Source: Flavobacterium sp. (GTDB lineage Bacteria > Bacteroidota > Bacteroidia > Flavobacteriales > Flavobacteriaceae). From it: 64,000 nucleotides of DNA. The notes beneath the pieces are model-generated. The model had not been told where the DNA came from, did no database searches, and worked only from the letters and a program-made list of their open reading frames with translations. Below are positions 1-64,000 of the stretch, piece by piece. The position numbers and the translations under genes were made by a program. Location: NCBI RefSeq assembly GCF_024642105.1, contig NZ_JAHEBT010000056.1, forward strand, positions 22,531 through 86,530, written 5' to 3'. How positions within the stretch are numbered: the stretch's first letter is position 1; the number at the start of each line of letters is the position of its first letter.

Positions 1-1
1 A

Positions 2-808
2 TTGAGCGATCATATCTTTTCGGGAGAATACCATACGTCTTTTAAGGGACGTGGAATGACTTTTAGTGAAGTACGTCAATACCAATATGGAGACGATATC
101 CGAGCCATTGACTGGAATGTAACCGCGCGTTATAACGAGGCGCATGTCAAGGTTTTTGAAGAAGAACGTGAATTGACGATGATGTTAATGGTCGATATTT
201 CGGGTTCGGAGAGTTTTGGTTCCAAAAATCAGTTTAAAAAAGACATTGTAACTGAAATTGCCGCCACGATGGCTTTTTCGGCAACGCAAAACAACGATAA
301 GATTGGATTGATTTTGTTTTCAGATGAAATCGAATTGTACATTCCACCTAAAAAAGGGCGATCGCATGTATTGCGAATCATTCGTGAACTCATCGAGTTT
401 GAACCTAAAAGCAACAAGACCGATTTGGCGCAAGCCCTAAAATTCTTATCGGGAACGCAGAAAAAGAAAGCCATTGTTTTTGTTATTTCTGATTTTATGA
501 CACAGGAATACGAACAAACATTAAAAATTGCTTCTAAAAAACACGACATTACAGGAATTCGAGTGTACGATATTCGTGAAGAAAAAATGCCTAATTTAGG
601 AATGGTGCCTATGTTAGACGCCGAAACAGGAGCAGTACAATTAGTAGATACAGGTTCTAAATCAGTTCGTATGAATTATGAAAAATACTATCACGATCGC
701 GTGGCGTATTTTAAAGAAACCTTTAGTAAATCAGGTTCTGGAGTAGTGAATACCAGAGTTGATGAAAGTTATGTAACCAAATTATTAGGGTATTTTAAAT
801 CGAGATAA
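2..808 (+). CDS. DUF58/VWA-domain protein of the MoxR-bat operon (5' end truncated by the window edge)
   Basis: Motifs FSEVRQYQYGDDIRAIDWNVTAR and MLMVDISGS; lies directly upstream of batA-E. Confidence 0.9.
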   Translation: MSDHIFSGEYHTSFKGRGMTFSEVRQYQYGDDIRAIDWNVTARYNEAHVKVFEEERELTMMLMVDISGSESFGSKNQFKKDIVTEIAATMAFSATQNNDKIGLILFSDEIELYIPPKKGRSHVLRIIRELIEFEPKSNKTDLAQALKFLSGTQKKKAIVFVISDFMTQEYEQTLKIASKKHDITGIRVYDIREEKMPNLGMVPMLDAETGAVQLVDTGSKSVRMNYEKYYHDRVAYFKETFSKSGSGVVNTRVDESYVTKLLGYFKSR

Positions 809-829
809 AGATTGTATCCAAACTCATAA

Positions 830-2455
830 ATGAAAAAAATAGCATACATAGTATTTTTTCTAATTTCCACTTCGCTTTTTGCACAAAAAGTGACAACGGC
901 TTTGGACACGACACGCAATAAAATTGGAGCCGAGTTCAAATTGACGTTGAAGGCTTCTGTGGATACTTCGGCAAGAGTGGTTTTTCCTAATTTGAAAAAT
1001 ATAGGCGCCTTGGAGGTGATTCGTTCGTATCCGATTGATACGATTCGAAATAACGACCGCTATGAATTAATCAAAAAATACGGCTTAACCCAATTCGATT
1101 CTGGAAAATATACGATTCCAAGAGTACAAATACTGATTAATAAGAAACCGTTCTTATCCGATTCTCTTTTGGTTGAGGTGGCCAATGTGAAAGTAGATAC
1201 ATTGCAACAAAAAATGTATGATATCAAGGATATTGTGGCTGCTGAAAGTCATTGGGGTAATTGGTGGAAATACTTGTTAGCGATTATTATCTTAGCAGGA
1301 ATAGGTGCTTTGGTGTATTGGTATCTTAAGAAAAAACAACAAAAATCTATTGAAGCAGAAGTGTATAAAACACCCATTGAGAAAGCAACGTCTTTGTTGA
1401 CCATTTTGGAGCAAAAAGAATTATGGCAAAACGGCGAAATCAAGGAATATTATAGCGAATTGACCGATATTGCCCGAAATTATATTGAAGAAGCTATCGA
1501 AATTCCAGCGATGGAAAGCACCACTTCGGAACTGATTACGGCTTTGAGAGCAGCTTCAGTAAAAAAGAAAATGACGCTTTCGCAAGAAACTATCGAAAAT
1601 TTAGAGCGCGTTTTAAAACAAGCCGATTTGGTGAAATTTGCGAAATCTAAACCGCTTGATTTCGAAATTACCGAGGACAGAAACAAAATCCAAAAAGCGA
1701 TTTTGACTTTGGATAAAGCGATACCTGTGGAAGTGCCTGAAGAAGAAGATTTGTTGCTAAACGAAGCACAAAGACAGCACCAAATCCAATTGCAATTAAA
1801 GAAAAAGAAAGCCAAACGAATTCGTACTGCGATTGTTTCAGTAGTGCTTTTGGTTGTTGTAGTAACTGGATTTTTTGTCGCCACTCGAGGATTTGGGTAT
1901 GTTATCGATACTGTTTTTGGTCGTGAAACCAAGGAATTATTAGAAGGAGAATGGGTAAAAAGTGAATACGGGAATCTAGGAATTTTAATTGAAACCCCTC
2001 AAGTGTTACAACGAGTAGATGCCGAAAAAGTGTTGCCAAAAAACACTATGGCATTGATTAAAGAAATGCAATTGTTTCAATATGGAGACATGATGAATAG
2101 TTTTTACATCATGGTTTCTACGAGTCAATTCAAACAACCAACCGATATTGATTTGGCGAAAGCCATGGAAGGGAACTTAAAAATAATCGAAGCACAAGGA
2201 GGTCAAAACATCATTGTAAAACAAGAAGATTTTGAAACCGAAAGTGGCGTGAAGGGTCTAAAGGGGTATGGAACAATGACGATGCTTAATCCGTTGACAA
2301 AGTCGAGCGAAAAAGTATATTATGAGATTTTATATTTCAAACAAAATCAAGGATTACAACAAATTATGATTGTGTATCCTGAAGGAGATCAATACGGAAG
2401 TGCCATTGCAGACCGAATGTTACAATCAGTTGAACTAAGACAAGTAGGTAATTAA
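830..2455 (+). CDS. Bat-operon membrane protein (BatD-like/DUF4381-like)
   Basis: Signal peptide, Ig-like N-terminal region and two TM helices (WWKYLLAIIILAGIGALVYWYL; IVSVVLLVVVVTGFFV). Its stop overlaps the batA start. Confidence 0.7.
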   Translation: MKKIAYIVFFLISTSLFAQKVTTALDTTRNKIGAEFKLTLKASVDTSARVVFPNLKNIGALEVIRSYPIDTIRNNDRYELIKKYGLTQFDSGKYTIPRVQILINKKPFLSDSLLVEVANVKVDTLQQKMYDIKDIVAAESHWGNWWKYLLAIIILAGIGALVYWYLKKKQQKSIEAEVYKTPIEKATSLLTILEQKELWQNGEIKEYYSELTDIARNYIEEAIEIPAMESTTSELITALRAASVKKKMTLSQETIENLERVLKQADLVKFAKSKPLDFEITEDRNKIQKAILTLDKAIPVEVPEEEDLLLNEAQRQHQIQLQLKKKKAKRIRTAIVSVVLLVVVVTGFFVATRGFGYVIDTVFGRETKELLEGEWVKSEYGNLGILIETPQVLQRVDAEKVLPKNTMALIKEMQLFQYGDMMNSFYIMVSTSQFKQPTDIDLAKAMEGNLKIIEAQGGQNIIVKQEDFETESGVKGLKGYGTMTMLNPLTKSSEKVYYEILYFKQNQGLQQIMIVYPEGDQYGSAIADRMLQSVELRQVGN

Positions 2456-3456
2456 TGGAAAAAATAAGCTTTTTAAATCCAGAATTTTTTTGGTTGTTGC
2501 TGTTGATTCCAGTAGCAGGCGCTTGGTTGTATTTGAAAAGAAACCAACAAACGGCTACTTTAAAAATAAGTTCAACCGCAGGTTTTAAGGGATCAAAGTC
2601 TTTTTTTGTAAAGCTGTATCCGTTTTTAGGCGTTCTTCGATTATTGGCATTAACAGCTTTAATTGTAGCTATGGCAAGACCTAGAACGGTTGATGTTAGC
2701 AACAAAACCAAAACGACAAAAGGAATTGATATTGTGATGGCAATTGACGTTTCTGGGAGTATGTTAGCCAAGGATTTGAAACCCAACCGAATGGAAGCGT
2801 TAAAAAAAGTAGCTTCTAGTTTTGTTGATGAAAGACCTAACGATAGAATCGGATTGGTGGTGTATGCCTCAGAAGCCTATACAAAGACTCCGGTAACGAG
2901 TGATAAAGCCATTATTCAGCAAGCGATTGAAAGCATCAAATACGATAACGTATTGCAAGACGGAACCGGAATCGGAATGGGATTGGCAACAGCCGTCAAC
3001 CGTTTGAAAGATAGCAAAGCCAAAAGCAAAGTGATTATTCTGTTAACGGATGGTGTAAATAACGCCGGATTTATTGAGCCCGAAACGGCTTCGGATATTG
3101 CTAAACAATACGGAATCAAGGTATACACGGTTGGAATTGGAACTAACGGAATGGCAGAGTTTCCGTATGCGATTGCACCCAACGGACAGTTTTTATTCCG
3201 TATGATGCAGGTAGAAATTGACGAACAGTTGATGAAAAATATTGCCCTCAAAACAGACGGAAAATATTTTAGAGCGACGAGCAATAATAAATTAGAAGCA
3301 ATATATGCCGCCATCAATAAACTAGAAACCACTGAAATTCAGGAGTTGAAATTTTATGATTATGACGAGAAATTTCGCCCGTTTGTTTGGTTAGCAGGTT
3401 TCTTTTTGTTGTTAGAAATTGGATTGCGAAATTCGGTTTACCGATCATTTATTTAA
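2455..3456 (+). CDS. batA: BatA, VWA-domain protein
   Basis: N-terminal FLNPEFFWLLLLIP BatA motif; MIDAS DVSGS; LLTDG; operon position. Confidence 0.92.
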   Translation: MEKISFLNPEFFWLLLLIPVAGAWLYLKRNQQTATLKISSTAGFKGSKSFFVKLYPFLGVLRLLALTALIVAMARPRTVDVSNKTKTTKGIDIVMAIDVSGSMLAKDLKPNRMEALKKVASSFVDERPNDRIGLVVYASEAYTKTPVTSDKAIIQQAIESIKYDNVLQDGTGIGMGLATAVNRLKDSKAKSKVIILLTDGVNNAGFIEPETASDIAKQYGIKVYTVGIGTNGMAEFPYAIAPNGQFLFRMMQVEIDEQLMKNIALKTDGKYFRATSNNKLEAIYAAINKLETTEIQELKFYDYDEKFRPFVWLAGFFLLLEIGLRNSVYRSFI

Positions 3457-3460
3457 ATTA

Positions 3461-3549
3461 TTTAAACACAAAGGGCACAAGGAAATCACAAAGATCACTA
3501 ACAGTTTTGAATAAAAGCTCAAATATACATAGCGAACTTTGTGTTTAAA
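3461..3549. repeat. MITE-like element with perfect 13-bp terminal inverted repeats
   Basis: TTTAAACACAAAG (3461-3473) and CTTTGTGTTTAAA (3537-3549); the left arm has periodic CACAAAG-like units. Confidence 0.7.
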
Positions 3550-3565
3550 AAATGAGAAATCAATA

Positions 3566-4600
3566 ATGGAATTAGACGAAAAAATATATTTGTACTTACT
3601 ACTGCTACTGCCGCTTTTGGTGTTGGTTTTTCTTTTCAATATGTATTGGAAGAGAAAAAAACAGCGCGAATTTGGTGATTTGGAACTGGTGCAGCGATTA
3701 AGTCCGGACAGTTCTGTTTTTAAACCTATTTTAAAATTAGTGGTGTTGCTTTTGGCTTTAACAGGTTTGATTTTAGGCTTGGTCAATCCAAAAATTGGCA
3801 CTAAAATGGAAACCGTAAAACGAGAAGGAATCGACATTGTTTTTGCCATAGACGTTTCTAAAAGTATGCTGTGCGAAGATGTAGCACCAAGTCGTTTGGA
3901 AAAAAGTAAGCAATTGGTTTCCCAAATTATCAATCAATTGGGTAACGACAGAATTGGAATTGTAGCTTATGCGGGCAGTTCGTTTCCAGTTTTGCCCATT
4001 ACAACCGATTATAGCGTTGCCAAAATGTTTCTGCAAAGTATGAACACCGAAATGGTTTCGTCTGTAGGAACGTCTTTGGATGAAGCAATAAAATTGTCGG
4101 CCACGTATTTTGATGATAAAAAAACGAGCAAATTATTGATTTTAGTTTCCGATGGAGAAGACCATTCGGAAGGTGCCGAAGCCGCTGCGGAAGAAGCCAA
4201 TAAATTAGGCATTAAAATCATTACGATAGGGGTAGGAACTCCAAATGGCGGAACCATTCCGTTACGACGTAATGGGGTTTTAGAAGGTTTGAAAAGAGAC
4301 AATAACAACGAAGTGGTAATCACTAAGTTGAATTCTGAAAGTTTGACTGCTATCGCCAAAGCTACCAAAGGAGGCTATGTGAATGGTGCCAACACCAAAC
4401 AGGTTATTGACTATGTGAAAAACGCCCTGAATAATATTGAAAAAACCGAATTTGAGGCGACTCAAATGGCCGATTTCCAGTCGCAATTTCAGTGGTTTTT
4501 GGGATTTGCATTCGTGTTGTTGTTTGCGGATGTTTTTCTATTGGAACGCAAAACCAAATGGGTGAATCAACTCAATTTGTTTAATGAAAAGGAACAATAA
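3566..4600 (+). CDS. batB: BatB, VWA-domain protein
   Basis: MIDAS DVSKS, DRIGIVAYAG, LVSDGEDH. ATG 3566 preferred because the ORF-track start at 3539 lies inside the repeat. Confidence 0.9.
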   Translation: MELDEKIYLYLLLLLPLLVLVFLFNMYWKRKKQREFGDLELVQRLSPDSSVFKPILKLVVLLLALTGLILGLVNPKIGTKMETVKREGIDIVFAIDVSKSMLCEDVAPSRLEKSKQLVSQIINQLGNDRIGIVAYAGSSFPVLPITTDYSVAKMFLQSMNTEMVSSVGTSLDEAIKLSATYFDDKKTSKLLILVSDGEDHSEGAEAAAEEANKLGIKIITIGVGTPNGGTIPLRRNGVLEGLKRDNNNEVVITKLNSESLTAIAKATKGGYVNGANTKQVIDYVKNALNNIEKTEFEATQMADFQSQFQWFLGFAFVLLFADVFLLERKTKWVNQLNLFNEKEQ

Positions 4601-4601
4601 A

Positions 4602-5375
4602 ATGATTAAAAAGGTATTTCTATCTATTTTGCTCGTGTTTTCTTTGGCGATTACAGCCCAAGAGAAAGATGCTCTTTTGCCCAAAGCAAATGAAGACTTT
4701 GCAGCAAAAAAGTATGCCGATGCCGAAGCCAATTATAGAATTTCACATTCTAAATTCCCAAGAAGAACGGTAGCTTCGTACAATTTAGGAAATGCGATTT
4801 ACCGTCAAAACCAATTTTCTGAATCCAAAATCGCATTCGCTAATGCGTTAAAAAATATCAAAACGCGTCCGCAAAAACACAAAGCCTTTCACAATTTGGG
4901 GAATGTGTTTATGAAAGAGAAGAACTATTCACAGGCTGTCGAAGCTTATAAAAATGCGCTTCGCAACAATCCTGAAGATGAAGAAACGCGTTACAACTAT
5001 GCTTTGGCTAAAAAAATGTTGAAAGACAATCCGCCAAAAGACGATAAGAATAAAGATAAAAACAAGGACAAGAACAAAGACAAAGATAAAAAGGACGACA
5101 AGAAAGACGGAGAGAATAAAGATAAGGACAAGGATAAAGGCGACCAAAATAAAGATAAAAAGGACGACAAAGGCGATAAGGATAAGAACAAGTCGGATAA
5201 AAAAGATGATCCGTCTAAAAATCAAGGACAGCCAAAACCCAATCCAGGGGGAATTTCGCAACAGCGAGTTCAGAATTTGTTGGATGCCGTGAATAACGAA
5301 GAAAAGAAAGTTCAGAATAAAGTCAATGCCCAAAAAGTAAAAGGAAAACCAGTTCAAACAGAAAAAGATTGGTAA
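4602..5375 (+). CDS. batC: BatC, TPR protein with D/K-rich linker
   Basis: Signal peptide, TPR repeats (YNLGNAIY, FHNLGNVFM), low-complexity linker, C-terminal TEKDW. Confidence 0.88.
   Translation: MIKKVFLSILLVFSLAITAQEKDALLPKANEDFAAKKYADAEANYRISHSKFPRRTVASYNLGNAIYRQNQFSESKIAFANALKNIKTRPQKHKAFHNLGNVFMKEKNYSQAVEAYKNALRNNPEDEETRYNYALAKKMLKDNPPKDDKNKDKNKDKNKDKDKKDDKKDGENKDKDKDKGDQNKDKKDDKGDKDKNKSDKKDDPSKNQGQPKPNPGGISQQRVQNLLDAVNNEEKKVQNKVNAQKVKGKPVQTEKDW
5040..5210 (+). repeat. Low-complexity Asp/Lys/Asn-coding tract in batC
   Basis: Purine-rich degenerate DKNK/DKDK codon repeats. Confidence 0.85.
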
Positions 5376-5409
5376 GTAATTTGAAATAAGAATACCATTT
5401 TAACAACCA

Positions 5410-7167
5410 ATGAAAAAATACATACTCCTATTATTAATCAGTTTTCAAGGACTATTGGCTCAGGTACAATTTGAGGCAAAAGTCAGCAGAAACACGCTCG
5501 GTTTGAACGAAAGACTTCGAGTAGATTTTATAATGAATGTAGATGGGGATAATTTTATTCAGCCTAATTTTGAAGGCTTCCGAGTGATTGCAGGACCAAG
5601 TCAGCAAATCAGTCAATCATGGATTAACGGACGAAGTTCTTTTGAGAAAATATATTCTTATTTTTTGTTGCCTTTGCAAAAAGGGAATTTGGTAATCAAA
5701 CAAGCGGTGATTGAATTCAATGGGCAATTGTATAAAACTGCTCCTATTCGAGTTACAGTTACCAATCCGGTGCAACAACAAGCCGATCCAAACGATCCGA
5801 ATGCACCACAAATATCAGCTGATAATAACATTTATCTTGTAGCCGATATTTCTAAAACTAATCCGTACATCAATGAACCGATTACGGTGGTGTATAAATT
5901 GTATTTTAGTTACAATATTGGAATTACCAATTGGCGCGAGTTGAATAAGCCTAAATACAATGACTTTTGGAGTCAGAACATTGACATCAAACAATTAGTT
6001 GCCGAAGAAGGGATGTTCAAAGGACAACGCTATCGCTTTGTAACCTTGCGAAAAACAGTGCTATACCCTCAAAAATCAGGCCGTCTAAAAATCGAACCTT
6101 TGGCGTTAGATATAGATGTACAATTGCCAACTAATCGTAGGGATATGTTTGGTCGCGTAATGATTACCGAAGGCAACAAACGCGTTTCGGCAGGAACCAA
6201 AACAATAAATGTAAAAGCACTTCCTGAAGCGGGTAAACCAGAAGGTTTTACAGGAGCGGTGGGTAACTTTGATTTTAAAGTAACGCCAACAAAAACCAAT
6301 TTGAAAAACGGAGAAAGTTTGGATTTAGTGGTGAGTGTAAGCGGAAAAGGGAATCTAAAATTATTTGATTTACCCAAACCCGTAGCTCCGAATGCGCTCG
6401 AAATGTATGATGCGGTTCACAAAGAGAATGTTGATACAGGCTTGTCAGGAATGACGGGTAAAATATCGGATAGCTATACGATTGTGCCTCAGTACAAAGG
6501 AAAATATCCAATTAAACCGATGCAGTTTAGCTATTTTGACTTGAGTTCAGGAACTTACAAAACGCTAACATCAGAAGAAATATTAATTAATGTATTGGAC
6601 GGACCTACAGCAACACAAGCTGTGGCGTCAAATGCAGGTGCGAATAAAAACAAAATTGAAAAGTCAGAACAATTCAAATTCATCAAATTAAAAACAAAAT
6701 TAACGCCTTTACAACCTAATGATTTCTTTGGGTCGTTATGGTATTATGTATTGTTGTTATTGCCATTTATTGCGTTGCCAATAGTAGTGCTTCTTAGAAG
6801 AAGAAAAGAAGCATTGGATGGTGATGTGACTGGAAACAGAATCCGAATGAACAACCGATTGGCTAAAAAATATTTGTCAGAAGCCAAAAAACAAATCAAC
6901 AACAAAGAACCGTTTTATGTGGCTTTGGAAAAAGCAATGCACAATTTCTTGAAAGCCAAATTACACCTTGAAACTTCGGAAATGAGTAAAGACAATATTC
7001 AAGAATTGTTGTTGTCTCGCAATGCCAATCCAGAAGTGGTTACTGATTTTATTGCCTTAACTGAAAACTGTGAGTTCGCTCGTTATGCACCCGCCTCAAG
7101 CACGTCTATTCAGAATGATTTTGATAAAGCGGTAGTTATTATTTCAGAATTGGAAAAACAGATATAA
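5410..7167 (+). CDS. batD: BatD family protein
   Basis: Signal peptide, repeated Ig-like domains, C-terminal TM and CEFARYAP motif; operon position. Confidence 0.9.
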   Translation: MKKYILLLLISFQGLLAQVQFEAKVSRNTLGLNERLRVDFIMNVDGDNFIQPNFEGFRVIAGPSQQISQSWINGRSSFEKIYSYFLLPLQKGNLVIKQAVIEFNGQLYKTAPIRVTVTNPVQQQADPNDPNAPQISADNNIYLVADISKTNPYINEPITVVYKLYFSYNIGITNWRELNKPKYNDFWSQNIDIKQLVAEEGMFKGQRYRFVTLRKTVLYPQKSGRLKIEPLALDIDVQLPTNRRDMFGRVMITEGNKRVSAGTKTINVKALPEAGKPEGFTGAVGNFDFKVTPTKTNLKNGESLDLVVSVSGKGNLKLFDLPKPVAPNALEMYDAVHKENVDTGLSGMTGKISDSYTIVPQYKGKYPIKPMQFSYFDLSSGTYKTLTSEEILINVLDGPTATQAVASNAGANKNKIEKSEQFKFIKLKTKLTPLQPNDFFGSLWYYVLLLLPFIALPIVVLLRRRKEALDGDVTGNRIRMNNRLAKKYLSEAKKQINNKEPFYVALEKAMHNFLKAKLHLETSEMSKDNIQELLLSRNANPEVVTDFIALTENCEFARYAPASSTSIQNDFDKAVVIISELEKQI

Positions 7168-7200
7168 CAATTGATAATTCAAAATTAACAATTGATAATT
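7168..7200. repeat. AATTGAT/AATTAAC heptamer-type repeat
   Basis: CAATTGATAATT occurs twice, starting right after the batD stop; same family as 39169-39227. Confidence 0.55.
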
Positions 7201-7208
7201 AAAACAAA

Positions 7209-7952
7209 ATGAAACATTTAGTTTACATATTTTTATTCATCACTTCTTTTGTATTCGCTCAAAGCGGATTTGAAAAAGGAAATGTTTTGTATCAAAAAGG
7301 GCAATATGAACAGGCTATTCAAGCTTATGAAAGCGTGTTGGATAACCACCAACAATCAGCTGAATTGTATTTTAATTTAGGAAATTGTTACTACAAATTG
7401 AATAAAGTAGCGCCGTCTATTTACAACTATGAGAAGGCTTTGGTATTACATCCAGAAGATACTGACATTGCCAATAATTTAAAATTCGCACAGAAATTAA
7501 CTATTGATGAGGTAAAAGAAGTCCCAAAAGTAGGCTTTGCCAAACTACTTCGTGATTTTACTGCTATTTATCATTACAATACTTGGGCATGGATTTCGGT
7601 AGTGTTTGGATTGCTGTTTTTAGGCTTTTTCATCGGGTATTATTTTTCGCCAGCCACCCTGTCAAAACGCATTTTCTTTTTGGGAATGTTTGTATGGATT
7701 CTGTTCTTGTTAATTAGTCTAGGGGCGGCTATTTTTGAAAAAAACCATTTTGTAAACGAACGCCCAGCCATCGTTTTTGCGGAAGCAACTGAGGTGAAAA
7801 ACGAACCCCAAAAAGCAAGTCCGGCCACTTTTGTAGTCCACGAAGGGACTAAAGTTTTTGTCGAAGAAACCTTGGGCAAATGGAAAAAAATTCAATTGAC
7901 AGACGGGACTGAAGGTTGGATTGAATCCGCAGCCATTAGAGAAGTAAAATAA
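7209..7952 (+). CDS. batE: BatE, TPR + SH3 domain protein
   Basis: TPR (LYFNLGNCYYK), two TM helices, C-terminal SH3b-like VHEGTKV...DGTEGWI. Confidence 0.9.
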   Translation: MKHLVYIFLFITSFVFAQSGFEKGNVLYQKGQYEQAIQAYESVLDNHQQSAELYFNLGNCYYKLNKVAPSIYNYEKALVLHPEDTDIANNLKFAQKLTIDEVKEVPKVGFAKLLRDFTAIYHYNTWAWISVVFGLLFLGFFIGYYFSPATLSKRIFFLGMFVWILFLLISLGAAIFEKNHFVNERPAIVFAEATEVKNEPQKASPATFVVHEGTKVFVEETLGKWKKIQLTDGTEGWIESAAIREVK

Positions 7953-7962
7953 GAGTTTAGGG

Positions 7963-8466
7963 TTATTTCTTGGTTGCTTTTTGGTACAATTTCTGAATAG
8001 AAGGAAAAACAAAATCAGCTGTTTTTTGAATTGGATTAAAGAAAATAGAACGATCTAAAGTTTCTTTTTTGGCCAAAAAATGATTGTAATTGATTTTTTC
8101 GAAAACACTAAACAGGATACTTACAATTAAAACCGTTTTCAGCATTCTGAAAAACCCACCACCCGCTTTGTTGATCCATCCCAAATAAGCAAAACTCACC
8201 AACTTAGTCAAGAACTTTCCGGCTAAAGATATTCCAATTATTACTGCCAAAAAAGTGATTATGAATGCAATAACTTGAATAGAATACGGATTCCATTTTA
8301 CGACTCCTGCTAGCGCAGTTTTTGCCATAGAGGAAAATTGGAAAGCTAAATAAATTCCTGCAATTAAAGAAAAAAAGGAAGCCAGTTCTACAAAAAGTCC
8401 GTTTTGAATTCCTTTGAATGCAGCATAAATCAATAATGCCCCAATAATAATGTCTAAAAATCCCAT
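7963..8466 (-). CDS. CvpA (colicin V production) family membrane protein
   Basis: MGFLDIIIG...KGIQNGLFVEL and INKAGGGFF motifs. ATG 8466 chosen because the GTG at 8487 lies in the promoter. Confidence 0.85.
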   Translation of the reverse strand: MGFLDIIIGALLIYAAFKGIQNGLFVELASFFSLIAGIYLAFQFSSMAKTALAGVVKWNPYSIQVIAFIITFLAVIIGISLAGKFLTKLVSFAYLGWINKAGGGFFRMLKTVLIVSILFSVFEKINYNHFLAKKETLDRSIFFNPIQKTADFVFPSIQKLYQKATKK

Positions 8467-8486
8467 AGTTGTATTGTATAAAAGCA

Positions 8487-8494
8487 CAAAGATA
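8487..8494 (-). promoter_or_regulatory. Bacteroidota -7 promoter element
   Basis: TATCTTTG on the minus strand upstream of the CvpA gene. Confidence 0.6.
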
Positions 8495-8533
8495 AAAGAA
8501 TTGAGTATTGTCTGTTGTCAATTTTCTACTTCT

Positions 8534-8541
8534 TATCTTTG
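8534..8541 (+). promoter_or_regulatory. Bacteroidota -7 promoter element
   Basis: TATCTTTG upstream of the 8603 gene, divergent from the CvpA promoter. Confidence 0.6.
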
Positions 8542-8570
8542 CGGCTCAAATTTTGGTTTCGTTTTGCACT

Positions 8571-8600
8571 TCGTAAATCGTAAATCGTAAATCGTAAATC
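8571..8600 (+). repeat. Tandem heptamer (TCGTAAA)x4
   Basis: Four exact copies ending 2 nt before the ATG at 8603. Confidence 0.9.
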
Positions 8601-8602
8601 CA

Positions 8603-8959
8603 ATGTCAAGAGACGCACAATTGAAAGAACGCTGGGAACAGCTTGTAGTTATATTATCCGATCGGTTTTCGCAAGGCGAAGATTTGGATTTGGACGCCAT
8701 CATTTACTTAATCGGAATCCAGGAATTGGGTCAGGTGCATCGCGAGTTCAAGAAAGACGAAAAATTGAATTTAATGCACATTGCCATTTGCCGATTATTA
8801 GAGCCGTATGGGTATTATGAATTTGAATTTTTTGACGAAGAAGGTTGGCCTCATTACAAAGTAAAAGAAGAATTACCGCCATTAAAAGCAGGGGAGCAAT
8901 CGGTATTGATGAAAGAGGCGATTGTGAATTATTTTCTGGAAAGAGAATTAATTAAATAA
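8603..8959 (+). CDS. Conserved hypothetical protein
   Basis: Clean 118-aa ORF with an upstream promoter; no recognisable catalytic motif. Confidence 0.75.
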   Translation: MSRDAQLKERWEQLVVILSDRFSQGEDLDLDAIIYLIGIQELGQVHREFKKDEKLNLMHIAICRLLEPYGYYEFEFFDEEGWPHYKVKEELPPLKAGEQSVLMKEAIVNYFLERELIK

Positions 8960-9019
8960 TAGTGACTCGTATCCAATAACTAATCACTAAACAAGGTTTT
9001 ACTTTTCACTAAAAAAACG

Positions 9020-9027
9020 TAATTTTG
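9020..9027 (+). promoter_or_regulatory. -7 promoter element of pheS
   Basis: TAATTTTG about 20 nt upstream of the ATG. Confidence 0.6.
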
Positions 9028-9046
9028 CACCTTTACCAAAAGACTG

Positions 9047-10066
9047 ATGATAGATAAGATAAAAGAATATATTAGCGAAGCACAAGGATTTTCCTCACAA
9101 GATCCAGCAGAACTAGAAGCTTTCAGAATTAAATTTTTAGGAAGTAAAGGACTTTTAAAAGAGTTGTTTGCCGAATTTAAAAATGTTCCTAACGAACAGA
9201 AAAAAGAATTTGGACAAGTAATTAATTTATTGAAAACGTCTGCCGAAGATAAAGTAAAATCCATCCAAGAAGCCTTAGAAAGTAAAGAAGAAAGCAAAGG
9301 AGTGTATGGTGATTTAACTCGTGCTGCAGAGCCGGTTTTGATTGGGTCGCGTCATCCAATTTCTTTGGTTAAAAACCAAATAATCGATATTTTCTCAACT
9401 GTAGGCTTCAACGTGTCTGAAGGTCCAGAAATCGAAGACGATTGGCACAATTTTACTGCTTTGAACTTGCCAGAATACCATCCGGCTCGTGATATGCAGG
9501 ATACTTTTTTTATTCAAACCAATCCTGATATTTTATTGCGTACGCATACTTCATCTGTTCAAGTGCGTTATATGGAAAATAACAAACCGCCAATTAGAAC
9601 AATTTCTCCTGGGCGTGTTTTTCGTAACGAAGCGGTATCGTCACGTTCCCACTGTATTTTCCATCAAGTAGAAGGCTTGTATATTGACAAAGACGTTTCT
9701 TTTGCTGATTTAAAACAAACCTTATTGTATTTTACAAAAGAGATGTTCGGAAAGTCAAAAATTCGTTTGAGACCCTCTTATTTTCCTTTTACAGAACCAA
9801 GTGCCGAGATCGATATTTATTGGGGCTTGAAAACCGAAACCGATTACCGTATTACCAAAGGAACAGGTTGGTTGGAAATTGGAGGTTGCGGAATGGTGGA
9901 TCCGAATGTATTGAAAAACTGCGGTATCAATCCTGACGAATACAATGGTTTTGCTTTCGGAATGGGAGTAGAGCGTATCGCCATGTTGTTGTACCAAATT
10001 GGAGATATTCGAATGTTTTACGAAAATGACGTTCGTTTCTTAGAACAATTCAAATCAATAGTATAA
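9047..10066 (+). CDS. pheS: Phenylalanine--tRNA ligase alpha subunit
   Basis: HPARDMQDTFF, LRTHTSSVQVR, FHQVEGL, YFPFTEPSAE, GFAFGMGVERIAML. Confidence 0.98.
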   Translation: MIDKIKEYISEAQGFSSQDPAELEAFRIKFLGSKGLLKELFAEFKNVPNEQKKEFGQVINLLKTSAEDKVKSIQEALESKEESKGVYGDLTRAAEPVLIGSRHPISLVKNQIIDIFSTVGFNVSEGPEIEDDWHNFTALNLPEYHPARDMQDTFFIQTNPDILLRTHTSSVQVRYMENNKPPIRTISPGRVFRNEAVSSRSHCIFHQVEGLYIDKDVSFADLKQTLLYFTKEMFGKSKIRLRPSYFPFTEPSAEIDIYWGLKTETDYRITKGTGWLEIGGCGMVDPNVLKNCGINPDEYNGFAFGMGVERIAMLLYQIGDIRMFYENDVRFLEQFKSIV

Positions 10067-10076
10067 TTTATAATTC

Positions 10077-10111
10077 GCCCTTTTTGAAGTAACATTTAGA
10101 AAGGGTTTTTT
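10077..10111 (+). terminator. Possible intrinsic terminator of pheS
   Basis: Weak CCCTTT/AAAGGG stem followed by a T-run. Confidence 0.4.
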
Positions 10112-10208
10112 ACAATATGAAATCGCCATTAACCATAAGTTTGCGCAAGCAAACACCAATAAATAAAGCGATTACATATATGTCCGCTAAAAATTAACTT
10201 TTGCATAT

Positions 10209-10616
10209 ATGAAAAAAGACATCATCATCCCCGAAGTAGAAAATGTTTTTATGGCAGTCGTTCAAGAATGGAGCGATGATTTCATGGAAAAAGTGTGGTA
10301 TGCCTATTTAGTCAACGATTCTGATTTTCAATTAGACGGCGTAATGGTCGTTTCTAAAGCATTTGGAACCTTAGACGGAGAGATGAAAAAAACATCCGTT
10401 TTACGTCATGCTTTTGCGGAAATTCCTGAGGTTTCTGTGGCCAAAATCGAGATGATTGAAAAAAGCCTTTTGGCTTTAAACAATGAATTTATGGTGACCT
10501 TTTTTATAGGGAATACTTTGTATGACAAGAAATTTATTTTCAAAGCGAATTCTATTCAAGAAGCCAATCAAGAAGAAGTGCCAATTCTATTTGTAGAGGG
10601 TGTAATTGTTCGATAA
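10209..10616 (+). CDS. Conserved hypothetical protein
   Basis: 135-aa ORF with typical composition; function not recognised. Confidence 0.75.
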   Translation: MKKDIIIPEVENVFMAVVQEWSDDFMEKVWYAYLVNDSDFQLDGVMVVSKAFGTLDGEMKKTSVLRHAFAEIPEVSVAKIEMIEKSLLALNNEFMVTFFIGNTLYDKKFIFKANSIQEANQEEVPILFVEGVIVR

Positions 10617-10832
10617 TTATTTACCCTCTCTACGTTTTTTAGCGGTCCAGCTAGAGTAGCCCAATATAAAAATCCCAAAAACAATATAACCCACGGCTCT
10701 AAAATAGTAGCCGTTGTCTGCTAATTGGGTGGCTAGTGGTGTTGTGCCAGACAGGTACCAAGTAGAGAAACCGATCATAAAAAGTCCCCAAAAAACACCT
10801 GTTTTAAGCTGATATTTCCATCTTTCGCTCAT
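10617..10832 (-). CDS. Small two-TM membrane protein
   Basis: 71 aa with two hydrophobic helices, 11 nt downstream of the gpsA stop. Confidence 0.65.
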   Translation of the reverse strand: MSERWKYQLKTGVFWGLFMIGFSTWYLSGTTPLATQLADNGYYFRAVGYIVFGIFILGYSSWTAKKRREGK

Positions 10833-10843
10833 AATAATTGTAT

Positions 10844-11839
10844 TTAATCCAGTTGATCTGTCAAGTTTTTGAATACTTTTTTGGCATTTTTTCCTTCGTA
10901 TAAAATGCTGTATACCGCATTAATAATTGGGGTGCTGGCTCCGTAACCTTGATTCAATTGATACGCACTTTTAGTGGCATAATACCCTTCGGCTACCATA
11001 CTCATTTCCATCATCGCACTCTTTACGGTATAACCTTTTCCAATCATATTTCCGAACATTCTGTTTCGAGAAAAAACAGAATATCCTGTAACCAATAAAT
11101 CGCCCAAATAAGCCGAGTCATTGATGTTGCGTTTCATTTTATGTACTTTTTTGATGAATTTCTTCATTTCCCGAATAGCATTACTCATCAAAACCGATTG
11201 GAAGTTATCTCCATAGCCTAAACCATGAGCAATTCCTGCGGCTACTGCATAAATGTTTTTTAACATCGCTGCATATTCAGTACCAATAATGTCATCGGTA
11301 ATTTTAGTTTTGATGTAATTGCTGGATAAATTTTTGGCTACAATGGTCGCTTTTTCAGGATCTCCACACGCAATAGTCAGGTACGAAAGTCGCTCTAATG
11401 CCACCTCTTCGGCATGACAAGGCCCTGTAATTACACCTATATTATAATAAGGAATGTTATAATTGAAATGAAAATGTTCACCCACAATTAAACTCGTTTC
11501 AGGCACAATACCTTTAATGGCAGAGAAAATGATTTTGTTCTCTAGCGAAGTAGTCAAATTAGCCAATTCAGCTTCCAAAAAAGCAGATGGAATAGCAAAA
11601 ATCAGATAATCGGCATAAGCAACCGCTTCGTTAATATCGTGGGTTAATCGTAGTTTATTGGTGTCAAACTCCACCGAACTTAAGTAATTCGGATTGTGTT
11701 TTTCTGTTTTGATATGTTCAATTGCAGCTTCGTTACGCATGTACCAAGAAATTTCTGGTAAATTAGTACATAACATTTTCGCAATGGCGGTAGCCCAACT
11801 ACCTCCACCAATCACTGCAAATTTTAAATTTTCGGCCAT
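10844..11839 (-). CDS. gpsA: NAD(P)H-dependent glycerol-3-phosphate dehydrogenase
   Basis: VIGGGSWATA, AIKGI, TGPCHAEEV, LKNIYAVAAG, GDLLVT..SRNRMFG, VAEG. Confidence 0.95.
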   Translation of the reverse strand: MAENLKFAVIGGGSWATAIAKMLCTNLPEISWYMRNEAAIEHIKTEKHNPNYLSSVEFDTNKLRLTHDINEAVAYADYLIFAIPSAFLEAELANLTTSLENKIIFSAIKGIVPETSLIVGEHFHFNYNIPYYNIGVITGPCHAEEVALERLSYLTIACGDPEKATIVAKNLSSNYIKTKITDDIIGTEYAAMLKNIYAVAAGIAHGLGYGDNFQSVLMSNAIREMKKFIKKVHKMKRNINDSAYLGDLLVTGYSVFSRNRMFGNMIGKGYTVKSAMMEMSMVAEGYYATKSAYQLNQGYGASTPIINAVYSILYEGKNAKKVFKNLTDQLD

Positions 11840-11858
11840 TTTATGTATTGGATTTAAT

Positions 11859-11866
11859 CAAAAGTA
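11859..11866 (-). promoter_or_regulatory. -7 promoter element of gpsA
   Basis: TACTTTTG on the minus strand. Confidence 0.6.
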
Positions 11867-12070
11867 GGTAAAAAAAACAAAAAACACCAATTTATTCTAA
11901 TTGGCATTATCAGAAGTGATAGGCTTTAGCAATACAACGACTACATTTTTATTTATTTTTTTACACTGCTGCACAATAAAAAATAATAGTTTACGTTGTA
12001 AACTATTATTAATGAAGTTTTTATAGTTAAAAATGCACTTTGAGTTAGTTAGTTTTGTTTTTGTATTTTG

Positions 12071-12107
12071 AAAAGGCGTCCCACAGTAGTTAGTAGAACG
12101 CCTTTTT
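12071..12107 (-). terminator. Intrinsic terminator of the alcohol dehydrogenase gene
   Basis: AAAAGGCGT...ACGCCTTTT stem directly downstream of the stop. Confidence 0.6.
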
Positions 12108-12116
12108 GATTTTAAA

Positions 12117-13280
12117 CTAATAGCTCAATTCAACAATCTTACGCAGTTTGTCTAAAGTAAGGTTTTGTCTTTCTCCTAATGCTTTCCAACCTCTTTCTTC
12201 AAATCGATTTACGATAAAATCAGCTGTGTTTTCAATGTTAACAGCATTTTCAGAAATTTTGGTTTTCATTCCCATGGTGTGGTAAAAAGCTACGGTTGCT
12301 TCAATCGCTTGACGGGCAATTTCTTCCTCGGTTCCAGTCAATTGGAACACTCTTTTTCCGTATTGCGCTAATTTTTCTTTTTTGGTTTCAAATAAAACGC
12401 GGAATAGATTAGGGCCAATAATAGCCAATGTTCTGGCGTGGTCAATATTGTATAAAGCTGTTAATTCATGTCCAATCATGTGTGTCGCCCAGTCTGACGG
12501 AACGCCTTTTTGAATCAATCCGTTTAATGCCATGGTACAACTCCACATGAAGTTAGAGGCCAAGGTATAATCGGTTGGATTTTCGACTACTTGAGGCCCA
12601 ACTTCAATTAGGGTTTGTAAAATGCTTTCGGCAATTCGATCTTGTAAATAGCCTTCGTGCGGATAGGTTAAATATTGTTCCAAAACGTGAACATAAGCGT
12701 CAATAACACCATTTTGTAGTTGCCTTTTTGGTAAAGAAGCAATTACGCTTGGATCACAAATTGAAAACTTTGGAAACATAGCCGAACCACCAAAATCGCG
12801 TTTTTCTTGCGTTGCTTTTATAGAAACCACTGACCCTGAATTCATTTCACTTCCTGTAGCAGGCAAAGTTAGAACCGTTCCAAAAGGAACCACATCAGCA
12901 CCTTCTTTGAAGATGATTCTTTGGTGTAGAATGTCCATTGGATTGCCTTCAAATTTAACGGCAGCCGAGATGAATTTTACTCCGTCTATTACGCTTCCGC
13001 CACCCACAGCCAAAATGAAATCTATTTTTTGTTCGCGAATGATTTCCACAGCTTTCATCAACGTTTCATAATACGGGTTGGCTTCGATTCCGCCAAATTC
13101 CACCACATCAAAACCGTGTAGTGCCGTTTTTACTTGATCGTAAATTCCATTTTTAAAAATACTTCCACCGCCATAAGCGACTAATACTTTCGATTCTTTA
13201 GGAATTAAAGTACTTAATTTTTCTATTTCTCCTTTTCCAAAAATTAATTTGACAGGATTGTATAATTCAAAATTTAACAT
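12117..13280 (-). CDS. Iron-containing alcohol dehydrogenase (YqhD/Bdh-like)
   Basis: YGGGSI, AVGGGSVIDG, TLPATGSEMN, DWATHMIGHELTA, HARTLAI. Confidence 0.92.
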   Translation of the reverse strand: MLNFELYNPVKLIFGKGEIEKLSTLIPKESKVLVAYGGGSIFKNGIYDQVKTALHGFDVVEFGGIEANPYYETLMKAVEIIREQKIDFILAVGGGSVIDGVKFISAAVKFEGNPMDILHQRIIFKEGADVVPFGTVLTLPATGSEMNSGSVVSIKATQEKRDFGGSAMFPKFSICDPSVIASLPKRQLQNGVIDAYVHVLEQYLTYPHEGYLQDRIAESILQTLIEVGPQVVENPTDYTLASNFMWSCTMALNGLIQKGVPSDWATHMIGHELTALYNIDHARTLAIIGPNLFRVLFETKKEKLAQYGKRVFQLTGTEEEIARQAIEATVAFYHTMGMKTKISENAVNIENTADFIVNRFEERGWKALGERQNLTLDKLRKIVELSY

Positions 13281-13352
13281 GAGTATAAGTTTTTATTAAA
13301 GGTACTAAATTAGGAAGTAACAGCTTGGTAAACAACTGTTAATAGTGCCGTT

Positions 13353-13943
13353 TTATTTTTTGTAAAAATTATTGTGATCAATGTATTCCCAAACTTTTGG
13401 AGGTAGTAAAGGCAGTACATTTTTTCCTTTTTTGATATGTTCTCTAATAGATGTAGAAGATATTTCTACTACTGGAGCATTAATTAGATGGATTTTTGGA
13501 TGGTTTGTAAAAAGTGTGTTTTCGGTAGCGTCATCGGCGGAGTCTAGTCGTGGATAGACATAGATTTCGTGATGTGCCAAAATAGCCTCGTAATTTTTCC
13601 ATTTGTGGAACGACTTCAAATTGTCTTCGCCCATAATTAAAGAGAACGTATGCTCGGGATATTTTTCTTCCAAATGAACCAAAGTATTCACGGTATAATT
13701 AGGTTGTGAAAGCTTGAATTCAATATCCGAAGGTTTAATTTTCGGAAAATCTTCCGTTGCCAAAAACACCATTTCTAATCGGTGATGGTCAGCCAGCAGT
13801 GTGCTTTTCTTTTTCAACGGATTGTGTGGGGTAACCACCATCCAAACCTGGTCTAAATCGGCATGCTCCGCCATGTGATTGGCAATAATTAAATGCCCCA
13901 CATGAATTGGATTAAACGTTCCGAAATAGAGACCTATTTTCAT
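13353..13943 (-). CDS. nadD: Nicotinate-nucleotide adenylyltransferase
   Basis: GLYFGTFNPIHVGH, LIMGEDN, ISSTSIR; ATG 13943 preferred. Confidence 0.96.
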   Translation of the reverse strand: MKIGLYFGTFNPIHVGHLIIANHMAEHADLDQVWMVVTPHNPLKKKSTLLADHHRLEMVFLATEDFPKIKPSDIEFKLSQPNYTVNTLVHLEEKYPEHTFSLIMGEDNLKSFHKWKNYEAILAHHEIYVYPRLDSADDATENTLFTNHPKIHLINAPVVEISSTSIREHIKKGKNVLPLLPPKVWEYIDHNNFYKK

Positions 13944-13958
13944 TTTATCTTCTTTTTT

Positions 13959-14026
13959 AGGCAATAGGCAATAGCCATAAGTGATTAGCTAATAAACTAA
14001 TGCCTTTTGGCTAATGGCTTTTGCCT
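13959..14026. repeat. GGCAATA/GGCAAAA heptamer-type palindromic element overlapping the gmk stop
   Basis: AGGCAATAGGCAATAGCC...GGCTAATGGCTTTTGCCT; 7-nt periodicity with inverted ends. Confidence 0.6.
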
Positions 14027-14595
14027 TCGTTGATGAAATTTTTCACTAATTGATACGCTTCGTCTAAAGCTACCTCTAAGTCGTAATTTTTTATGATTAC
14101 ATCAAATTGTGGCGCAGTAGCTAATTCTACGTGGGCTTTTGCAATACGCATATTGATTTTTTCTTCGCTTTCGGTAGAGCGCTCTTTCAACCTGCGTTTT
14201 AGTTCGTCAACGCTTGGTGGTTTCACAAAAACGGCTAAGGTTTCTTCTGGGAATTTAGATTTAATACGCAAACCGCCAGCTACATCAATATCAAAAATCA
14301 CATTTTTGCCTTTGGCCCAAATGCGCTCCACTTCGCTTTTTAAAGTTCCGTAAAAATTATCGCGGTACACTTCTTCCCATTCTACAAAATCTTCATTTTT
14401 GATGTGTTGTTTGAATTGGTCTAACGACATAAAATAATAGTCCTTACCATTCACTTCTTCACCACGCGCTTCGCGAGTAGCCGCTGAAATGGAGAACTCT
14501 AAATTCAAATCGGCCTGCGCCAATAAATGCCTAACTATAGTAGTTTTTCCCGAACCTGATGGAGCTGAGAATACGATTAATTTTCCTTTTTTCAT
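14011..14595 (-). CDS. gmk: Guanylate kinase
   Basis: P-loop APSGSGKT, ATREARGEE.NGKDYYF, FDIDVAGG. Confidence 0.97.
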   Translation of the reverse strand: MKKGKLIVFSAPSGSGKTTIVRHLLAQADLNLEFSISAATREARGEEVNGKDYYFMSLDQFKQHIKNEDFVEWEEVYRDNFYGTLKSEVERIWAKGKNVIFDIDVAGGLRIKSKFPEETLAVFVKPPSVDELKRRLKERSTESEEKINMRIAKAHVELATAPQFDVIIKNYDLEVALDEAYQLVKNFINEGKSH

Positions 14596-14601
14596 TTTAA
14601 A

Positions 14602-14642
14602 GTCATTGCGAGGAGTTGCGAGGCACGAAGCAAAGCAATCTC
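14602..14642. repeat. GTCATTGCGAG...AAGCAATC REP-like element
   Basis: Shares both ends with 20009-20040. Confidence 0.7.
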
Positions 14643-14665
14643 ATCCTCTTTTTTAGTTGGTGCTC

Positions 14666-14727
14666 TGTCATCCTGAACTTGTTTCAGGATCTCAATTTTC
14701 AGATTCTGAAACAAGTTCAGAATGACA
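14666..14727. repeat. TGTCA-tagged REP doublet (inverted pair of hairpin units)
   Basis: TGTCATCCTGAACTTGTTTCAGGATCT...AGATTCTGAAACAAGTTCAGAATGACA; siblings at 22243 and 24966. Confidence 0.85.
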
Positions 14728-14732
14728 AAAAA

Positions 14733-15593
14733 TTACAAAACGTTTAAAACCTGCTCCTTAATTTTCTCCAATTCGTCTTTCATTTGAACGACTAATTTTT
14801 GCATTTGTGCGTGATTCGATTTAGAACCCATGGTGTTGATTTCGCGTCCCATTTCTTGGGTAATAAAACCTAATTTTCTACCATTAGCTTCCGTTCCTTT
14901 GATCGTTTCTAAGAAATAATCCAAATGATTCGTTAAGCGCACTTTTTCTTCGGTAATATCTAATTTTTCCAAGTAGTAAATCAATTCTTGTTCGAAACGA
15001 TTTTCATCTACGTTTACTTTTAATTCGGCAATGGCAGTTTGCAAACGGTCCTTAATGGCTTGAACACGTTCTGGATCCAGTGCCAACGCTTCGTTCATGT
15101 ACTGGCGAATATTCGCAATACGCAATTGAAATTCTTTTTCAAGCGATTGTCCTTCGTCTTTTCTAAAGTTCAAGATGTTTTGCAACGCTTCGTTGATAGC
15201 GGTTTCGATTTGCGACCAATCCTTTTCGTCAATTTCTTCACGCTCAATTTTCATGGTATCCGGCATGCGAATTGCCATTTTCATCAATTCTACTTCATCA
15301 GCTTCAGTATAAACGGCTCTTAATTGTTCGATATACCCTTTCACAATTGGCACATTGACTTTGGTTGAAGTTTGTTCGGCCGTACTTTCGATGAAAATCG
15401 AAAAATCGACCTTACCTCTTTCTAATTTCAGTGCAATTTGGTTGCGCAAACCCAATTCCATTTCGCGGTAAAGCGAAGGGATTCTTACATTTAAATCGAG
15501 TCCTTTACTGTTTAATGATTTTACTTCTACCGTGATTTTTTTGGTTGGTAATTGCAACGTAGCTTTACCAAAACCAGTCATTGATTGTATCAT
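14733..15593 (-). CDS. yicC: YicC/YloC family endoribonuclease
   Basis: MIQSMTGFG, EVKSLNSK, DITEEKVRL, GRKLGFITQEMGREINTMGSKS. Confidence 0.95.
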   Translation of the reverse strand: MIQSMTGFGKATLQLPTKKITVEVKSLNSKGLDLNVRIPSLYREMELGLRNQIALKLERGKVDFSIFIESTAEQTSTKVNVPIVKGYIEQLRAVYTEADEVELMKMAIRMPDTMKIEREEIDEKDWSQIETAINEALQNILNFRKDEGQSLEKEFQLRIANIRQYMNEALALDPERVQAIKDRLQTAIAELKVNVDENRFEQELIYYLEKLDITEEKVRLTNHLDYFLETIKGTEANGRKLGFITQEMGREINTMGSKSNHAQMQKLVVQMKDELEKIKEQVLNVL

Positions 15594-15630
15594 ATATGAA
15601 TTGTGTAATAGCTACAAATGTATTGAAATT

Positions 15631-16530
15631 TTAGGATTTCTTCATTGTAACCAGATAAACCCCACTAAAAATTAGCGCTGCCGAGATTATTTTAACGCCA
15701 TTCAATTCGTCTTTTCCTAATCCAATGGCAAAAATGGTAGCAAACAGCGGCTGCAAATACACAAAAACAGCTACTGTAGTTGGACTTAATTCTTTCATGG
15801 AAAGCAGGTTCAATAAATAATTTAGGAAAGTTGAAAAGAACACGACGAAGCCAATTTTCCAAAAAACAGGCATGGGTACAACAGCCCAATTGACAGTTTG
15901 AAAAACATCCCAGCCAAAAGGCAAAACCATTAGAAATCCGATTAAATAAATCCATTTTACAAAAGTAAAAGCGTTGTAGGTATGCATTAATTTTTTGACA
16001 ATGATGAGGTAAAAACCGTAAGAAATAGCATTGATTAAGACTAATAAATTGCCCAAACCTGCATTGGTAGCGTTACCAACCGACTTGCCATACAGAATAA
16101 GGAAAGTAGTTCCAATCAATCCTAATAGGAGTCCTGTAATCATTCGTTTTCGTAAGCGCTCTTTCAAAATAATCGCCGAAAGCACCAAAACAATCATAGG
16201 AGTGGATACCATAATTACGGCGGCACTGATAGGAGAAGTGAGGCTTAACCCTTTGAAAAAACAAAGCATATTCAAGGCTATTCCGAAGAAAGCGGCTGCG
16301 ATTACTCTAGGGAAATCCGCACGGCTTATTTTTTCGGAAGGGATTTTACCGCTGAATTTTAGCACCACCCAGATTAACCAAAATAAAATGGTGGACCCGC
16401 CTGCCCGAAAAACGATAAATCCGTAAGCATCCACATACTGAGGCATCACATCTTTGGCGATGGTAAAGGTCATTCCATAGATGATAGAAACAAAAGTAGC
16501 GGCTAGTAAAGCGAGATTTCGTTTAGACAT
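15631..16530 (-). CDS. DMT/EamA family transporter
   Basis: About ten TM helices in two EamA repeats; YLQPLFATIFAI. Confidence 0.9.
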   Translation of the reverse strand: MSKRNLALLAATFVSIIYGMTFTIAKDVMPQYVDAYGFIVFRAGGSTILFWLIWVVLKFSGKIPSEKISRADFPRVIAAAFFGIALNMLCFFKGLSLTSPISAAVIMVSTPMIVLVLSAIILKERLRKRMITGLLLGLIGTTFLILYGKSVGNATNAGLGNLLVLINAISYGFYLIIVKKLMHTYNAFTFVKWIYLIGFLMVLPFGWDVFQTVNWAVVPMPVFWKIGFVVFFSTFLNYLLNLLSMKELSPTTVAVFVYLQPLFATIFAIGLGKDELNGVKIISAALIFSGVYLVTMKKS

Positions 16531-16880
16531 TAGCGTAATGCGTTGTGAACTTGGAGTATATTTTGTTGGCTGTTGCCAATGTAGATGGCTCCGTTAATAA
16601 TAAAAACGGGGCGACTCAAAAAAGTATAGTGTTCCAAGAGGTATTTCTTAAAATCGGTTTCGGTAAGGGCTTTGTCCTTTAATCCTAAAGACTTGTATAA
16701 TTGTGCTTTTTTGCTAAAAAGGGCCTCGTAACTGCCCGAAAGTTGGTACATTTCGTCTAATTGTTCTTCAGTAATAGGGTCTTGTTTGATATCGTGAAAA
16801 ACCAAATTATGGCCTTCTGGCAAGGCTTTAATTATTTTTCGGCAGGTGTCGCAAGAAGCGAGGTAGTATATTTTGTTCAT
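16530..16880 (-). CDS. ArsC/Spx-like thioredoxin-fold protein
   Basis: CDTC motif and the LSRPV motif. Confidence 0.85.
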   Translation of the reverse strand: MNKIYYLASCDTCRKIIKALPEGHNLVFHDIKQDPITEEQLDEMYQLSGSYEALFSKKAQLYKSLGLKDKALTETDFKKYLLEHYTFLSRPVFIINGAIYIGNSQQNILQVHNALR

Positions 16881-16966
16881 ATTGAAACGCGATTACTTTT
16901 TTGCAAAGAAAATTCATTTGATACTTAAAATGATTATTTTTAGCAAAAATTTCAAATCAAAACCCA

Positions 16967-17422
16967 ATGGAACAAACATTCGAACTGAACAGAACTAGCC
17001 GAAAATTAATCGCTCCCTTTTTAGAGGACTACACTTTAGACCAATTAAATGCAATTCCGGAAGGATTTAGCAATAATTTATTTTGGAATATTGCCCACGT
17101 TGTAGTGACTCAGCAGTTGTTAATTTACAAGCTTTCCGGTTTGAACATGTTAGTTTCTGACGAATTGGTAGACAAATACAGAAAAGGAACTAAACCAGAA
17201 CAAGCCGCGACTCAAGCTGAAGTTGACGAAATAAAATCCCTTTTATTTGATACTATAGACCAAACGCAAGCCGATTATGGTAGTGGTTTATTTACTGAAT
17301 TTACTGAATATCCTACCTCTAGTGGATTTGTCTTGAAAAATGTCAAAGACGCGATGGCGTATAATAATTTTCACGAAGGACTTCATCTTGGAATTATAAT
17401 GAGTATTCGCAAGTTGCTGTAA
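16967..17422 (+). CDS. DinB family protein
   Basis: NNLFWNIAH and NNFHEGLHLG histidine motifs. Confidence 0.88.
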   Translation: MEQTFELNRTSRKLIAPFLEDYTLDQLNAIPEGFSNNLFWNIAHVVVTQQLLIYKLSGLNMLVSDELVDKYRKGTKPEQAATQAEVDEIKSLLFDTIDQTQADYGSGLFTEFTEYPTSSGFVLKNVKDAMAYNNFHEGLHLGIIMSIRKLL

Positions 17423-17594
17423 AGTATTTTTTCTTGAAATAATAAAACAATCATTTTATGTAAAAATTGCGAAAACTATATCGTTTTCGTAAATTTTATT
17501 ATTGTAAGTGTAAATTTCTTTAAAATAGCTTGTTAAAACGATAAATCTGCAAAAAAACTCGTTAAATGGCGTGGATTTATTCTTCAATTACATC

Positions 17595-17602
17595 TATCTT
17601 TG
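17595..17602 (+). promoter_or_regulatory. -7 promoter element of gdhA
   Basis: TATCTTTG about 80 nt upstream of the ATG. Confidence 0.5.
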
Positions 17603-17681
17603 TTTGTAGTTACGAAATCGATTTCTTAAAAACCGATTTGAACTTAAAATCAATTGTATTGACCTAAATTTAGTGCTAAAG

Positions 17682-19025
17682 ATGGAAGAAAAAATAAATC
17701 AATTTATGGCTTTGGTAGAAGCCAAAAATCCAAACGAACCTGAATTCATTCAAGCCGTTAGAGAATTTGCTGAAACAGTAATTCCGTTTATCTCCGAACG
17801 AAAAAAATACGACGGAAAAAACATATTACTTCGTATTGCCGAGCCAGAGCGTTCTATCATTTTTAGAGTGCCGTGGGTGGATGATAAAGGAGAAATTATT
17901 GTAAATCGCGGATTTAGAATCCAAATGAACTCGGCTATTGGACCGTATAAAGGCGGAATTCGTTTTCATCATACCGTGAATTTATCGGTTTTGAAATTCT
18001 TGGCTTTCGAACAAGTATTCAAAAATAGTTTGACTACACTACCAATGGGTGGTGGAAAAGGAGGCTCTGATTTTGATCCAGAAGGAAAATCGGATGGTGA
18101 AATCATGCGTTTCTGTCAATCGTTTATGACGGAATTGTGCCGTCACATTGGACCAGATTTGGATGTTCCTGCGGGAGATATCGGAGTAGGAGCAAGAGAA
18201 ATTGGCTACTTATTTGGACAATACAAACGCATTCGCAATGAATTTACGGGAGTATTAACCGGAAAAGGATTGGCTTACGGAGGTTCATTAATTCGTCCAG
18301 AAGCAACAGGATACGGTGTAGTATATTTTACAGAGCAAATGTTGCGTACCATTGGTCAAGATATCAAAGGGAAAACCGTAGCGATTTCAGGTTTTGGAAA
18401 CGTGGCTTGGGGAGTCGCTTTGAAAGTGAATGAATTAGGTGGAAAAGTCGTGACCATTTCAGGTCCTGACGGGTATATTTATGATAAAGACGGAATTTCA
18501 GGTGAAAAAATCGACTTTATGTTGGAGTTAAGAGCGCGTGGCGATAACAAAGCCGAAGCCTATTTAGAGAAATATCCTAACGCCGAGTTCCACAAAGGCA
18601 AAAGCCCTTGGGAGGCTAAAGTAGATATCGCGATTCCATGTGCGACTCAAAATGAGTTGAACGAGCAAGATGCTAAAAATTTAATTGCTAACGGTGTGAT
18701 TTGTGTAACCGAAGCGGCGAATATGCCTTGTACTTTAGAAGCAATCAAATTGTTCCTAGAAAACAAAGTGCTTTTTGCTCCAGGTAAAGCCGCTAATGCG
18801 GGTGGAGTTGCTGCTTCTGGTTTAGAAATGACGCAAAATTCCATTCGTTTGAACTGGACGAGCGAGGAAGTAGATGCGCGATTAAAAGACATTATGGTGG
18901 GGATTCACAATCAATGTAAAAAATATGGTGCAGAAGAAGATGGGTATGTTAACTATGTAAAAGGAGCCAATATCGCTGGATTTGTGAAAGTAGCTGATGC
19001 AATGCTTGCACAAGGGGTGGTATAA
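17682..19025 (+). CDS. gdhA: NADP-specific glutamate dehydrogenase
   Basis: GPYKGGIRFH, LPMGGGKGGSDFDP, DVPAGDIGVG, RPEATGYG, GFGNV, APGKAANAGGV. Confidence 0.97.
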   Translation: MEEKINQFMALVEAKNPNEPEFIQAVREFAETVIPFISERKKYDGKNILLRIAEPERSIIFRVPWVDDKGEIIVNRGFRIQMNSAIGPYKGGIRFHHTVNLSVLKFLAFEQVFKNSLTTLPMGGGKGGSDFDPEGKSDGEIMRFCQSFMTELCRHIGPDLDVPAGDIGVGAREIGYLFGQYKRIRNEFTGVLTGKGLAYGGSLIRPEATGYGVVYFTEQMLRTIGQDIKGKTVAISGFGNVAWGVALKVNELGGKVVTISGPDGYIYDKDGISGEKIDFMLELRARGDNKAEAYLEKYPNAEFHKGKSPWEAKVDIAIPCATQNELNEQDAKNLIANGVICVTEAANMPCTLEAIKLFLENKVLFAPGKAANAGGVAASGLEMTQNSIRLNWTSEEVDARLKDIMVGIHNQCKKYGAEEDGYVNYVKGANIAGFVKVADAMLAQGVV

Positions 19026-19044
19026 GACTATTAATTCAAATGCT

Positions 19045-19082
19045 AAAAAACCTTCTTTCGATTTTCGGGAGAAGGTTTTTTT
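19045..19082 (+). terminator. Intrinsic terminator of gdhA
   Basis: AAAAAACCTTCT...AGAAGGTTTTTT hairpin. Confidence 0.75.
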
Positions 19083-19173
19083 ATATGTAGTATATTTGTA
19101 CGTTAATAATCAAAACATTGATTTTTTAAATCCTAAATAGTAGCCTTTTTGATTTAGGTTAATTAAAATTGGA

Positions 19174-19239
19174 CCACGGATTTTACAGATTATACTGATT
19201 TTCACGGATAAAATCCGTTGAATCCGTTAAATCTGTGGC
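19174..19239. repeat. Gene-less element with the ends of the GxxExxY cassette (nonamer-periodic MITE)
   Basis: ACGGATTTTACAGATT (19176-19191) is identical to 44781-44796; the right arm matches 45213-45240 at 23 of 28 nt. Confidence 0.8.
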
Positions 19240-19294
19240 AAAAAACAGTTAATAAATGAGTTTGATTTTTCACCAAATAGTACTATTTCAATAA

Positions 19295-20008
19295 ATGCAA
19301 GTCAAAACCAAAGCGATTGTTATTTCGGCATTAAAATTTCAGGAAAAAAGCCTGATTGTAAAATGCTTTACCCTGACGCACGGTTTGAAATCGTATTTTG
19401 TTCGAGATGCTTTTTCGTCTCGAAAATCGAATCAAAAAATCGCCTATTTCCAGCCCTTGAGTATTTTAGAAATTGAAGCGGTGCATAAGAATAAAGGTAC
19501 TTTGGAAAATTTTAAAGAAATTAAAATTGCCACGCCTTTTCATTCGATTCATACCGACATTGTTAAAAGCACCATTGTGTTGTTCTTGTCGGAGATTTTG
19601 CACCATTCCATACACGAAGAAGAAAAAAACGAAGCGCTTTTTACGTTTATAGAAGCGGCGTTGCAGTGGCTCGATAATCACAATGAAACGGCTAACTTTC
19701 ATTTGATTTTATTACTCGAAATGACCAAATATTTTGGTTTTTACCCTGATGTAACTGACAGGGATCAGGCTTTTTTCGAATTGGTAGAAGGTGTTTTTTC
19801 TCCTTTTCATGCCGTGAGTTCGTTGACGGAACACGAAACCCTTTTGTTTAAAAAACTGATTGACTTAAAATGGGATTCGGATCAAAAGATTTTTCATGTT
19901 ATTGAAAGACAAATTCTCTTGAAAATCCTAATGGATTACTACAGCTATCACTTGGACGGCTTTAGAAAACCCAAATCCTTGGACGTATTGAAGGAGGTTT
20001 TTGCATAA
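19295..20008 (+). CDS. recO: DNA repair protein RecO
   Basis: N-terminal OB-fold (KAIVIS...EKSLIVKCFT..GLKSY..FQPLSIL) and a helical C-terminal domain. Confidence 0.9.
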   Translation: MQVKTKAIVISALKFQEKSLIVKCFTLTHGLKSYFVRDAFSSRKSNQKIAYFQPLSILEIEAVHKNKGTLENFKEIKIATPFHSIHTDIVKSTIVLFLSEILHHSIHEEEKNEALFTFIEAALQWLDNHNETANFHLILLLEMTKYFGFYPDVTDRDQAFFELVEGVFSPFHAVSSLTEHETLLFKKLIDLKWDSDQKIFHVIERQILLKILMDYYSYHLDGFRKPKSLDVLKEVFA

Positions 20009-20040
20009 CGTCATTGCGAGGAGGAACGACGAAGCAATCT
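20009..20040. repeat. CGTC-tagged REP-like element
   Basis: CGTCATTGCGAGGAGGAACGACGAAGCAATCT starts at the first base after the recO stop. Confidence 0.75.
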
Positions 20041-20182
20041 AACACAGATTTCACGAATTTCTCAGATTGGTTGAGTACTTCTTATTAAAAGTACCCACAC
20101 GGAAGGATTTGTGTGAAAGTGACTGTTTTTCAATTCTCTTAAATTTTAATGATCTGTGGTAATCTGTGCAATCTGTGTTAGA
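20038..20182. repeat. Nonamer-periodic MITE-like element with 13-bp perfect terminal inverted repeats
   Basis: TCTAACACAGATT (20038-20050) and AATCTGTGTTAGA (20170-20182); arms built of ACAGATT-like 9-nt units. Confidence 0.75.
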
Positions 20183-20238
20183 ATTTAGTATTTAATTTCC
20201 CTTTAAAAATCACACATTAATCAGTATCAATAACTTTT

Positions 20239-20264
20239 AGCTATTGCCTTTTGCCTTTTGCCTA
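20239..20264. repeat. TTGCCT(A/T) heptamer half-element
   Basis: CTATTGCCTTTTGCCTTTTGCCTA; same family as 13959-14026. Confidence 0.55.
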
Positions 20265-20272
20265 TAAATCAT

Positions 20273-20280
20273 TACTTTCG
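20273..20280 (+). promoter_or_regulatory. -7 promoter element of ileS (TAnnTTCG variant)
   Basis: TACTTTCG about 25 nt upstream of ATG 20305. Confidence 0.5.
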
Positions 20281-20304
20281 CAACTCGATTTAGAAAAGCA
20301 TACC

Positions 20305-23300
20305 ATGAGCACAAAATTTACTGAATACAAAGGACTTGACTTGCCAAAATCGGCAGAAGAAGTGCTGGATTTTTGGAAGAAAGAAACGATATTTGAGAAA
20401 ACGGTAACTACCCGTGAGGGGAATCCGCCGTACGTGTTTTTTGAGGGGCCGCCTTCGGCAAATGGCTTGCCAGGAATTCACCACGTGATGGCACGTGCTA
20501 TTAAAGATATTTTTTGTCGCTATAAAACTCAAAAAGGGTTCCAAGTAAAGCGTAAAGCAGGTTGGGATACCCACGGTTTGCCGGTTGAATTAGGTACCGA
20601 AAAAGAATTGGGAATTACCAAAGAAGACATTGGTAAAACCATCACCGTAGAAGAATACAACGAGGCGTGCAAACGCACCGTGATGCGCTATACTGACGTT
20701 TGGAACGATCTAACGGAGAAAATGGGGTATTGGGTAGATATGGAAGATCCGTATGTGACGTACAAACCTAAATATATGGAAACCGTGTGGTGGTTGTTGA
20801 AACAAATCTACAACAAGGATTTGATGTACAAAGGGTACACCATTCAGCCGTACTCGCCAAAAGCAGGGACAGGATTGTCTTCGCACGAGGTGAATCAACC
20901 AGGTTCGTACCGCGATGTAACGGACACTACCATTGTAGCACAGTTCAGAAGCCCCCTAACCCCCGAAGGGGGAATTGGTAGCAATTCAATTTTAAAAGCA
21001 TTTGGTCTTAGCTCCCCTCCTTTGGAGGGGCTGGGGGAGGCTTTTTTCTTGGCTTGGACGACAACACCTTGGACTTTGCCATCGAATACCGCTTTGACTG
21101 TAGGTTCAAAAATTGATTATGTGTTGGTGAAAACCTTCAATCAATATACGTTCTTACCAACGAATGTCATTTTGGCTAAAAACTTGGTGGGAAAACAATT
21201 TGGCAAAACGTTTTTCGAATCGGCAGAAGCTGCTGATTTTGAAAATTTCAAAGCAGGAGATAAGAAAATTCCATTTCAAATTTTGGCGGAAGCCAAAGGA
21301 GCGGACTTGGTTGGAATTCGTTACGAGCAATTGATGCCGTTGGCTTTGCCGTATCAAAATGCTGAAGATGCGTTCCGTGTGATTGCAGGAGATTTCGTTA
21401 CTACCGAAGACGGAACAGGAATTGTACATACCGCGCCTACTTTTGGTGCAGATGATGCTAAAGTGGCGGCAGCAGCTACTCCCGAAGTGCCGCCAATGTT
21501 GGTTTTGGACGAAAATGGTACGCCAGTTCCTTTGGTGGATTTACAAGGTAAATTTGTAAATGGACTAGGTGATTTATCAGGTAAATACGTTAAAAACGAA
21601 TACTATAACGAGGGTGAAGCACCAGAGCGTTCTGCCGATGTAGAAATTGCGATTCAGTTAAAAGAAGAAAATAAGGCGTTCAAAGTGGAAAAATACGTCC
21701 ACAGTTACCCACATTGTTGGAGAACGGATAAGCCTATTTTATATTACCCATTGGATTCTTGGTTCATCAAGATTACCGAAGTGCGTGACCGTATGTTTGA
21801 CTTGAACGATTCCATCAACTGGAAGCCAAAAGCTACAGGTGAAGGTCGTTTTGGAAACTGGTTGAAAAACGCTAACGATTGGAATTTATCGCGTTCTAGA
21901 TATTGGGGAATTCCGTTGCCAATTTGGAGAACCGAAGACAAACAAGAAGAAATCTTGATTGGTTCGGTTGAAGAATTGTACCACGAAATTGAAAAATCAA
22001 TTCAGGCGGGTTGTCAAAAAACAAATCCGTTTGCTGGTTTCGAAATTGGAAACATGTCGGAAGCGAATTATGATTTGATTGATTTGCACAAAAATGTAGT
22101 GGACGAAATCACTTTGGTTTCTGCTTCAGGAAAACCAATGCAACGCGAAAGCGATTTGATTGACGTTTGGTTTGATTCAGGCGCAATGCCTTATGCACAA
22201 TGGCATTACCCATTTGAAAATAAAGAACTTATAGATGGCGTTTGTCATTCCGAACTTGTTTCGGAATCTAAAGAGGAGAACCTGAAACAAGTTCAGGTTG
22301 ACAAGCGTATGTTTCCAGCTGATTTTATTGCTGAAGGAGTCGATCAAACCCGTGGTTGGTTTTATACTTTGCACGCTATTGGAACTTTGGTTTTTGACAA
22401 AATCGCGTATAAAAATGTGGTTTCTAACGGATTGGTATTGGACAAAAACGGACAGAAAATGTCGAAACGTTTAGGAAATGCCGTTGATCCTTTTGAAACT
22501 TTGAAAGAATATGGTCCAGATGCGACGCGTTGGTACATGATATCCAATGCGAATCCTTGGGATAATTTAAAGTTTGACTTGGAAGGAATTGCTGAGGTGC
22601 GTCGTAAGTTCTTCGGGACCTTATACAACACCTATTCGTTCTTTAGTTTGTATGCCAATATCGATGGTTTTACCTATTCAGAAGCTGAGATTCCGTTGGC
22701 AGAACGCCCAGAAATTGACCGTTGGATTATATCAGAATTGAATACGTTGATTAAAGATGTCGATGGTTTTTATGCTGATTATGAACCAACCAGAGCGGCT
22801 CGTGCGATTTCTGATTTTGTTCAGGAAAACTTGAGTAACTGGTACGTTCGTTTGTGCAGAAGACGTTTTTGGAAAGGGGAGTATGCGCAAGATAAAATCG
22901 CTGCTTACCAAACCTTATACACTTGTTTGTTAAGTATAAGTAAATTGGCTGCACCAATTGCGCCATTTTATATGGATAAATTATACAGAGACTTAACACA
23001 AGCGACACATTCAGAAGGTTTTGAGAGTGTACATTTGGCAAAATTTCCAGAATACGTTGAAAACTTTGTTGATAAATCGTTGGAAAGCAAAATGCAAAAA
23101 GCCCAAACGATTTCATCATTGGTATTGTCGCTTCGTAAAAAAGAGATGATTAAAGTGCGTCAACCTTTGCAAAAGGTAATGATTCCGGTACTTGACAACA
23201 ATCAAAGAGCTGAAATCGAAGCAGTATCAGACTTGATAAAAGCGGAAGTAAACGTAAAAGAAATTGTGCTTTTAGACGATGCTTCGGGGATTTTGGTCAA

Positions 23301-23814
23301 ACAAATTAAACCTAATTTCAAGACATTAGGACCTCGTTTTGGAAAAGACATGGGCTTGATTTCTAAGGAGATACAAGGATTTTCGCCAGATCAAATCAAT
23401 GAATTGGAACGCGAAGGAAGTTTAGCTATTGTTATTGCGGGAAATACCGTATCTTTAACTATAGAAGATGTAGAAATTACATCGCAGGATATTGAAGGTT
23501 GGTTAGTGGCTAATTCTAACGGAATTACAGTAGCGTTAGACATTACCATTTCGGCAGAATTGAAACAAGAAGGGATTGCGAGAGAATTGGTCAACCGAAT
23601 TCAAAATATCCGTAAAGATTCAGGGTTTGAAGTAACAGATAAAATTAAAGTGACGTTACAACACAATGCCGAATTACAAGCAGCCGTAGTGGCTAATGAA
23701 GAGTACATCAAGTCAGAAACCTTAACCGAAAGTTTGGTTTTTGAAAATGAAGTAGCTAACGGATTAGAAATAGAATTTGACGATATAAAAACAAGAATAA
23801 TAATCACTAAATAA
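20305..23814 (+). CDS. ileS: Isoleucine--tRNA ligase, type 2, with two in-frame repeat-derived inserts
   Basis: FFEGPPSANGLPGIHH, GWDTHGLPVE, AWTTTPWTLPSN, DWNLSRSRYWG, FIAEGVDQTRGW, KMSKR. Confidence 0.98.
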   Translation: MSTKFTEYKGLDLPKSAEEVLDFWKKETIFEKTVTTREGNPPYVFFEGPPSANGLPGIHHVMARAIKDIFCRYKTQKGFQVKRKAGWDTHGLPVELGTEKELGITKEDIGKTITVEEYNEACKRTVMRYTDVWNDLTEKMGYWVDMEDPYVTYKPKYMETVWWLLKQIYNKDLMYKGYTIQPYSPKAGTGLSSHEVNQPGSYRDVTDTTIVAQFRSPLTPEGGIGSNSILKAFGLSSPPLEGLGEAFFLAWTTTPWTLPSNTALTVGSKIDYVLVKTFNQYTFLPTNVILAKNLVGKQFGKTFFESAEAADFENFKAGDKKIPFQILAEAKGADLVGIRYEQLMPLALPYQNAEDAFRVIAGDFVTTEDGTGIVHTAPTFGADDAKVAAAATPEVPPMLVLDENGTPVPLVDLQGKFVNGLGDLSGKYVKNEYYNEGEAPERSADVEIAIQLKEENKAFKVEKYVHSYPHCWRTDKPILYYPLDSWFIKITEVRDRMFDLNDSINWKPKATGEGRFGNWLKNANDWNLSRSRYWGIPLPIWRTEDKQEEILIGSVEELYHEIEKSIQAGCQKTNPFAGFEIGNMSEANYDLIDLHKNVVDEITLVSASGKPMQRESDLIDVWFDSGAMPYAQWHYPFENKELIDGVCHSELVSESKEENLKQVQVDKRMFPADFIAEGVDQTRGWFYTLHAIGTLVFDKIAYKNVVSNGLVLDKNGQKMSKRLGNAVDPFETLKEYGPDATRWYMISNANPWDNLKFDLEGIAEVRRKFFGTLYNTYSFFSLYANIDGFTYSEAEIPLAERPEIDRWIISELNTLIKDVDGFYADYEPTRAARAISDFVQENLSNWYVRLCRRRFWKGEYAQDKIAAYQTLYTCLLSISKLAAPIAPFYMDKLYRDLTQATHSEGFESVHLAKFPEYVENFVDKSLESKMQKAQTISSLVLSLRKKEMIKVRQPLQKVMIPVLDNNQRAEIEAVSDLIKAEVNVKEIVLLDDASGILVKQIKPNFKTLGPRFGKDMGLISKEIQGFSPDQINELEREGSLAIVIAGNTVSLTIEDVEITSQDIEGWLVANSNGITVALDITISAELKQEGIARELVNRIQNIRKDSGFEVTDKIKVTLQHNAELQAAVVANEEYIKSETLTESLVFENEVANGLEIEFDDIKTRIIITK
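20950..21042. repeat. G/C-rich double-hairpin element inserted in-frame in ileS (31 codons)
   Basis: CCCCC-GAA-GGGGG and CCCCTCC-TTT-GGAGGGG hairpins in inverted arms; translates as SPLTPEGG...SPPLEGLGEA. Confidence 0.8.
22243..22303. repeat. TGTCA-tagged REP doublet inserted in-frame in ileS (20 codons)
   Basis: TGTCATTCCGAACTTGTTTCGGAATCT...AGAACCTGAAACAAGTTCAGGTTGACA; homologous to intergenic 14666-14727. Confidence 0.9.
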
Positions 23815-23821
23815 TGGAGTT

Positions 23822-24202
23822 ATGGTAGATGAAATTGCAAGATACTCAGATGCTGATTTAGCAGAATTCAAAGAATTAATTCAAAAGAAAATACAAAAAG
23901 CTCAAGAAGATTTAGACTTGATTAAAAGTGCTTATATGAATGATTTGAATAATGGAACAGACGATACGTCTCCAACATTCAAAGCGTTTGAAGAAGGTAG
24001 CGAAACCATGTCTAAAGAAGCCAACTCACAATTAGCTATTCGTCAAGAAAAGTTCATTCGTGATTTGAAAAATGCGCTTTTCCGTGTTGAAAATAAAACC
24101 TACGGAGTGTGTAAAGTGACAGGAAAATTAATTAGCAAAGAACGTTTGTTAATTGTGCCTCACGCTACAATGAGTATCGAAGCTAAAAACATGCAACGAT
24201 AA
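23822..24202 (+). CDS. TraR/DksA family transcription factor
   Basis: Coiled coil followed by YGVCKVTGKLISKERL..VPHAT. Confidence 0.85.
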   Translation: MVDEIARYSDADLAEFKELIQKKIQKAQEDLDLIKSAYMNDLNNGTDDTSPTFKAFEEGSETMSKEANSQLAIRQEKFIRDLKNALFRVENKTYGVCKVTGKLISKERLLIVPHATMSIEAKNMQR

Positions 24203-24225
24203 GAAATCGCTGTAAAAGCATACCT

Positions 24226-24288
24226 TTCCAAATTTCAAGAATTTCTGATTAGAAATCTTGGGATTTGGAATTTTTATTTTTGGAATTT
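24226..24288. repeat. TTCCAAA/TTTGGAA heptamer-type palindromic element
   Basis: TTCCAAATTTCAAGAATTTCT and AGAAATCTTGGGATTTGGAA form an imperfect inverted pair, followed by an extra TTTGGAATTT. Confidence 0.55.
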
Positions 24289-24291
24289 ATT

Positions 24292-24299
24292 TACTTTTG
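24292..24299 (+). promoter_or_regulatory. -7 promoter element of lspA
   Basis: TACTTTTG, 4 nt before ATG 24304. Confidence 0.55.
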
Positions 24300-24303
24300 C
24301 CGC

Positions 24304-24921
24304 ATGAAACAGAATTCAATGTCATTACGAAGCGCTTACTTTCTTGTTGTTTTTATACTACTTATAGACCAAGTATCTAAAATTTACATCAAAACCAACT
24401 TCATTTTAGGTGAAGAAGTGGAGGTGTTTTCTTGGTTTAAAATTTATTTTATTGAAAACGAAGGAATGGCATGGGGAACCAAAATTCCAGGAGAATATGG
24501 CAAACTAATTTTGACGGTATTCCGTTTATTTGCAGTTGCAGGAATAGGGTACTGGCTTTGGGATTCGGTAAAGAAAAGACACAGTTCTAATTATTTGATT
24601 GTGGCCATTGCTTTGATTATGGCGGGAGCTTTCGGAAATATTTTAGATTCGGTTTTTTATGGTGTGTCGTTTGATGATAGCCAACAAAATGTAGCTACTT
24701 TATTTTCAAATAAACCGTATGGAACTTGGTTTCATGGGAAAGTGGTTGATATGTTTTATTTTCCTATTTGGCAAGGTAATTTACCTACTTGGTTACCAAT
24801 TTGGGGTGGCAAAGAATTTACATTTTTCAACGCTATTTTTAATATTGCCGATGTGGCTATTTCTACCGGGGTTGGAATTTTGCTTTTCTTCAATAAAAAA
24901 GCATTTCACAAGTACGAATAG
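24304..24921 (+). CDS. lspA: Lipoprotein signal peptidase
   Basis: IDQVSK, ENEGMAWG, GAFGNILD, GKVVDM, FNIADVAI. Start is 24304 or 24319. Confidence 0.95.
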   Translation: MKQNSMSLRSAYFLVVFILLIDQVSKIYIKTNFILGEEVEVFSWFKIYFIENEGMAWGTKIPGEYGKLILTVFRLFAVAGIGYWLWDSVKKRHSSNYLIVAIALIMAGAFGNILDSVFYGVSFDDSQQNVATLFSNKPYGTWFHGKVVDMFYFPIWQGNLPTWLPIWGGKEFTFFNAIFNIADVAISTGVGILLFFNKKAFHKYE

Positions 24922-24965
24922 TTTGTGATACAGATATAAAAGGAGGCTACAAACAGGGTTATTCT

Positions 24966-25046
24966 TGTTAAACTGAACTTGTTTCAGTTTCTTTCGACTA
25001 CTTTTTGATAATTCATTATGGATTCCGAAATAAATTCGGAATGACA
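24966..25046. repeat. TGTCA-tagged REP doublet between convergent genes
   Basis: TGTTAAACTGAACTTGTTTCAGTTTCT...GGATTCCGAAATAAATTCGGAATGACA. Confidence 0.8.
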
Positions 25047-25088
25047 AAAATGCTGCTTTTTTAGCCCCCTCTTTAATTTTTGCTTATT

Positions 25089-25499
25089 TTATAAGTTATA
25101 AAAATCTCTTACCTTGGCAACAATCTGATTGATTGTCATTTTATCTGCAGTAGTAACCCCTTTTAACTTGTCTGGAGTGATAATTTTTTCGTCTTGAATC
25201 CTTTTTTTTAATTCGGTTTTAGCACCTGCAGGGCCAAACACATACAATTCATCTGATTTTTTGACATAGTCAATTACCGAGTCCATAAAGTAATTGGTTT
25301 GTTCTTTTTTGCGGTTATTCAATTGAGTTTCGTTAGCACTGTGATGATTCCCAGCGAATGTACCTTTGTTTCCTTCGCGGTTGTGGTGCGATTTATTTTC
25401 AATGTCCGAATCAATTTCGGTAATACTTTCTTTTTTGCCATCTAGGCTAACAATAATAGCTTTTGAGCTGTCAATCCAAATTCCTGTTTGTCGTTTCAT
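25089..25499 (-). CDS. Hypothetical protein, probable eRF1-domain-2/host-attachment-like fold
   Basis: GIWIDSSKAIIV at the N-terminus and LYVFGPAGAKTEL resemble baeRF-type proteins (recognised from memory). Confidence 0.55.
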   Translation of the reverse strand: MKRQTGIWIDSSKAIIVSLDGKKESITEIDSDIENKSHHNREGNKGTFAGNHHSANETQLNNRKKEQTNYFMDSVIDYVKKSDELYVFGPAGAKTELKKRIQDEKIITPDKLKGVTTADKMTINQIVAKVRDFYNL

Positions 25500-25640
25500 G
25501 ATTCTTCATTTTAAGTTAAAATACTGTTTTACTTAAAGTTAGAAAAAAATAAAAGAGCTTGGAATTAATTAACGCGCTATTAACGCTTTGGTTGCGGTTA
25601 AGGTGAAAAGGATTAATTTCCAAATACAGAGTGTTTTTTT

Positions 25641-25672
25641 AAATCGGTGGCAATTTGTGAAATCTGTGTTAG
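25641..25672. repeat. Right-arm remnant of the nonamer-periodic MITE family
   Basis: Ends in AATCTGTGTTAG, identical to 20170-20181. Confidence 0.5.
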
Positions 25673-25676
25673 TGAA

Positions 25677-27038
25677 TTACCCAAATAATTCCCCTGCCAC
25701 ATCTTCAATTTTAGCCACTAGACGAATTTTAATTCCAGGATTTTTCAACGCAATTTTATTGTATTTGGACACAAAAATGGTCGAAAATCCTAATTTTTCG
25801 GCTTCTTGAATGCGTTGATCCACTCGGTTTACGGGACGAATTTCACCAGAAAGACCTACCTCGCCAGCAAAACAAAAATCTTTATTGACAGGAATGTCTT
25901 CATTGGAAGATAAAATAGCGGCAACCACCGCTAAATCAATAGCCGGATCGTCCACGGAAATACCTCCAGTGATGTTTAAGAAAACGTCTTTGGCACCCAA
26001 ACGGAAACCGGCTCGTTTTTCTAAAACTGCCAAAATCATATTCAGTCTTTTGGCATTGTATCCAGTCGTGCTACGTTGAGGCGTTCCGTACACGGCGGTG
26101 CTTACTAAAGCTTGTATTTCGAGCATCAAAGGGCGCATACCCTCTAAAGTAGTGGCAATGGCAGTTCCTGATAATTCTTCGTCTTTGTGCGAAATCAAAA
26201 TCTCCGAAGGATTGGACACTTCGCGTAAGCCGCTGCCTAACATTTCGTAAATTCCGATTTCAGCAGTAGATCCAAAACGATTTTTTAGCGAACGCAAAAT
26301 GCGGTACACATGATTTCTGTCGCCTTCAAATTGCAAAACGGTATCGACCATGTGTTCCAAAATTTTTGGACCTGCAATGGTGCCGTCTTTGGTAATATGA
26401 CCAATTAAAATAACAGGAATATTGGTTTCTTTAGCAAATTTAATCAACTCAGCCGTTGTTTCTCTAATTTGAGAAATACTGCCTGGTGTGGATTCAATAT
26501 AATCGGTATGAAGTGTCTGAATCGAATCAATAATGACAATTTCAGGTTGGATGGCTTCAATTTGTTTGAAGATATTTTGTGTTTTGGTTTCGGTCAGAAT
26601 ATAGCAATTATCGCCGTTTGGTGTAATGCGCTCCGCACGCATTTTAATTTGTTTTTGACTTTCTTCACCCGAAACATAAAGCGTTTTATAAGGTAAACTG
26701 AGGGAAATTTGAAGCAAAAGTGTACTTTTTCCGATACCCGGTTCACCTCCCAAAAGAATCAAAGATCCAGGAACAATACCACCTCCTAAAACGCGGTTGA
26801 GTTCATTGTCAGTCGTGTCTAAGCGAATTTCTTGGGTAGAATCGATTTCATTTATTCGCAAAGGTTTTGGTGCTTTTCCAGCAACTGTCGGTTCGCTTTT
26901 CCAAGCTACTTTTTCTTGTTTTTGAACAATCTCTTCGGCAATGGTGTTCCATTCTTTACAGGCGTTGCATTGTCCTTGCCATTTGGCATATTGTGTTCCG
27001 CAGTTTTGACAGAAAAAAGTAGTTTTGACTTTCGACAT
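25677..27038 (-). CDS. radA: DNA repair protein RadA/Sms
   Basis: CQNCG...CNAC zinc finger, GGEPGIGKST, KNRFG, Lon-like C-terminus. Confidence 0.98.
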   Translation of the reverse strand: MSKVKTTFFCQNCGTQYAKWQGQCNACKEWNTIAEEIVQKQEKVAWKSEPTVAGKAPKPLRINEIDSTQEIRLDTTDNELNRVLGGGIVPGSLILLGGEPGIGKSTLLLQISLSLPYKTLYVSGEESQKQIKMRAERITPNGDNCYILTETKTQNIFKQIEAIQPEIVIIDSIQTLHTDYIESTPGSISQIRETTAELIKFAKETNIPVILIGHITKDGTIAGPKILEHMVDTVLQFEGDRNHVYRILRSLKNRFGSTAEIGIYEMLGSGLREVSNPSEILISHKDEELSGTAIATTLEGMRPLMLEIQALVSTAVYGTPQRSTTGYNAKRLNMILAVLEKRAGFRLGAKDVFLNITGGISVDDPAIDLAVVAAILSSNEDIPVNKDFCFAGEVGLSGEIRPVNRVDQRIQEAEKLGFSTIFVSKYNKIALKNPGIKIRLVAKIEDVAGELFG

Positions 27039-27120
27039 AATTCTTGGAATAAATTGAATTCAAATTTACAGTAAAGAATGTTCTAATAAAAATAATATAA
27101 ATAAGGGTTAATGAAATAAC

Positions 27121-27150
27121 AAAAAAACCACTCCTTTTGAGAGTGGTTTT
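27121..27150 (-). terminator. Intrinsic terminator of panD
   Basis: AAAACCACTC...GAGTGGTTTT hairpin with flanking A/T runs. Confidence 0.75.
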
Positions 27151-27172
27151 ATTTATATAAAGGGGATTTCGA

Positions 27173-27523
27173 TTATGTCAAGGAATTATCATTTTCATTA
27201 GGAAAAATAATCCACGGCTTGAAAGTTTTAGCTTCTTCAAACTCGAGTGTCGCATACGAAATAATAATAATGATATCGTCTTTTTGTACTTTTCGAGCGG
27301 CTGGCCCGTTTAAAGTGATGGTGCCGGAGTTTTTTTCTCCTTTAATAGCATAGGTTTCAAAACGTTCGCCATTGTTTACGTTCACGATAGCTACTTTTTC
27401 GCCTTCAATAATGTTAGAAGCTTCGAGTAAAGCCTCGTCAATAGTGATGCTCCCGATGTAATTTAAATCGGCTCCGGTTACTTTAACGCGGTGTATTTTT
27501 GATTTTACTACTTGAATTTGCAT
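27173..27523 (-). CDS. panD: Aspartate 1-decarboxylase
   Basis: KSKIHR, YIG|SITID autocleavage site, NGERFETY, LNGPAAR. Confidence 0.98.
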   Translation of the reverse strand: MQIQVVKSKIHRVKVTGADLNYIGSITIDEALLEASNIIEGEKVAIVNVNNGERFETYAIKGEKNSGTITLNGPAARKVQKDDIIIIISYATLEFEEAKTFKPWIIFPNENDNSLT

Positions 27524-27527
27524 GGTG

Positions 27528-27535
27528 CAAAAGTA
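27528..27535 (-). promoter_or_regulatory. -7 promoter element directly upstream of panD
   Basis: TACTTTTG-CACC-ATG. Confidence 0.55.
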
Positions 27536-27537
27536 AA

Positions 27538-28386
27538 TTAATTTAGTGAAATGGTATCAATCAATCGAATATTGTTAACAAAAACCGCAATAAATGCGCG
27601 GTAATTCTTATGTTTTTCTTTGGTTGTGCAAGGCAATAGTGTCTCTTCATCGGCGATGACAAAGTATTCCAAGTCAAATAATGGGTGGTTTTCAAAAGTC
27701 TGTTGTACCAATTGATTCACACTTTCTACAGTTCCATTTTGAAATTTCTCTTTGGCCTGAAGTAGTGTTTGGTAAATTAAGCTTGCTTGGTTTCGTTCTT
27801 CAGCCGACAAGCGCTCGTTTCTTGAACTCATGGCAAGTTGATTGGCTTCTCTATAAATAGGACAACCAATGATAGTGACTGGTAACTGATTTTTGACTAC
27901 TAATTTTTTGACAATTTGCAATTGTTGGAAATCCTTTTCTCCAAAATAAGCATTCGTTGGCGTTACAATTTCAAACAGCTGTTTCACAATTGTGCCTACT
28001 CCATCAAAATGTCCGGGTCTAAATTTGCCTTCCATTTGGTTTTCTAATCCGTCAAAATCAAAAGATTGAGAAACAGGATTACCATCGTAAATATCTTCAA
28101 CAGAGGGTGCGTACACCATAATTTCCGGATTCAAAGCGGTAATTTTTCTTACATCTTCTTCTAAAGTTCGAGGATATTTGGCTAAATCTTCCGGGTTATT
28201 AAATTGGGTTGGATTGACAAAAATGCTCACCACCGTATAGTCGTTTTCTTGTAAAGAAAGTTCCATTAAAGCTAGGTGTCCAGCGTGCAAAGCGCCCATT
28301 GTTGGGACAAATCCAATAGTGGAATGTGCTGATTTAATAGGTTTTAGGTGTGCTATTAAGGGTGCTTTTCCGTAGAAAATGTGCAT
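27538..28386 (-). CDS. panC: Pantoate--beta-alanine ligase
   Basis: GFVPTMGALHAGH, SIFVNPTQF, RPGHFDGV, FGEKDFQQ, AMSSRN, RLID. Confidence 0.98.
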   Translation of the reverse strand: MHIFYGKAPLIAHLKPIKSAHSTIGFVPTMGALHAGHLALMELSLQENDYTVVSIFVNPTQFNNPEDLAKYPRTLEEDVRKITALNPEIMVYAPSVEDIYDGNPVSQSFDFDGLENQMEGKFRPGHFDGVGTIVKQLFEIVTPTNAYFGEKDFQQLQIVKKLVVKNQLPVTIIGCPIYREANQLAMSSRNERLSAEERNQASLIYQTLLQAKEKFQNGTVESVNQLVQQTFENHPLFDLEYFVIADEETLLPCTTKEKHKNYRAFIAVFVNNIRLIDTISLN

Positions 28387-28408
28387 GATGGATGTTTTAA
28401 ATGGAGTG

Positions 28409-28455
28409 CAAACTTAACATATTTGTTATAAAGTGCATAAATTTTTGTAATTTTG
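28409..28455. promoter_or_regulatory. Divergent -7 promoter pair (panC and the glgA-like operon)
   Basis: TAAGTTTG on minus (28409-28416) and TAATTTTG on plus (28448-28455). Confidence 0.55.
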
Positions 28456-28493
28456 CTCGGTTTTTATTGCCAAAAAATTAAGTAAATTATAAT

Positions 28494-29300
28494 ATGAAAG
28501 ACAAGAGGATATTATATGTATCATCTGAAGTAGTTCCTTATCTTGCTGAAAATGAGGTTTCTTTGATGTCCTACGATGTGCCGAAAATGATTAATGATCA
28601 AGGCGGACAGATTAGAATTTTTATGCCAAGATATGGAAATATCAATGAGAGAAGACATCAATTGCATGAGGTAATTCGACTTTCAGGGATGAATTTGGTA
28701 GTAAATGATTTGGATATGCCATTGATTATCAAGGTGGCATCAATTCCAAAGGAAAGAATACAGGTGTACTTTATTGATAATGATGAGTACTTCAAAAGAA
28801 AATCCACATTTTCAGACGAAGAAGGAAACTTGTACCCAGACAATGATGAACGTGCTATTTTCTTTGCAAAAGGAGTAGTAGAAACGGTTAAAAAATTGAA
28901 TTGGGTTCCGGATATTATTCATGTTCACGGTTGGATGGCAGCAATGTTGCCTATTTACATGAAGCATTTTTATAAAAATGAAGCCTTATTTTCAGATACT
29001 AAAATAGTTACTTCTGTATACAGTCAATCATTTGAGGGAACGTTAGATGCAGAAATGATTAACAAAGTGAAATTTGATAATGTACCATTAGAGTCTATTT
29101 TGGATTTGGAAGTGCCTGATTACGAAAACATTATTAAAGCAACTGTAAAACATTCAGACGCAGTTATTATTGCTTCTGAAAATCTATCGCCAAGTTTAAC
29201 AAAATTTATAGAATCTTCAGGAAAACCTTTTTTACCTTTCCAATCGAAAGAAGTATTTGCAGAAGCGTATACTAATTTCTACAAAAATGAAGTTCTTTAA
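28494..29300 (+). CDS. Stand-alone glycogen/starch synthase N-terminal domain protein
   Basis: ILYVSSEVVPY, RIFMPRYG, PDIIHVHGW; only 268 aa and lacks KTGGL. Confidence 0.8.
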   Translation: MKDKRILYVSSEVVPYLAENEVSLMSYDVPKMINDQGGQIRIFMPRYGNINERRHQLHEVIRLSGMNLVVNDLDMPLIIKVASIPKERIQVYFIDNDEYFKRKSTFSDEEGNLYPDNDERAIFFAKGVVETVKKLNWVPDIIHVHGWMAAMLPIYMKHFYKNEALFSDTKIVTSVYSQSFEGTLDAEMINKVKFDNVPLESILDLEVPDYENIIKATVKHSDAVIIASENLSPSLTKFIESSGKPFLPFQSKEVFAEAYTNFYKNEVL

Positions 29301-29322
29301 AAATTAAACTTTAAAACAAAAC

Positions 29323-30891
29323 ATGTACAATACTTCTTTTTTTAAGAAAATACTTATAGTAGCTGGTGTTCTTTTCTTATATTCTTGTGATAAAGATTAC
29401 AATGAGATTGGTGCAGATTTACTAGGAGATAATCATTTTGATTTTTTACAATATACTTCAAATGTAGTTGCCTATAATCAGAAAATAGGACCAGTTGACG
29501 CGAGTAATCTCGCTGTAAATGCATTAGGGATTTATAATGACCCTGCTTTTGGTAAAACAACAGCTCATTTTGCAACACAATTAAATTTGGGAACTTTAGC
29601 TCCTACTATTGGCGCGAATGCAGTTGTAGATAGTGTGTATTTATCAGTACCATATTTCAGTACTTTAAAATCAACTAATACTGATGGTAGTCATGTGTAT
29701 GAATTGGATTCTATTTATGGAGCACAAGCACCCATAAAATTGAGTATATACGAATCGAATTATTATATGCGAGACTTAGATCCAGCGAGTGGATTTCAAG
29801 AAGCACAATCCTTTTATACAGACCAAACGGCTATTTTTGAAAATGCCAAAGTAGGTTCTCGTTTGAATAATTCAACTAGTGTGTCTCAGAATGATGCTTT
29901 CTTTTTTGACCCTAAAGAAATTGTACAAAAAACTACTGCCACTGACGGAAAAGTTACTACTACGCGTTCTGTGCCAGCCATGCGTTTGAAATTAAACAAT
30001 AGTTTTTTTGCATCTAAAATACTGAGTGCACCTGCTTCTAAATTAGCTACAAATGATGTGTTTAAAGATTATTTTAGAGGATTGTATTTTAAAATAGAAA
30101 GTGTGTCGGGAAGTTCAGGCAGTATGGCGTTGATGAATTTTAAAGCGGGAAAAATTACAATAAGCTATACGGAAGATTTAGTTACCAATGGAGTAACAAC
30201 AAGGGTTCCTAAAACTATGGATCTTAATTTAACAGGCAACTCTGTGAATCTATTAGATCAAACAGATGTAAATTCATCCTATACAAATGCAGTAAATAAT
30301 CCTAATACAGCTTCAGGAGATGCTAATTTGTATTTGAAAGGTGGAGAAGGTGCTATGACGGTCATTGATCTTTTTAAAACCCCAGGAGAGTTAGATTTAA
30401 TACGAAGTAAAGGTTGGTTGATTAATGAAGCTAACCTGATTTTCCATATCGATGCTGCTAAAATGGCATCAAGTAATGAACCCAATCGTGTTTATTTATA
30501 TGATTTAACCAATAATCGTCCAGTAGTTGATTATTATTTAGATGTAACAAATGCCTCTGATGCTAAAAAATCTAAATATGTTTTTAGTGGATTAATCAAT
30601 AAAGAGGCGGTTACTAATGGAAGAGGTCAAACCTATAAAATTAGAATTACCAATCAGATTAGAAACTTAGTAAAATATGCCGATTCGACGAATGTTAAAT
30701 TAGGCTTAGTGGTTACTGAAAATATTGCAGACGCCTCTTTCTCAAAATTGAAAACAGCAAATGCATTTTCTTCAAAAGTGGCAAAATCATCTGTTATGAA
30801 TCCGCTTGGAACAATTCTTTATGGAAGTCACCCTTCTGTTCCGGAAGATAAAAGATTGAAACTTCAAATTTATTATACAAAACCTAATTAG
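29323..30891 (+). CDS. DUF4270-like lipoprotein
   Basis: Lipobox LFLYS-C; FRGLYFK, LYLKGGEG and C-terminal RLKLQIYYTK. Confidence 0.75.
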   Translation: MYNTSFFKKILIVAGVLFLYSCDKDYNEIGADLLGDNHFDFLQYTSNVVAYNQKIGPVDASNLAVNALGIYNDPAFGKTTAHFATQLNLGTLAPTIGANAVVDSVYLSVPYFSTLKSTNTDGSHVYELDSIYGAQAPIKLSIYESNYYMRDLDPASGFQEAQSFYTDQTAIFENAKVGSRLNNSTSVSQNDAFFFDPKEIVQKTTATDGKVTTTRSVPAMRLKLNNSFFASKILSAPASKLATNDVFKDYFRGLYFKIESVSGSSGSMALMNFKAGKITISYTEDLVTNGVTTRVPKTMDLNLTGNSVNLLDQTDVNSSYTNAVNNPNTASGDANLYLKGGEGAMTVIDLFKTPGELDLIRSKGWLINEANLIFHIDAAKMASSNEPNRVYLYDLTNNRPVVDYYLDVTNASDAKKSKYVFSGLINKEAVTNGRGQTYKIRITNQIRNLVKYADSTNVKLGLVVTENIADASFSKLKTANAFSSKVAKSSVMNPLGTILYGSHPSVPEDKRLKLQIYYTKPN

Positions 30892-30900
30892 ACTCAGATT

Positions 30901-32748
30901 ATGTGTGGAATAGTTGGATACATTGGTTATAGAGAAGCTTATCCTATTGTTATTAAAGGATTGAAAAGATTAGAATACCGCGGTTATGATAGCGCGGGTG
31001 TCATGTTGTACGATGGAGAAGAATTGAAACTGTGCAAAACTAAAGGTAAAGTGTCTGATCTTGAAGCGAAAGCAGCAACAGAGATTACAACCAACGGCAC
31101 TATAGGAATAGGCCATACACGATGGGCTACTCATGGTGTTCCCAATGATGTTAACTCACATCCACATCTTTCTAATTCAGGGGATTTAGCCATAATCCAC
31201 AATGGAATTATTGAAAATTATGCGCCTTTAAAAGAAGAGTTGCTTAAAAGAGGATATGTTTTCCATTCGGATACGGATTCAGAAGTATTAGTTAATCTGA
31301 TTGAAGAAATTCAAATCAAAGAAAATTTAAAATTAGGAAAAGCAGTTCAAGTTGCTTTAAATCAAGTAGTAGGGGCGTATGCAATTGCTGTTTTCGACAA
31401 AAAAAATCCAGATGAAATTGTTGCAGCTCGTTTAGGGAGTCCGCTAGCAATTGGTGTGGGAGAAGGAGAGTATTTTATTGCTTCAGATGCTTCTCCATTT
31501 ATTGAATATACTTCAAATGCTATCTATTTAGAAGATGGCGAAATGGCTAATATTAGGTTGCACAAACCAATGAAAATTAGAAAAATCAAAGACGATACTT
31601 TGGTTGATCCTTATATTCAAGAGCTTCAAATGAATTTGGAACAAATTGAAAAAGGGGGTTATGATCATTTTATGTTGAAAGAGATTTATGAGCAGCCTAG
31701 TGTAATCAAAGATACCTACAGAGGAAGATTACATGTCAATGAGGGAATAATTCAAATGGCTGGTGTGGAAGATAATTTGGAAAAATTTCTTAATGCCGAC
31801 CGAATCATCATAGTGGCTTGTGGAACTTCATGGCACGCAGGTTTAGTTGCTGAATATGTTTTTGAAGAATTTACAAGAATTCCAGTTGAAGTAGAATATG
31901 CTTCAGAATTCAGATATAGAAATCCAATTATTAGCAGCAAAGATGTAGTTATTGCTATTTCTCAATCAGGAGAAACAGCTGATACAATGGCAGCAATTAA
32001 ATTGGCAAAAGAACACGGAGCTTTTGTATTTGGCGTTTGTAATGTGGTTGGTTCTTCAATCTCAAGAGAAAGTCACGCGGGTGCTTATACGCACGCTGGA
32101 CCTGAGATTGGGGTAGCTTCAACAAAAGCATTTACTACTCAAATTACAGTATTGACAATGATTGCGTTGCGTTTGGCTAAAGCCAAAGGAACGTTGTCAA
32201 ACTCTGACTTCCACATGTATCTGCAAGAATTAGAAATAATTCCTGAAAAAGTAAAAGAAGCTTTGGAAACGAATGAAAGCACAAAAGAAATTGCAGCTAC
32301 ATTTAAAGAGGCACACAATTGCTTGTACTTAGGGAGAGGGTATAATTTTCCAGTTGCTTTAGAAGGCGCATTAAAATTAAAAGAGATATCTTATATTCAT
32401 GCTGAAGGGTATCCTGCAGCTGAGATGAAACACGGACCAATCGCTTTAATTGATGAGCAAATGCCAGTAATTGTAATTGCACCAAAACAAGGGCATTATG
32501 ATAAAATTGTAAGTAATATTCAGGAAATTAAATCAAGAAGTGGTCGAATTATAGCTGTTGTGACTAAAGGAGACACTCAAGTTCGAGAACTAGCTGATTA
32601 TGTGATTGAAATTCCGGAAACTTCAGATGCTTTATCGCCATTAATCACTACAATTCCATTGCAGTTGTTGTCGTACCACATTGCGGTTATGAGAGGCTGT
32701 AATGTAGACCAGCCAAGAAATTTAGCTAAATCGGTTACCGTGGAATAA
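30901..32748 (+). CDS. glmS: Glutamine--fructose-6-phosphate transaminase
   Basis: MCGIVG, LEYRGYDSAG, GHTRWATHG, SQSGETADT, PRNLAKSVTVE. Confidence 0.99.
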   Translation: MCGIVGYIGYREAYPIVIKGLKRLEYRGYDSAGVMLYDGEELKLCKTKGKVSDLEAKAATEITTNGTIGIGHTRWATHGVPNDVNSHPHLSNSGDLAIIHNGIIENYAPLKEELLKRGYVFHSDTDSEVLVNLIEEIQIKENLKLGKAVQVALNQVVGAYAIAVFDKKNPDEIVAARLGSPLAIGVGEGEYFIASDASPFIEYTSNAIYLEDGEMANIRLHKPMKIRKIKDDTLVDPYIQELQMNLEQIEKGGYDHFMLKEIYEQPSVIKDTYRGRLHVNEGIIQMAGVEDNLEKFLNADRIIIVACGTSWHAGLVAEYVFEEFTRIPVEVEYASEFRYRNPIISSKDVVIAISQSGETADTMAAIKLAKEHGAFVFGVCNVVGSSISRESHAGAYTHAGPEIGVASTKAFTTQITVLTMIALRLAKAKGTLSNSDFHMYLQELEIIPEKVKEALETNESTKEIAATFKEAHNCLYLGRGYNFPVALEGALKLKEISYIHAEGYPAAEMKHGPIALIDEQMPVIVIAPKQGHYDKIVSNIQEIKSRSGRIIAVVTKGDTQVRELADYVIEIPETSDALSPLITTIPLQLLSYHIAVMRGCNVDQPRNLAKSVTVE

Positions 32749-32772
32749 TACATTAAAATTTAATAACTACAC

Positions 32773-32800
32773 AAAAAGCAAGATATTTCTTGCTTTTTTT
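32773..32800 (+). terminator. Intrinsic terminator of glmS
   Basis: AAAAAGCAAG...CTTGCTTTTTTT. Confidence 0.8.
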
Positions 32801-33030
32801 ATTTTGATGTTATTGCAATTTTTTTTCTACTATTTATTCATTTTTGTTTGTATAGCGTGACTTTTTAATTGCGTAAGAAACAATTTGTTATTAATTGTTT
32901 AATTAAGGAGACTATCAATTAATTATAAATGGAAAGAATCGTTATTAAATATGAAATTTTTACCCTATAATTTTAATAATAGCCAAAAATATTTGTATTT
33001 TGGTCGCATAAACCAACAAAATTTTAACCA

Positions 33031-35847
33031 ATGAGAGTATACTTGCTTTTTTTGACCTTGTTTTTTTGTAGCATTTCATTTGCTCAAAATTCAATTTCAG
33101 GTTCTGTTTCAGACAGTAACAATCAACCCATTCCAGGAGCCAATATTAAAGTTGTTGGAGACAATTCAGGAACAATTAGTGATGTTGACGGAAAATTTAT
33201 TTTAAGCACATCAAAAAAATTCCCATACCAAATAGAGATTACAGCTTTAGGTTTTGGAGCTAAAAAAATCACGGTTTCGGGAGCAAATCAAAAAGTAATC
33301 GTAAAACTTTTAGATGAAGAAACTAAATTAAATGAAATTGTAGTTTCGGCTTCAAGAACACCAGAGCGTGTATTAGAATCTCCTGTAACCATTGAGAGAA
33401 TGGGGATTGCTGATATTAAGAAAACGGCTTCTGCCACTTTTTATGAAGGATTAGAAAACTTGAAAGAAGTTCAAATGAACACTAGTAGTATGTCGTTCAA
33501 ATCGATCAACACTAGAGGTTTTGCTACAGTTGCTAATGTTCGTTTCATGCAATTAGTAGACGGAATGGACAACTCCTCTCCGTTGTTGAACTTCGTGATT
33601 GGTAATATGATTGGTGTTTCTGAGATTGATGTTCAGAGTGTTGAACTGTTGCCTGGAGCATCATCTGCTTTATATGGAGCGAATGCATTCAATGGGATTT
33701 TGTTTATGAACAGTAAAAGCCCATTTACAAGCCAAGGAATCAGAGCTTATGCTAAATATGGTCAAACAAGTCAGCAAGCAGCAGGTGTTAACGATTATGT
33801 AGATTATGGAATACGTATGGCAAAAGCGTTCAATCCTTATTTTGCTGCCAAAGCTAATTTTACTTATATGAAAGCGACCGATTGGTATGCGACTAATTAT
33901 GATGATAAAACAACTTTAGGAAGAGATAGAAGTCATATCAATTATGATGGAATTAATGTGTACGGAGATGAAGTTTCTACTAATTTAAAAGGAGTTGGTA
34001 ATGCATTGGCTTCATTGGGAAGAATTCCTGCTGGAGCAGTTAATTTATTACCAAGTACTAATGTGAGTAGAACGGGATACAATGAGGTTGATTTAACAGA
34101 TAACAAAGCATCTAATACGAAAATTGATTTCTCATTACATGTAAGACCTTTTGGGAATGAAAATTTAGAGGTAATATGGCAAAGTAAATTTGGTTTTGGA
34201 AATGCCGTTTACCAAGGCGCCAATAGATATTACTTGAACAATTTTTTTATGCAACAGCATAAATTAGAATTCAAAGGTAAAAATTTCTTCTTAAGAGGTT
34301 ATACTACTACAGAAGACGGAGGGAAGTCGTATGATATGTTGTTTACAGGGATTAATGTTAACCGTAAATGGAAAGCAGATAGTCAATGGTTTGGAGAATA
34401 TGCAGGAGCTTATATTCAATCTACTTTAGGAGGGATGACTCCAGAAAATGCGCACAAAGTAGCAAGAACAGTTGCAGATACCGGAAGATTATTACCTGGA
34501 ACAGCTGGTTTCAAAAGTGCTTTTGATCAAGTAACTAATGAAGCAAGCGTATTGTCTGGATCAAAATTAGTTGATAATTCTCGAATTTACCATTCAGATG
34601 CCAATTATAACTTTAAAGATATTATCAAATTTGCAGAAATTCAAGTTGGAGGTTCTTATAGAGCATATCAATTGAATTCTCATGGTAGAATTTATACTGA
34701 TGCGTCTGGACCAATCAATTACAACGAATATGGTGCTTACACTCAGTTAACTAAAAAATTAATGGACGACAGATTGAAATTTACAGGTTCTGTTCGTTAT
34801 GATAAATCTAAAAATTTTGATGGTAATGTTTCACCAAGAGTTTCTTTTGTGTATTCAGGAGGCGAAAGCAGAAAGCATAATTTTAGAGCTTCTTTTCAAA
34901 CAGGTTTTAGAAATCCATCCACTCAAGATCAATACATTGGGTTTAATGTAGGTAGCGCAATCTTGTTAGGGTCAGCACCAGACAATTTGACTAGATACAA
35001 AGAAACATTACCTGTTTCGACTACAACGGGACAGTTTTTTGCAGGTGGAACATCGGTTAATATTACTGGTTTGAATGCTTACAACAACTCATATACTGCA
35101 GCTTCAGTTGGAGCTCTTACAGCAACAGGGAATCCAGCTTTATTGAAAAAAACAAATTTAGCGTTTGTGAAACCAGAAGAAGTTAAAGCTTTTGAGATAG
35201 GATACCGTTCATTTATCAAAGACATGTCGGTTGACATCAATGGATATTATAATACCTATAATAACTTTATTGGGAACTTAAATGTAGTAGCCCCATTATA
35301 TGGTAAAGCACAAGATGCTCCAAATCCTGCAGGTGGTGCAACTGATTTAGGAACACAGTCTTTACATGCCTTACAAAACGGAAATTATAGAGCATTCCAG
35401 TTGTATACGAATACGGGTGTAGAAATTAAATCTCTTGGTTTTGGTTTAGGATTGGCTAAAAAAGTGTACAAAGATTTTGAAGTAGGCGTTAATTATAATT
35501 ATGCTGAATTTAATTTTGATCAATCTCAAGATCCTAGTTTTGAAGCTGGATTTAACACTCCAAAACATAGAGTAAAAGCGTCATTCGGAAACGAAAAATT
35601 ATTCGATAATTTTGGATTTAATGTAAGTGGAAGATGGAATAGTGAATACTTATGGCAATCTACAATGGTAGATGGAATAATTAAATCGGCTACAGTAATT
35701 GATGCGCAAGTGAATTACAACATGCCAAAACTGAAGTCTACGCTTAAAATTGGAGCAGCTAACATTGGTGGTAAAGAATATACACAGGTGTTAGGAGCAG
35801 GATCAATAGGTCAACAATATTTTGCTTCATGGACAATTAATCCATAA
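33031..35847 (+). CDS. TonB-dependent receptor
   Basis: Signal peptide, carboxypeptidase-regulatory-like N-domain (PIPGANI), plug (VVSASR, ELLPGASSALYGANA), beta-barrel. Confidence 0.92.
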   Translation: MRVYLLFLTLFFCSISFAQNSISGSVSDSNNQPIPGANIKVVGDNSGTISDVDGKFILSTSKKFPYQIEITALGFGAKKITVSGANQKVIVKLLDEETKLNEIVVSASRTPERVLESPVTIERMGIADIKKTASATFYEGLENLKEVQMNTSSMSFKSINTRGFATVANVRFMQLVDGMDNSSPLLNFVIGNMIGVSEIDVQSVELLPGASSALYGANAFNGILFMNSKSPFTSQGIRAYAKYGQTSQQAAGVNDYVDYGIRMAKAFNPYFAAKANFTYMKATDWYATNYDDKTTLGRDRSHINYDGINVYGDEVSTNLKGVGNALASLGRIPAGAVNLLPSTNVSRTGYNEVDLTDNKASNTKIDFSLHVRPFGNENLEVIWQSKFGFGNAVYQGANRYYLNNFFMQQHKLEFKGKNFFLRGYTTTEDGGKSYDMLFTGINVNRKWKADSQWFGEYAGAYIQSTLGGMTPENAHKVARTVADTGRLLPGTAGFKSAFDQVTNEASVLSGSKLVDNSRIYHSDANYNFKDIIKFAEIQVGGSYRAYQLNSHGRIYTDASGPINYNEYGAYTQLTKKLMDDRLKFTGSVRYDKSKNFDGNVSPRVSFVYSGGESRKHNFRASFQTGFRNPSTQDQYIGFNVGSAILLGSAPDNLTRYKETLPVSTTTGQFFAGGTSVNITGLNAYNNSYTAASVGALTATGNPALLKKTNLAFVKPEEVKAFEIGYRSFIKDMSVDINGYYNTYNNFIGNLNVVAPLYGKAQDAPNPAGGATDLGTQSLHALQNGNYRAFQLYTNTGVEIKSLGFGLGLAKKVYKDFEVGVNYNYAEFNFDQSQDPSFEAGFNTPKHRVKASFGNEKLFDNFGFNVSGRWNSEYLWQSTMVDGIIKSATVIDAQVNYNMPKLKSTLKIGAANIGGKEYTQVLGAGSIGQQYFASWTINP

Positions 35848-35879
35848 TTGATTTAATAATTTTTTAAAAAAATACAATC

Positions 35880-37436
35880 ATGATAAAAAATTTCAAATGG
35901 CTATTTCTGGTTTCGTTGACCTTTGTAGCTTGTACTAATGATGACGATGTTGTTGTTGAAGAACCAGTTTCAGCAGGAACAGCTAATTTTTCAAAATATA
36001 TAGCTTTAGGAGATTCTTTCGCTGCTGGTTATAGCGATGGTGCTTTGTTTATTGAAGGTCAAAAAGGAGCTTATCCTAATGTCCTTTCTCAACAATTTGC
36101 TGCAGCTGGAGGTGGTACATTTAGTACGCCTTTTATGGCTGATAATGTAGGTGGACTTTTATTAGGTGGAAATCTTGTTGCAGGACAACGTTTGTATTTC
36201 AATGGAGCAGCTCCAGTAGCTGTTTCAGGAGCGCCATCAACTAATATAGCAACTAAGTTAACTGGGCCTTTTAATAATTTAGGAGTGCCTGGTGCTAAAA
36301 GTTATCATTTAGTTGCTGCGGGTTATGGAAATGTGGCTGGTGTTGCAGCAGGATTAGCTAATCCATATTATGCTCGTTTTGCAACCTCAGCGACTTCTAC
36401 TGTTTTATCTGATGCTGTAGCGCAAGCGCCAACCTTCTTTTCTCTATGGATTGGCGGTAATGACGTATTAGGTTATGCTACTTCTGGAGGTGTTGGAGTA
36501 AACCAAACAGGAAACAATAATGCAGCAACTTACGCTTCAAATGATATTACAGATCCAGGGGTTTTTGCTTACGCGTATAATGCTTTGATTACAAATTTGA
36601 CTGCTAATGGTGCTAAAGGAGTTGTGGCTAATTTACCTTATGTATCTACTTTGCCTTATTTTACAACAGTGCCTATTAATCCATTATCTACATCAGTTCT
36701 TGGTGGAGGAAATGTAGCTGTAGGCCAAGCAACTATTTCTGCCTTAAATACACAATTATATGGTCCCCTAAAACAGGTATTGACTGTTTTTGGTGCGGGA
36801 GATAGAATTAACTTACTTTCTACAACTGTAGCGAATCCTCTTTTGATTAAAGACGAATCTTTAACGAATTTATCGGCTCAATTAACAGCTGCTTTTACTC
36901 CTTCTTTAGGGGCGCAAACAGCTGCTTTTTACGGAGCCGTTTTTGGCCAAGCTCGTCAGGCTACAGCTACTGATTTAGTATTGTTGCCAACACAATCTGT
37001 TATTGGAGCTGCGCCAACTGCAACTACTTCAGGATTAGGTATTGCGCCACCATCGCCATTAAATAAATTTGGGATTACTTTTCCTTTACAAGATGCACAT
37101 GTGTTAATTCCTTCTGAAACAGCTGAAATTAAAATTGCTACAGATGCTTACAATACAAGTATCAGAGCAATTGCTGATTCAAAAGGGTTGGCTTTTGTTG
37201 ATGCTAAAGCGATTATGGATAAATTGTCAACTACAGGAATAGTGAGTAATAATTTTACAATGACAGCTACGTATGTTTTTGGAGGTTCTTTTTCTTTGGA
37301 TGGAGTACATCCAAGCCCTAGAGGTTATGCATTAATTGCTAATGCTTTTATTGAAGCTATCAATACAAAATATTCTTCGACTTTGAAAAAAGTAGATCTA
37401 GGCAATTACAGAATTTTATTCCCTGCTAGTTTGTAA
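35880..37436 (+). CDS. SGNH/GDSL hydrolase lipoprotein
   Basis: Lipobox TFVA-C; blocks GDSFAAG, GVPGA, IGGND, DGVHP. Confidence 0.88.
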   Translation: MIKNFKWLFLVSLTFVACTNDDDVVVEEPVSAGTANFSKYIALGDSFAAGYSDGALFIEGQKGAYPNVLSQQFAAAGGGTFSTPFMADNVGGLLLGGNLVAGQRLYFNGAAPVAVSGAPSTNIATKLTGPFNNLGVPGAKSYHLVAAGYGNVAGVAAGLANPYYARFATSATSTVLSDAVAQAPTFFSLWIGGNDVLGYATSGGVGVNQTGNNNAATYASNDITDPGVFAYAYNALITNLTANGAKGVVANLPYVSTLPYFTTVPINPLSTSVLGGGNVAVGQATISALNTQLYGPLKQVLTVFGAGDRINLLSTTVANPLLIKDESLTNLSAQLTAAFTPSLGAQTAAFYGAVFGQARQATATDLVLLPTQSVIGAAPTATTSGLGIAPPSPLNKFGITFPLQDAHVLIPSETAEIKIATDAYNTSIRAIADSKGLAFVDAKAIMDKLSTTGIVSNNFTMTATYVFGGSFSLDGVHPSPRGYALIANAFIEAINTKYSSTLKKVDLGNYRILFPASL

Positions 37437-37461
37437 TAGAATCCATTTATTATAATAAATC

Positions 37462-37493
37462 AAAAAACCACTGCATTTGTGTAGTGGTTTTTT
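37462..37493 (+). terminator. Intrinsic terminator
   Basis: AAAAAACCACT...AGTGGTTTTTT. Confidence 0.8.
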
Positions 37494-37555
37494 GTTTGTA
37501 AGTAAAATTATCCTGATTTTTTATAAAAAAATTATTGATTTTATATTTTAAAAAT

Positions 37556-37563
37556 TATCTTTG
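37556..37563 (+). promoter_or_regulatory. -7 promoter element of atpD-atpC
   Basis: TATCTTTG followed by CAC. Confidence 0.6.
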
Positions 37564-37645
37564 CACTCTGAAAAAAAGCATTTAATCGGCGACTCTCGGT
37601 TAAGTGAATTTCATAAACCTAAATAGCTATTTAATAAATACATAA

Positions 37646-39160
<1,515 letters not shown>

Positions 39161-39168
39161 TAAATGTG

Positions 39169-39227
39169 CAATTAACAATTGATAATTGACAATTAATTAT
39201 CCATTGTCAATTATTAATTATCAATTA
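39169..39227. repeat. AATTGAT/AATTGAC heptamer palindromic element between atpD and atpC
   Basis: AATTGATAATTGACAAT...ATTGTCAATTATTAATTATCAATT. Confidence 0.7.
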
Positions 39228-39234
39228 TTAAAAA

Positions 39235-39516
39235 ATGATTTTAGAAATAGTATCACCAGAGGCAAAGTTATTTTCAGGAGAGATTACGTCATTGTACCTT
39301 CCAGGAGTAGATGGAGATTTTCAAATCTTGAATAATCACGCGCCAATTGTTTCTTTGCTTAAGAAAGGTACAGTAAAAATTGCAGCGCCAAGTTTTACGC
39401 TTTCTAAAGAAGCAGCATCTAAATTAACGAGAGTAAATGACCAATTGTATACTTTAGCAGTAGAGTCAGGAACAATCGAAATGAAAGATAATAAAGTAAT
39501 TCTATTAGCAGACTAA
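39235..39516 (+). CDS. atpC: F0F1 ATP synthase subunit epsilon (short form)
   Basis: LEIVSPE..LFSG, FQILNNHAPIVS; follows atpD. Confidence 0.93.
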   Translation: MILEIVSPEAKLFSGEITSLYLPGVDGDFQILNNHAPIVSLLKKGTVKIAAPSFTLSKEAASKLTRVNDQLYTLAVESGTIEMKDNKVILLAD

Positions 39517-39533
39517 TACGAATTTGATTGTAT

Positions 39534-39564
39534 AAAAAAAGCCTAACATTTGTTAGGCTTTTTT
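39534..39564. terminator. Bidirectional intrinsic terminator
   Basis: AAAAAAGCCTAAC...GTTAGGCTTTTTT between convergent genes. Confidence 0.85.
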
Positions 39565-39575
39565 GTTTTTGATAC

Positions 39576-40025
39576 TTATAGTTTTTGAGTGCAATACTTT
39601 TTATTGTGTTTCCCTGCAATGACTAAAGCTCCTGCAACTAACACTAAGTTTTTGATAATGTATTGACCAACTAAAGTCGGACGATAGGGGAAAGCATCAA
39701 AACAAGCATCTGTTAGTATAAAAAGAGGGAAAATAGTAGCTACCATGTGTAGCAACAATAACAAAACAGTAATAGGTACAAATCGTTTAATTAATAGTCC
39801 CAAACCAATTAGTACCTCGCAGATTCCAAGTACAGGAATAAATATTTCCGGTTTGAACCAAAAAACAGTGTGTTCTACCAGATCCCCAGCGGGACTTAGT
39901 CCAATTATTTTTAAACCGCCAAACCAAATGTAAACAATAGCTAAGGCAATACGCATTATGATAACACTGTGTTTTTCTATTTTTTCGCTAAATGAAAAAT
40001 AAAATGAATTAAATAATTGTGTCAT
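39576..40025 (-). CDS. DoxX-like membrane protein
   Basis: MRIALAIVYIWFGGLK and GQYIIKNLVLVAG; about four TM helices. Confidence 0.75.
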   Translation of the reverse strand: MTQLFNSFYFSFSEKIEKHSVIIMRIALAIVYIWFGGLKIIGLSPAGDLVEHTVFWFKPEIFIPVLGICEVLIGLGLLIKRFVPITVLLLLLHMVATIFPLFILTDACFDAFPYRPTLVGQYIIKNLVLVAGALVIAGKHNKKYCTQKL

Positions 40026-40143
40026 AGGAGTATATTTTTAAAAATTTGTATTTAATTTAATCTCAAGCAAATACTAGATATTTGCTTGAGATTAGTTGAA
40101 AATAAAACAAACCACGTATTAAAATTTTCAACTTAAGTATGAT

Positions 40144-41688
40144 TTATTCTGCACCGTCAATACGGGCTCTTGTAACTGCAAATCCACCAACAGTTTCACC
40201 TAAAAGCAATCCTTTTTCACAATCACTTCTATAATGAATGGCCCCAAACAAACGTGAGTTGGATGCGTCTTTTGCTAAAGCTTTGAATTCTTCTGCTTTA
40301 GCAGGAATTATATGTGATAATACAGTAGCTGCCGCTCCACTAAAAGTAGAATGCCCGGATACATAGGCTGGAAAATTTGGAACACCAGTTAACGTTTTTA
40401 TAGAGGAATCCATTTGTGTCGGTCTTGGATTAAAATAGTAATATTTAGCATCCCAACAACTGATAGCCGCATCCATTAAAGAAAGGTTTAGCAGAGCCAT
40501 ATTTCTAGCCCAACGTACTTCGCTATAATTTTGTGGTACGAAAGCATCAGCAGCAATAGCATTCCAATGTCCAGGAGGAGTATAAGTTCCCACTCCGTCA
40601 GCCCAAAACGTAACAATTTCCATTTGTTTTCTAGTCGCATTTTGACTGAATGATTTTACTTCTGCTAATTCCGTAGCAAATTGGGTTGATCTCGTTGACG
40701 GAGGCGGTACAGGACGACTTGCTACTACATCAGATGATGACATTAAAAACGAACGAACATTTCCAAATAAAGGCAACATAGGAGGTCTAACAGGTAAATC
40801 CAAAGACAACCAAGGCGTTTCTCCTGTAGCAGTTGTTTGGGTTTGTAGCTGTGTCCAAATGGTCTGATTTCCTACAGCAGCTCCCATCCCGTCACCAGCC
40901 GCTCTTGAAATGTATTTTGCAGCAATCTTTCTACCCAAGGTAATTCCGGCTTCCACATCACTTCGTACGTTAGCCCCACTGATAATGCGATATAATTTTT
41001 CTTCCTCTGCTTTTCCGTCGATATACGCAATTTCAGTAGGAAATAATAATTTTAACAATTCTACTGTAACTCCCGCCAATACGCCGTCTTCAGATGGATA
41101 AGAAGGCAAGCTGCTCTTTGGAATTAACACATTTAAGGTGTTATCTGCTACATACGGGGCCACTCGATTATATAATTTTTTATAATGCCAGGCAGCTACC
41201 AAAGCATCATATTGAGCTGCACTTACGTAGGCATAAGCACGTGCGGCATATGGCGGATTTGAAAAAGGGAAAGGGGTGTTTGCAAATGGATTAGCTGCGG
41301 AAGGAGTTGGATAACTTCCATCTGCATTTTGATAGGGTGGTAGATTATGTCTGGCAACTAAGGTGCGCATAATCTCGTTCCAGCGTAAAACACTTCCAGC
41401 ACTCCAATATTTAATAATAGCTTTTTGTTCATCGGTAATATTGGCTTGATAGCTTTTAATTTCGTTTAATTCTCTAGTAAAGGAAGCATTTGTAGTCGCT
41501 ATAGGAGCATCTAAGCTGAATTCGTCTGGAGCAGATAGTAAAATTGTTCGCCAAGTCCCTGCTAAATCATCTTTATTAGAAGAAATTAGCGATGGATAGC
41601 TTTCAGAACGATCATAAATTTCATTGCTGCAAGAAGAAAGTAGGGCTAATGAAATAAAGCCAAAAAGAGTTATAATTATATTTTTCAT
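40144..41688 (-). CDS. PAP2/vanadium haloperoxidase-like lipoprotein
   Basis: Lipobox LLSS-C; catalytic motifs KYYYFNPRP, YVSGH, SRLFGAIHYRSD. Confidence 0.85.
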   Translation of the reverse strand: MKNIIITLFGFISLALLSSCSNEIYDRSESYPSLISSNKDDLAGTWRTILLSAPDEFSLDAPIATTNASFTRELNEIKSYQANITDEQKAIIKYWSAGSVLRWNEIMRTLVARHNLPPYQNADGSYPTPSAANPFANTPFPFSNPPYAARAYAYVSAAQYDALVAAWHYKKLYNRVAPYVADNTLNVLIPKSSLPSYPSEDGVLAGVTVELLKLLFPTEIAYIDGKAEEEKLYRIISGANVRSDVEAGITLGRKIAAKYISRAAGDGMGAAVGNQTIWTQLQTQTTATGETPWLSLDLPVRPPMLPLFGNVRSFLMSSSDVVASRPVPPPSTRSTQFATELAEVKSFSQNATRKQMEIVTFWADGVGTYTPPGHWNAIAADAFVPQNYSEVRWARNMALLNLSLMDAAISCWDAKYYYFNPRPTQMDSSIKTLTGVPNFPAYVSGHSTFSGAAATVLSHIIPAKAEEFKALAKDASNSRLFGAIHYRSDCEKGLLLGETVGGFAVTRARIDGAE

Positions 41689-41689
41689 T

Positions 41690-42592
41690 TTATTTTGTAT
41701 TGAAGTTGATGATATAAAAGAATCCTGCGTATACAGTATTCGTTTGACCTACATTACGTCCGTCTAGGACACGATTGAATCCGCCTACAATTGATAGCGC
41801 TTCTTTTTTAGGGAAAGTATACTTGGTATGAACACCAACTTTAAGTGCATTCATAGTATTGCTAGGAAATGGCATATTGTTTTTTGTAATATCAAAACCA
41901 CCTTGAGTCACTTGATTATCTACAATAGCTTCGGCAATCAAACGATTAGAACGATACCCCATTCTAAAATTAACATTGATTACATCAGGCATGACTACCT
42001 CATTAGAATAAACCATTTCGGTTGTGAAATAGGCATTTCGATCAATTGTAATTTTAGCTCTTTTTAAATAAGCACCAGATAGCGTGGTGAAAAAGTGACC
42101 TCTTTGATAATCTCCCATCAAACGAAAAGTTCCTGTTCTACTTTGTAAACCAATGCTTAATGGTAGAAAGTCAGCAGCATAGTTTGTTGTTGGAATCGAA
42201 ATCCCTGCAATAGTGTATAAAGAATAAGTAGCTCCTCCAATAGTCTTTTCGATTGGCATGTATTTCACCGTTGCTGAAAAATCTTGCAATCCATTTTGCC
42301 CTTTTAAAGTACCTGCAGAAGCCTTGCTAGTAATATAAGGCAAACTCACAATAACGTTCAATTTATCAGAAAGACCATAGTTAGCATTTACGCTGATATT
42401 GTTATTCGAGACTGTTCCTAAATTTTGATTGTCTCTTTTGAAGCTGCCTTCCCAATAGTTGTTCCAAGCACTGTACTGATAGACTGCTCCGGTACAAAGT
42501 TGATTTTTACTCATCATAATACCGTCGATTTCGGTTTGAGCGTTGGCGAATAAAGAGCCTAATAGTAGGCAACAGAAGTAAATTTTTTTCAT
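41690..42592 (-). CDS. Putative outer-membrane beta-barrel protein
   Basis: Signal peptide from MKKIYF, alternating beta-strand pattern, aromatic-rich C-terminus; 1 nt from the next gene. Confidence 0.6.
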   Translation of the reverse strand: MKKIYFCCLLLGSLFANAQTEIDGIMMSKNQLCTGAVYQYSAWNNYWEGSFKRDNQNLGTVSNNNISVNANYGLSDKLNVIVSLPYITSKASAGTLKGQNGLQDFSATVKYMPIEKTIGGATYSLYTIAGISIPTTNYAADFLPLSIGLQSRTGTFRLMGDYQRGHFFTTLSGAYLKRAKITIDRNAYFTTEMVYSNEVVMPDVINVNFRMGYRSNRLIAEAIVDNQVTQGGFDITKNNMPFPSNTMNALKVGVHTKYTFPKKEALSIVGGFNRVLDGRNVGQTNTVYAGFFYIINFNTK

Positions 42593-42913
42593 TTTTTTAG
42601 TAATTGGTTGGGTCTTAAAAATGAATATTCTGTACTCTATTTTTCTGAGAATTAGAGTAGGCATAAGCTTCCTATTAATTTAGGATAGCTCAATAGAATA
42701 TTTATTTTTAAGAAAAATAAATAGAAAATGTAATAATGAATTAGACGTGTAGAATTACCCTTAAAAAAGGGTTTACGCCAAAGGTTTACACCAATTTACC
42801 AATGATGAAAATGTATTAAAATATTTGATTTCAAATGCACTTGTATTAGTCATATAAATACAACTATTCCTGCTGAAAAATCAATCAATTCGTAAATGGG
42901 TTAAAACCGAAAA

Positions 42914-43453
42914 TTAAATAAAATCCGGAGGGGAATAAGGTAAGGAAAGATGTCCTGGATTAGTAAAGTCAACTCCATTGGTTGTGAATAAACTAATAGA
43001 AGCAACTGCTTTTGTTTGCATAGGAATGCTCACTTCAGGATTGTCGATATAATCTTTGATAAACGATTTTAATAATTTTTTTACTGGAGAATCTTTCGAA
43101 GATCCACTATTGAATAATTGATTATCCACAATGTCATTCAAGTCTTTACTAACTGTATTTTCGTTGGTATTAGGCAAGTAATACAAACTCAAAACATTGT
43201 CTTTTACTTGTTTTTTAAAGATGTGATAGCTTTTGTTATTGATAATTACATCTTCATTCACTTCTTCAAATTCGGTATCATCGGCGAAGGAATACAAAGA
43301 AGCATTCAAACGCATTACACGAAAATCAGTATGACTCGTTTTTTCCATACGCGCTACCCATGCTTGCTGTTCTTGGTAAGCAAACATTAAATAATAACCT
43401 ATCATGTTATAGAACAAGGTTACGATTAAAAAAAGGGTGGCTATTCTTTTCAT
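42914..43453 (-). CDS. Hypothetical protein with an N-terminal TM/signal segment and a C-terminal PP motif
   Basis: 179-aa ORF ending SLPYSPPDFI; upstream TACTTTCG promoter-like element at 43459-43466. Confidence 0.7.
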   Translation of the reverse strand: MKRIATLFLIVTLFYNMIGYYLMFAYQEQQAWVARMEKTSHTDFRVMRLNASLYSFADDTEFEEVNEDVIINNKSYHIFKKQVKDNVLSLYYLPNTNENTVSKDLNDIVDNQLFNSGSSKDSPVKKLLKSFIKDYIDNPEVSIPMQTKAVASISLFTTNGVDFTNPGHLSLPYSPPDFI

Positions 43454-43538
43454 TGTGCCGAAAGTAGAAAACTATTTGATTGGCTTGCCCTTTTAAGATT
43501 CTATTTTAACATTTTTTTAACAAAAACAAAGTGATTCC

Positions 43539-43562
43539 AAAATCGAAACCGATTTCGATTTT
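43539..43562. promoter_or_regulatory. Palindrome upstream of bioF (candidate operator)
   Basis: AAAATCGAAA-CCGA-TTTCGATTTT between divergent genes. Confidence 0.35.
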
Positions 43563-43616
43563 TCCAATCATACAAGTTTCTAAATTTCAAGAAACCAAAA
43601 GATCAAAAAATTGCCT

Positions 43617-43624
43617 TATTTTTG
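43617..43624 (+). promoter_or_regulatory. -7 promoter element of the bio operon
   Basis: TATTTTTG, 6 nt before ATG 43631. Confidence 0.5.
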
Positions 43625-43630
43625 TCGAGT

Positions 43631-44779
43631 ATGAAAAAATTACCTGTAACTCTTTCAGATAAATTAGCACTTCGGTTGCAAAACAACGCACTAAGGCAGT
43701 TGCCAAAAGCTTCTGGCTTGGTTGATTTTGCTTCGAATGATTATTTGGGTTTTTCCAATTCCAGTGTAATTTTTGAAGCTACACATCAGTATTTGTTAGA
43801 CCATAATCAGAAACAAAATGGCGCTACCGGTTCCCGACTGCTTTCGGGGAATCATACTGTTTATCATACTGCTGAAGACTATATTGCTCAATTTCACCAA
43901 GCACCAGCAGCCTTAATTTTCAATTCGGGATATGATGCGAATGTGGGATTTTTTAGTGCCGTTCCTCAAAAAGGAGATTTGATTTTGTACGATGAATTGT
44001 GTCATGCGTCCATTCGTGACGGAATCCAATTATCGAATGCAAAAGCCTATAAATTCCAACACAATGACTTGGAAGATTTAGAACGATTGTTAGTTCGACA
44101 TCCGGATACGACTATTTATATTGTTACCGAATCGGTTTTTTCAATGGATGGTGATACGCCTAATTTGGAAGAATTAGTCCAATTGGCTGAAAAACACAAA
44201 GCCTATGTAGTGGTTGATGAGGCACATGCTTTGGGAGTTTTAGGCGAAAAAGGAGAAGGGTTGGTGCAAAGTCTAAATTTACAAGAAACTGTTTTTGCTC
44301 GAATCATGACTTTTGGCAAAGGATTGGGTTGCCATGGAGCTGCCATTCTAGGAGGAGAGGATTTAAAAAGTTATTTGGTTAATTTTGCTCGGAGTTTTAT
44401 CTATACAACGGGTTTATCACCCCATTCGGTTGCGACTATTTTGACCGCTTACGAGCAGTTGGAGAAAGCAACGGATAGCCAACAACTATTAAAAAATAAC
44501 ATCGCTCATTTCAATCAAGAAAAGAATCGGTTGAGTTTAAAACCGTTGTTTGTTCGAAGTAAATCGGCTATTCAATCGGCTATAATTCCGGGGAATGAAA
44601 GAGTCAAAGGCATAGCACAACAACTGCAAAGTAAGGGGTTTGATGTGAAACCCATCTTGTCTCCTACTGTTCCAGAAGGGCAAGAACGCTTACGGTTTTG
44701 TTTGCACAGCTTCAATTCAGAACAAGAAATAACCGAAGTATTGCGATTGTTGAGTACTTTTGTTTTTAGCCACGGATAA
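43631..44779 (+). CDS. bioF: 8-amino-7-oxononanoate synthase
   Basis: FASNDYLG, GATGSRLLSG, DELCHASI, TESVFSMDGD, VDEAHA, TFGKGLG, RPILSPTV-like tail; last codons come from the inserted repeat. Confidence 0.93.
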   Translation: MKKLPVTLSDKLALRLQNNALRQLPKASGLVDFASNDYLGFSNSSVIFEATHQYLLDHNQKQNGATGSRLLSGNHTVYHTAEDYIAQFHQAPAALIFNSGYDANVGFFSAVPQKGDLILYDELCHASIRDGIQLSNAKAYKFQHNDLEDLERLLVRHPDTTIYIVTESVFSMDGDTPNLEELVQLAEKHKAYVVVDEAHALGVLGEKGEGLVQSLNLQETVFARIMTFGKGLGCHGAAILGGEDLKSYLVNFARSFIYTTGLSPHSVATILTAYEQLEKATDSQQLLKNNIAHFNQEKNRLSLKPLFVRSKSAIQSAIIPGNERVKGIAQQLQSKGFDVKPILSPTVPEGQERLRFCLHSFNSEQEITEVLRLLSTFVFSHG

Positions 44780-45243
44780 AACGGATTTTACAGATTTACA
44801 CGGATTATTATGACTACTTTATTACATAAAACAATTACCGATGCAGTCTTAAAAATATACTTTGATGTATATAATCAACTTGGATCTGGGTTTCTTGAAA
44901 AGGTGTACCAAAATGCAATGTATTTTGAATTAAAGAATAAAGGGTTTAAAGTAGAAGCTCAAAAACAAATTAAAGTATATTTTAGGAAACAACTTGTTGG
45001 GGAGTATTATGCCGATTTAATAGTTGAAGATAAGGTTATTGTTGAATTAAAAGCGACTGAATTACTTATGAATGTCCATGTGGCTCAAACATTGAATTAC
45101 TTAAAGGCGACAGAAATTGAAGTTGGGTTATTATTAAATTTTGGTGAAGAACCTGAATTCAAACGCATGATATATACAAACAACAGAAAAATTAATTTAA
45201 AAAATCAGTGATAATCCGTTTCATCCGTTTTATCCGTGGCTAA
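44766..45243. mobile_element. Putative minimal mobile cassette: GxxExxY gene between 41-bp inverted repeats
   Basis: TTAGCCACGGATAAAACGGAT (44766-44786) is the exact reverse complement of 45223-45243; the full arms match at 34 of 41 nt. Confidence 0.7.
44810..45211 (+). CDS. GxxExxY protein (PD-(D/E)XK-like nuclease fold)
   Basis: GFLEKVY motif (44888-44908), ADLIVEDKVIVELKA, GLLLNFG; 133 aa. Confidence 0.92.
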   Translation: MTTLLHKTITDAVLKIYFDVYNQLGSGFLEKVYQNAMYFELKNKGFKVEAQKQIKVYFRKQLVGEYYADLIVEDKVIVELKATELLMNVHVAQTLNYLKATEIEVGLLLNFGEEPEFKRMIYTNNRKINLKNQ

Positions 45244-45244
45244 T

Positions 45245-45865
45245 ATGAAATTATTTATAACAGGCATTTCGACCGATGTAGGCAAAACAATTGCTTCGGC
45301 AATTATTGTGGAAGCGCTCCACGCGGATTATTGGAAACCCATCCAGGCAGGCGATTTGGAACACTCGGATACGCATAAAGTACAAGATTTGATTTCGAAT
45401 ACACAATCACAATTTCATCCGAATAGCTACGCTTTGCAAACTCCGGCAAGTCCTCATTTAGCTGCTGCAAAAGACGGAATAACTATCGATTTGAACCAAA
45501 TTCAAGAACCTCAAACCAAGAATCACTTGGTCATTGAAGGAGCGGGAGGCATTTTGGTTCCGCTTAATGAAACACAATCGGTGGTGGATATTATTCAATC
45601 GGATTATAAAGTAATTGTGGTGTCGCGCCATTATTTAGGCAGTATTAATCATACTTTATTGACGGTAGAAGCCCTACAAAACCGAAAATTATCCATTGCA
45701 GGAATTATTTTTTCTGGCGAAGAAAATACAAGTTCTGAATCTATAATTTTAAACAGAACAGGTTTGCCGTGTATTGGCAGAATTGCCCAAGAACCGTATT
45801 TTGATACCAACGTCATAGTAGAATATGCCGATTTATTTCGAGAAAACCTTTTGAAATTGCAATAA
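45245..45865 (+). CDS. bioD: Dethiobiotin synthase
   Basis: ITGISTDVGKT, WKPIQAG, IEGAGG, LGSINHT. Confidence 0.96.
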   Translation: MKLFITGISTDVGKTIASAIIVEALHADYWKPIQAGDLEHSDTHKVQDLISNTQSQFHPNSYALQTPASPHLAAAKDGITIDLNQIQEPQTKNHLVIEGAGGILVPLNETQSVVDIIQSDYKVIVVSRHYLGSINHTLLTVEALQNRKLSIAGIIFSGEENTSSESIILNRTGLPCIGRIAQEPYFDTNVIVEYADLFRENLLKLQ

Positions 45866-45867
45866 CA

Positions 45868-47166
45868 ATGTCAAAATTCAATAGCAAAAATCCAATGAGT
45901 TTAACCGAAAAAGACAATCAATTCCTTTGGCATCCCTATACACAGCATAAGACCGCTTCGGCTCCTATTGCCATTACAAAAGGGAAAGGCGCATTGTTGT
46001 GGGATGAAAACGATAAAGAATATATTGATGCGATTGCGTCTTGGTGGGTGAATCCGTACGGACATTCTAATACCTACATTGCTGATGCGATTTACAAACA
46101 ACTGACTACTTTAGAACACGTGCTTTTTGGCGGATTTACGCATGAACCTGCTGTAGTTTTGGCTGAAAAATTGATGGCGATTTTACCCAAAAATCAACAA
46201 AAATTATTCTTTTCAGACAATGGATCTACCGCTGTAGAAGTGGCGATTAAAGTGGCGTTGCAGTATTTTTTCAATAAAGGAGAAAAGAAAACAACGATAA
46301 TTGCTTTTGAAAATGCCTTTCATGGCGATACTTTTGCGGCTATGGCAGCGAGTGGTATTTCTTTTTTTACAGATGCTTTTCAAGGAATGTTTATTGATGT
46401 AATTCGGATTCCTGTTCCTGTTGTTGGACAGGAAGAAGTTAGTTTTAACGCTTTGGCGAAAGCCCTAAAAATCCACCATTGTGCTGGATTTATCTACGAA
46501 CCTTTGGTACAAGGTGCCGCAGGAATGGTGATGTATGAACCCGCTGCTTTGGATACCTTAATTCGAATGTGTAAAGAAAATAAGGTGTTGACCATTGCTG
46601 ATGAAGTGATGACGGGATTTGGCAAAACAGGAAAAACCTTTGCATCGGATTATTTGGTAGAACAGCCCGATATGATGTGTTTGTCCAAAGCCTTAACAGG
46701 CGGTACGATTCCGATGGCAATTACGACCTTTACCCAACCTATTTTTGATACTTTTTATGACGAAGATATTAATAAGGCCTTGTTTCACGGACATACGTTT
46801 ACGGCGAATCCGACAGGTTGTGCGGCGGCTTTAGCGAGTTTGAAATTGTTGCAAACTCCTGAAATGCAAGCCAATATTTTGCGAGTAAATGCGAATCATT
46901 TGGCTTTTGAAAAACGGGTTAAATCACATCCAAAAGTAGTAACTACCCGAGTGTTAGGCGTTATTTTTGCTTTGGAAATCAAGACGGAATCGGCTGCAAG
47001 TTATTATGGAAATTTGCGTAACAAACTCTATAATTTCTTTATTGAAAACGGGGTGGTATTACGTCCTGTGGGCAATATTGTGTACATTTTGCCTCCTTAT
47101 ATAATTACGGACGAGCAATTAGAAAAAGTCTATCAAGTGGTCGAAAGTGCTCTTGAAATAGTGTAA
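45868..47166 (+). CDS. bioA: Adenosylmethionine--8-amino-7-oxononanoate transaminase
   Basis: WHPYTQH, DAIASWWVN, DNGSTAVEVAIK, IADEVMTGFG, LSKALTGG, HGHTFTANP. Confidence 0.96.
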   Translation: MSKFNSKNPMSLTEKDNQFLWHPYTQHKTASAPIAITKGKGALLWDENDKEYIDAIASWWVNPYGHSNTYIADAIYKQLTTLEHVLFGGFTHEPAVVLAEKLMAILPKNQQKLFFSDNGSTAVEVAIKVALQYFFNKGEKKTTIIAFENAFHGDTFAAMAASGISFFTDAFQGMFIDVIRIPVPVVGQEEVSFNALAKALKIHHCAGFIYEPLVQGAAGMVMYEPAALDTLIRMCKENKVLTIADEVMTGFGKTGKTFASDYLVEQPDMMCLSKALTGGTIPMAITTFTQPIFDTFYDEDINKALFHGHTFTANPTGCAAALASLKLLQTPEMQANILRVNANHLAFEKRVKSHPKVVTTRVLGVIFALEIKTESAASYYGNLRNKLYNFFIENGVVLRPVGNIVYILPPYIITDEQLEKVYQVVESALEIV

Positions 47167-47168
47167 TT

Positions 47169-48341
47169 TTGCATAAAAATAGTCCTTTGTCACCAACTAT
47201 CTCCATAACGGCCATTGCTTCTGTTTCTCCTTTGGGGAATGAACCAGAAATTATTTGGAATAAGTATCAAAATCCTAACCCGTGTTTTCAAAGTCGGTTT
47301 TTAGATCAAAAAGAGACTTGGGTAGGTCCTTTGGATGAAGATTCAAAAGCGCAAGTTGCGGCTTTGAGACAATCCGATATCAAATACAAATCCTTAGACA
47401 ATTCCGTTTTGTATGCTATGTTGGCTTCTCGTAAGGCCATTGCCAAAGCGGGTTGGTCAAAAAACGATGTTTTCGGAATTAATATCGGTTCGTCTCGTGG
47501 TGCCACCGATTTATTTGAACAACATTTTCAAGAATACATCACAACGGGCAAAGCACAAACCTTGGCTTCACCCACCACTACTTTAGGGAATATTTCCTCT
47601 TGGGTAGCGCACGATTTACAAACTGATGGTCCAGAAATTTCGCATTCTATCACTTGTTCTACGGCTTTACATGCGGTCTTGAATGGTGTAGCTTGGTTGC
47701 GTTCGGGAATGGCAGATAAGTTTTTGGTTGGCGGTAGCGAAGCTCCTTTGACTGATTTCACAATTGCCCAAATGCGTGCCTTAAAAATTTATTCTCGAAG
47801 CGAAGAACACTACCCGAATCGTGCGTTGGATTTAGATAAAACGCAAAATACCATGATTTTGGGTGAAGGTGCTGGCGTTTGTTGTTTGGAAATTGGGAAA
47901 AAAGAAAATGCTTTGGCTTACATTGAAGGCATTGGTTATGCTACCGAAATTTTAGAACACAATATTTCCATTTCTGCGGAGGCAGATTGTTTTCAAAAAT
48001 CCATGAAAATGGCTTTGGCAAACACAGATGTATCCGAAGTAGATGCCATCGTAATGCACGCTCCTGGAACTATTAAAGGCGATTTGACGGAATACAAAGC
48101 CATTGAAAAAGTATTTGGCAGCAAGCTTCCTTTATTGACCACCAACAAATGGAAAATAGGACACACGTTTGGTGCTTCGGGCATTTTGAGTTTGGAGTTG
48201 GCTATTCTAATGCTGCAACACAATCAGTTTGTGGGCGTTCCTTTTGTAAAAGCGGAAACACCAACAAGACCTATCAAAAAAGTACTGGTAAATGCCGTTG
48301 GTTTTGGAGGTAATGCGGTGAGTGTGTTGTTGTCAATTTAA
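47169..48341 (+). CDS. FabB/FabF-type beta-ketoacyl synthase-like protein in the bio operon
   Basis: Cys-His-His triad (ITCST, MHAPGT, KIGHTFGASG) and NAVGFGG; TTG start 2 nt after the bioA stop. Confidence 0.85.
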   Translation: MHKNSPLSPTISITAIASVSPLGNEPEIIWNKYQNPNPCFQSRFLDQKETWVGPLDEDSKAQVAALRQSDIKYKSLDNSVLYAMLASRKAIAKAGWSKNDVFGINIGSSRGATDLFEQHFQEYITTGKAQTLASPTTTLGNISSWVAHDLQTDGPEISHSITCSTALHAVLNGVAWLRSGMADKFLVGGSEAPLTDFTIAQMRALKIYSRSEEHYPNRALDLDKTQNTMILGEGAGVCCLEIGKKENALAYIEGIGYATEILEHNISISAEADCFQKSMKMALANTDVSEVDAIVMHAPGTIKGDLTEYKAIEKVFGSKLPLLTTNKWKIGHTFGASGILSLELAILMLQHNQFVGVPFVKAETPTRPIKKVLVNAVGFGGNAVSVLLSI

Positions 48342-48355
48342 ATTGTTTTTTTATT

Positions 48356-48489
48356 GTGCCTTTAGGTACAGAATAAAGTAGTTTGTGTAGCATGATTTTT
48401 CAAGAGTGCCGTTAGGTACGAAATCCCGTACCTACGGCACGGAAACTCAAGCTTGGATTTTTTTACCTCTATGTTGTACCTAACGGCAC
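48356..48489. repeat. Nested four-unit GTGCC(G/T)TTAGGTAC palindromic element
   Basis: Forward units at 48356 and 48406; reverse units at 48427 and 48475. Confidence 0.85.
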
Positions 48490-48497
48490 AAAAAAAT

Positions 48498-48974
48498 TTA
48501 ATTTTTCCCAGCTTCTAACTCTTTCACTTTCTCGTACACTACATTACTTTCGTAGCCTTTTCTCAATAAAAAATCACAACATTTTTTACGTTTTTTGAGT
48601 CCGCTGGATTCTTTGATGGAATGCCAATTTCGTTCGGCCAAAGCATTGAAATTCGTTTCGTATTCTTCAGGGGTAATTTCTTTGAGTGCCAAATTGATAT
48701 TGTAAGTTGTGATGTTTCTCAATTTCAATTCGTTGACGATGCGCACTTTGCCCCACAACTTAATGCGGTGTTTTCCTCGGGCAAAACTGCAGGCAAACCG
48801 ACTTTCGTTGAGGTAGTTTTCTTGGATTAAATGAGCCAAAATTTCGTCAATTTCTGCCGAATCCATTTTCATAGTGCGTAATTTTTGCACCACTTCATCG
48901 TGGCAACGCTCCTGATAGGCACAGAAATGTTCTATTTTATGAATCGCTTCTTTAACGGAATTGACTTCGCTCAT
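48498..48974 (-). CDS. recX: Regulatory protein RecX
   Basis: CAYQERCH.EV, NYLNESRFA.SF.RGK...WGK, FLLRKGYE. Confidence 0.9.
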   Translation of the reverse strand: MSEVNSVKEAIHKIEHFCAYQERCHDEVVQKLRTMKMDSAEIDEILAHLIQENYLNESRFACSFARGKHRIKLWGKVRIVNELKLRNITTYNINLALKEITPEEYETNFNALAERNWHSIKESSGLKKRKKCCDFLLRKGYESNVVYEKVKELEAGKN

Positions 48975-49138
48975 GAGGTAGTTTTTATACTCGAAAAGTA
49001 AGTATTTTATTTGGATTGCCATCTTTCGGTTTATCAAAAATCACTAAATGTGGGTATTTTAATGTGTCTGTTTTTAGGTTAAGTTTGTGATTACTAGTTA
49101 AATTAGTATTTAAAATCATAATTTAAAGCGCCCCCTTT

Positions 49139-52100
49139 ATGTTATACTTTACCCAAATTACACCTAAAAAAAGGGTGGCCTTTGTGCTATTCTTTTTTCT
49201 TTCTTGTTTTGGCTACAGCCAAGAAGTGCAACTCGACCCCCACTTTAATTCGTATGATGATGGACTTTTGGGCGATGGTTTTGACGGAACCGTGCGAACA
49301 TTGTCTCTTCAGACCGACGGAAAATTAATCGTAGGAGGTGAATTTCTAAATTACAATGGCAGCGCCACTCCGTATCTCTGTCGATTACAGACGGATGGTT
49401 CCAAAGATATTGGATTTAATTTAGGTACTTCTTTCAATAGTAAAATTTATACTTCGCTTATCCAGCCTGATGGCAAAATTATAGTGGCAGGAGCCTTTAC
49501 TACTTGTAATGGAATTCCAGTGGGGCGCTTGGTGCGGTTGAATGCAGACGGTTCGAGAGATACTACTTTCGACACTTCTATTGCGGCGAGTAGTGGTACT
49601 ATTTATGGATTGGCATTACAGGCTGATGGTAAATTACTCGTGGTAGGAAGTTTTACCAAATTCAATGGAATTACTGTAAACAGAATTGCAAGAGTTTTAC
49701 CTCATGGCGATTTGGATACTAGTTTCGTTACAGGGACAGGAACTACGAGTACAATTGACGATGTGGCGATTGCTCCTGATGGTAAAATAGTGCTTTCGGG
49801 AACGTTTAGTTCTTTTAACGGGAATGCTAATTATTCCAAATTAGTTCGGTTGCATTCAGATGGAAGCATTGATACCACTTTTTCTATAGGGACTGGTTTT
49901 GATGATGCTATTGAAGCTATTGCGATTCAGGCGGAGGGTAAAATTGTAGTAGGAGGTAGCTTTCTGAATTACAATGGAACGCCTCAAAATAGAATTGTTC
50001 GTTTGAATACGAATGGAACCGTCGATACCAGTTTTCTGTCTGGAACGGGTTTTAATAATGGAGCAGTTCATGCGATTCATAGTACTTCTGGCGGATTTCT
50101 GGTAGGCGGTAGTTTTAGCGGTACTTATAAGTCGACAGCTGTTAATCGTCTGGTTTTCTTAAATTCAAACGGAACACTGAATACCAATTTTGATATTGGC
50201 GCAGGCCCAGCCTCAGCAACTGTGTACACTTTAACTGAATCAATAGATAGCTTTTTTGTTGGAGGTTCTTTTTCTTTTTTTGATGATTTGAAACAGGGGA
50301 AGTTAGCTAAAATTAGTACCGTTGGCGAATTGGATTCAGGGTATTTAACCGCTGGAGTAGGATTTGATAAAGCAGTAGACAAAATAGTTCCTTTAGTAAA
50401 TGGAAGTTATATTGCTTTTGGAAGTTTTACTCAATTTAATGGAAAATCCATTAATCGAATTGTAAAACTGACGGCAAACGGTGAGCTGGACACTACTTTC
50501 AATCCCAATCAATCTGGATTTGATAGTACAGTCAAAGAAGTAGTGGTACTGCCAGACGGAAAACTTCTAGTAGCGGGAAATTTCACTAAATATAATGATA
50601 TTCCTGTCAAAAGAATGGTTCGTTTGGATCTGAATGGTGATATCGATACGTCTTTTAATGTTGGTTCTGGTTTTAATTATATGGTCTATACTTTGGCTTT
50701 GCAGCCTGACGGCAAAATTATTGTGGCGGGTAGTTTTACCACGTATAAAGGAGTAGCTGTTAAAAAAGTGATTCGGTTACAGCTAAACGGTGATTTGGAT
50801 ACTAGTTTTAACATTGGAACAAATCCTAATGCTACACCAAATCTATTATTGATTCAACCCGATGGAAAGGTTGTAGTGGGAGGAGATTTCGCTACTTTTA
50901 ATGGAGTTGGATCGAATAAATTAATTCGGTTAAATTCAAATGGTTCGGTTGATTCGAGTTTTTCTGTTGGGACAGGATTTGTAGGGACTATTTATACTAT
51001 GGCGTTACAAAATGACGGGAAAATTCTTGTGGGAGGTTCACTATCCAAATACAACGGACAAACGATTGGCAAAATAATACGACTTAATTCTAATGGAACC
51101 GCAGACGCAACGTTTAATTCAGGAACTGGTTTTAGTGGAGGAACAGTGCGTTCCATTGTTTTACAATCTAATGGAAGGATTTTAGTAGGCGGTTCTTTTT
51201 CGGGGAATTATAAGGGTACTTCTGTAAAAAGAATGGTGCGCTTATTGCCAGATGGGACTTATGACACTTCTTTTCCAGTCATTCTAAATGGGCAACTGAA
51301 TAGTATTTGTTTGGTTCAAGGTGGAGCGGTTATTGGAGGTAATTTCAATTCGGTTTCCGGAATTTCGAAGCATCGCATCGCGAAGTTGTTATTTTGTCAA
51401 GAAGGCACAATTTGGGACGGGAAAAATTGGAGCAATGGTTTGCCAACGAAGGATAAAACGGTTATTTTTAATAGCAATTATGAGATTTCGACTGATACTA
51501 AAATGTGTTCTTGTGTAGTCAATTCAGGAATAACAGTTACGGTTGCAACTGCAGCTACTTTAGAATTGGTGTCCAACTATTCCGGAAGCGGAAATTTAGT
51601 TTTTGAAAATAATGCTTCTTTATTTCAAACGGATGATTCCGTTGTAAATACAGGGGTTGTTCAGTTCAAGCGAAAAACCACACCGGTTCGTAAAACGGAT
51701 TATACCTATTGGTCCTCGCCAGTGGCAGGTCAACAATTGAAATTACTTTCTCCGAATTCGCCTTCTTCTACCTTTTATTCTTTTAATTCTCAGTTAAATC
51801 ATTGGAAAAATGAATCATACAATACAAATATGATTATAGGCAAAGGCTATATTTTTCAAGCGCCTCAAAGTTTTTCAGCAACGACTCCGGCAATTTTCGA
51901 AGCTGCTTTTTCTGGAATACCCAATAATGGTTTGGTTTCACTTCCTATAGCTCAAACGAAAACGCCCAATTTGATAGGAAATCCGTATCCTTCATCACTG
52001 AATGCCGATGCATTTATTCTAGAGAATCAGAATGTGCTACAGGGTAGCTTGTATTTTTGGACACACAATACCCCAATTGATAATGGCCAATATACCTCTG

Positions 52101-52993
52101 ATGATTATGCCGTGTATACTATTTTGGGAGGAGTAGGAACAGCGGCTAAAAATAGCGGGATAAATAACACAATTCCAAATGGTAAAATTGCATCCGGTCA
52201 AGCTTTTTTTGTTTTAGGGAACAATCAGCAGGGAGATATTGTCTTTAAAAACGCAATGCGATTAAAAGGAGAGAATAGTGTATTCTTTAAAAATAGTTCA
52301 AATAAATCAGTAGCTTCTTCCCACTTTGAAAAACACCGAATTTGGCTCAATTTATCCAACGCACAAGGTCTTTTTAAACAAATTTTATTGGGGTACGCCA
52401 CAGGAGCAACTAATGTGAAAGATATACTATTTGACGGACTTTCGTTGGATAGCAACGAATGGTTGGATTTTTATAGTCTAAACGAAGGAGATAAAAACAG
52501 TATTCAGGCAAGAGCCTTACCATTTGATGATTCGGATTCAGTTTCGATAGGCTACCGAGCCAAACAAGAAGGGAATTATACGATTAGTTTGGATGATTTT
52601 GATGGACTGTTTGCAAATCAAAACATTTTTTTGGAAGACAAAGAACAAACTAAAATATTTGATTTAAAGAAAGAAGCCTATTCATTCACTACTACCAAAG
52701 GCACGTTTGACAATCGGTTTGAGTTGCGTTTTCAATCTAAAAATGCTGTTCCCTCAGCAATTTCCGCTGAAGTTCAAATTGTAACTCGAAACAATCAAAT
52801 TCAGATAAATTCGTTAAAAGAGACAATCAATAAAGTGTCGCTATACTCGATGGATGGTAGGCAATTGTATCAAGTGCAACAATTGAAAACAAAAACGCAT
52901 TTTATTGAAGCAGCATTTTGGAAAACAAAAGTGCTTATTGTTCAAATTACATTGGAAACAGGAGCAGTAGTCAGTCGTAAAGTGTTGTTGTAA
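49139..52993 (+). CDS. T9SS-secreted delta-60-repeat beta-propeller protein
   Basis: 14 QPDGKIIVAG.F-type repeats, a C-terminal Flavobacterium-type domain and a T9SS CTD ending SRKVLL. Confidence 0.82.
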   Translation: MLYFTQITPKKRVAFVLFFFLSCFGYSQEVQLDPHFNSYDDGLLGDGFDGTVRTLSLQTDGKLIVGGEFLNYNGSATPYLCRLQTDGSKDIGFNLGTSFNSKIYTSLIQPDGKIIVAGAFTTCNGIPVGRLVRLNADGSRDTTFDTSIAASSGTIYGLALQADGKLLVVGSFTKFNGITVNRIARVLPHGDLDTSFVTGTGTTSTIDDVAIAPDGKIVLSGTFSSFNGNANYSKLVRLHSDGSIDTTFSIGTGFDDAIEAIAIQAEGKIVVGGSFLNYNGTPQNRIVRLNTNGTVDTSFLSGTGFNNGAVHAIHSTSGGFLVGGSFSGTYKSTAVNRLVFLNSNGTLNTNFDIGAGPASATVYTLTESIDSFFVGGSFSFFDDLKQGKLAKISTVGELDSGYLTAGVGFDKAVDKIVPLVNGSYIAFGSFTQFNGKSINRIVKLTANGELDTTFNPNQSGFDSTVKEVVVLPDGKLLVAGNFTKYNDIPVKRMVRLDLNGDIDTSFNVGSGFNYMVYTLALQPDGKIIVAGSFTTYKGVAVKKVIRLQLNGDLDTSFNIGTNPNATPNLLLIQPDGKVVVGGDFATFNGVGSNKLIRLNSNGSVDSSFSVGTGFVGTIYTMALQNDGKILVGGSLSKYNGQTIGKIIRLNSNGTADATFNSGTGFSGGTVRSIVLQSNGRILVGGSFSGNYKGTSVKRMVRLLPDGTYDTSFPVILNGQLNSICLVQGGAVIGGNFNSVSGISKHRIAKLLFCQEGTIWDGKNWSNGLPTKDKTVIFNSNYEISTDTKMCSCVVNSGITVTVATAATLELVSNYSGSGNLVFENNASLFQTDDSVVNTGVVQFKRKTTPVRKTDYTYWSSPVAGQQLKLLSPNSPSSTFYSFNSQLNHWKNESYNTNMIIGKGYIFQAPQSFSATTPAIFEAAFSGIPNNGLVSLPIAQTKTPNLIGNPYPSSLNADAFILENQNVLQGSLYFWTHNTPIDNGQYTSDDYAVYTILGGVGTAAKNSGINNTIPNGKIASGQAFFVLGNNQQGDIVFKNAMRLKGENSVFFKNSSNKSVASSHFEKHRIWLNLSNAQGLFKQILLGYATGATNVKDILFDGLSLDSNEWLDFYSLNEGDKNSIQARALPFDDSDSVSIGYRAKQEGNYTISLDDFDGLFANQNIFLEDKEQTKIFDLKKEAYSFTTTKGTFDNRFELRFQSKNAVPSAISAEVQIVTRNNQIQINSLKETINKVSLYSMDGRQLYQVQQLKTKTHFIEAAFWKTKVLIVQITLETGAVVSRKVLL

Positions 52994-52997
52994 AAGA

Positions 52998-53029
52998 AAA
53001 AGCTTCCAACCTTAATGGTGGAAGCTTTT
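52998..53029. terminator. Bidirectional terminator hairpin
   Basis: AAAAGCTTCCA...TGGAAGCTTTT between convergent genes. Confidence 0.75.
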
Positions 53030-53049
53030 ATATACTTCAATGCTATTTT

Positions 53050-54135
53050 TTATTTTCCTTTTACAGAGGCTTCTAAATTTCTTTCGATAGTATGACCTGG
53101 ACGCGACCATTTTGGTTTTTCGCCTAAGGCAGCATATTGAGAATCTTCGGCTTCTACTGTTGGTGGTTGTACCATTTTAGTAAATGGTTTTTGTGGTTTC
53201 AATCCCAATAATTCAAACATTTTCATGTCTTCATTCACATCAGGATTTGGAGTGGTCAATAATTTATTTCCTGCAAAGATAGAATTGGCACCCGCGAAGA
53301 AACACATCGCCTGACCTTCGCGACTCATATTGGTTCTACCTGCCGATAAACGAACTTGTGTTTCAGGCATTACAATTCGAGTTGTAGCTACCATTCGAAT
53401 CATTTCCCAAATTTCAACGGGTTCTTCGTCTTCCAAAGGTGTTCCGTCTACCGCCACCAAAGCATTAATTGGCACTGATTCCGGTTGTGGATTTAAAGTA
53501 GAAAGTGCTACCAGCATTCCTGCACGGTCTTCGATACTTTCTCCCATTCCGATGATACCACCACTACAAACAGTTACGTTAGTTTTACGAACGTTTTCTA
53601 TAGTTTGCAAACGGTCTTCGAAACCGCGTGTCGAAATCACTTCTTTATAATATTCTTCTGAAGTATCTAAATTATGATTGTAAGCATACAAACCTGCTTC
53701 GGCTAATCGCTGTGCTTGGTTTTCGGTAATCATCCCCAAAGTACAACATACTTCCATGTCCAATTTATTGATGGTACGCACCATTTCTAACACTTGGTCA
53801 AATTCGGGTCCGTCTTTTACATTGCGCCAAGCGGCTCCCATACATACACGAGAAGATCCAGCTGATTTAGCGTTCAAAGCCTGTGCTTTTACTTGGTTCA
53901 CCGTCATTAAATCATTTCCTTCTACGTTGGTGTTGTAACGTGCTGCCTGAGGGCAATACCCACAATCTTCGGAGCATCCACCTGTTTTGATGGACAATAA
54001 AGTTGAAACCTGTACCACGTTTGGATCGTGATTTTCTCTATGAATTGTGGCTGCATCATACAACAAGTCCATTAAAGGTCTATTGTAAATAGCGATAATT
54101 TCTTCTTTTGTCCAATCGTGTTTTGTAATGCTCAT
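53050..54135 (-). CDS. bioB: Biotin synthase
   Basis: CSEDCGYC radical-SAM motif, RVCMGAAW, YNHNLDTS, PESVPIN, VRLSAGR. ATG 54135 chosen because the TTG at 54156 is in the promoter. Confidence 0.97.
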   Translation of the reverse strand: MSITKHDWTKEEIIAIYNRPLMDLLYDAATIHRENHDPNVVQVSTLLSIKTGGCSEDCGYCPQAARYNTNVEGNDLMTVNQVKAQALNAKSAGSSRVCMGAAWRNVKDGPEFDQVLEMVRTINKLDMEVCCTLGMITENQAQRLAEAGLYAYNHNLDTSEEYYKEVISTRGFEDRLQTIENVRKTNVTVCSGGIIGMGESIEDRAGMLVALSTLNPQPESVPINALVAVDGTPLEDEEPVEIWEMIRMVATTRIVMPETQVRLSAGRTNMSREGQAMCFFAGANSIFAGNKLLTTPNPDVNEDMKMFELLGLKPQKPFTKMVQPPTVEAEDSQYAALGEKPKWSRPGHTIERNLEASVKGK

Positions 54136-54153
54136 GGGTGTAATTTTATGTGT

Positions 54154-54161
54154 CAAAAGTA
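54154..54161 (-). promoter_or_regulatory. -7 promoter element of bioB
   Basis: TACTTTTG on the minus strand. Confidence 0.55.
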
Positions 54162-54216
54162 ATCAAATAGTTTCAAACAAGCAATCGCACGTATTTAAAA
54201 GGGAGAGCTACTTGTT

Positions 54217-55146
54217 TTATAAATTTTGAAGGTACTGTTTTGAAAAATTTCGATCGTCTTCCAATTGTTTTGTTAGCAATTCAACCGACTCAAATTTCTT
54301 TTCTGAACGAAGGCGTTGTAAAATAGAAACTTTAATGTGACGATTATAAATATCAGCATCAAAATCGAAAAAATGAGCTTCAATAGTTCTGTTTTTCCCT
54401 TGAACAGTAGGGTTAAGGCCAATATTCATCATTCCGAAAACGTGTTTACCTTCTATTTCCGCACGGACTACGTAGACTCCGTTTTTTGGAACTAATTTGT
54501 AGGTTTCTTCTAACTCAATGTTGGCTGTTGGAAAACCAATGGTTCTACCTAATTGTTTCCCTTTTACAACAGTTCCGCTTAAAAAATAAGCATAGCCTAA
54601 ATATTCATTGGCCAAATGGATGTCTCCTGTTTCAAGAGCGGTTCTAATTTTGGTGGAGCTGATTGAAATTGCGTTGATTTCTTGGGCTGATATTTGCTCT
54701 ACTTCAAACCCATATTGTGTGCCAAAAGTGATTAAATCATCAATGTTTGCCGTTCGGTTTTTCCCAAATCGGTGGTCGTAGCCAATGATGATTTTTTGAA
54801 CATGTAGTTGATCTACTAAAACGGTTTTGACAAATTCTTCGGCACTTAACTGAGCGAAGCTTTCGTCAAAAGGATGGATAATTAGATTTTCAATTCCAAT
54901 TGTTTCTAATAACTCCATTTTTTCATTGATGGTGTTCAGTAATTTCAAATCGGATTTTCCTTGCAACACCATTCTTGGGTGTGGAAAAAAAGTAAGTACG
55001 GTACTTTCAAATTCTCCATTGTTGGTGTTTTGGGTCAATTTTTTTAGAATTGCCGCGTGACCAATATGCACCCCATCAAAAGTACCAAGCGTTAAAATGG
55101 TTTTCTTGTCAGAATGAAATTCGTTTATGGAATGAAAAATTTTCAA
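54217..55146 (-). CDS. ribF: Bifunctional riboflavin kinase/FAD synthetase
   Basis: LGTFDGVHIGH, GYDHRFG, ISSTKIR, GRTIGFPTAN, IEAH, LRSEKKF. Confidence 0.97.
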   Translation of the reverse strand: MKIFHSINEFHSDKKTILTLGTFDGVHIGHAAILKKLTQNTNNGEFESTVLTFFPHPRMVLQGKSDLKLLNTINEKMELLETIGIENLIIHPFDESFAQLSAEEFVKTVLVDQLHVQKIIIGYDHRFGKNRTANIDDLITFGTQYGFEVEQISAQEINAISISSTKIRTALETGDIHLANEYLGYAYFLSGTVVKGKQLGRTIGFPTANIELEETYKLVPKNGVYVVRAEIEGKHVFGMMNIGLNPTVQGKNRTIEAHFFDFDADIYNRHIKVSILQRLRSEKKFESVELLTKQLEDDRNFSKQYLQNL

Positions 55147-55170
55147 GTCAGTTTCCCTTTATTTTGGGTG

Positions 55171-55178
55171 CAAATTTA
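55171..55178 (-). promoter_or_regulatory. -7 promoter element of ribF
   Basis: TAAATTTG on the minus strand. Confidence 0.55.
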
Positions 55179-55346
55179 AACTAATCTATTTGAAATTTCG
55201 TTTCAAAATGAATTCCTTTTGAACTAAACTTTTAAACTATCAGTCAAAAGAAGATCAAATCCTGTTTTTTGAAATAAAATTCAGGATTTTGAACCCTAAT
55301 TTTAAATCAAAAAAACTAATTTTGGAATTCCAAAGACACCCAATCT

Positions 55347-58022
55347 ATGAAAAGATACTTTCTGTTTTTAATTCTTATCTTTTCTTTTTCGCTGGTACAA
55401 GCCCAAAATGTATCTCCGTGGAAAAGAATTTCTCGAGCCCAAATTTCCTTAACAGAACGTGCTAATATTAGAGAAAATCAGGAGAATTTAGTATTGTTTG
55501 AATTAGATGCATCAGCTTTAAAACAGTCCTTGCAACCTCTTCAAAATTCAGCTATTGTGAGCGAAATGGAAATCGAAATTCCAAATAAAAAGGGCGAATT
55601 AGAAAAATTTAAAATTCATGAATTTTCTAATTTTGAACCCGCTTTACAAGCTCAATTTCCAGATATTCGTTCGTATGCAGGGGTGGGTTTGACAGATAAA
55701 AATGCGTCTGTTTATTTCAGCATGTCTTCAAAAGGAATTCAAACGATGGTTTTGCGTTCCGATACTACTACTGAATTTATTGAACGTTTCTCGGACAGTC
55801 AGGATATTTATGAATTGTTTGATTCCAATACCAGAAAAAAAGGCGATTTACCCTTAAGCTGTTCAACGGCTGACGTGCTTTTAAACAAACAATTAGGTAA
55901 TAAAACTCTCGCTACCACAGCTAATAATGGGGTATATAAAACATTACGATTGGCATTGGCATGTACCGGAGAATATACTGCTTATTTTGGTGGAGTGACT
56001 CAAGCATTAGCTGCGATGAACGCAACTTTAACTCGCGTGAATGGTATTTTTAATAGAGATTTGGCGTTGCATTTAAATTTGATTGCCAACAATACAGTTT
56101 TATTGTATACGAATGCTGCCACTGATCCTTTCTCTCCCGCGTCTGTTGGGGCTAATGGCGCTTGGAACTTAGAATTGCAAAATGATTTAACAGCCAAAAT
56201 AGGAAATGCTAATTACGATATTGGACATTTATTTGGTGCTTCGGGAGGGGGTGGCAATGCCGGTTGTATTGGTTGCGTATGTCAAAATCCAATCTCATCA
56301 ACTGATTTAGCTAAAGGCAGTGGCTATACTTCTCCCGCTGACGGAAAACCTGAAGGGGATACGTTTGATATTGATTTTGTAGTACATGAGATGGGTCATC
56401 AATTAGGGGCAAATCATACTTTTTCTCATGAAACTGAAGGTACGGGTGTTAATGTAGAACCAGGTGGAGGTTCGACTATTATGGCCTACGCAGGAGTTAC
56501 TGATTACAATGTGCAGAGCCATTCGGATGATTATTTTGCTTATGTTAGTATTGCACAAATACAAAATAATTTAGCCACAAAATCCTGCCCAATAACGACT
56601 ATCTTGTCTAATAAAACGCCAACGGCTAATGCGGGGGCAGATTTTGTGATTCCTAAAGGAACGGCTTTTGTACTGAAAGGCTCGGGTCTAGATCCTAATG
56701 GAGATGTGTTGAGCTATTGTTGGGAAGAAAATGATTCGGCTACTAGTGCAACAGGAGCTAATAGTATCGCGTATTCGACCAAGACAGATGGCCCTCTTTT
56801 TAGGTCGTTGAGTCCCAGTATTTCTCCTATTCGGTATATGCCTGCGCAGAATAAAGTACTGACAAATAGGTTAAGTTCTACTTGGGAATCGGTTTCAGAT
56901 GTGGCTCGAACCTTGCATTTTACACTTACAGTACGCGATAATGCTGCTGATGGTTTGGCACAAACCAATACCGATGCTATGGTGGTTACGGTAGATGCTA
57001 CAAAAGGACCTTTTGAAGTGACTTCTCAAAATACTGCTGATTTGTCTTGGAAACCTTTAAGCCTTCAAACGATTACTTGGTCAGTGAATAATACACTCAA
57101 TTTACCGGGTTCGGCAAATGTCAATATCAAGTTGTCTGTTGATGGAGGACTAACTTTTCCGACAGTTTTAAAGGCGAATACACCCAATGATGGTTCGGAA
57201 CTTATTATTGTTCCTAATGGCATCACGGGGAAAAATTGCCGAATTTTAATTGAACCCACTGCCAATATTTATTATGCAATAAATAAAGAACCTTTTGCTA
57301 TTGGTTACACAACAGAATCTACCTGTGCTACGTATAATTTTTCAACACCTTTTGTAATTCCCGAATCGACATCGTACACTGCTAGAACAATTACGGTGCC
57401 TGCCACCACTACTACAGTTTCGGATGTGAATGTCGCTTTGAATTTTACACACCAATATTTGTCGGATGTTCAAATAGAATTACTTAACCCACAAGGGAAA
57501 ATAGTAAAGCTGTTTGAAAAAGGTTGTGGAGATACCAATGGCAGTTTGGTGCTTAATTATGATGACTTAGGCGGGGCAATTACCTGCGGTAAACAAACCT
57601 TACAAACCGTTGCGCCCTTTGATCCGTTATATTTGTTTAACGAGTTAAATCCATCGGGAACATGGACATTGCGAATTAGAGATGAATTTGTAGGAGATGT
57701 TGGAACATTAAATTCAGCTTCAGTAACTATTTGTACTAAAGCCTATACTTCTATGGCTCCAGTATCGGTTGATTTAAGTAACGTTTTGGTTTATCCCAAT
57801 CCTACTAAAGGAGATTTTTGCGTACTGTTCTCTAGCCAATATACTTCAGGAGTCACTATTTTAGTTCACGATTTATTAGGTAGAAAAGTGTATGAAAAAG
57901 ATTTTCCTAGCGCTACATTATTTAATGAGACAGTACAATTAGGCAATATCCAGGCTGGGATTTATCTTTTGACTATTGTTGACGGTTATAAAACCACAGT
58001 TAAAAAACTGGCTATATATTAA
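55347..58022 (+). CDS. T9SS-secreted reprolysin-like zinc metalloprotease with a P-domain
   Basis: HEMGHQLGANH, Met-turn STIMAYAG, proprotein-convertase P-domain (THQYLSDV), CTD VYPNP...GIYLLTI. Confidence 0.9.
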   Translation: MKRYFLFLILIFSFSLVQAQNVSPWKRISRAQISLTERANIRENQENLVLFELDASALKQSLQPLQNSAIVSEMEIEIPNKKGELEKFKIHEFSNFEPALQAQFPDIRSYAGVGLTDKNASVYFSMSSKGIQTMVLRSDTTTEFIERFSDSQDIYELFDSNTRKKGDLPLSCSTADVLLNKQLGNKTLATTANNGVYKTLRLALACTGEYTAYFGGVTQALAAMNATLTRVNGIFNRDLALHLNLIANNTVLLYTNAATDPFSPASVGANGAWNLELQNDLTAKIGNANYDIGHLFGASGGGGNAGCIGCVCQNPISSTDLAKGSGYTSPADGKPEGDTFDIDFVVHEMGHQLGANHTFSHETEGTGVNVEPGGGSTIMAYAGVTDYNVQSHSDDYFAYVSIAQIQNNLATKSCPITTILSNKTPTANAGADFVIPKGTAFVLKGSGLDPNGDVLSYCWEENDSATSATGANSIAYSTKTDGPLFRSLSPSISPIRYMPAQNKVLTNRLSSTWESVSDVARTLHFTLTVRDNAADGLAQTNTDAMVVTVDATKGPFEVTSQNTADLSWKPLSLQTITWSVNNTLNLPGSANVNIKLSVDGGLTFPTVLKANTPNDGSELIIVPNGITGKNCRILIEPTANIYYAINKEPFAIGYTTESTCATYNFSTPFVIPESTSYTARTITVPATTTTVSDVNVALNFTHQYLSDVQIELLNPQGKIVKLFEKGCGDTNGSLVLNYDDLGGAITCGKQTLQTVAPFDPLYLFNELNPSGTWTLRIRDEFVGDVGTLNSASVTICTKAYTSMAPVSVDLSNVLVYPNPTKGDFCVLFSSQYTSGVTILVHDLLGRKVYEKDFPSATLFNETVQLGNIQAGIYLLTIVDGYKTTVKKLAIY

Positions 58023-58037
58023 TCAATACAATCGTTT

Positions 58038-58712
58038 TTACTTGCCGTTAAATGCGGTCATGGTGTTTTCTAATCCCGCTGTTCCAAAAGATTTGATAAT
58101 TTCAGAAGCTAATTCAAGTCGTTCCGGAAGTTTCGTTTTTTCTTCTTCGTCCCAATCGCCAAGCACATAATCTACTTGTTGTCCTTTTTTAAATTGGTCA
58201 CTAATTCCAAAACGAAAACGCGTATAATTTTGGGTATTCAAAATCAAATTGATGTTTTTGAGTCCGTTATGACCGCCATCACTTCCTTTTGGTTTGATGC
58301 GAATGGTGCCAAAAGACAAATTCAAATCATCGGTGATTACTAATACATTTTCCAATGGAATATTTTCTTTGTCCATCCAAAATTTCACCGCTTTACCGCT
58401 TAAATTCATGTAGGTGTTTGGTTTTAGCAACAAAAAAGTACGTCCTTTGAATTTGTATTCGGCAAGAGCGCCCAATTTTACAGTTTCAAAAGAGAGACTT
58501 TCTTTTTTGGCTAAAAAGTCCAAAACTTTAAATCCAATATTGTGGCGTGTATTGACATATTCGGCTCCAATATTGCCTAAACCTACAATTAAAAATTTAT
58601 TACTCACGCTTTTCATATTGTTTTTTTGGTGTTCGTGAACCTCCGGTTTCATAGTGTCTGTATCACTTGCTGTTTTACTAGAGGCAAACAGTTGTGTTAT
58701 CCATTGAATCAT
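58038..58712 (-). CDS. pth: Peptidyl-tRNA hydrolase with an N-terminal extension
   Basis: IVGLGNIG..Y.NTRHNIGF, KPNTYMNLSG, DGGHNGLK, DYVLG. Confidence 0.96.
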   Translation of the reverse strand: MIQWITQLFASSKTASDTDTMKPEVHEHQKNNMKSVSNKFLIVGLGNIGAEYVNTRHNIGFKVLDFLAKKESLSFETVKLGALAEYKFKGRTFLLLKPNTYMNLSGKAVKFWMDKENIPLENVLVITDDLNLSFGTIRIKPKGSDGGHNGLKNINLILNTQNYTRFRFGISDQFKKGQQVDYVLGDWDEEEKTKLPERLELASEIIKSFGTAGLENTMTAFNGK

Positions 58713-58716
58713 GTTG

Positions 58717-58724
58717 CAAAAATA
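58717..58724 (-). promoter_or_regulatory. -7 promoter element directly upstream of pth
   Basis: TATTTTTG-CAAC-ATG. Confidence 0.55.
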
Positions 58725-58732
58725 AACTTATT

Positions 58733-58781
58733 TTTTAATTAAAGCTTCCAGCCTTTTAAAGGCTGGAAGCTTTAATTAAAA
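58733..58781. repeat. Perfect 49-bp palindrome (24-bp arms)
   Basis: TTTTAATTAAAGCTTCCAGCCTTT-T-AAAGGCTGGAAGCTTTAATTAAAA. Confidence 0.9.
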
Positions 58782-58790
58782 TTTACATCC

Positions 58791-58825
58791 AAAAAAAAAG
58801 CACCAGTTGTAAAACTGATGCTTTT
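58791..58825 (-). terminator. Intrinsic terminator of rplY
   Basis: AAAAGCACCAGTT...AACTGATGCTTTT with a long T-run on the minus strand. Confidence 0.75.
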
Positions 58826-58844
58826 TCGTATGATTGAAAAAAAA

Positions 58845-59450
58845 TTATTTTTTTCCTTTTGGTGCTTTTGCAGCTTTTGCAGCTTCTTGAGCCGCTTTCA
58901 TAGCCGCACGAGAAATTCTTACTTGACAAACCACTGTGTTGTCTGGGTGCATTAATTTGTATTTGTCAGAAACTAATTTCGTAACATACAATTTGTTCCC
59001 CATTTCAAGTGGAGTAATATCAGCTTCAACAAAATCTGGAAGATTTGATGGTAAAGCTTTTACTTTTAATTTACGAGTGTTCAAACGTAGAACACCTCCT
59101 GAAAGAACACCTTTAGAAGTACCAACAATTTTTACAGGAACTTCCATAGTGATTTCTTTGTTGTCAAACAACTGGAAGAAGTCAATGTGTAAAATTTTGT
59201 CAGTTACTGGGTGAACTTGAATGTCTTGAAGAATGGCATTGTATGATTTTCCATTACCCAAATCAATCACAACTGTGTGTGCGTTTGGAGTGTAAACCAA
59301 GTTTTTGAATGCTTTTTCTTCTGCTGAGAAATGTACTGCTTGATCTCCTCCGTATAACACGCAAGGAACCGCTCCAGCATTACGTAAGGCTTTAGTAGCA
59401 ACTTTGCCCACGCTTTCTCTTTCTGATCCTTTAATTGTAATCGATTTCAT
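58845..59450 (-). CDS. rplY: 50S ribosomal protein L25/Ctc
   Basis: [33 protein letters not shown]. Confidence 0.96.
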
Positions 59451-59477
59451 TGTAAAAAAATATAGTTATTAAAAATA

Positions 59478-60419
59478 TTACATAATAAACTTTCCACTAA
59501 TGGAATTGTTGTGATGCACCATGTGCATTACTTCTGCGAAAAGAGGCGCACAACTCAACACTCTGATCTTGTCCGATTTTTTCTTCAACGGAATAGAATC
59601 GGTAACTATTAACTCACTTAATTTTGAGTTTTCTATTTTTTCGTAGGCTTCTCCAGATAAGATTGGGTGAGTACAAATTGCTCTTACGCTCAAGGCTCCT
59701 TTTTCAATCATTAAATCTGCGGCTTTCGCCAAAGTTCCTCCAGTATCGATCATGTCGTCTACTAGAATTACGTTTCTGCCTTTCACCTCTCCAATCAACT
59801 CCATAGTGTCAATTACATTGGCTACTTTTCTTTGTTTGTAACAAACTACTACGTCAGATTCTAAAAATTTAGAGTAGGCGTAGGCTCTTTTTGATCCTCC
59901 CATATCAGGAGACGCAATCGTTAAATTTTCCAAACCTAAGCTTTTTACGTATGGTAAAAAGATGGTAGAAGCAAAAAGGTGATCTACTGGTTTTTCAAAA
60001 AAACCTTGAATTTGATCGGCATGCAAATCCATAGTCATTACTCTAGTTGCTCCAGCGGCATCCAATAAATTAGCTACTAATTTAGCTCCAATTGGCACCC
60101 TTGGTTTGTCTTTTCTGTCTTGTCTTGCCCAACCGAAGTAAGGAATAACTGCAGTAATATGTCGAGCTGATGCGCGCTTAGCTGCATCAATCATTAATAA
60201 CAATTCCATCAAATTATCGGCGCTTGGAAACGTTGAACACACAATAAAAACGCGTAATCCACGAATTGACTCTTCATAAGAAGGTTGAAATTCTCCGTCG
60301 CTATAGGTAGAGGTGATTACCTTTCCTAGAGGGACTCCGTAAGCTTCTGCTATCTGCTCAGCTAAATAGACACTTTGTGAACAGGCAAAAATTTTAGCTT
60401 CTGGTTCTTGGTGTGACAT
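59478..60419 (-). CDS. prs: Ribose-phosphate pyrophosphokinase
   Basis: YSDGE, PYFGWARQDRK, DLHADQIQGFF, SPDMGG, VDDMIDTGGT. Confidence 0.98.
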   Translation of the reverse strand: MSHQEPEAKIFACSQSVYLAEQIAEAYGVPLGKVITSTYSDGEFQPSYEESIRGLRVFIVCSTFPSADNLMELLLMIDAAKRASARHITAVIPYFGWARQDRKDKPRVPIGAKLVANLLDAAGATRVMTMDLHADQIQGFFEKPVDHLFASTIFLPYVKSLGLENLTIASPDMGGSKRAYAYSKFLESDVVVCYKQRKVANVIDTMELIGEVKGRNVILVDDMIDTGGTLAKAADLMIEKGALSVRAICTHPILSGEAYEKIENSKLSELIVTDSIPLKKKSDKIRVLSCAPLFAEVMHMVHHNNSISGKFIM

Positions 60420-60542
60420 TGATAATTTGTTGTTAATACACCGATACGTTTCATATAATGGAGCTTTATCATGTAATACTAGCTCTTATGTATGTATTTG
60501 CCTCGGCTGTAGTTAGTTAGTAAGTTGTGTTGTAACAGGCTG

Positions 60543-60624
60543 CAAATTTAGAAAATTTATTCAACTCTGAAAGGAAAAAATTAAGTATTTTTATTAGGGG
60601 TTTTAATTTTATTTTTTACATTTG
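60543..60624. promoter_or_regulatory. Divergent -7 promoter pair (prs and tRNA-Leu)
   Basis: TAAATTTG on minus (60543-60550) and TACATTTG on plus (60617-60624). Confidence 0.55.
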
Positions 60625-60711
60625 CACCGTGTTAAAGGAATCGATGGTTGATTTATAACAATCTCCTCTTTTATTGCGTTAAAATAACTGTTGTTATTTT
60701 ATGTCTGCTAA

Positions 60712-60791
60712 GCCCGGATGGCGGAATTGGTAGACGCGCTGGTCTCAAACACCTGTGGGAAACCGTGCCGGTTCGACTCCGGCTCCGGGTA
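60712..60791 (+). tRNA. tRNA-Leu(CAA)
   Basis: Acceptor stem GCCCGGA/TCCGGGT, D-loop GGAATTGGTAGAC, anticodon loop CTCAAAC, variable arm, T-arm GCCGG-TTCGACT-CCGGC; CCA not encoded. Confidence 0.95.
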
Positions 60792-60792
60792 C

Positions 60793-60823
60793 AAAAGCCT
60801 CTTCGAAAGAAGAGGCTTTTTTT
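60793..60823. terminator. Terminator after tRNA-Leu
   Basis: AAAAGCCTCTTC-GAAA-GAAGAGGCTTTT followed by T-run. Confidence 0.88.
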
Positions 60824-60870
60824 GTTGAATCAAGTAAAAATGGAATTTAATTTGGCCTTAATAGATTGTA

Positions 60871-61476
60871 TTATATTTTAAACGTATTAAAAAGTTTAGA
60901 TTTACTATTGATATTGAGTTTTCGGTAAATGTTTTTAATATGACTTCGCACAGAATCGATGGATAAATTATGTCGATCAGCTACTAATTTATAACTCAAT
61001 CCATCCAAGATATCATTTGTGATTGCTATTTCACATTGGGTTAATTTTTCCAAATCATTTTTCTTTTTTTGAAAATGTGCGATTACTTTTCGGGCAATTT
61101 TAGGAGTCATATAGGCTCCATCATCTTGAATTGCATCAAAAACTTCTTGGTAGTCCATTTGAAAACTTTGTTTATCAATATAGCCTATGGCACCCAATTG
61201 GATGGCATTAAAAATAGTGTCCGAGTCTTCCCTAATAGAATTGATAATAATATTAGATTCAGGGTACAAGGCTAGAATTTTTTTAATTGCATCAAGCCCA
61301 TTCATTTTGGGCATAATGATATCTAATAAATAAATATCGGCCGGTATTGGATTCTCTAAAAATTCGATTGGATTGGAAAAAACAGCTTCACATTGATAAT
61401 CAGCAAGCTCGTTTATTTTTTCTTTTAATAATACTGCGATTCGAAAATCGTCTTCGAAAATGATTACATTTTTCAT
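60871..61476 (-). CDS. NarL/LuxR family response regulator
   Basis: Receiver (IFEDD, LLDIIMP.MNG, GYIDK) plus LuxR HTH (GLSYK.VAD...SIDSVRSHIKNIYRKL). Confidence 0.9.
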   Translation of the reverse strand: MKNVIIFEDDFRIAVLLKEKINELADYQCEAVFSNPIEFLENPIPADIYLLDIIMPKMNGLDAIKKILALYPESNIIINSIREDSDTIFNAIQLGAIGYIDKQSFQMDYQEVFDAIQDDGAYMTPKIARKVIAHFQKKKNDLEKLTQCEIAITNDILDGLSYKLVADRHNLSIDSVRSHIKNIYRKLNINSKSKLFNTFKI

Positions 61477-61580
61477 AACATCCTAGTTAAAATAGTTCCC
61501 ACTTCATTGTGTAAATCCATGGCAATTCTATTCTTGGTCATTCTTTCTGTTCTTTGTGCTTTTTCTATTTTTAGCAATAA
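61473..61580 (-). pseudogene. Remnant of a HisKA_3 sensor kinase (H-box only)
   Basis: NRIAMDLHNEVGTIL H-box; no HATPase domain; its stop overlaps the regulator ATG. Confidence 0.65.
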
Positions 61581-62738
61581 AATCAATTGGCGAAAGCCCT
61601 GTAGATTCTTTAAAAACTGCAAAAAAGTTCGATTTTGAAGCAAACCCAGATTTGGCACCAATTCCTTCCACAGTTAAAACATCTAAATACTCGGAGAGTA
61701 ATAATTCCTTGGCATGCTCAATACGGTAATTAGTCCTAAGTTCTGTAAATTTAGTTTGTATAATGTTTTAAAACAATAATACACATGATGTTTAGGAATC
61801 GCTAAATCGTTAATAACGTCATCGATATTGAATTTTGGATTTAAATAAGGTTTCTCTTGTTCTATATAATTTAATATTTGTACCGCGGTTTCACAAAAGG
61901 GATCTTTAGCAATTTGATCAAATTCAATTTCTTTTATAGCGGCAGTTGCTTCTGTCTCTTTTTGAATTAGATTGGATTTTGATACACGGGGAATACCATA
62001 TAAAATATCAGGGAAAACCATAATTATTACAGGGATAATAGAATACGCAAACCCACTAAACAAACTAACAGAAAGCTGATTGAAAACTTCTTTTTTAATG
62101 TTGTCAGTAGTGATAAAGAAATAGATCATTATCATATAACTGAGACTAATTAGCAACGCAATCACCGAGATAGAAATGAGCCATTTCACTAACACTTTTT
62201 TTTGTGCCGCAGGAGATGAACTGCTTTTTTTCTTATTGTACTTCCATATTATAAATAAACAGATTAGGCTATAAATAAAAAGTTGAGTAGGCCTAGCAAT
62301 TACATTCCCAAAATTAGGGTAAAACGAATGAATATGGGCTGTTTTGATAGCATTAGGGTCGTCAATAAATTGTTGCGCAAGGGCCAGTTTATAATCGAAA
62401 CTTTTAAACATGAAAGGCAGCACTAAACCAAAACTGATTATAGTGGGTAAAAAATGTAAAATATCGATTGTACTTAATTTAGGAGCATCTTTTAAGGTAC
62501 TTCGAACATAAAAGAAAAGCATAGGTGGGGCTAAAAAATATAACGGAACAGATTGTACATTAATCAATGCCAATTGAAATGCTGAATCATTAAAAAACAC
62601 CAAGTGATGAAAGATACCATACACCCCTAACGGAATCAAAAATCCAATTAAATATAAAATACTTTTATTTATCCTTAAATTAAAGCTTAAGATAACAACA
62701 CATAGAAAAAGGGTTAATAAAGAAAAGTAATAAATCAT
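61528..62738 (-). pseudogene. Frameshifted multi-TM AraC-family regulator
   Basis: The ORF shifts frame near 61766-61773; the other frame continues NIIQTKFTELRTNYRIEHAK...SGFASKSNFFAVFK, matching the adjacent paralog. Confidence 0.8.
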
Positions 62739-62748
62739 GGGTAATGTA

Positions 62749-63912
62749 TTAGCTTAATTTTTGTTGTTGGATAAATTCGATAGGGGTTACGCCTGTTTCT
62801 TCTTTAAAAGTAGTGAAAAAATTAGTCTTGGATGAGAAACCTGAGGCATTCCAAATTCCTTCCAAGGACAAGGAGTCCATTTCTGAAGACAACAATAATT
62901 TTTTAGCATGCGCTATTCTAAAATTAGTTCGTAGTTCAATGAATTTTTTATTTAAATGCTTGTTGAAACATTCATATAATTGGTATTTTGGCACCCCCAA
63001 GTAAACCGAAAGATCGTCTAGACTAAAAGACGGGTTTAAGTACGGTTTTTCAGTTTCAAAATACAGTAGTATCTTTTCAGCTAAGTCAGCCATTTCAGTG
63101 GTTTTAAAAGCTGGTTTTTCTTTTTTAGGAACGCGACTAGCAGTTGTACTAATTTGAGAAACGGGTATCCCATAAAGCACTTGCGGATAAAACACCATTA
63201 CTAAGGGGATAATACTCAATATTAAATAAGCAATTAAAGTGTAATGATAATCGTTAATATCCGATTTTTCAAGTTGATTATTTCCAAAAAAAGTAAGGGT
63301 GATTAAAATGGTACACCCAGCCAGTACAATCGCACTACTTATTAAAAAACAAAGCCATCTAAATAAATTCTTCCTATTAATGGAGTCAATCGTTTTAAAA
63401 TGGTCTTTCCAATGTCGAAGCAAAAGAACACTATTGGCTATAATGTAGGACATAAATAAGAAGGCTCTAGTTGTAGTTACGATATAAAAGGGAAATAATA
63501 AGTTGGTGTTGGCAAATTTACTGTAATTAGGATTTGCATATAAAAGGCGGGCAGTTTCCATTTTTTCAGGCCAAGAAATGAGGTAAAAAGGCACCACATT
63601 TAAGCAATCTATTATAAAAGGTATAAAATGTAAAAAATCAAACCTTGTAAAACGCCACTCATTTTTCAAACTATTTCTTACATACAAGTAGAGCATTGCC
63701 CCAGGCAACAAAAAAATAGGAGAGAAATGACCGTGAAAAATAGCGATACCCAAAATAGAATCACTTTCTAAAATCATATAATGTTTAATCCCATACAAGT
63801 ATACCGGTAAAAGATAACCGGCTAATAAAAAACTATTTTTATTGCGATTGTAATTATACAATAGCATCACAAAAGTAATTAATGAAGAAATAATGGATAA
63901 ATAAAAAAGCAT
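62749..63912 (-). CDS. Multi-TM AraC-family transcriptional regulator
   Basis: About seven hydrophobic segments followed by an AraC HTH (YLNPSFSLDDL...RIAHAKKLL...SGFSSKTNFFTTFK). Confidence 0.88.
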   Translation of the reverse strand: MLFYLSIISSLITFVMLLYNYNRNKNSFLLAGYLLPVYLYGIKHYMILESDSILGIAIFHGHFSPIFLLPGAMLYLYVRNSLKNEWRFTRFDFLHFIPFIIDCLNVVPFYLISWPEKMETARLLYANPNYSKFANTNLLFPFYIVTTTRAFLFMSYIIANSVLLLRHWKDHFKTIDSINRKNLFRWLCFLISSAIVLAGCTILITLTFFGNNQLEKSDINDYHYTLIAYLILSIIPLVMVFYPQVLYGIPVSQISTTASRVPKKEKPAFKTTEMADLAEKILLYFETEKPYLNPSFSLDDLSVYLGVPKYQLYECFNKHLNKKFIELRTNFRIAHAKKLLLSSEMDSLSLEGIWNASGFSSKTNFFTTFKEETGVTPIEFIQQQKLS

Positions 63913-64000
63913 AGTTGTTTTTAATAAGTAAGTATTGATTTATTTTTTTATTTCTTGGGCCACCCATTGTTTAATAACAATTCAGCCCCTTTTAGTACTA

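Follow-up and report, generated by a model that had tools for sequence, protein, structure and literature searches.

The 64,000-nt stretch of Flavobacterium sp. DNA analyzed here (the window) carries a short repeat, designated element A (CCACGGATTTTACAGATTATACTGATTTTCACGGATAAAATCCGTTGAATCCGTTAAATCTGTGGC, positions 19174-19239), in the spacer between gdhA (stop at 19025) and recO (ATG at 19295, 55 nt beyond the element). We confirmed the gene calls of gdhA, recO, and ileS. A preliminary description of this locus had recorded a gene-less element of 66 bp that comprised two arms and was placed after the gdhA terminator, and both observations were borne out, in that the terminator hairpin precedes element A and the element is an inverted repeat without a gene. 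The ends given there hold for the core, but the repeat extends a few bases further on each side, with the full unit at about 19169-19247. Specifically, the outer motif of the family starts at 19169 (TTGGACCAC), and homology to other copies reaches 19244-19247. The arms are inverted arrays of at least three tandem [C/A]AC[G/A/T]GAT-n-n units at a spacing of 9 (8-10) nt, four on the left (ACGGATTTT, ACAGATTAT, ACTGATTTT, and CACGGATAA) and three on the right, and the outer end of the family, T[A/G]G-[A][A/C]-CAC, is seen as TTGGACCAC at the left end and, in the complement, as TTTTGCCAC at the right end, as judged by eye against the logo. Both strands of element A fold as a single long, imperfect hairpin (-22.8 and -23.0 kcal/mol, z of about -4.3), a stability equaled in 0 of 200 shuffles, and no T-run follows the stem.

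Similarity to a gene-bearing cassette 25 kb away (cassette C, between bioF and bioD) had also been claimed, and the figures stand. The 16-mer ACGGATTTTACAGATT in the left arm of element A is identical at 16/16 positions to 44781-44796 in the left arm of the cassette and occurs exactly twice in the window (19176 and 44781), while 19212-19239 and 45213-45240, in the right arms, agree at 23 of 28 nt. What is shared, however, is a tandem 9-nt unit and not a unique sequence. With up to three mismatches allowed, the window held 10 matches to the 16-mer, against 1.33 expected, so the arm matches are better than background; a count of 10 was reached in 0 of 100 shuffles.

Table 1. Coordinates of the repeat elements and associated features in the window.
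Feature	Position	Strand	Sequence or basis
gdhA intrinsic-terminator hairpin	19046-19080	+	-18.6 kcal/mol, z -5.2; kept in L001-L007; common to both alleles
Strain-variable segment containing element A	19084-19286		blastn breakpoints in L095 and L100; alignments; metagenome contigs
Candidate -7 promoter box	19091-19098	+	TATATTTG; read from sequence; kept in both alleles, just past terminator
Element A, full repeat	19169-19247		outer motif TTGGA, then hairpin, then CAAAAAAC
Element A, left arm	19174-19209	+	four units, CCACGGATT, TTACAGATT, ATACTGATT, TTCACGGAT; period-9 CNGATT chain
AAA loop	19210-19212		center of palindrome ACGGAT-AAA-ATCCGT; sequence and fold
Element A, right arm	19213-19239	-	three inverted units, ATCCGTTGA, ATCCGTTAA, ATCTGTGG
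Element B, gene-less, sister subfamily	20039-20181		units CACAGATT/CACGAATT; ends CTAACAC...GTGTTAG; recO-ileS spacer
Solo arm D, subfamily of element B	25643-25672	-	CTAACACAGATTTCACAAATTGCCACCGAT on minus strand
Cassette C, left arm	44766-44809	+	TTAG-CCACGGATAAAACGGATTTTACAGATTTACACGGATT; bioF stop codon inside
GxxExxY ORF, 133 aa, PD-(D/E)XK nuclease superfamily	44810-45211	+	TIGR04256 9e-39; PF13366 2e-40
Cassette C, right arm	45203-45243	-	overlaps ORF stop; probable bioD ATG (45245) directly next

A strain-variable spacer upstream of recO

Within one freshwater Flavobacterium species, element A makes the region upstream of recO differ from strain to strain. In the seven closest genomes (L001-L007), whose RecO is 94-97% identical to that of the window, the gdhA-recO spacer measures about 106 nt, against 269 nt in the window, and element A is absent from all seven. 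It is also missing from two metagenome contigs with a RecO identical to that of the window (L095 and L100), which have the short spacer, versus eight such contigs that have the long one. The DNA on either side of the spacer is 96-99% identical between long- and short-allele contigs, and the variable segment comprises 203 nt in the long allele, with about 40 nt in its place in the short. Additionally, contigs from other runs lack the sequence between 19081-19084 and 19289-19295 and have some 40 letters in its place, and contigs from RNA-labelled runs carry the short allele. Because the short form matches the outgroups, we consider the long allele derived. The absence of element A from L001-L007 and from some conspecific strains contradicts the alternative of a conserved recO leader, and recO shows no sign of needing the element.

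The polymorphism did not take the form of a clean insertion of element A but of a replacement, 203 nt long, that covers the whole spacer and shows no target-site duplication. No clean filled and empty pair was found at gdhA-recO, where the alleles differ over the entire spacer and global alignments scatter; the long allele could thus have been acquired from another lineage by recombination. As for the origin of the segment, its parts to either side of the element (19084-19173 and 19240-19294) had no match among the other sequences retrieved. No direct repeat abuts the ends of element A or of its paralog L500 (see below), and element A, unlike L500, is flanked on each side by the sequence GTTAAT at a distance of 10-11 nt. 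Just past the terminator, the candidate promoter box matches TAnnTTTG, which we take to be the Bacteroidetes -7 consensus, and if it is used as the recO -7 element, element A probably lies in the recO 5′ leader.

Dispersed copies and the 9-nt-unit family

Comparison of element A alone with four metagenomes holding the species recovered further contigs that match it over 37-71 nt and have similar depth (82, 85, and 97, against 90, in one run). Homology to element A ends at 19174 (in the longest match) and, on the right, at 19244-19246, and gives way to unlike flanks, none of which is present in the window. One locus, L500, contains a second gene-less copy that is identical to element A at 66 of 77 positions (86%), aligned through GTGGCAAAAAAC, and folds at -22.3 kcal/mol. 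It is located between two unrelated genes in an orientation opposite to that of its neighbors; the likeness of its left flank to that of element A is marginal (p of about 0.03), and that of the right flank nil. On another contig, what looks like the 3′ terminus of a further GxxExxY cassette has a right arm nearer to element A (3-5 differences in 36-37 nt) than that of cassette C. We infer, from similar depth and shared samples only, that L500 and the additional contigs come from the genome of the window. Element A belongs to the 9-nt-unit family, is present or absent among conspecific strains, and has at least one paralog elsewhere, and the copies at other loci fit a dispersed MITE- or REPIN-like repeat. 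A small stem-loop was also seen just to the left of element A (19130-19158) and of its paralog (about 2940-2966 of L500, minus strand); the stems differ (CCTAAAT/ATTTAGG versus AAAGTT/AACTTT), and the GCCTTTT loop is common to both.

Across the family, an arm is a tandem array of 3-5 copies of the 9-nt unit [C/A]AC[G/A/T]GAT-n-n, and two arms face each other. The logo built from loci that were selected by protein (see below) gave [C/A]AC[G/A/T]GAT[T/n][A/n] for the unit and T[A/G]G[A][A/C]CAC for the outer motif. Searching a genome-contig collection with the pattern CCACNGATNNNACNGATNNNACNGAT returned at least 120 matches, a minority of which are unrelated coding repeats (e.g., L113, L165, L171, and L209). 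The matches listed came from Planctomycetota, Verrucomicrobiota, Acidobacteriota, Chloroflexota, Bacteroidota, Leptospirales (L115, L152, and L159), Cyanobacteria, and others, and ranged from 31 to 73% G+C. Among the pattern matches listed, 55 of 135 arms had an inverted partner within 2.5 kb (at least 19 of 26 positions matching), against about 0.1 expected by our own estimate, and the inner lengths of paired arms were mostly 0-190 nt, so these pairs are gene-less. The family thus spans many phyla, and the majority of its copies have no gene. The 45 ORFs beside the pattern-selected arms belong to unrelated families, with no enrichment of any neighboring gene and no transposase. The arm pattern was also present in IMG/VR contigs, mixed with unrelated coding tandem repeats. 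In one of the Leptospirales genomes (L152, 3852-4295), three hairpins lie at a spacing of about 159 nt.

Chance resemblance, or low-complexity A+T-rich sequence, deserved attention in a genome of 36% G+C, in which loose scans for the unit were noisy (25 arrays, against 13 in simulations), but its probability is practically nil. No shuffle matched the 16-mer count or the fold energy, inverted partner arms occurred far above expectation, and paralogous copies were found; the match count, the fold, the partner arms, and the L500 copy together rule it out.

The family is absent from Rfam and from the literature searched. At the gathering score, Rfam models matched only a single tRNA in the whole window; a permissive search (E up to 10) of 18900-20400 gave nothing relevant, and 18 hairpin-carrying loci gave no match. 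No description of these arms was found in publications on GxxExxY/PDDEXK_3, intervening-sequence proteins, or Flavobacterium MITEs.

GxxExxY genes, family arms, and a candidate partnership

The termini of cassette C (44766-45243) form a 21-nt perfect terminal inverted repeat (TTAGCCACGGATAAAACGGAT). The product of its ORF passes curated cut-offs (132 bits for TIGR04256, with a cut-off of 35, and 138 bits for PF13366) and retains an intact catalytic set, with E30, D69, E79-x-K81, and Q93 invariant in 66 relatives. In every contig examined that encodes the identical protein, its gene lies between bioF and bioD, and this site is kept across many Flavobacterium species at protein identities of 71-86%. 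Recent mobility of the cassette was consequently not borne out by the same-site distribution; judging from these sequence comparisons, the cassette is old and vertically inherited. In relatives it decays in place, with the ORF lost and the right arm kept (L302) or about two left units remaining (L304-L306). The bioF-bioD junctions of seven other relatives (L301, L309, L318, L327, L329, L331, and L334) hold other 9-10-nt arrays, of the CACAAAG, CTTTGTG, and CTTTGCG types, some of which form hairpins; CAC-led periodic repeats may thus make up a wider superfamily with a preference for this junction.

Compensating changes keep the arms of orthologous cassettes complementary. Across 14 orthologous bioF-bioD cassettes, 83% of cells were paired, against 35-40% when the partner was slid, 12 of 28 pairs had changed on both sides, and the covariation score of 0.186 (0.094 in shuffles) was reached in 0 of 500 shuffles. 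Mismatches of the G-T and A-C types were equally frequent (13 and 10), which indicates that neither strand is favored.

Maintained arm complementarity raises the prospect that the hairpin works in cis through its RNA or DNA structure, be it as an RNase III site, a REP/BIME-like stabilizer or insulator, or a recO leader, with the link to GxxExxY genes secondary. The fold is stable on both strands, elements A to D and the L500 copy are each bounded by two genes of the same orientation, element A is downstream of the retained TATATTTG box, and RNase III cleaves intervening sequences that have stem termini and carry small ORFs (PMC4990558). We nevertheless regard a host function as unlikely, in that conspecific strains and all close species lack element A, the sequence and not only the pairing is conserved across 31-73% G+C, the mismatch types show no favored strand, L500 is oriented against its neighbors, and the stem has neither a T-run after it nor a matching Rfam family.

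Descent of element A from the cassette 25 kb away, the origin put forward in the preliminary description, fared worse. It would require ORF loss at bioF-bioD followed by a move to gdhA-recO, and both the 16/16 and 23/28 identities and the ORF loss that leaves arms at this site in relatives (L302 and L304-L306) are compatible with it. However, among 410 arms from all loci, the left arm of cassette C tied for only 8th place and its right arm ranked 36th in similarity to element A, behind arms from Chloroflexota, Ignavibacteria, and others, so the resemblance is at the level of the family. Moreover, the order of units differs between the two elements, the remnants that decay in place are ragged and not clean palindromes, and the right arm of the additional cassette-like contig is closer to element A. 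Such descent is very unlikely, and the least likely of the three rivals that remain, namely this one, the host function above, and the homing site considered below.

To evaluate the association from the side of the protein, 70 relatives of the GxxExxY protein were chosen by protein alone and their flanks inspected afterwards. An array of at least three units was present within 110 nt in 42 of the 70 loci, and on both sides in 20, against a background of five such arrays in 518 kb of recO loci, and many of the remaining GxxExxY loci had visibly degenerate arms. GxxExxY genes are thus strongly associated with family arms. In the reverse direction, an HMM of Bacteroidota-type proteins detected GxxExxY in only one of 120 pattern-selected loci (819 kb), specifically the truncated gene that lies between family arms in L168, from another phylum, and this counts against the nuclease as partner of the repeats. 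Some GxxExxY genes are located between two complete hairpins (L258, L266, and L281), and gene-less hairpins occur there in tandem. In L281, units of 96 nt (7.8 copies, 737-1479) and 90 nt (5 copies, 1869-2329) surround the gene, and in L269 four tandem 156-nt units (880-1470) precede it; copies are near-identical within each array.

These arrangements also bear on a homing-site model, in which gene-less hairpins are empty targets of GxxExxY, a homing-type endonuclease that cleaves the palindrome and whose gene is copied into the middle during repair, making element A a target and not a derivative. In keeping with such a model, the ORF fills precisely the interval between the innermost units, its start and stop codons touching or overlapping the arms, gene-less palindromes have clean short loops without ORF remnants, and the unit is conserved across phyla, as expected of a recognition site. 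Yet the bioF-bioD cassette has remained at one site through genus-level divergence, decaying in place without turnover, the genes of L258, L266, and L281 stand between hairpins and not within one, homology provided by the arms is limited to about 30-40 nt, and the spread of the gene-less hairpins themselves is left unexplained. We therefore consider homing rather unlikely.

To our knowledge, GxxExxY/PF13366 is a very large protein family without known function; we know of no transposase activity for GxxExxY, a nuclease-fold protein, and of no activity of any such protein on these repeats. At least 7,952 homologs had E values of 1e-10 or below among 8,000 candidates scored. No relative of the nuclease was found in the PDB by sequence, no match in PHROGs, and no relative of the cassette protein in IMG/VR; PADLOC gave a weak match to a nuclease domain only (E = 0.008), and an AlphaFold model, from a shallow alignment, had a pLDDT of 51.

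On balance, element A is probably a gene-less, non-autonomous member of a dispersed family of hairpin repeats, REPIN- or MITE-like in character, with the GxxExxY nuclease as its likely partner. Under this reading, the nuclease would recognize the unit arrays, or the hairpin or cruciform that they form, and may spread or maintain gene-less copies in trans, as RAYT transposases do for REPINs; element A would have arrived at gdhA-recO within the 203-nt spacer replacement, and its own mobilization could likewise have occurred in trans. A broader proposal is possible but tentative: that hairpins of the 9-nt unit are DNA or RNA substrates of GxxExxY nucleases in a pan-bacterial and apparently undescribed REPIN-RAYT-like system, extending over at least seven phyla, whose copies are spread or maintained in trans.

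Among the closest known systems is REPIN-RAYT, which is said to combine REP doublets, as hairpins, with REP-associated tyrosine transposases, in work attributed to Nunvar in 2010, Bertels and Rainey in 2011, and Ton-Hoang in 2012. We draw the analogy because the enzyme gene is repeat-flanked, single-locus, and vertically inherited, while gene-less doublets are scattered, diverged, and strain-variable. In both systems, short inverted doublets without genes, of which element A with its hairpin is one, lie across intergenic DNA, the enzyme gene is a vertically inherited, single-locus gene bordered by these repeats, doublets differ from strain to strain, copies in one genome are several substitutions apart, and the outer end bears a short conserved tag. 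They differ in that the candidate partner here is a PD-(D/E)XK nuclease (PF13366/TIGR04256), and no repeat-flanked HUH/Y1 transposase gene, the enzyme of REPIN-RAYT, was found. Furthermore, the arms here are direct 9-nt arrays with a T[A/G]G tag, unlike REPs, each of which is an imperfect palindrome of 20-40 nt with a GTAG/CGTC tag, and the core of the unit is nearly constant across phyla, in contrast to the lineage-specific REPs (for background on REPs, see PMC3733652).

Bacterial MITEs resemble element A in being small, intergenic, and devoid of an ORF, with terminal inverted repeats, several dispersed copies (here the contigs with different flanks and L500, presumably of the same genome), and presence or absence among strains. 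In contrast to MITEs, element A has no target-site duplication, its arms are periodic arrays, its polymorphic site is not a clean insertion, and no autonomous IS with a known transposase was found to share its ends, the GxxExxY gene being the sole gene found to do so. The intervening sequences of 23S rRNA in Leptospira and Coxiella (PMC4990558) have complementary termini that form a long stem around a small ORF and a sporadic, apparently horizontal distribution, and the arm pattern described here also occurs in Leptospirales. Those sequences occupy helix 25 or 45, are excised by RNase III, and encode the four-helix-bundle protein S23p, whereas the present elements are outside rRNA (element A lies between protein-coding genes, and Rfam detected no rRNA in the window), their ORF is GxxExxY, and most copies are ORF-less. 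Integron cassettes with attC sites share imperfect palindromes that border small promoter-less genes, and some loci here read hairpin-gene-hairpin; unlike in integrons, however, the gene has symmetric arms to its left and right, the R/L box arrangement of attC was not recognized, and hairpins are scattered singly and not gathered in one array.

A link between GxxExxY and the repeats would provide a testable substrate for the enzyme, in the form of a defined and easily recognized DNA repeat, and would account for a common source both of spurious small ORFs and of spacer variability in Bacteroidota, Planctomycetota, Verrucomicrobiota, Acidobacteriota, and Chloroflexota genomes. Should the nuclease prove to move or maintain the hairpins, the pair would constitute a second, mechanistically different enzyme-plus-repeat partnership of the long-lived REPIN-RAYT type.

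A sister subfamily and further repeats in the window

The window also contains a sister subfamily, represented by element B, which folds at -43 kcal/mol (z -4.8), and by solo arm D. In L001, arms homologous to those of element B enclose a hydrolase cargo of 1.2 kb, and in L007 a short core without a gene; L002-L006 lack such arms. The L001 cargo is a secreted alpha/beta-hydrolase of 350 aa (DLH-like) that is unrelated to GxxExxY, and this too counts against the nuclease as partner. Exactly at 20040/20041, metagenome contigs split into four or more different sequences.

Several minor observations concern other repeats. At the strain level, the recO-ileS spacer (20008-20251 in the window, 1080-2390 in L001, and also in L007) is a hot spot. 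Adjoining the left arm of element B on its outer side, at 20009-20039 and right after the recO stop, is a third short repeat, CGTCATTGCGAGGAGGAACGACGAAGCAATC, which occurs at the equivalent place in L001 (1049-1079). Within ileS (20251-23814), positions 22240-22308 are occupied by an in-frame palindromic insert that belongs to another repeat family (TGTCATTCCGAACTTGTTTCGGAATC/GAACCTGAAACAAGTTCAGGTTGACA), such that the product reads ELID-GVCHSELVSESKEENLKQVQVDKRM-FPADF in the window, versus ELID-QNKS-FPADF in L002; Rickettsia palindromic elements likewise insert in frame into coding genes. Intergenic copies of this ileS-type family, near-perfect palindromes of about 30+30 nt, are present at 14666-14731 and 24962-25050. 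Finally, a large ORF contains, at 49308-51057, a series of coding repeats of about 153 nt, with a consensus like QPDGKIIVGGxF..YNG, and probably encodes a repeat-domain surface protein.

Follow-up and report, generated by a model that had tools for sequence, protein, structure and literature searches.

The 93-nucleotide segment of ileS

The ileS gene, which encodes an isoleucyl-tRNA synthetase (IleRS) of the eukaryote-like type 2 (PF00133, PF08264 and PF19302), lies on the forward strand of the window, by which we denote the whole 64-kb stretch of Flavobacterium DNA that was analysed. The mechanically called open reading frame extends from 20251 to 23814 with a TTG start at 20251; comparison with the N-termini of homologues indicates that translation probably starts at the ATG at 20302, giving a gene at 20302–23814. 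Positions 20950–21042 of this gene hold a segment of 93 nucleotides, that is 31 codons without a stop in the ileS frame, which begins with AGC at 20950 (codon 234) and closes with GCT at 21042. The translation across it reads VAQFR-SPLTPEGGIGSNSILKAFGLSSPPLEGLGEA-FFLAWTTTPWT, which places the segment directly N-terminal of the WTTTPW motif. An earlier note on this DNA, made from the letters alone, had reported this in-frame segment, its two hairpins and a product running from SPLTPEGG to SPPLEGLGEA just before WTTTPW, and all of these, including coordinates and frame, were found as described.

The segment, all on the forward strand, is composed of two arms and a middle. The left arm, AGCCCCCTAACCCCCGAAGGGGGA (20950–20973), is read as SPLTPEGG and comprises an outer C-run (20952–20956), a TAA spacer and the hairpin CCCCC-GAA-GGGGG (20961–20973). 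The middle (20974–21012) is A+T-rich and read as IGSNSILKAFGLS. The right arm, TCCCCTCCTTTGGAGGGGCTGGGGGAGGCT (21013–21042), is read as SPPLEGLGEA and is inverted relative to the left one, with the hairpin CCCCTCC-TTT-GGAGGGG (21014–21030), a CT spacer and an outer G-run (21033–21037). The two arms are mutually inverted and have a common architecture, namely an outer C/G run, a short spacer and an all-G/C hairpin. In respect to composition, the earlier note had taken the whole segment as far richer in G+C than its surroundings, which holds for the left and right arms (71% and 70%, respectively) but not for the 39-nt middle (31%); the entire segment has a G+C fraction of 0.54, ileS one of 0.40 and the window one of 0.36.

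In the minimum-energy fold of the segment the outer runs of the two arms pair together. The fold energy does not differ significantly from that of composition-matched shuffles (z = −1.45), and the signal is therefore placed in the arm sequences rather than in overall stability. Neither arm arose in any of 100 shuffles of the window, so that chance offers no explanation for them. The left hairpin is the sole C4+/loop/G4+ hairpin of the window, in which no second copy of the unit was found with up to 3 mismatches or by a generic G/C-hairpin scan, and a tblastn search of the window for a DUF559 gene returned nothing significant. Contigs assembled from separate metagenome runs also span the segment; three of these runs match it throughout and a fourth shows two differences, which rules out an assembly artefact.

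Protein comparison and the alignment of related Flavobacterium contigs delimit the block that differs from the native-loop allele as 20948–21044 on the forward strand. In contigs that are 85–95% identical to the window this block measures 52–57 nt, versus 97–101 nt here, the joints being 20947 to 21045 with 52 letters between and 20947 to 21049 with 57 letters between. A match to a terminator-like consensus, formed by the right-arm stem and the CTTTTTTCTT that follows it, extends over 21016–21050 (+), with the match proper at 21016–21040. If translated, the insert would yield the tryptic peptides SPLTPEGGIGSNSILK and AFGLSSPPLEGLGEAFFLAWTTTPWTLPSNTALTVGSK, and AFGLSSPPLEGLGEAFFLAW... is likewise an insert peptide.

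The hairpin-unit family and its DUF559 forms

The left arm corresponds to a 23-nt unit, GCCCCCTAACCCCC-NNN-GGGGGA, and positions 20951–20973 of the window match GCCCCC-TAA-CCCCC-NNN-GGGGG-A exactly. A genome scan recovered this unit at no fewer than 120 genome loci, all of them from Bacteroidota among the matches listed, and in 20 viral (phage-like) contigs; the range of the family is Bacteroidota, and not Flavobacterium alone. The family consensus is A-GCCCCC-TAA-CCCCC-RAA-GGGGG-AAY, the alignment of flanks having extended the unit by 1 base upstream and 3 downstream, and inverted variants occur, such as CCCCTCC-loop-GGAGGGG-NN-GGGGGAGGC. Beyond this extended consensus, neither a target motif nor a target-site duplication was detected in 135 flanks. 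An inverted partner arm is located within 1.5 kb of 62 of the 136 listed copies (about 45%), in 51 cases within 120 nt, and the other 74 have no partner within that distance. The arms of the window, 39 nt apart, fit the paired arrangement of the family, in which the inverted second arm stands within about 120 nt. The right arm is a variant arm type, and the same heterotypic pairing with a canonical left arm is seen in two intergenic copies (L096 and L098).

About 30 of the 136 listed copies, roughly a quarter, are found in frame within long open reading frames (40 spanning-ORF records); with few exceptions the frame used is that of SPLTPxGG or PPSGVRGL. Hosts confirmed by Pfam include AspRS, MetRS, a ValRS-like enzyme, DnaG, an ABC ATPase, the plug of a TonB receptor and a histidine kinase. 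The suggestion of the earlier note that a coding-compatible repeat family has entered this synthetase is thus supported by the genomic loci, the viral contigs and the in-frame copies. A search of Rfam 15 at a permissive threshold returned sub-threshold matches only, the best being whalefall-1 with 17.3 bits against a threshold of 37.

Pairs of arms also flank open reading frames for DUF559 proteins (Vsr-like) that continue the frame of the host gene, as found in MetH, MetRS, the ValRS-like enzyme and a metagenomic IleRS. Arms built in the same way also stand on either side of free-standing DUF559 genes. The inserts in MetH and in the ValRS-like enzyme match PF04480 with E values of 1e-34 to 1e-36. 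Pfam finds only DUF559/MTES_1575 in the inserts, and no intein motifs were found in these long forms, whose ends read ALA-VPPSGVRGL-G or similar. At two sites of MetH, A and B, some genomes have arms with DUF559 and others have just the arms and a short spacer. In the ValRS-like enzyme, arms and DUF559 stand directly before ATTRPET, a position homologous to the ileS site. DUF559 has been classified together with Vsr and a group I intron homing endonuclease (PMC3424549).

The closest long form is that of the metagenomic IleRS (P0123/L206), in which DUF559 lies between arms, after VAQFK and before YFLAWTTTPW, which is exactly the site occupied in the window; the layout is VAQFK-IKNL-arm-DUF559-arm-STYFLAWTTTPW, with variant arms, and it is the sole example of its kind. 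Together with the MetH sites, this protein supports the idea, raised in the earlier note, that the segment may be an empty counterpart of DUF559-bearing inserts with similar ends. It counts against this idea that each of the 25 metagenomic ileS cassettes is of the short form and that only one ileS with DUF559 was found. The right arm of L206 contains an in-frame TGA, as a result of which ileS is called as two open reading frames of 364 and 930 residues; this is a single metagenomic contig, and the TGA may be a sequencing error or a recent mutation. In a profile test of the middle of the ileS cassette, the score exceeded that of shuffles by about 1.1 sd for the DUF559 leader (Y.LLKEFA) and by about 0.4 sd for the native loop, both of which are weak.

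Alleles and arm conservation at the ileS site

Aligning IleRS proteins at this loop, as the earlier note had proposed, revealed that most Flavobacteriia differ from the window and have a native 17-residue loop, xxETLPSFLQGFGDIH, at this position, with related repeats present elsewhere; the outcome that the note had named as refuting its reading, a peptide common to most Bacteroidota orthologues and no related repeats, did therefore not occur. Judged from this alignment, the cassette is a replacement of the native loop and not a simple addition to it. Metagenome loci in which the left arm adjoins VAQF are all short ileS cassettes (25 of 25). At least six clades of the IleRS tree contain carriers mixed with native-loop sequences; close relatives from the same waters have the native loop, and a cassette of the same arm-middle-arm build turns up in clades far apart, as in a Bergeyella (L087) and marine Flavobacteriaceae (L216 and L224). 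On the basis of this tree, cassette and native loop behave as two alleles scattered over the Flavobacteriia, a scatter that requires lateral replacement of the segment.

The cassette connects two strands, one ending with VAQF(K/R) and the other, (F/Y)FLAWTTTPW, being the one with which the CP1 editing domain begins. In an AF2 model it sits between these two strands with a short helix in its middle; in the nearest solved IleRS this connection has 5 residues, versus 29 in the window. The motif N[SD][IV]xKAF is common to the middles of all ileS cassettes and absent from copies in other genes, an ileS specificity that speaks against deriving the segment from a family of emptied elements. Between the window and L001 the middle differs by an in-frame 3-nt indel. 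Other arrangements occur as well: one group of ileS genes has a left arm only (PLTPKGG..DENSLNKAFG..EERTGDDFILAW), L212 and L220 have near-identical middles with right arms of different types, and in the close relatives L001, L227 and L228 a second ileS loop is replaced by a solo SPLTPEGG unit. Among four metatranscriptome or RNA-library runs compared over 20700–21300, none covers the insert of this allele and one contig derives from a native-loop relative; right-arm sequences are present in many other transcripts.

Conservation of the arms extends to their nucleotides. Identity at third codon positions amounts to 0.98 in the left arm and 0.92 in the right arm, compared with 0.52 in 300-nt flanks, for carriers chosen for intact arms and with the right arm, unlike the left, not selected by the scan. 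Three lineages have a decayed right arm and seven have none. Glycine is encoded by GGG in 26 of 26 arm codons versus 21 of 143 in the flanks, and the codons of arm loops and spacers vary freely. The bins beside the cassette show no increase in synonymous identity, which indicates that no co-conversion tract is present there, and any homing would thus not be recent. Across 15 cassettes 91.8% of the stem cells of the alignment are paired; since the stems are invariant, and the sole compensated cells, 4 in number, come from arms that are decayed or of another type, there is no covariation support for an RNA structure. The T-run after the right arm is not conserved, other carriers having TATTTC or TATTTT. 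A conserved internal terminator is rejected on account of this variability, and the terminator-like match is probably incidental.

Origin of the segment and relation to known elements

We consider it reasonably probable, from the sequence comparisons above, that the 93-bp segment belongs to a family of insertion elements spread across Bacteroidota, of which it would be a short form lacking the endonuclease. The ends of these elements are the G+C-rich hairpin units; long forms have a DUF559 frame (a putative Vsr-like PD-(D/E)xK endonuclease) between the arms, often in the host frame, and full and empty forms occupy the same sites of orthologous genes. The lack of a DUF559 gene and of a second unit in the window weighs against this reading. 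In the enzyme, the cassette would be present as a projection of 31 residues tipped by a small helix. Replacement of the native loop may have proceeded through double-strand-break repair or homologous recombination, possibly stimulated in trans by the putative DUF559 nucleases in a homing-like manner; transposition is disfavoured because target-site duplications are lacking. The arms would be the part recognised or renewed by the machinery, which is our proposed reason why they stay pristine next to a saturated middle and saturated flanks. A bolder extension, which we put forward only tentatively and hold at rather less than an even chance, is that the DUF559 elements form a distinct class of non-splicing, in-frame "domain-insertion" homing elements, in which hairpin arms serve as functional ends for a Vsr-like nuclease, and which colonise surface loops and linkers of essential enzymes (aminoacyl-tRNA synthetases, MetH, DnaG) across Bacteroidota. 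Short cassettes such as that of ileS would then remain active, or be under selection as nucleotide sequences, within an essential gene whose neighbouring codons have long since reached saturation.

Among the other readings the most serious, which we nevertheless regard as unlikely, is that two solo hairpin units of 24–30 nt were inserted separately around a resident loop helix, NSILKAF, the position being a hot spot and the units themselves the mobile entity. It would account for the left-arm-only ileS group, for the near-identical middles beside different right arms and for the solo unit in the second ileS loop, and the middle does weakly resemble the native loop (LPSFLQGF versus NSIAKAF). 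More than half of the listed units are solitary, which fits independent movement of units and counts against the endonuclease-less form as the preferred reading. However, arms travel in pairs around DUF559, full and empty versions stand at the same sites, the same cassette in distant clades is hard to obtain through independent double hits, and no IleRS was found with a KAF middle at native length and no arm trace. Less probable still, at a low level of likelihood, is that the arms are held by host selection as a nucleic-acid structure (a translational pause between catalytic fold and CP1 domain, an element for mRNA stability, or an internal attenuator or terminator) with a mobile origin being secondary. 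The conservation of arms against saturated flanks, the high proportion of paired stem cells, the fit of right arm plus T-run to a terminator consensus and the occurrence of right-arm sequences in other transcripts are all in line with such selection, but the near absence of covariation, the variable T-run and the sub-threshold Rfam matches are not; moreover, most Flavobacteriia do without the cassette, the arms have decayed in several lineages, and the same units are found between genes as well as within dozens of unrelated ones.

Removal of the insert before the mature enzyme is formed, by intein-like splicing or by translational bypassing as in the yeast mitochondrial byp elements, appears highly improbable. 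Its location in an essential gene beside a conserved motif is intein-like and its richness in hairpins is bypass-like, but no intein blocks are present: the 31 residues end with GEA followed by Phe, and not with His-Asn followed by Cys, Ser or Thr. The frame is open in all carriers, indels are in frame and the middle is conserved at the amino acid level, which would be unexpected for an untranslated gap. Finally, the length of the loop before WTTTPW varies across IleRS, as would suit an ordinary lineage-specific loop, unrelated to repeats, whose G+C-rich palindromes are fortuitous. This reading, which has next to no probability, is refuted by the occurrence of the exact 23-nt left arm at more than 140 other positions of unrelated context and by arm codons that depart from local codon usage; the patchy distribution next to a conserved native loop also speaks against it.

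Several known systems resemble an element of this kind in part. The Rickettsia palindromic elements (RPE), which Ogata et al. are said to have described in 2000 as in-frame inserts in protein-coding genes, housekeeping genes included, are A+T-rich sequences of 100–150 bp tolerated as extra surface peptides and also have intergenic copies. To our knowledge they are confined to Rickettsia and have no associated enzyme. The likeness lies in short palindromic in-frame repeats with intergenic copies, a functional resemblance by analogy only, with no sequence relation expected, whereas here we find all-G/C hairpin units of 23–30 nt in Bacteroidota and phage-like contigs, with a DUF559 form and with the native loop replaced. 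Yeast mitochondrial GC clusters are G+C-rich, palindromic and mobile, with associated free-standing LAGLIDADG endonuclease frames fused in frame to the genes upstream of them; they share with the present units G+C-rich palindromes in an A+T-rich genome, a location within coding sequence and endonuclease frames in the host frame, but differ in compartment, lineage and nuclease family. Ribosomes pass over the byp elements of the same mitochondria; in the present case the sequence evidence points instead to translation. In phage Aeh1 a homing-endonuclease insertion, mobE, splits nrdA; the DUF559 element of L206, which ends in an in-frame TGA that splits ileS, is similar in this respect, but concerns one metagenomic contig only, and the ileS of the window is intact.

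With homing elements and mini-inteins the family shares full and empty forms at the same site of a housekeeping gene, a patchy distribution and the lack of target-site duplication. DUF559 moreover falls into the Vsr/DUF559 clade, which includes a proven homing enzyme; I-Bth0305I (pdb 3r3p) is a Vsr-like PD-(D/E)xK homing endonuclease (PMC3424549). In contrast, neither an intron nor an intein is present here, the element being in frame without splicing motifs, and its hairpin ends are common to many genes, unlike the one cognate site of the classical elements. The features that define an intein (HINT, an N-terminal Cys/Ser and a C-terminal His-Asn plus Cys/Ser/Thr) are absent from the segment. 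MITEs (Correia/NEMIS, Nezha) and REP/BIME sequences with RAYT are small non-autonomous palindromic repeats, mostly intergenic (PMC10969869, PMC3733652), which the present units resemble in having inverted repeats or hairpins, often beside gene ends and occasionally in frame in genes. Unlike MITEs, they have inverted arms but neither duplication nor target motif in the 135 flanks, the partner is a PD-(D/E)xK nuclease and not a DDE or Y1 transposase, and local sequence is replaced. REP/BIME sequences have a GTAG or CGTC head and are extragenic (PMC3733652); the unit starts with A-GCCCCC (TCCCCC on the other strand) and about a quarter of its listed copies are intragenic.

If the preferred reading as an endonuclease-less insertion element is true, Bacteroidota would harbour an abundant and apparently undescribed selfish element that lives in frame in essential genes and not by way of splicing; no description of it was found in literature covering the arm sequences, DUF559, and in-frame palindromic repeats of Flavobacteria or Bacteroidetes, this coverage being incomplete and an earlier description possible. 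DUF559, a large family of unknown function, would gain a concrete role, and an explanation would be at hand for many housekeeping genes that appear split or wrongly annotated in genomes and MAGs of Bacteroidota, for example a "very-short-patch-repair endonuclease" annotated on fragments of MetH or aminoacyl-tRNA synthetases. The insertions would likewise provide a natural map of insertion-tolerant sites in these synthetases and in MetH, and a system for asking why nucleotide conservation lasts in a "junk" insert. The hairpin ends would translate to tolerated Pro/Gly-rich peptides, SPLTPEGG and PPSGVRGL, which could be used in annotation to flag element insertions.

An in-frame hairpin-ended segment in ileS

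The ileS gene (isoleucyl-tRNA synthetase) is an ORF of 1187 codons on the forward strand (20251-23814), with the Pfam domains tRNA-synt_1, Anticodon_1 and DUF5915 and a likely start at ATG 20302. Positions 20950-21042 constitute 31 in-frame codons of this gene, reading VAQFR-SPLTPEGGIGSNSILKAFGLSSPPLEGLGEA-FFLAWTTTPWT, and the palindromic segment that an earlier note had observed here was confirmed in coordinates, frame and both hairpins. The left arm, AGCCCCCTAACCCCCGAAGGGGGA (G+C 0.71), contains the hairpin CCCCC-GAA-GGGGG and the right arm, TCCCCTCCTTTGGAGGGGCTGGGGGAGGCT (G+C 0.70), the hairpin CCCCTCC-TTT-GGAGGGG, being separated by an A+T-rich middle of 39 nt (G+C 0.31). The arms are mutually inverted and have a common plan, in which a short spacer separates an outer C or G run from an all-G/C hairpin; the outer runs pair with one another in the predicted fold. 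Neither arm is expected by chance or has a second copy in the 64 kb, where the left-arm hairpin is the only one of the C4+/G4+ type; the segment taken as a whole has no exceptional fold energy (z = -1.45). An assembly artefact is ruled out, since contigs from four independent metagenome runs (river, freshwater, aquaculture) cover the insert, with no differences in three and two in one.

In respect to the protein, the closest IleRS of known structure (8c8v) can be aligned as far as ..vkFK and again from eYFLgWTTTPW, with 5 residues in between versus 29 in the window. The structure prediction proposed for the insert, an AlphaFold2 model of residues 18-460 (mean pLDDT 66, low for a truncated catalytic fold), places the cassette at model residues 217-247 (pLDDT 58-76), between strands 212-217 and 247-252 and with a short helix at ILKA. 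The open frame kept in all carriers, an in-frame 3-nt indel in the cassette middle relative to an 87% identical relative, and the conservation of this middle at the amino acid level indicate that the insert is probably translated. The RNA runs found have no coverage of the window's ileS allele.

Cassette and native loop alleles

The insert peptide is not general, as seen from the alignment of IleRS sequences that had been suggested for this loop: most Flavobacteriia have instead a conserved 17-residue loop, VAQFK-xxxETLPSFLQGFGDIH-ILAW. The corresponding stretch has 52-57 nt in related Flavobacterium contigs from the same waters and 97-101 nt in the window, and therefore the cassette replaces the native loop, with a net gain of ~15 codons. 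When metagenomes were scanned for the left arm adjoining VAQF, 25 loci were retrieved, all of them ileS with short cassettes, which comprise a two-armed group, SPLTPEGG..N(S/D)(I/V)xKAF..SPPLEGLGEA-(F/Y)FLAW, and a left-arm-only group, PLTPKGG..DENSLNKAFG..EERTGDDFILAW. The genome matches add further carriers, a Bergeyella MAG with both arms (L087) and L193 with the left arm only.

The distribution of the alleles is patchy. In neighbour-joining trees of 110 and 141 IleRS fragments, computed without the loop (simple distance trees, 200 residues), carriers and native-loop sequences are intermixed in at least six clades, and the carrier flanks track host taxonomy. Because of this interleaving, and because the native loop is recognisably homologous across these clades and not regenerable once lost, the allele pattern requires repeated lateral replacement of this ileS segment. 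These trees leave the branching order inside the Flavobacterium clade uncertain, but not the between-family pattern.

In the close relatives L001, L227 and L228, a solitary SPLTPEGG unit (WHYPFEKSPLTPEGGIPPMADFIAEG) takes the place of a second ileS loop, the one between WHYPFE and ADFIAEG, so that ileS has been struck at two loops by one unit family, here too by replacement and not by pure insertion. The ileS of L001 (JGI metagenome contig, 87% identical to that of the window) comes out as two ORF calls of 407 and 740 residues, with ~40 extra bases including a stop between DENGNPI and VPLVDLQ (4224-4269), which may reflect a true split, a further small insert or an error of assembly. In L193, ~90 codons downstream of the main site, an arm-like LTPPSGDGGL replaces ENFKAGDKKI.

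A hairpin-unit family and its DUF559 forms

Scanning species-representative genomes with the pattern GCCCCCTAACCCCCNNNGGGGGA yielded at least 120 loci (at least 136 copies), and all loci among the matches listed belong to Bacteroidota (Flavobacteriia, Cytophagia, Prevotellaceae, Saprospiria, Chitinophagia). The conserved unit is A-GCCCCC-TAA-CCCCC-(G/A)AA-GGGGG-A-A-Y, and neither a target motif beyond it nor a flanking direct repeat was found at the unit copies. Among the matches listed, an inverted partner arm lies less than 1.5 kb away from 62 of the 136 copies, in 51 cases within 120 nt, which results in paired elements of ~70-150 bp like that of ileS, and 74 of 136 are solitary. The partner arm frequently has the form CCCTCC...GGAGGG...GGGGAGG, as in the window (L096 and L098 are examples). 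The 18-mer CTAACCCCCGAAGGGGGA is also present in 20 viral contigs, mostly of 35-44% GC and several with multiple hairpins of this kind, most copies being intergenic.

Long ORFs span a number of the units, with 40 records representing ~30 distinct copies of the 136 among the matches listed. Nearly all coding copies read SPLTP(E/K)GG (unit forward) or (V/I)PP(S/L)GVRGL (unit reversed), two of the four stop-free frames of the unit. Pfam-confirmed hosts include AspRS, MetRS, a ValRS-like enzyme, DnaG primase, an ABC ATPase, a TonB-receptor plug and a histidine kinase; given these copies and the variety of hosts, the family is coding-compatible in the sense of the earlier note.

Some members have further features. 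In L143 (KdpB-like P-type ATPase) two arms stand almost back to back, SLTPNGGTNIPPLGVRGL. The C5-TAA-C5 core resembles i-motif or telomere-like repeats, and copies such as L003/L010, with four or five C5 runs 3-4 nt apart, could fold into an i-motif or, on the opposite strand, a G-quadruplex; literature matches for CCCCCTAACCCCC were i-motif nanotechnology papers only. Short paired elements in Cytophagales (L089, L091, L164) have a conserved inner hairpin, ACTGACGTTAATACGTCAAAAACT, translated TDVNTSKT, and are a distinct short-element subfamily. Among Flavobacterium intergenic pairs (L086, L104, L112, L115, L167, L186, L200), several have an identical small hairpin, ATTCCTATTAGGGGTAAATAGGATTT, directly after the left arm, and in L086 and L104 the pair brackets the entire intergenic region, from stop codon to the ATG of the next gene.

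The association with DUF559 is evident in MetH, where in three distant Bacteroidota (one Lutibacter, two Cytophagia MAGs) two sites hold either arms with a short spacer or arms with ~110-130 residues, the latter being DUF559 (Pfam, E ~1e-35) in the MetH frame without stops. A query joining IleRS flanks, arms and a DUF559 matched a class I synthetase fragment (P0123), a MetRS (P0128), an alpha/beta hydrolase (P0203) and several MetH fragments, all with DUF559. P0123 is an IleRS, with the element exactly at the site of the window's cassette, in the order VAQFK-IKNL-arm GCCCCCTAAATCCCCCATAGGGGAC-DUF559-arm GTCCCCCAAGGGTGATTTAGGGGGC-STYFLAWTTTPW. On its contig L206, an in-frame TGA inside the right arm (VPQG*FRGL, 2640-2680) interrupts the gene, giving ORFs of 364 and 930 residues; the synthetase may be encoded in pieces, or the stop may be a sequencing error. 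In the ValRS-like enzyme of L175, arms and DUF559 lie directly before ATTRPET, the counterpart of WTTTPW, and arms of like architecture border free-standing DUF559 genes, one at an ilvB-ilvN junction (Bacteroidaceae) and two on short contigs. Together, these cases bear out the earlier note's remark that similar ends flank DUF559 inserts, and as full and empty forms occupy identical sites, the suggestion of an empty version is also supported: the segment in the window is best interpreted as the form of a DUF559 element that lacks the nuclease. Some protein sources name the insert-bearing MetH, MetRS and IleRS fragments 'very-short-patch-repair endonuclease', an artefact of annotation that stems from the in-frame DUF559.

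Arm conservation and spread

In 13 carriers, picked for intact arms and with several members closely related, third-codon-position identity at same-amino-acid codons is 0.52 in the flanks (300 nt each), 0.92 in the right arm and 0.98 in the left arm, the latter having been selected by the scan and the former not. Glycine is GGG in 26/26 arm codons versus 21/143 flank codons, while arm loop and spacer codons vary freely (CTG, TCG, AAG, ATG, CAG, TTG) and the middle has diverged to a flank-like degree. Across 15 cassettes 91.8% of stem cells pair, the stems being invariant, not compensated. Other carriers have a point-mutated right arm (three lineages, e.g. SSQIENLGEA), another intact arm type (three) or no right arm (seven). 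Even so, either selection at the nucleotide level or renewal acts on the arms, and the differing right-arm types beside near-identical middles in L212 and L220, an arm-type swap, point to renewal.

The segment is a real in-frame, hairpin-ended cassette of a widespread DUF559-linked family, and the initial interpretation is supported, with corrections. The family may spread when DUF559 nucleases, working in trans, stimulate homologous recombination or break-induced repair, and the hairpin arms would then be the ends that are recognised or renewed. DUF559 has been placed in a clade that also includes Vsr and a group I intron homing endonuclease (PMC3424549). The cassette behaves functionally like a mini-version of a homing element. 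However, simple homing is at odds with arms common to copies in many different genes, with the solitary state of more than half of the units listed, with a DUF559 gene being absent from the 64-kb window, and with no recent conversion tract being seen beside the cassette, where synonymous identity is not raised in the adjoining bins (0.40-0.47). That solitary units are themselves the mobile entity, two of them flanking a resident loop helix in ileS, we regard as unlikely.

The cassette also behaves functionally like a Rickettsia palindromic element. Yeast mitochondrial GC clusters occur with in-frame endonuclease ORFs, and the cassette resembles these. The segment fails the defining tests of other classes, which were rejected: an intein (no splicing motifs, too small), a MITE (no duplication, no transposase), REP/BIME (no GTAG or CGTC head, frequent intragenic copies) and any Rfam family. 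A literature search of incomplete coverage found no account of the arms or of Bacteroidota housekeeping genes with inserted DUF559.

Another palindromic repeat, of a family unrelated to the first, is also read in frame within this ileS (22241-22307, CHSELVSESKEENLKQVQVDK), between WHYPFENKE and FPADFIAEG, a loop that is native NKDLIDNHKAFP in most relatives; the insert is common to L212 and L218, half of it occurs in L230, and two further, intergenic-looking copies of its family lie at 14666-14731 and 24962-25050. Diverged 153-nt (51-codon) repeats form a tandem array at 49308-51243 (..QPDGKIIVGG.F..YNG..), which looks like a repeat-rich surface or beta-propeller-type protein. Finally, a 30-nt repeat, ATCTGTGGTAATCTGTGCAATCTGTGTTAG, is found at 20152-20181, 25643-25672 and 45204-45233, one copy being ~120 nt upstream of the probable ileS start.

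What the first reader, a model, noticed from the sequence alone, without database searches (positions are those of the whole stretch)
22243..22303. Second, unrelated REP doublet translated in-frame in ileS, with intergenic siblings in this window
Seen: the 20 codons CHSELVSESKEENLKQVQVD lie between WHYPFENKELID and FPADFIAEG. They are a TGTCA-tagged REP doublet homologous to the intergenic copies at 14666-14727 (62 bp) and 24966-25046 (81 bp, with a stop in the equivalent frame). Only the ileS copy is embedded in an open frame. Two independent repeat families in one essential gene suggest ongoing insertion filtered by protein tolerance.
Basis: partly seen in the sequence, partly recalled or inferred. 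Interest (0 to 1): 0.8.

Follow-up and report, generated by a model that had tools for sequence, protein, structure and literature searches.

The report
Old palindromic repeat translated inside ileS
A pair of small hairpin-forming DNA repeats sits in frame in a surface loop of the essential isoleucyl-tRNA synthetase gene of a freshwater Flavobacterium. It is not a fresh insertion but an old allele shared with other genera, and its hairpins are kept intact at the DNA level.

Summary
Window 22243-22303 is an inverted doublet of a TGTC-tagged hairpin repeat, read in frame in ileS, with two intergenic siblings in the window. Independent metagenome and metatranscriptome contigs span it, so it is not an assembly error.

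The "ongoing insertion" reading is only partly right. The same doublet, at the same loop and in the same frame, occurs in ileS of several Flavobacterium lineages, Wocania, Flaviramulus, Polaribacter and others. The closest sister lineage (about 92% nt identity) lacks it. All these copies share a non-canonical right unit, which points to one old origin followed by allele exchange.

Inside ileS, the unit hairpins show compensatory changes. Their synonymous sites are about four times more conserved than those of flanking codons. That indicates a constraint at the nucleotide level.

The same loop carries at least three unrelated palindromic repeat families in other Bacteroidota, so it is a permissive hot spot.

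The repeat belongs to the known CGTC/TGTC-tagged REP superfamily (Di Nocera 2013). In other genomes its units flank small GIY-YIG nuclease genes, as NTS/SRM repeats flank ssnA (Chenal 2025). In-frame REP dimers, including one in an IleRS, are already documented. It is a new member of a known kind, of moderate interest.

The parts
20305..23814 (+). ileS (type-2 isoleucyl-tRNA synthetase), 1169 aa counted from ATG 20305; this is the host gene
   Evidence: ORF listing and translation. Best solved relative is P. megaterium IleRS2, 8c8w, E 2.5e-224. Homologues carry Pfam tRNA-synt_1 and Anticodon_1.
22243..22267 (+). Left REP unit: tag TGTC, 8-bp stem ATTCCGAA/TTCGGAAT, loop CTTGT; read as C H S E L V S E (S)
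   Evidence: All 8 stem pairs are kept across 18 ileS-resident copies, 3 of them through double changes.
22268..22278 (+). 11-nt spacer between the units (..S K E E..); the most variable part of the insert
   Evidence: Amino-acid divergence 0.61 among 9 filled alleles, against 0.08 in the flanks.
22279..22303 (-). Right REP unit in inverted orientation (TGTC AACCTGAA CTTGT TTCAGGTT on the minus strand); read as N L K Q V Q V D. The non-canonical AA..TT stem ends mark the ileS-resident lineage.
   Evidence: Synonymous divergence is only 0.03. Second stem base A was found in 0 of 45 sampled partner units.
22237..22311 (+). Allele-specific segment (25 codons, G V [insert] K R M), which stands in place of the 4 codons (QNKS / QDKS) of empty alleles
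   Evidence: Comparison with the closest empty alleles P0002-P0016 and L243/L244. RNA-library contigs of the empty form carry 20-21 letters in place of 83-84.
14666..14727 (.). Intergenic sibling doublet (canonical units ATCCTGAA and ATTCTGAA, 12-nt spacer), 5 nt downstream of the yicC-like ORF
24966..25046 (.). Intergenic sibling doublet, degenerate left unit (TGTTA tag), longer spacer, between convergent genes

Best explanation
What it is (shown): window 22243-22303 is an inverted doublet (REPIN-like) of a TGTC-tagged hairpin repeat from the CGTC-tagged REP superfamily.

Association (shown in other genomes): units of exactly this family bracket small single-domain GIY-YIG nuclease genes in the order unit, gene, inverted unit. 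NTS/SRM repeats bracket ssnA in the same way. The doublet therefore looks like a gene-less derivative of such an element (inferred).

Origin (inferred): one doublet entered, in frame, the loop of type-2 IleRS between the WHYPFENKxxID segment and the FPADFIAEGxDQTRGWF strand. This happened long ago in Flavobacteriaceae. It has persisted as a 'filled' allele alongside the 'empty' allele. The two alleles appear to be swapped between lineages by short-tract homologous recombination, because closest relatives differ in state and the flanking codons travel with the insert.

Expression: it is transcribed and presumably translated as a 21-residue hydrophilic loop that the enzyme tolerates.

Constraint (shown): the two unit hairpins, but not the spacer, the tags or the long inter-unit hairpin, are held constant or change by compensating pairs, even where this changes amino acids. 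The cause is inferred. Either the hairpins are selected as nucleic-acid structures (ssDNA target of a GIY-YIG nuclease or other host factor, or an mRNA structure), or hairpin-templated repair keeps them paired.
For: Family identity: the anatomy fits Di Nocera et al. 2013 (PMC3733652). That paper describes a CGTC tag often changed to TGTC, a stem of 8-9 bp starting AT, a loop of 4-5 nt, mostly inverted dimers and intragenic units. Its supplement lists a CGTC-1 dimer inside E. litoralis isoleucyl-tRNA synthetase.

Distribution: the exact 25-mer occurs in more than 120 loci across many phyla.

GIY-YIG link:
- 97-106-aa GIY-YIG ORFs (PF01541, E down to 3e-16) lie 10-90 nt from a unit in L144, L157, L124 and L091.
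- They are bracketed by inverted units in L144 and L157 and in Aquaticitalea and related Flavobacteriaceae loci L250-L256.
- This matches the NTS-ssnA-NTS layout of Chenal et al. 2025 (PMC11893778).

Old shared allele:
- Same site, frame and architecture in 23 of 211 IleRS sequences compared. Each filled lineage has closer empty relatives than filled ones. Fitch count is 13 changes, root empty.
- The non-canonical right unit is shared across genera and absent from 45 sampled partner units.
- Within the window's species cluster (WIN, L209, L239, L245; 97-100% nt) all four are filled. The sister lineage at about 92% nt is empty, with unrelated loop codons.

Constraint:
- Local hairpins are 93.8% paired. 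8 of 16 pairs have double-sided changes, 19 cells against 5.1 expected, 0 of 500 shuffles reach this.
- The long hairpin shows no covariation.
- Synonymous third-position divergence is 0.092 in unit codons against 0.40 in flanks, reached by 0 of 2000 resamples. Spacer amino-acid divergence is 0.61.
- The two Polaribacter alleles differ by T>C plus A>G in paired positions, which changes S>P and E>G.

Tolerated loop: the insert aligns as a pure gap between F538 and Q539 of 8c8w.

Reality and expression.
Against: - No GIY-YIG (Ssn-like) gene and no transposase was found in the 64-kb window, and the rest of the genome could not be searched.
- The units do not match the published SRM search pattern.
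- Membership of the flanking GIY-YIG proteins in cd10448 (Ssn) could not be tested. They hit only UPF0213 structures, weakly.
- No clear recombination tract is visible around the insert. Any imported segment would be about 100 nt or less.
- Flavivirga has the two units in swapped order, Polaribacter has different flanks, and tags differ (CGTC, TGTC or lost). More than one insertion event is therefore not excluded.
- The covariation counts rest on 18 related sequences.
- The structural claim (surface loop) rests on a sequence alignment only, because the AlphaFold model failed.
Confidence: 0.65

Rival explanations
1. Recurrent independent insertion. The loop, or its DNA, is a target hot spot. 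Members of the repeat family have inserted there many times in different lineages, including recently in the window's lineage.
For: At least three unrelated, strongly palindromic families occupy the same loop in other Bacteroidota (L213/L214/L226; L216; L221/L222/L230; z from -3.4 to -9.0). P0053 carries the other family's peptide there. The units are in swapped order in Flavivirga, and tags and flanks vary. The closest sister lineage is empty.
Against: Copies in different genera share a non-canonical right unit that was absent from 45 sampled genomic partners. They also share the same frame, nearly the same spacer length and the flanking G...KR(M/A) codons. A transposition would not replace four target codons. 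No other family copy lies near the filled loci.
Confidence: 0.2
2. Neutral relic. The insert is a passively tolerated peptide loop. The apparent conservation of the hairpins reflects recent horizontal spread of the segment or gene conversion from genomic copies, not any constraint.
For: The distribution is patchy and alleles appear to be exchanged. The stem variants of the left unit (ATTCCGAA, ATTCTGAA, ATGCTGAA, ATCCTGAA) are all common variants of the family at large, as conversion from genomic copies would produce.
Against: Within the same 75-nt segment the spacer and junction codons are highly diverged, while the unit codons are nearly frozen at synonymous sites. A recent spread would not give that contrast. 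The right unit is non-canonical, so it is not being overwritten from the genomic pool. The rare Leu codon CTG, paired with CAG, is kept in 8 of the 9 colinear alleles compared.
Confidence: 0.1
3. Artefact. The insert is an assembly chimera at a repeat, or a chance resemblance of an ordinary lineage-specific loop to the repeats.
For: Short-read assemblies do break at this repeat (X1 contigs end at 22216 and start at 22222).
Against: Contigs from four independent studies and an RNA library span it exactly. Match to the family pattern is 25/25 and 23/25, with 0 expected by chance. Ten GTDB species genomes carry it.
Confidence: 0.02

Closest known systems
CGTC-tagged REPs (Di Nocera, De Gregorio & Rocco 2013, BMC Genomics 14:522), including intragenic dimers
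   Same: Unpaired CGTC/TGTC tag, 8-bp stem starting AT, 5-nt loop, short tail and mostly inverted dimers. Found in Bacteroidetes among other phyla. In-frame copies are documented, including a CGTC-1 dimer in E. litoralis isoleucyl-tRNA synthetase.
   Different: The stem here is AT-rich (ATTCCGAA) and the loop is CTTGT, where the described families are GC-rich. The tail is CT(A/C), not CCA. The ileS right unit starts AA. The persistence across genera, the constraint on the hairpins and the use of this loop as a hot spot are not reported there. I did not compare the E. litoralis insertion site (residues 467-488 of 965) with this loop.
NTS / SRM repeats and the Ssn family of GIY-YIG single-strand nucleases (Chenal et al. 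2025, Nat Commun 16:2388)
   Same: The tag-plus-hairpin layout matches (NTS = CGTCATTCCCGCGMAVGCGGGAATCYRG). Units bracket a roughly 100-aa single-domain GIY-YIG gene in inverted orientation. The distribution across phyla is wide.
   Different: The units fail the published SRM pattern. Nuclease specificity is untested. No such gene lies in the window. NTS are reported as rarely intragenic (2%), and no conserved in-frame copy is described there.
Rickettsia palindromic elements (RPE) inserted in frame in protein-coding genes (Ogata et al. 2000, Science 290:347; from my own knowledge, and cited as refs 13 and 14)
   Same: Palindromic repeats are translated in frame inside essential genes, conserved among related species and presumed to sit in tolerated surface positions. 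RPE-4 and RPE-6 are CGTC-type according to Di Nocera.
   Different: RPEs are longer (about 100-150 nt) and belong to a different host clade. Here the doublet is 61 nt, it lives in free-living Bacteroidota, and there is explicit evidence of constraint at synonymous sites.
REPIN-RAYT systems (Bertels & Rainey 2011, PLoS Genet 7:e1002132)
   Same: Two inverted REP units with a short spacer, non-autonomous and multi-copy.
   Different: The tag is TGTC rather than GTAG, and there is no associated Y1 transposase (Di Nocera: none for CGTC REPs). The long doublet hairpin shows no covariation here.

Membership tests
CGTC-tagged REP superfamily (Di Nocera 2013) | Unpaired terminal tag CGTC (TGTC variant accepted) | tested here: met
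   TGTC at 22243-22246 and, on the minus strand, at 22303-22300. Wocania, Flaviramulus and Flavivirga ileS copies have CGTC.
CGTC-tagged REP superfamily (Di Nocera 2013) | Stem of 8-9 bp beginning with AT; loop of 4-5 nt | tested here: met
   Left unit is ATTCCGAA / CTTGT / TTCGGAAT. The right unit has an 8-bp stem and 5-nt loop but starts AA, which is non-canonical.
CGTC-tagged REP superfamily (Di Nocera 2013) | Short 3' tail, consensus CCA | tested here: not met
   The tail is CTA or CTC in the window copies and in most of the 129 sampled units.
CGTC-tagged REP superfamily (Di Nocera 2013) | Interspersed multi-copy family, mostly inverted dimers | tested here: inconclusive
   There are three doublets in 64 kb. 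45 of 129 sampled units have an inverted partner within 140 nt. The genome-wide copy number of the source organism could not be measured.
SRM/NTS repeats of Ssn GIY-YIG nucleases (Chenal 2025) | Matches the SRM search pattern HGTCWYN(0-2)YYVSBRHN(0-5)WNVSBRGN(0-2)RNCYNB | tested here: not met
   None of 5 units tested matches, whereas a canonical NTS does. The failure is at the GC-rich stem positions.
SRM/NTS repeats of Ssn GIY-YIG nucleases (Chenal 2025) | Units flank a small single-domain GIY-YIG gene on both sides | tested here: met
   Met for the family in other genomes: L144 and L157, L250-L256, and adjacent on one side in L124 and L091. Not met in the window, where no GIY-YIG ORF was found.
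SRM/NTS repeats of Ssn GIY-YIG nucleases (Chenal 2025) | The nuclease belongs to cd10448 and cuts ssDNA next to the hairpin | not testable with these tools
   Only Pfam PF01541 and weak UPF0213 structure hits were obtained. There is no CDD library and no biochemistry here.
REPIN-RAYT | GTAG tag and a REP-flanked Y1 (IS200-like) transposase | tested here: not met
   The tag is TGTC. The genes next to the window copies are yicC-like, gmk, lspA and an ORF with no Pfam hit. Di Nocera reports no transposase for CGTC REPs. The whole genome was not searched.
MITE (TIR plus target-site duplication) | Target-site duplication flanking the element | tested here: inconclusive
   GCGT occurs on both sides in the window but is not conserved in other filled alleles. 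The empty allele differs by replacement of 4 codons, not by simple absence.
Rfam RNA families | Match to a curated covariance model | tested here: not met
   Only a tRNA reaches threshold in the window. The region itself gives only chance miRNA-like hits with E of 0.19 or more.

The most novel reading that the evidence does not exclude
The two hairpins inside ileS are functional nucleic-acid elements kept by purifying selection for longer than genus-level divergence. One possibility is that they are recognition sites for an Ssn-like single-strand nuclease that governs which incoming ileS DNA can recombine, which would also explain the filled/empty allele exchange. Another is that they are mRNA structures that pace translation between the CP/editing insertion, which includes the editing domain, and the second half of the catalytic fold. 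More generally, the loop after WHYPF in type-2 IleRS would then be a docking site that repeatedly captures palindromic mobile DNA.
Probability: 0.25. Interest if true: 0.7.

Novelty: new member of a known kind. Interest (0 to 1): 0.5.

Why it matters
REP-type hairpin repeats are abundant, but what keeps them intact is still debated. The candidates are mobility, host function and repair bias. A copy fixed inside a highly conserved essential gene is a natural experiment, because protein-level and DNA-level constraints can be separated codon by codon.

Here the DNA-level signal dominates. Synonymous sites are frozen, and paired changes alter amino acids. The case also links an AT-rich repeat family found in many phyla to small GIY-YIG nuclease genes, and the published SRM pattern misses this family. 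Finally, it identifies one IleRS loop that accepts 20-30 extra residues of at least four different origins. That is useful for enzyme engineering and for annotating odd IleRS length variants.

Tried and rejected
- Rfam scan of the window and of the region: no family.
- Full-text search for the repeat core sequence: nothing relevant. A search for RPE plus compensatory changes returned only retina papers.
- AlphaFold2 of the 1169-aa protein with a 47-sequence alignment: mean pLDDT 40.6, unusable. No fold search was run.
- Long doublet hairpin as the conserved structure: rejected. It is 75% paired with no covariation above shuffles, although it is the minimum-energy fold of the single sequence.
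- Recombination tract around the insert: sliding-window and base-by-base comparison with the sister empty allele shows only about 4 extra differences in the 15 nt upstream. Inconclusive.
- Target-site duplication: not conserved.
- First regex for family units was off by one and gave zero hits. It was corrected.
- GIY-YIG or other mobilising gene in the window: none, by a profile built from the loci.
- Inserts at the same loop in Patescibacteria, Verrucomicrobiia, Flavihumibacter and Saccharibacteria: not significantly structured (z above -2), so they are not counted as repeat captures.
- P0130, a GIY-YIG homologue seen on many contigs: no flanking units. The association is therefore not universal.
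Full report
**1. Observation**

Window 22243-22303 reads TGTCATTCCGAACTTGTTTCGGAAT, then CTAAAGAGGAG, then AACCTGAAACAAGTTCAGGTTGACA. The two 25-nt units are inverted copies of each other. Each is itself a hairpin with an 8-bp stem and a 5-nt loop.

The stretch lies in the 1187-codon ORF 20251..23814, whose likely start is ATG 20305. The ORF encodes a type-2 isoleucyl-tRNA synthetase. The stretch is read as CHSELVSESKEENLKQVQVD.

The degenerate unit pattern finds five units in the window against none in 100 shuffles. They form three doublets, at 14666-14727, 22243-22303 and 24966-25046. The 75-nt stretch folds at -35.8 kcal/mol, z = -7.2.

The two other doublets are intergenic. In the equivalent frame they carry stop codons. 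Of the six frames of the ileS copy two are open, and the one used is the only hydrophilic one.

**2. It is real and it is expressed**

Contigs from four independent metagenome studies cover the insert with 0-1 differences. The longest are 2225 nt and 319 nt. No empty form was seen at 99% or higher identity.

A 133-nt contig from a riverine metatranscriptome library covers 22227-22359 exactly. Contigs of a closely related empty allele (LIDQNKS) occur in the same libraries. DNA carry-over in RNA libraries cannot be excluded.

**3. Relation to orthologues**

In 79 of 80 Flavobacteriaceae species first sampled, the loop reads WHYPFENKxxID-xxxx-(F/Y)PA(D/N) with four residues. The window has G, then 21 residues, then KRM. 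That is a net gain of 63 nt.

The solved P. megaterium IleRS2 (8c8w) aligns with a pure gap here, between F538 and Q539. The site lies between the WFDSG segment and the DQTRGWF motif. From general knowledge of class I synthetases, both segments line the active site. The insert therefore sits at the tip of the excursion that connects them. This placement is an inference, because the AlphaFold model was unusable (mean pLDDT 40.6).

**4. The insert is an old, shared allele**

- Among the 120 closest IleRS proteins, 12 carry the same insert at the same place. They include F. aquatile, at about 86% identity outside the loop.
- A site-anchored DNA pattern found it in ten GTDB species, including Wocania, Flaviramulus and a NORP142 MAG.
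- An unbiased pattern, requiring only a longer loop, added Polaribacter, Flavivirga, NBU2973 and others, plus metagenome loci.
- The nearest relatives of the window (96-97.5% amino-acid identity outside the loop, about 92% nt) are empty, with loop IDQ(N/D)KSFP.
- The four sequences of the window's own species cluster (97-100% nt) are all filled.
- On a neighbour-joining tree of 211 sequences the state changes 13 times by parsimony, with empty at the root. Every filled lineage has closer empty relatives than filled ones.
- Empty alleles are not deletion derivatives, because four unrelated codons stand where 25 stand in the filled allele.

Three features point to common descent of the ileS copies:
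- The right unit is AACCTGAA...TTCAGGTT. Its second stem base is A. Among 45 partner units sampled across phyla this base was T (38) or C (7), never A.
- The spacer length is nearly constant.
- The flanking G...KR(M/A) codons are shared, but written with different synonymous codons (CGT, CGC, CGA, AGA).

I therefore read the pattern as an old filled/empty dimorphism redistributed by short-tract recombination. No recombination tract could be delimited. The swapped units in Flavivirga and the different flanks in Polaribacter leave room for more than one event.

**5. Nucleotide-level constraint**

I aligned 18 ileS-resident copies (A3).
- The two local hairpins are 93.8% paired. Double-sided changes occur in 8 of 16 pairs, 19 cells against 5.1 expected, and 0 of 500 shuffles reach this. 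Slid controls collapse.
- The long inter-unit hairpin shows no covariation: 5 pairs against 6.7 expected.

I then compared nine colinear filled alleles.
- Third-position divergence at codons with the same amino acid is 0.40 in 76 flanking codons.
- It is 0.092 in the 17 unit codons, and 0.03 in the right unit. None of 2000 resamples of flank codons is as low.
- Most of the residual differences are the coupled TCC/TCG to TCT/TCA switch.
- The spacer is the most variable part (amino-acid divergence 0.61). The unit codons vary more in amino acids (0.15-0.19) than the flanks (0.08).

Paired changes can alter the protein. In the two Polaribacter alleles, S>P and E>G accompany a T>C plus A>G pair. 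The tags are less conserved than the hairpins.

So what is conserved is the hairpin, not the peptide. The possible causes are selection on a DNA or RNA structure, hairpin-templated repair, or conversion from genomic copies. Conversion fits the left unit but not the non-canonical right unit.

**6. A permissive hot spot**

The same loop carries other inserts of 20-28 residues in other Bacteroidota. Their DNA is strongly palindromic and unrelated to this family:
- PSLT..PEEKGT..SPSGRKKEG in three Flavobacteriaceae MAGs (z from -3.4 to -4.3).
- LPPTPSEGGGDSLPSGEGQEG in a Cryomorphaceae MAG (z = -4.6).
- GLTPNPSPGERG...SGEGRGEA in Chryseolinea and Cytophagales (z from -5.2 to -9.0).

One Flavobacterium protein (P0053) has SPLTPEGGI there, which is the peptide of the other repeat family found in this gene.

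Longer loops in Patescibacteria, Verrucomicrobiia and Saccharibacteria are not significantly structured, and I do not count them.

**7. What the repeat family is**

No Rfam family matches.

The anatomy fits the CGTC-tagged REP superfamily of Di Nocera et al. 2013: a CGTC tag often changed to TGTC, a stem of 8-9 bp starting AT, a loop of 4-5 nt, mostly inverted dimers, five phyla including Bacteroidetes, intragenic units present, and no dedicated transposase. Their supplement lists a CGTC-1 dimer in frame in E. litoralis isoleucyl-tRNA synthetase.

The exact 25-mer occurs in more than 120 loci from Patescibacteria, Spirochaetota, Melainabacteria, Proteobacteria, Bacteroidota and others.

Chenal et al. 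2025 showed that the Neisseria member of this superfamily (NTS/dRS3) is bound and cut as single-stranded DNA by SsnA. SsnA is a 94-aa GIY-YIG nuclease whose gene is bracketed by the repeats. For the present family:
- GIY-YIG ORFs of 97-106 aa (Pfam E down to 3e-16) lie 10-90 nt from units in four to five of the 120 loci.
- They are bracketed by inverted units in L144 and L157, and in Aquaticitalea lipolytica and related Flavobacteriaceae. There the gene's stop codon lies in the TGACA tag.
- The units do not match the published SRM pattern, because their stems are AT-rich.
- The window itself holds no such gene.

The doublet thus looks like the two ends of a unit-nuclease-unit element with the gene removed. 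How such elements move is not known.

**8. Verdict**

The finding is a new member of known kinds, namely CGTC/SRM-type repeats and in-frame palindromic repeats as in Rickettsia. Three additions raise its interest to moderate:
- persistence across genera with patchy allele distribution,
- hairpin-specific constraint visible at synonymous sites,
- a loop that has captured at least four palindromic families.

Noticed in passing
window 20950-21040 (ileS residues about 216-245): This is the other in-frame repeat in ileS. It has two GC-rich hairpins, CCCCC-GAA-GGGGG and CCCCTCC-TTT-GGAGGGG, read as SPLTPEGG...SSPPLEGLGE. The solved P. megaterium enzyme has 6 residues where this protein has 30. Most close Flavobacterium relatives carry some insert at this site.
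   Followed up: partly
window 14601-14645: A different GTCAT-tagged repeat (AAGTCATTGCGAGGAGTTGCGAGGCACGAAGCAAAGCAATCTC) lies directly beside the 14666 doublet. Similar GTCATTGCGAGG pieces appear next to units in loci from other phyla (L158, L183).
   Followed up: no
P0053 (Flavobacterium IleRS), loop after WHYPF: The loop reads EKSPLTPEGGIPPIADF. This is the peptide of the first repeat family, sitting at the second site without much change in length.
   Followed up: no
L250-L256 (Aquaticitalea lipolytica and related Flavobacteriaceae), positions 549-922: A 106-aa GIY-YIG gene between uvrA and a DUF3667 gene is bracketed by inverted family units. The gene's last codons and its TGA stop are supplied by the right unit.
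   Followed up: yes
L124 (Winogradskyella immobilis, whole contig of 461 nt): The contig consists only of a GIY-YIG gene plus one unit. Many homologues sit on contigs of 0.5-2 kb. This suggests the gene-plus-repeat unit is multi-copy and breaks assemblies.
   Followed up: partly
L245 (P0001, same species cluster as the window), ileS nt 600-1050: This ileS is 97-100% identical to the window, except for a mosaic stretch at 70-83% identity that also carries an extra 31-residue insert (KSANIEVLKGIMSQKETEGVVEAINFNKEIK). It looks like within-species recombination in the CP1 region of the gene, which holds the editing domain.
   Followed up: no
RNA libraries X25 and X29 laid on window 22050-22500: Filled and empty ileS alleles, with flanks at least 97% identical to the window, co-occur in the same freshwater and river samples at similar contig depth.
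   Followed up: partly
window 60712-60791: A tRNA gene with a long variable arm; it is the only Rfam match above threshold in the window.
   Followed up: no

Follow-up and report, generated by a model that had tools for sequence, protein, structure and literature searches.

A GxxExxY nuclease-family gene framed by inverted heptamer arrays in the Flavobacterium biotin operon, apparently one member of a widespread cassette

RESULTS AND DISCUSSION

Genes of the GxxExxY family, together with inverted arrays of a short heptamer, apparently form a widespread and undescribed cassette built around a gene of ~400 bp. The copy presented here lies between two biotin genes of a Flavobacterium sp. contig, within a stretch of 64,000 nucleotides that was analyzed as a whole (hereafter the window). 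As the best explanation of the arrangement we favor, tentatively and with somewhat less than even confidence, a REP/RAYT (REPIN)-like system with an unrelated enzyme, a Cas4/RecB-like PD-(D/E)XK nuclease that putatively acts on the arms of the cassette. A full-text literature search, which does not reach subscription journals or the family notes of databases, returned no published description of an association between GxxExxY genes and repeats, and two large surveys that name the family give it an unknown function or a passing mention (PMC3424549, PMC8934634).

A GxxExxY gene and its arms fill the bioF-bioD junction

The features of the biotin locus are as follows.

43622..44779, + strand: bioF (8-amino-7-oxononanoate synthase; TIGR00858 E=1e-106, PF00155)
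44766..44809, + strand: left arm, four 9-nt units with the core (C/A)ACRGAT (CACGGAT, AACGGAT, TACAGAT, CACGGAT)
44810..45211, + strand: GxxExxY gene, 133 aa (PF13366, TIGR04256; predicted small PD-(D/E)XK nuclease)
45204..45243, + strand: right arm, four units (ATCAGTG, ATCCGT, ATCCGT, ATCCGTG, final ..GGCTAA)
45245..45865, + strand: bioD (dethiobiotin synthase; TIGR00347 E=3e-39)

A further biotin gene, bioA, neighbors bioF, the GxxExxY gene, and bioD. The preliminary description of this DNA had reported a 133-aa GxxExxY ORF between arms whose outer 21 bp form a perfect inverted repeat, and this was borne out: TTAGCCACGGATAAAACGGAT occurs at 44766-44786 on the forward strand and at 45223-45243 on the reverse strand with 0 mismatches, and no further site was found in the window at up to 3 mismatches. 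The arms are ~40 nt long, and a repeat search stretches their pairing to 62-nt arms at 74% complementarity. The 9-nt internal periodicity attributed to them is also present, with four units on the left (CACGGAT-AA-AACGGAT-TT-TACAGAT-TT-ACACGGAT) and four ATC(C/A)GT units on the right. A chance origin of the inverted repeat was considered and rejected, because 0 matches to the 21-mer TTAGCCACGGATAAAACGGAT are expected by chance (100 shuffles) and flanks across the whole family also beat shuffles.

Both arms run into coding sequence. The last three codons and stop of bioF (SHG*) fall within the left arm in the window, as first described, and in relatives bioF terminates at ..FVF*, with the TAG immediately before CCAC. 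One T is absent from the bioF end in the window and its clade relative to these genomes, so that the bioF frame enters the left arm by three codons. On the other side, the GxxExxY stop (45209-45211) lies inside the innermost right-arm unit and the repeat ends at 45243, leaving the single base before the bioD ATG at 45245 that the preliminary description had placed there. This ATG is likely the bioD start, and the MKLFITG.. N terminus is kept in all relatives; the ORF list also offers a GTG at 45236, upstream, as a possible alternative. In the window TA stands on both sides of the cassette, which is not general.

A predicted nuclease with a Cas4/RecB-like core

By its signature and by its modeled core fold, the GxxExxY protein belongs to the PD-(D/E)XK nuclease superfamily, and nuclease activity is predicted. 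It matches PF13366 (PDDEXK_3; E=2.4e-40, 138 bits against a cut-off of 22) and TIGR04256 (GxxExxY; E=9.4e-39, 132.4 bits against a cut-off of 35), both over the full length. E30, which belongs to the GxxExxY motif, is conserved together with D69 and E79-x-K81, and E30, D69, E79, and K81 are invariant in 40 sequences. The AlphaFold2 model (pLDDT 90.6) has an alpha-alpha-beta-beta-beta-alpha-beta-beta topology, and its best Foldseek match is SSO0001 (4ic1; E=3e-5), which we take to be a Cas4 protein, followed by lambda-exonuclease-like enzymes; lambda exonuclease, RecE, and MGME1 are the structural matches besides SSO0001. With its catalytic E, D, and ExK residues intact, the modeled protein looks like a nuclease with a Cas4/RecB-like core, and the PD-(D/E)XK-like fold assigned to the family at the outset is upheld by the invariant residues, the modeled fold, and the Foldseek matches.

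Other searches returned little. A sequence search of the PDB with this protein gave nothing at E<=0.01, the PADLOC defense library yielded only a marginal match to a type IIG REase domain (E=0.008), no PHROGs phage family matched, and a scan of viral contigs recovered one locus only. No partner gene of the kind that a toxin-antitoxin reading would call for was found inside the arms. The family comprises 15,565 clusters at 50% identity and is indeed widespread, as had been stated, and it is reported to be multi-copy in some phyla, unlike RAYTs. The companion claim that it is multi-copy does not hold in Flavobacterium, where each locus has one copy and 1.5 Mb of Flavobacteriaceae DNA contained no paralogue outside the biotin locus.

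CRCDGAT arrays frame the family as a whole

The flanking inverted repeats that the preliminary description expected around GxxExxY genes are general. In 64 of 74 diverse unrelated GxxExxY loci the inverted repeat in the flanks scores above the best of 20 shuffles (median, 34.5 versus 15.2). Each arm is an array of 2-4 CRCDGAT heptamers at a spacing of 9-10 nt, and this motif is ~12-fold enriched in the flanks in an orientation-specific manner: in a set of 67 loci we counted 150 units in forward orientation upstream and 163 in reverse orientation downstream, against a background of 0.18-0.21 per 120 nt, and only 5 of the 67 are devoid of any unit. The consensus of the cassette termini is (TTA)GCCRCNGAT...ATCNGYGGC(TAA). 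The same termini flank a 46%-identical GxxExxY gene on a high-GC contig, and the copy in Bacteroides finegoldii has the unit variant CRCRGAG. Start and stop of the ORF overlap the inner units in a register that is fixed across phyla, and the N- and C-terminal extensions of family proteins (MNADERR.. and ..IRVHPRKSAV) read as translated arms. Variable positions of the units agree at 0.72-0.75 within an element versus 0.53 between elements; the units are homogenized within an element.

Cassettes at other operon junctions repeat the setting seen at the biotin locus. Because other members occupy unrelated junctions (for example, upstream of ispF, between PolX and ffh, and between radA and an FAD protein), a link to biotin synthesis was rejected, which agrees with the initial statement that the family is unrelated to this pathway.

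ORF-less hairpins carry the same motif

Two elements of the same motif that lack an ORF occur elsewhere in the window.

19174..19238, no strand assigned: ORF-less hairpin in the gdhA/recO intergenic region, CCACGGATTTTACAGATTATACTGATTTTCACGGAT-AAA-ATCCGTTGAATCCGTTAAATCTGTGG
20041..20179, no strand assigned: second ORF-less element, in the recO/ileS intergenic region, with arms AACACAGATTTCACGAATTTCTCAGATT and ATCTGTGGTAATCTGTGCAATCTGTGTT ~85 nt apart

Such hairpins far outnumber cassettes and are scattered in intergenic DNA. We counted ~60 CRCDGAT arrays in the Flavobacterium loci, one of which (L037) has tandem hairpins adjoining its cassette, and hairpin copy number differs between close relatives. 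Flavobacterium loci that have lost the cassette at the bio locus still contain hairpins, and contigs on which CRCDGAT hairpins are common contained 0 GxxExxY genes in 1.08 Mb. In DNA sampled by means of the arm motif, loops of <100 nt were found in 60 of 73 forward-to-reverse pairs and in no pair of the reversed arrangement. Among pairs with large loops, 47 of 52 enclose a GxxExxY gene, the rest being GxxExxY pseudogenes or chance pairs, and cargo from any other gene family was absent from the sampled DNA, which is biased toward GxxExxY loci. Complementarity at the motif positions is full in only 11 of 81 hairpins, while spacers match at 0.45 in register versus 0.32-0.36 otherwise.

The abundance of hairpins where no GxxExxY gene occurs would be expected if they made up a REP-like family in their own right, serving the host or mobilized by an enzyme of their own, in whose loops GxxExxY genes preferentially land or survive, the arms then being a target. 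The GxxExxY genes that sit between two complete hairpins, not inside one (L104, L112, L141, and L171), and the bioF-bioD junction of other species, which holds at least 3 other small repeat types, fit this explanation as well. What related cassettes at different sites have in common, however, is not only the ORF but also the sequence of the arms and details of the spacers, with similarity ending at the arm termini, and co-transfer therefore fits better than repeated landing. Since the fixed register of ORF start and stop over the inner units and the restriction of large-loop cargo to one family (again in a sample biased toward GxxExxY loci) also speak against it, we consider the independent origin of the hairpins quite unlikely.

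The bio-locus cassette is old and has been lost repeatedly

At the biotin locus the cassette is old, fixed, and without visible mobility; its inheritance has been mainly vertical, and selection has acted on the protein as well as on the arms. The GxxExxY gene is syntenic directly upstream of bioD in many Flavobacterium species, with dN/dS of 0.04-0.09 at dS of 0.5 to >1.7, and BioD and BioA are under purifying selection of equal strength. Between orthologous loci the left arm is 72-93% and the right arm 65-93% identical, versus 15-57% at 4-fold sites of the ORF. The match to host phylogeny is loose: GxxExxY identity correlates with that of host genes at r=0.11-0.43, compared with 0.71 for BioD versus BioA, and two cassette types occupy the same bio site. 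In two loci (L048 and L020) matching changes are found on both arms, for which homogenization or cassette replacement could equally be responsible.

In an ancestor of a Flavobacterium clade the cassette was inserted precisely behind the bioF stop and ahead of the bioD start, and it was lost repeatedly afterwards, by deletion with arm remnants or by replacement with other repeats. Its presence varies at the bioF-bioD junction among relatives, and an alignment of these junctions, from which the preliminary description had hoped for empty sites, contained none that was clean: the "empty" alleles of close relatives are deletion derivatives in which an arm or the ORF end survives in pieces, or they hold another repeat. 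Among close relatives without the gene, arm remnants persist in L013 and L015-17 and a different repeat in L012, the closest relative, from which exactly CCACGG...CCGTGGCT is absent between TAG and AATATG. The right arm persists alone, with the ORF lost, in L013 and L028, the former being an internally deleted derivative at the bio locus. Only in distant gene-less relatives do bioF and bioD abut.

Relocation over longer times and the case for a transposon

Over longer times the arms and the ORF relocate as one discrete unit. Three cassettes at three unrelated sites (L132, L147, and L161) are 78-82% identical, and their similarity ends exactly at AGCC...GGCT. We found no direct repeat at the termini that could represent a target-site duplication in the window, in the bio-locus orthologues, or in these three cassettes, and no pair of cassettes at different sites is >=90% identical. 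Assembled contigs from four DNA metagenome and four RNA-type runs contained no excision or empty-site joints, a search in which rare events would be missed because it used assembled contigs. The strain itself occurs in river and lake metagenomes (runs X1-X20). No DDE or HUH transposase was found near the cassette. The proposal in the preliminary description that the cassette spreads without such a transposase thus stands in part: a discrete unit does occur at unrelated sites with neither enzyme nearby, while the bio-locus copy is syntenic and under purifying selection, with no duplication, near-identical copy, or joint to show for recent movement.

The most direct reading of such a unit is an autonomous minimal transposon, in which GxxExxY would be the transposase, binding the arrays at both ends, cutting the inverted-repeat termini, and reinserting the cassette, with the hairpins as MITE-like, internally deleted derivatives. 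It would account for a unit bounded exactly by its inverted repeat and found in related form at unrelated sites, for the family-wide framing, for the tandem ORF-less hairpins beside the L037 cassette, for the L013 derivative and the exact absence in L012, and for the poor tracking of host genes and the two cassette types at one site. We nevertheless judge it unlikely. Besides the missing target-site duplication, near-identical pairs, and metagenome joints, a gene with one copy per Flavobacterium locus and no paralogue, fixed under strong purifying selection while synonymous sites have become saturated, would be unusual for a selfish element; its losses leave ragged remnants instead of clean sites, and it is very rare on plasmids (8 of 72,556 records).

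The arms in the transcript

The cassette sits in its operon in a manner that also suggests a role for the arms as RNA. Among 34 loci, 28 cassettes are co-oriented with both neighbors and none is opposed to both, and the arms occupy the gap between the stop of one neighbor and the start of the next. The long-range stem predicted for the arms (minimum free energy, -120.7 kcal/mol; z=-4.3) has 21 perfect base pairs and covers the GxxExxY AUG, with the bioD AUG one base past the stem. A scan for sigma-70 promoters and intrinsic terminators across 43400-46000, not tuned to Bacteroidota promoters, gave nothing above shuffles; as it has no evident promoter and is co-oriented with both neighbors, GxxExxY probably owes its expression to read-through from the host operon. 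A metatranscriptome contig spans 45026-45176 of the ORF.

It is possible, at a low probability in our estimate, that the arms act mainly at this level, as an intervening sequence or insulator: the stem would be cut by RNase III, or would hold the upstream stop and downstream start together while silencing the ORF, and the nuclease would be a host-useful or tolerated passenger with no action on the arms. The strength and position of the predicted stem, the orientation bias, the fit of the arms to the stop-to-start space, arm conservation in excess of neutral sites, and the metatranscriptome contig are all consistent with this. Against it, complementarity at variable motif positions is 0.75 in register versus 0.72 off register, and we claim no compensatory evolution because in-register covariation is no higher than off-register. 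The asymmetry of G-U wobbles, a test of RNA or single-strand structure versus duplex recognition, was weak in cassettes (81 versus 61) and not significant in hairpins (19 pure versus 14.1 expected; p about 0.065), so that mismatches have no clear one-strand G-U pattern. The invariant C.C.GAT positions favor sequence recognition over pairing alone, hairpins are frequent also where an operon context is not evident, and Rfam returned no family at the arms at gathering or permissive thresholds.

A REP/RAYT-like arrangement with a different enzyme

Under the REP/RAYT-like explanation, which we prefer, GxxExxY would be a low-copy, long-lived nuclease gene flanked by repeats that its own product recognizes. 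We hypothesize that the nuclease binds the heptamer arrays and cuts at or near the hairpin or cruciform that they form, that it acts in trans on the dispersed hairpins, and that it generates, moves, or maintains them, while its own cassette would have been moved only rarely. The predicted pairing of the arms in the mRNA would hide the start codon of the nuclease and bring the base of the stem up to the bioD start, so that the insertion would remain cheap for the operon. Hairpins on contigs free of GxxExxY, and in Flavobacterium loci without a bio-locus cassette, count against this model, as do the multiple copies reported for the family in some phyla and arm units that are not strictly complementary in register; the recognized form may accordingly be duplex or hairpin. 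Cas4/RecB-like nucleases are also typically end-processing and not site-specific enzymes, which likewise weighs against the model.

The parallel with known REP systems is close in several respects. RAYT genes are described as single-copy, vertically inherited genes with flanking REPs (PMC2817692, PMC3116915, PMC5581495). Both systems pair a vertically inherited nuclease gene of low copy number with a short palindrome-forming repeat, inverted copies of which stand on either side of the gene. Many further copies of this repeat lie dispersed as ORF-less hairpins, mostly between genes (in the window at 19174-19238 and 20041-20179, with more in related loci), and the arrangement persists over long evolutionary times. 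GxxExxY has the low copy number and vertical inheritance of RAYTs, being syntenic upstream of bioD across species and without a paralogue in 1.5 Mb, but its congruence with host genes is only loose. The enzymes differ, the RAYT being of the HUH/Y1 IS200/IS605 type whereas here the only match is PF13366, with a PD-(D/E)XK fold; the repeats differ too, being heptamer arrays at 9-10-nt spacing here and single stem-loops with a GTAG-type head in REPs.

Insertion sequences and MITEs also have terminal inverted repeats that bound one small gene, ORF-less derivatives, and related copies at unrelated sites, but here we found no DDE, serine, or HUH transposase, no target-site duplication, and no recent multi-copy burst, and purifying selection acts on a gene that is fixed at one site. 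The free-standing genes of homing endonucleases, such as those of T4-like phages, likewise encode small nucleases, are wedged tightly between two co-oriented, conserved genes, and are present at a junction in some relatives but absent in others; unlike GxxExxY genes they are without inverted-repeat arms and belong to different nuclease families, and the "empty" alleles seen here are deletion remnants or other repeats in which no intact recognition site was seen. A PD-(D/E)XK homing enzyme does exist, I-Ssp6803I, and is intron-borne.

The intervening sequences of 23S rRNA (S23p four-helix-bundle proteins; PF05635/TIGR02436) similarly place a small ORF within inverted repeats that form a long stem in a host transcript, and are tolerated inside an essential transcription unit; S23p-type genes may carry arms similar to those of GxxExxY. 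They are located in rRNA, whereas the cassette lies in the spacer of an mRNA operon, has another ORF family, and would undergo RNase III processing only by prediction. TnsA of Tn7 and the Rpn/YhgA-like proteins (PDDEXK_2) are PD-(D/E)XK enzymes tied to DNA mobility, but TnsA depends on the DDE protein TnsB for its action, and Rpn proteins exceed GxxExxY in size and lack arms of this kind; beyond the shared superfamily, no relationship in sequence between GxxExxY and either of them was detected.

GxxExxY is one of the larger families of unknown function (>15,000 clusters at 50% identity), and its near-constant DNA partner, an inverted heptamer array, is an obvious substrate on which a testable hypothesis of function can be built. 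Should the nuclease indeed make or move the repeats, it would represent a second, independent solution to the REP/RAYT arrangement, and a repeat family found from Bacteroidota to Acidobacteriota would gain both a name and an origin. The broader claim, that GxxExxY cassettes constitute a new minimal DNA transposon class or REP-generating system whose sole protein is a ~130-aa PD-(D/E)XK nuclease recognizing inverted CRCDGAT arrays, would explain thousands of operon-junction insertions across bacterial phyla together with a very large unnamed hairpin population; we put it on the unlikely side. For annotation, the cassette accounts for the recurrent spurious extensions of family peptides and for small insertions within operons, such as the one in the biotin operon.

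Anatomy of the cassette and its generality

The cassette interrupts the biotin operon of the window between bioF and bioD, with bioA and then a ketoacyl-synthase-like gene following:

43622..44779, bioF, upstream neighbour of the GxxExxY gene
44810..45211, + strand, GxxExxY gene, 133 aa; PF13366 (PDDEXK_3), E=2.4e-40; TIGR04256 (GxxExxY), E=9.4e-39
45245, ATG of bioD, downstream neighbour of the GxxExxY gene

The preliminary description of this anatomy proved accurate. The 21-mer TTAGCCACGGATAAAACGGAT stands at 44766-44786 (+) and 45223-45243 (-), and no further copy with ≤3 mismatches was found in the window (shuffles: 0 expected). ACRGAT is the core of the 9-nt units that make up both arms; the 3' end of bioF falls within the left arm, the GxxExxY stop codon lies inside the innermost unit of the right arm, and the repeat stops a single base short of the bioD ATG. 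BioF of relatives usually ends ..LLSTFVF*, with TAG directly before CCAC, and bioF of the window's clade runs three codons into the arm because one T is missing there.

Residues E30, D69, E79, and K81 of the GxxExxY protein are invariant. A search of PDB sequences detected no relative. The best structural neighbour of its confident AlphaFold2 model (pLDDT 90.6) is the SSO0001 protein of 4ic1 (E=3e-5, TM 0.57), which we take to be a Cas4, followed by the lambda-exonuclease, RecE, and MGME1 group and, lower, by tRNA-splicing endonucleases.

The family is large (15,565 clusters at 50% identity), and database notes on it may mention multi-copy occurrence. Many members, P0121-P0127, P0133, and P0140 among them, are 250-275 aa long and contain two tandem GxxExxY domains, arising either from fusion of adjacent cassettes or as a true double-domain form. 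A metagenome scan gave 80 diverse GxxExxY loci (GC 0.26-0.68), and the flanking inverted repeat exceeded the best of 20 shuffles in 64/74, which bears out the proposed enrichment of such repeats around these genes. Units of the form C[AG]C[ACGT]GAT numbered 150 forward upstream and 163 reverse downstream in 67 loci, over a background of ∼0.2 per 120 nt, and only 5/67 had no array. Most taxa space their units 10 nt apart. The window has a 9-nt spacing, as does a Bacteroides finegoldii copy that uses the unit CRCRGAG and is flanked by radA and the gene for an FAD protein. The same termini, here GCCACGGAT...ATCCGTGGC, enclose a 46%-identical gene on a high-GC contig, and terminal extensions of family members (MNADERR.., HGLTRKNTDEE.., ..IRVHPRKSAV, ..IRFNLSKSVV) are readable as translated arm units. 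Where the flanks were long enough to judge (34 cassettes), both neighbours share the cassette's orientation in 28 and both run against it in 0, and the arms fill the space from the neighbour's stop to the start. Several operon junctions, such as that upstream of ispF, recur in diverged contigs, repeating the long-residence pattern of the bio locus.

Arm units in two related loci (L148 and L156) contain CATGAT/TATGAT (opposite side: ATCATAA) instead of CRCDGAT, which shows how far the heptamer can drift while the architecture stays. The gene in low-GC loci L104, L112, L138, L141, L153, L170, and L171 lies between two complete hairpins rather than inside one arm pair, and several of these hairpins are direct repeats that match one another almost exactly.

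The biotin locus in relatives

Proteins 82-100% identical to the window's are abundant, and every copy looked up is encoded directly upstream of bioD. A BioD scan with one genome per species gave 80 loci; the Flavobacterium junction holds the cassette in the window, L014, L008, L005, L031, L035, L020, L024, L037, L041, and L048, and a damaged one in L047, L018, and L025. Purifying selection constrains the gene as tightly as it does its neighbours (dN/dS 0.04-0.09 versus 0.05-0.12 for BioD and BioA), at synonymous divergences from 0.5 up to saturation. Arm identity in the same comparisons is 65-93%, versus 15-57% at 4-fold sites of the ORF; thus both protein and arms are being kept. GxxExxY identity tracks that of host genes loosely (BioA, r=0.11; BioD, r=0.43; for comparison, BioD with BioA, r=0.71) and two cassette types occupy the site, so there may have been some exchange between lineages.

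Empty sites, sought by comparing bioF-bioD junctions, exist but are not clean, holding remnants or other repeats. L013 (BioD 92% identical to the window's) retains 162 nt comprising the ORF's last codons and the entire right arm, and L028 the right arm alone. The gap in L015-L017 (85-87%) is 11-12 nt, with bioF ending ..FVFGH*/GN* on ggtcactgataaagcggata, the left arm's first two units. The closest relative, L012 (97%), lacks exactly CCACGG...CCGTGGCT between TAG and AATATG and has in its place (6123-6182) a 60-nt array built from another repeat (CTTTGTG/CTTAGCG type), also seen at this junction in L021, L029, L036, L040, L042, and L045. The 47-49-nt spacer of L023, L032, L034, and L043 is filled by yet another small palindromic element, ccctgtcagggtt (..caccctgtcagggttcaaaaccctgacagggt..), the third kind at this junction, and in more distant genera bioF and bioD abut or enclose a 137-aa gene of another kind. 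Given outgroups that carry the cassette, parsimony dates the insertion to before the window's clade, the gaps being secondary losses.

The L012-type repeat belongs to a second 9-10-nt periodic family (CTTTGCG/CTTTGTG/CTTAGCG; forward form CRCAAAG), usually a single reverse-oriented array just 5' of bioD, with a full hairpin in L036 and an array directly before the cassette's left arm in L005 (3760-3800). Extra DNA separates bioF from the cassette in L005-L007, L031, L035, and L024, where the cassette remains beside bioD; this insert of ∼3 kb in Flavobacterium sp. 9R and relatives encodes a TraB/GumN-family protein, an ECF sigma factor, and a probable anti-sigma protein, and the left arm in this group is displaced to ∼155 nt upstream of the ATG. 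The conserved ∼137-aa gene occurs in L026, L033, L046, L052-L058, L061, L064, L067-L074, and L079-L089, that is, in many marine Flavobacteriaceae and a few Flavobacterium. Its product (..ARFQYSSEAQI.KG.L...GIE.FL.D...DTDPL.S.AIGGVKL.. then CPxC...C..C) looks like a small domain with a zinc ribbon and a membrane segment, apparently unrelated to GxxExxY.

Mobility and hairpins without a gene

The cassette had been proposed to be an autonomous transposon. Cassettes of L132, L147, and L161, at three unrelated sites, are 78-82% identical, and their similarity starts and stops exactly at AGCCRCAGAT...ATCTGCGGCT, with no target duplication at any of the three. No pairs ≥90% identical were found at different sites; arms and ORF therefore move as one, though seldom. 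Plasmids hardly ever carry the gene (8/72,556 records), and the anticipated excision joints did not appear in public-metagenome contigs holding the window strain; one metatranscriptome contig spans part of the ORF. We consider autonomous transposition unlikely.

The same arrays also occur as hairpins without an ORF, two of them in the window:

19174-19238, ORF-less hairpin
20041-20179, ORF-less hairpin

Flavobacterium loci hold ∼60 arrays of the cassette repeat, including three tandem 145-bp modules directly upstream of the cassette in L037 (600-990), each a hairpin of this type with a 36-nt loop. A sample of viral contigs chosen by arm motif alone (120 loci, 1.08 Mb) had loops of <100 nt in 60/73 forward-to-reverse pairs, never a reverse-to-forward gap of <50 nt, and no GxxExxY gene. 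With the framing data, these hairpins imply that nearly every gene has arms and most arms have no gene. The hairpins might be an independent repeat family in which the gene lands, which we think rather improbable.

Downstream of bioA, the F. succinicans group has a spacer with 1-4 composite modules; the window's clade lacks this spacer. These modules (L005 6461-7020; L019 and L027-L031, ∼11930-12500; ∼100-140 nt each) combine a CGCAAAG-type forward and an ATCCGTG-type reverse array, and their tandem number differs between close relatives.

How the arms may be read

The unit has an invariant C.C.GAT, with positions 2 and 4 variable. These match at 0.72-0.75 among units within an element versus 0.53 between elements, with no gain from being in register; for spacers the gain is slight. 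Full complementarity at motif positions is limited to 11/81 hairpins, and the kinds of mismatch in the 81 pick out no single strand. The arms thus look more like inverted, repeated recognition sites than a structure held by pairing alone, the perfectly paired outer 21 bp in the window being an exception. Within the transcript, the window's arms are predicted to form a long stem (z=-4.3), hiding the GxxExxY start and stopping one base short of that of bioD; that the arms act mainly at the RNA level seems doubtful to us.

We tentatively give most weight to an arrangement like that of REP repeats and their RAYT genes (PMC2817692, PMC3116915, PMC5581495), with a PD-(D/E)XK enzyme taking the place of the HUH transposase. 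The nuclease gene, persistent and low in copy number, would be flanked by repeats on which the nuclease acts, and the large population of ORF-less hairpins would belong to the same arrangement. The data show the cassette's anatomy and how general it is, selection on gene and arms, how copies are lost, and where the unit ends; any protein-arm contact we infer. The four readings are compatible in some details. Full-text searches turned up the family in a superfamily survey, which lists it as unknown, and in passing annotation, and found no account of the gene-repeat association.

The recO-ileS spacer of the window is a stack of repeats of different families, including a short GC-rich hairpin-type repeat, gtcattgcgaggaggaacgacgaagcaatc, directly 3' of recO (20010-20040) and adjoining a CACAGAT-type element. 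Two in-frame stretches of ileS (20251..23814) resemble inserted palindromic repeats: 20950-21048 (..SPLTPEGGIGSNSILKAFGLSSPPLEGLGEAFF.., with cccccgaaggggg and cccctcctttggagggg hairpins) and 22237-22308 (..GVCHSELVSESKEENLKQVQVDKR..; cattccgaacttgtttcggaat / ctgaaacaagttcag). If these insertions are real, an essential tRNA synthetase tolerates peptides derived from repeats.
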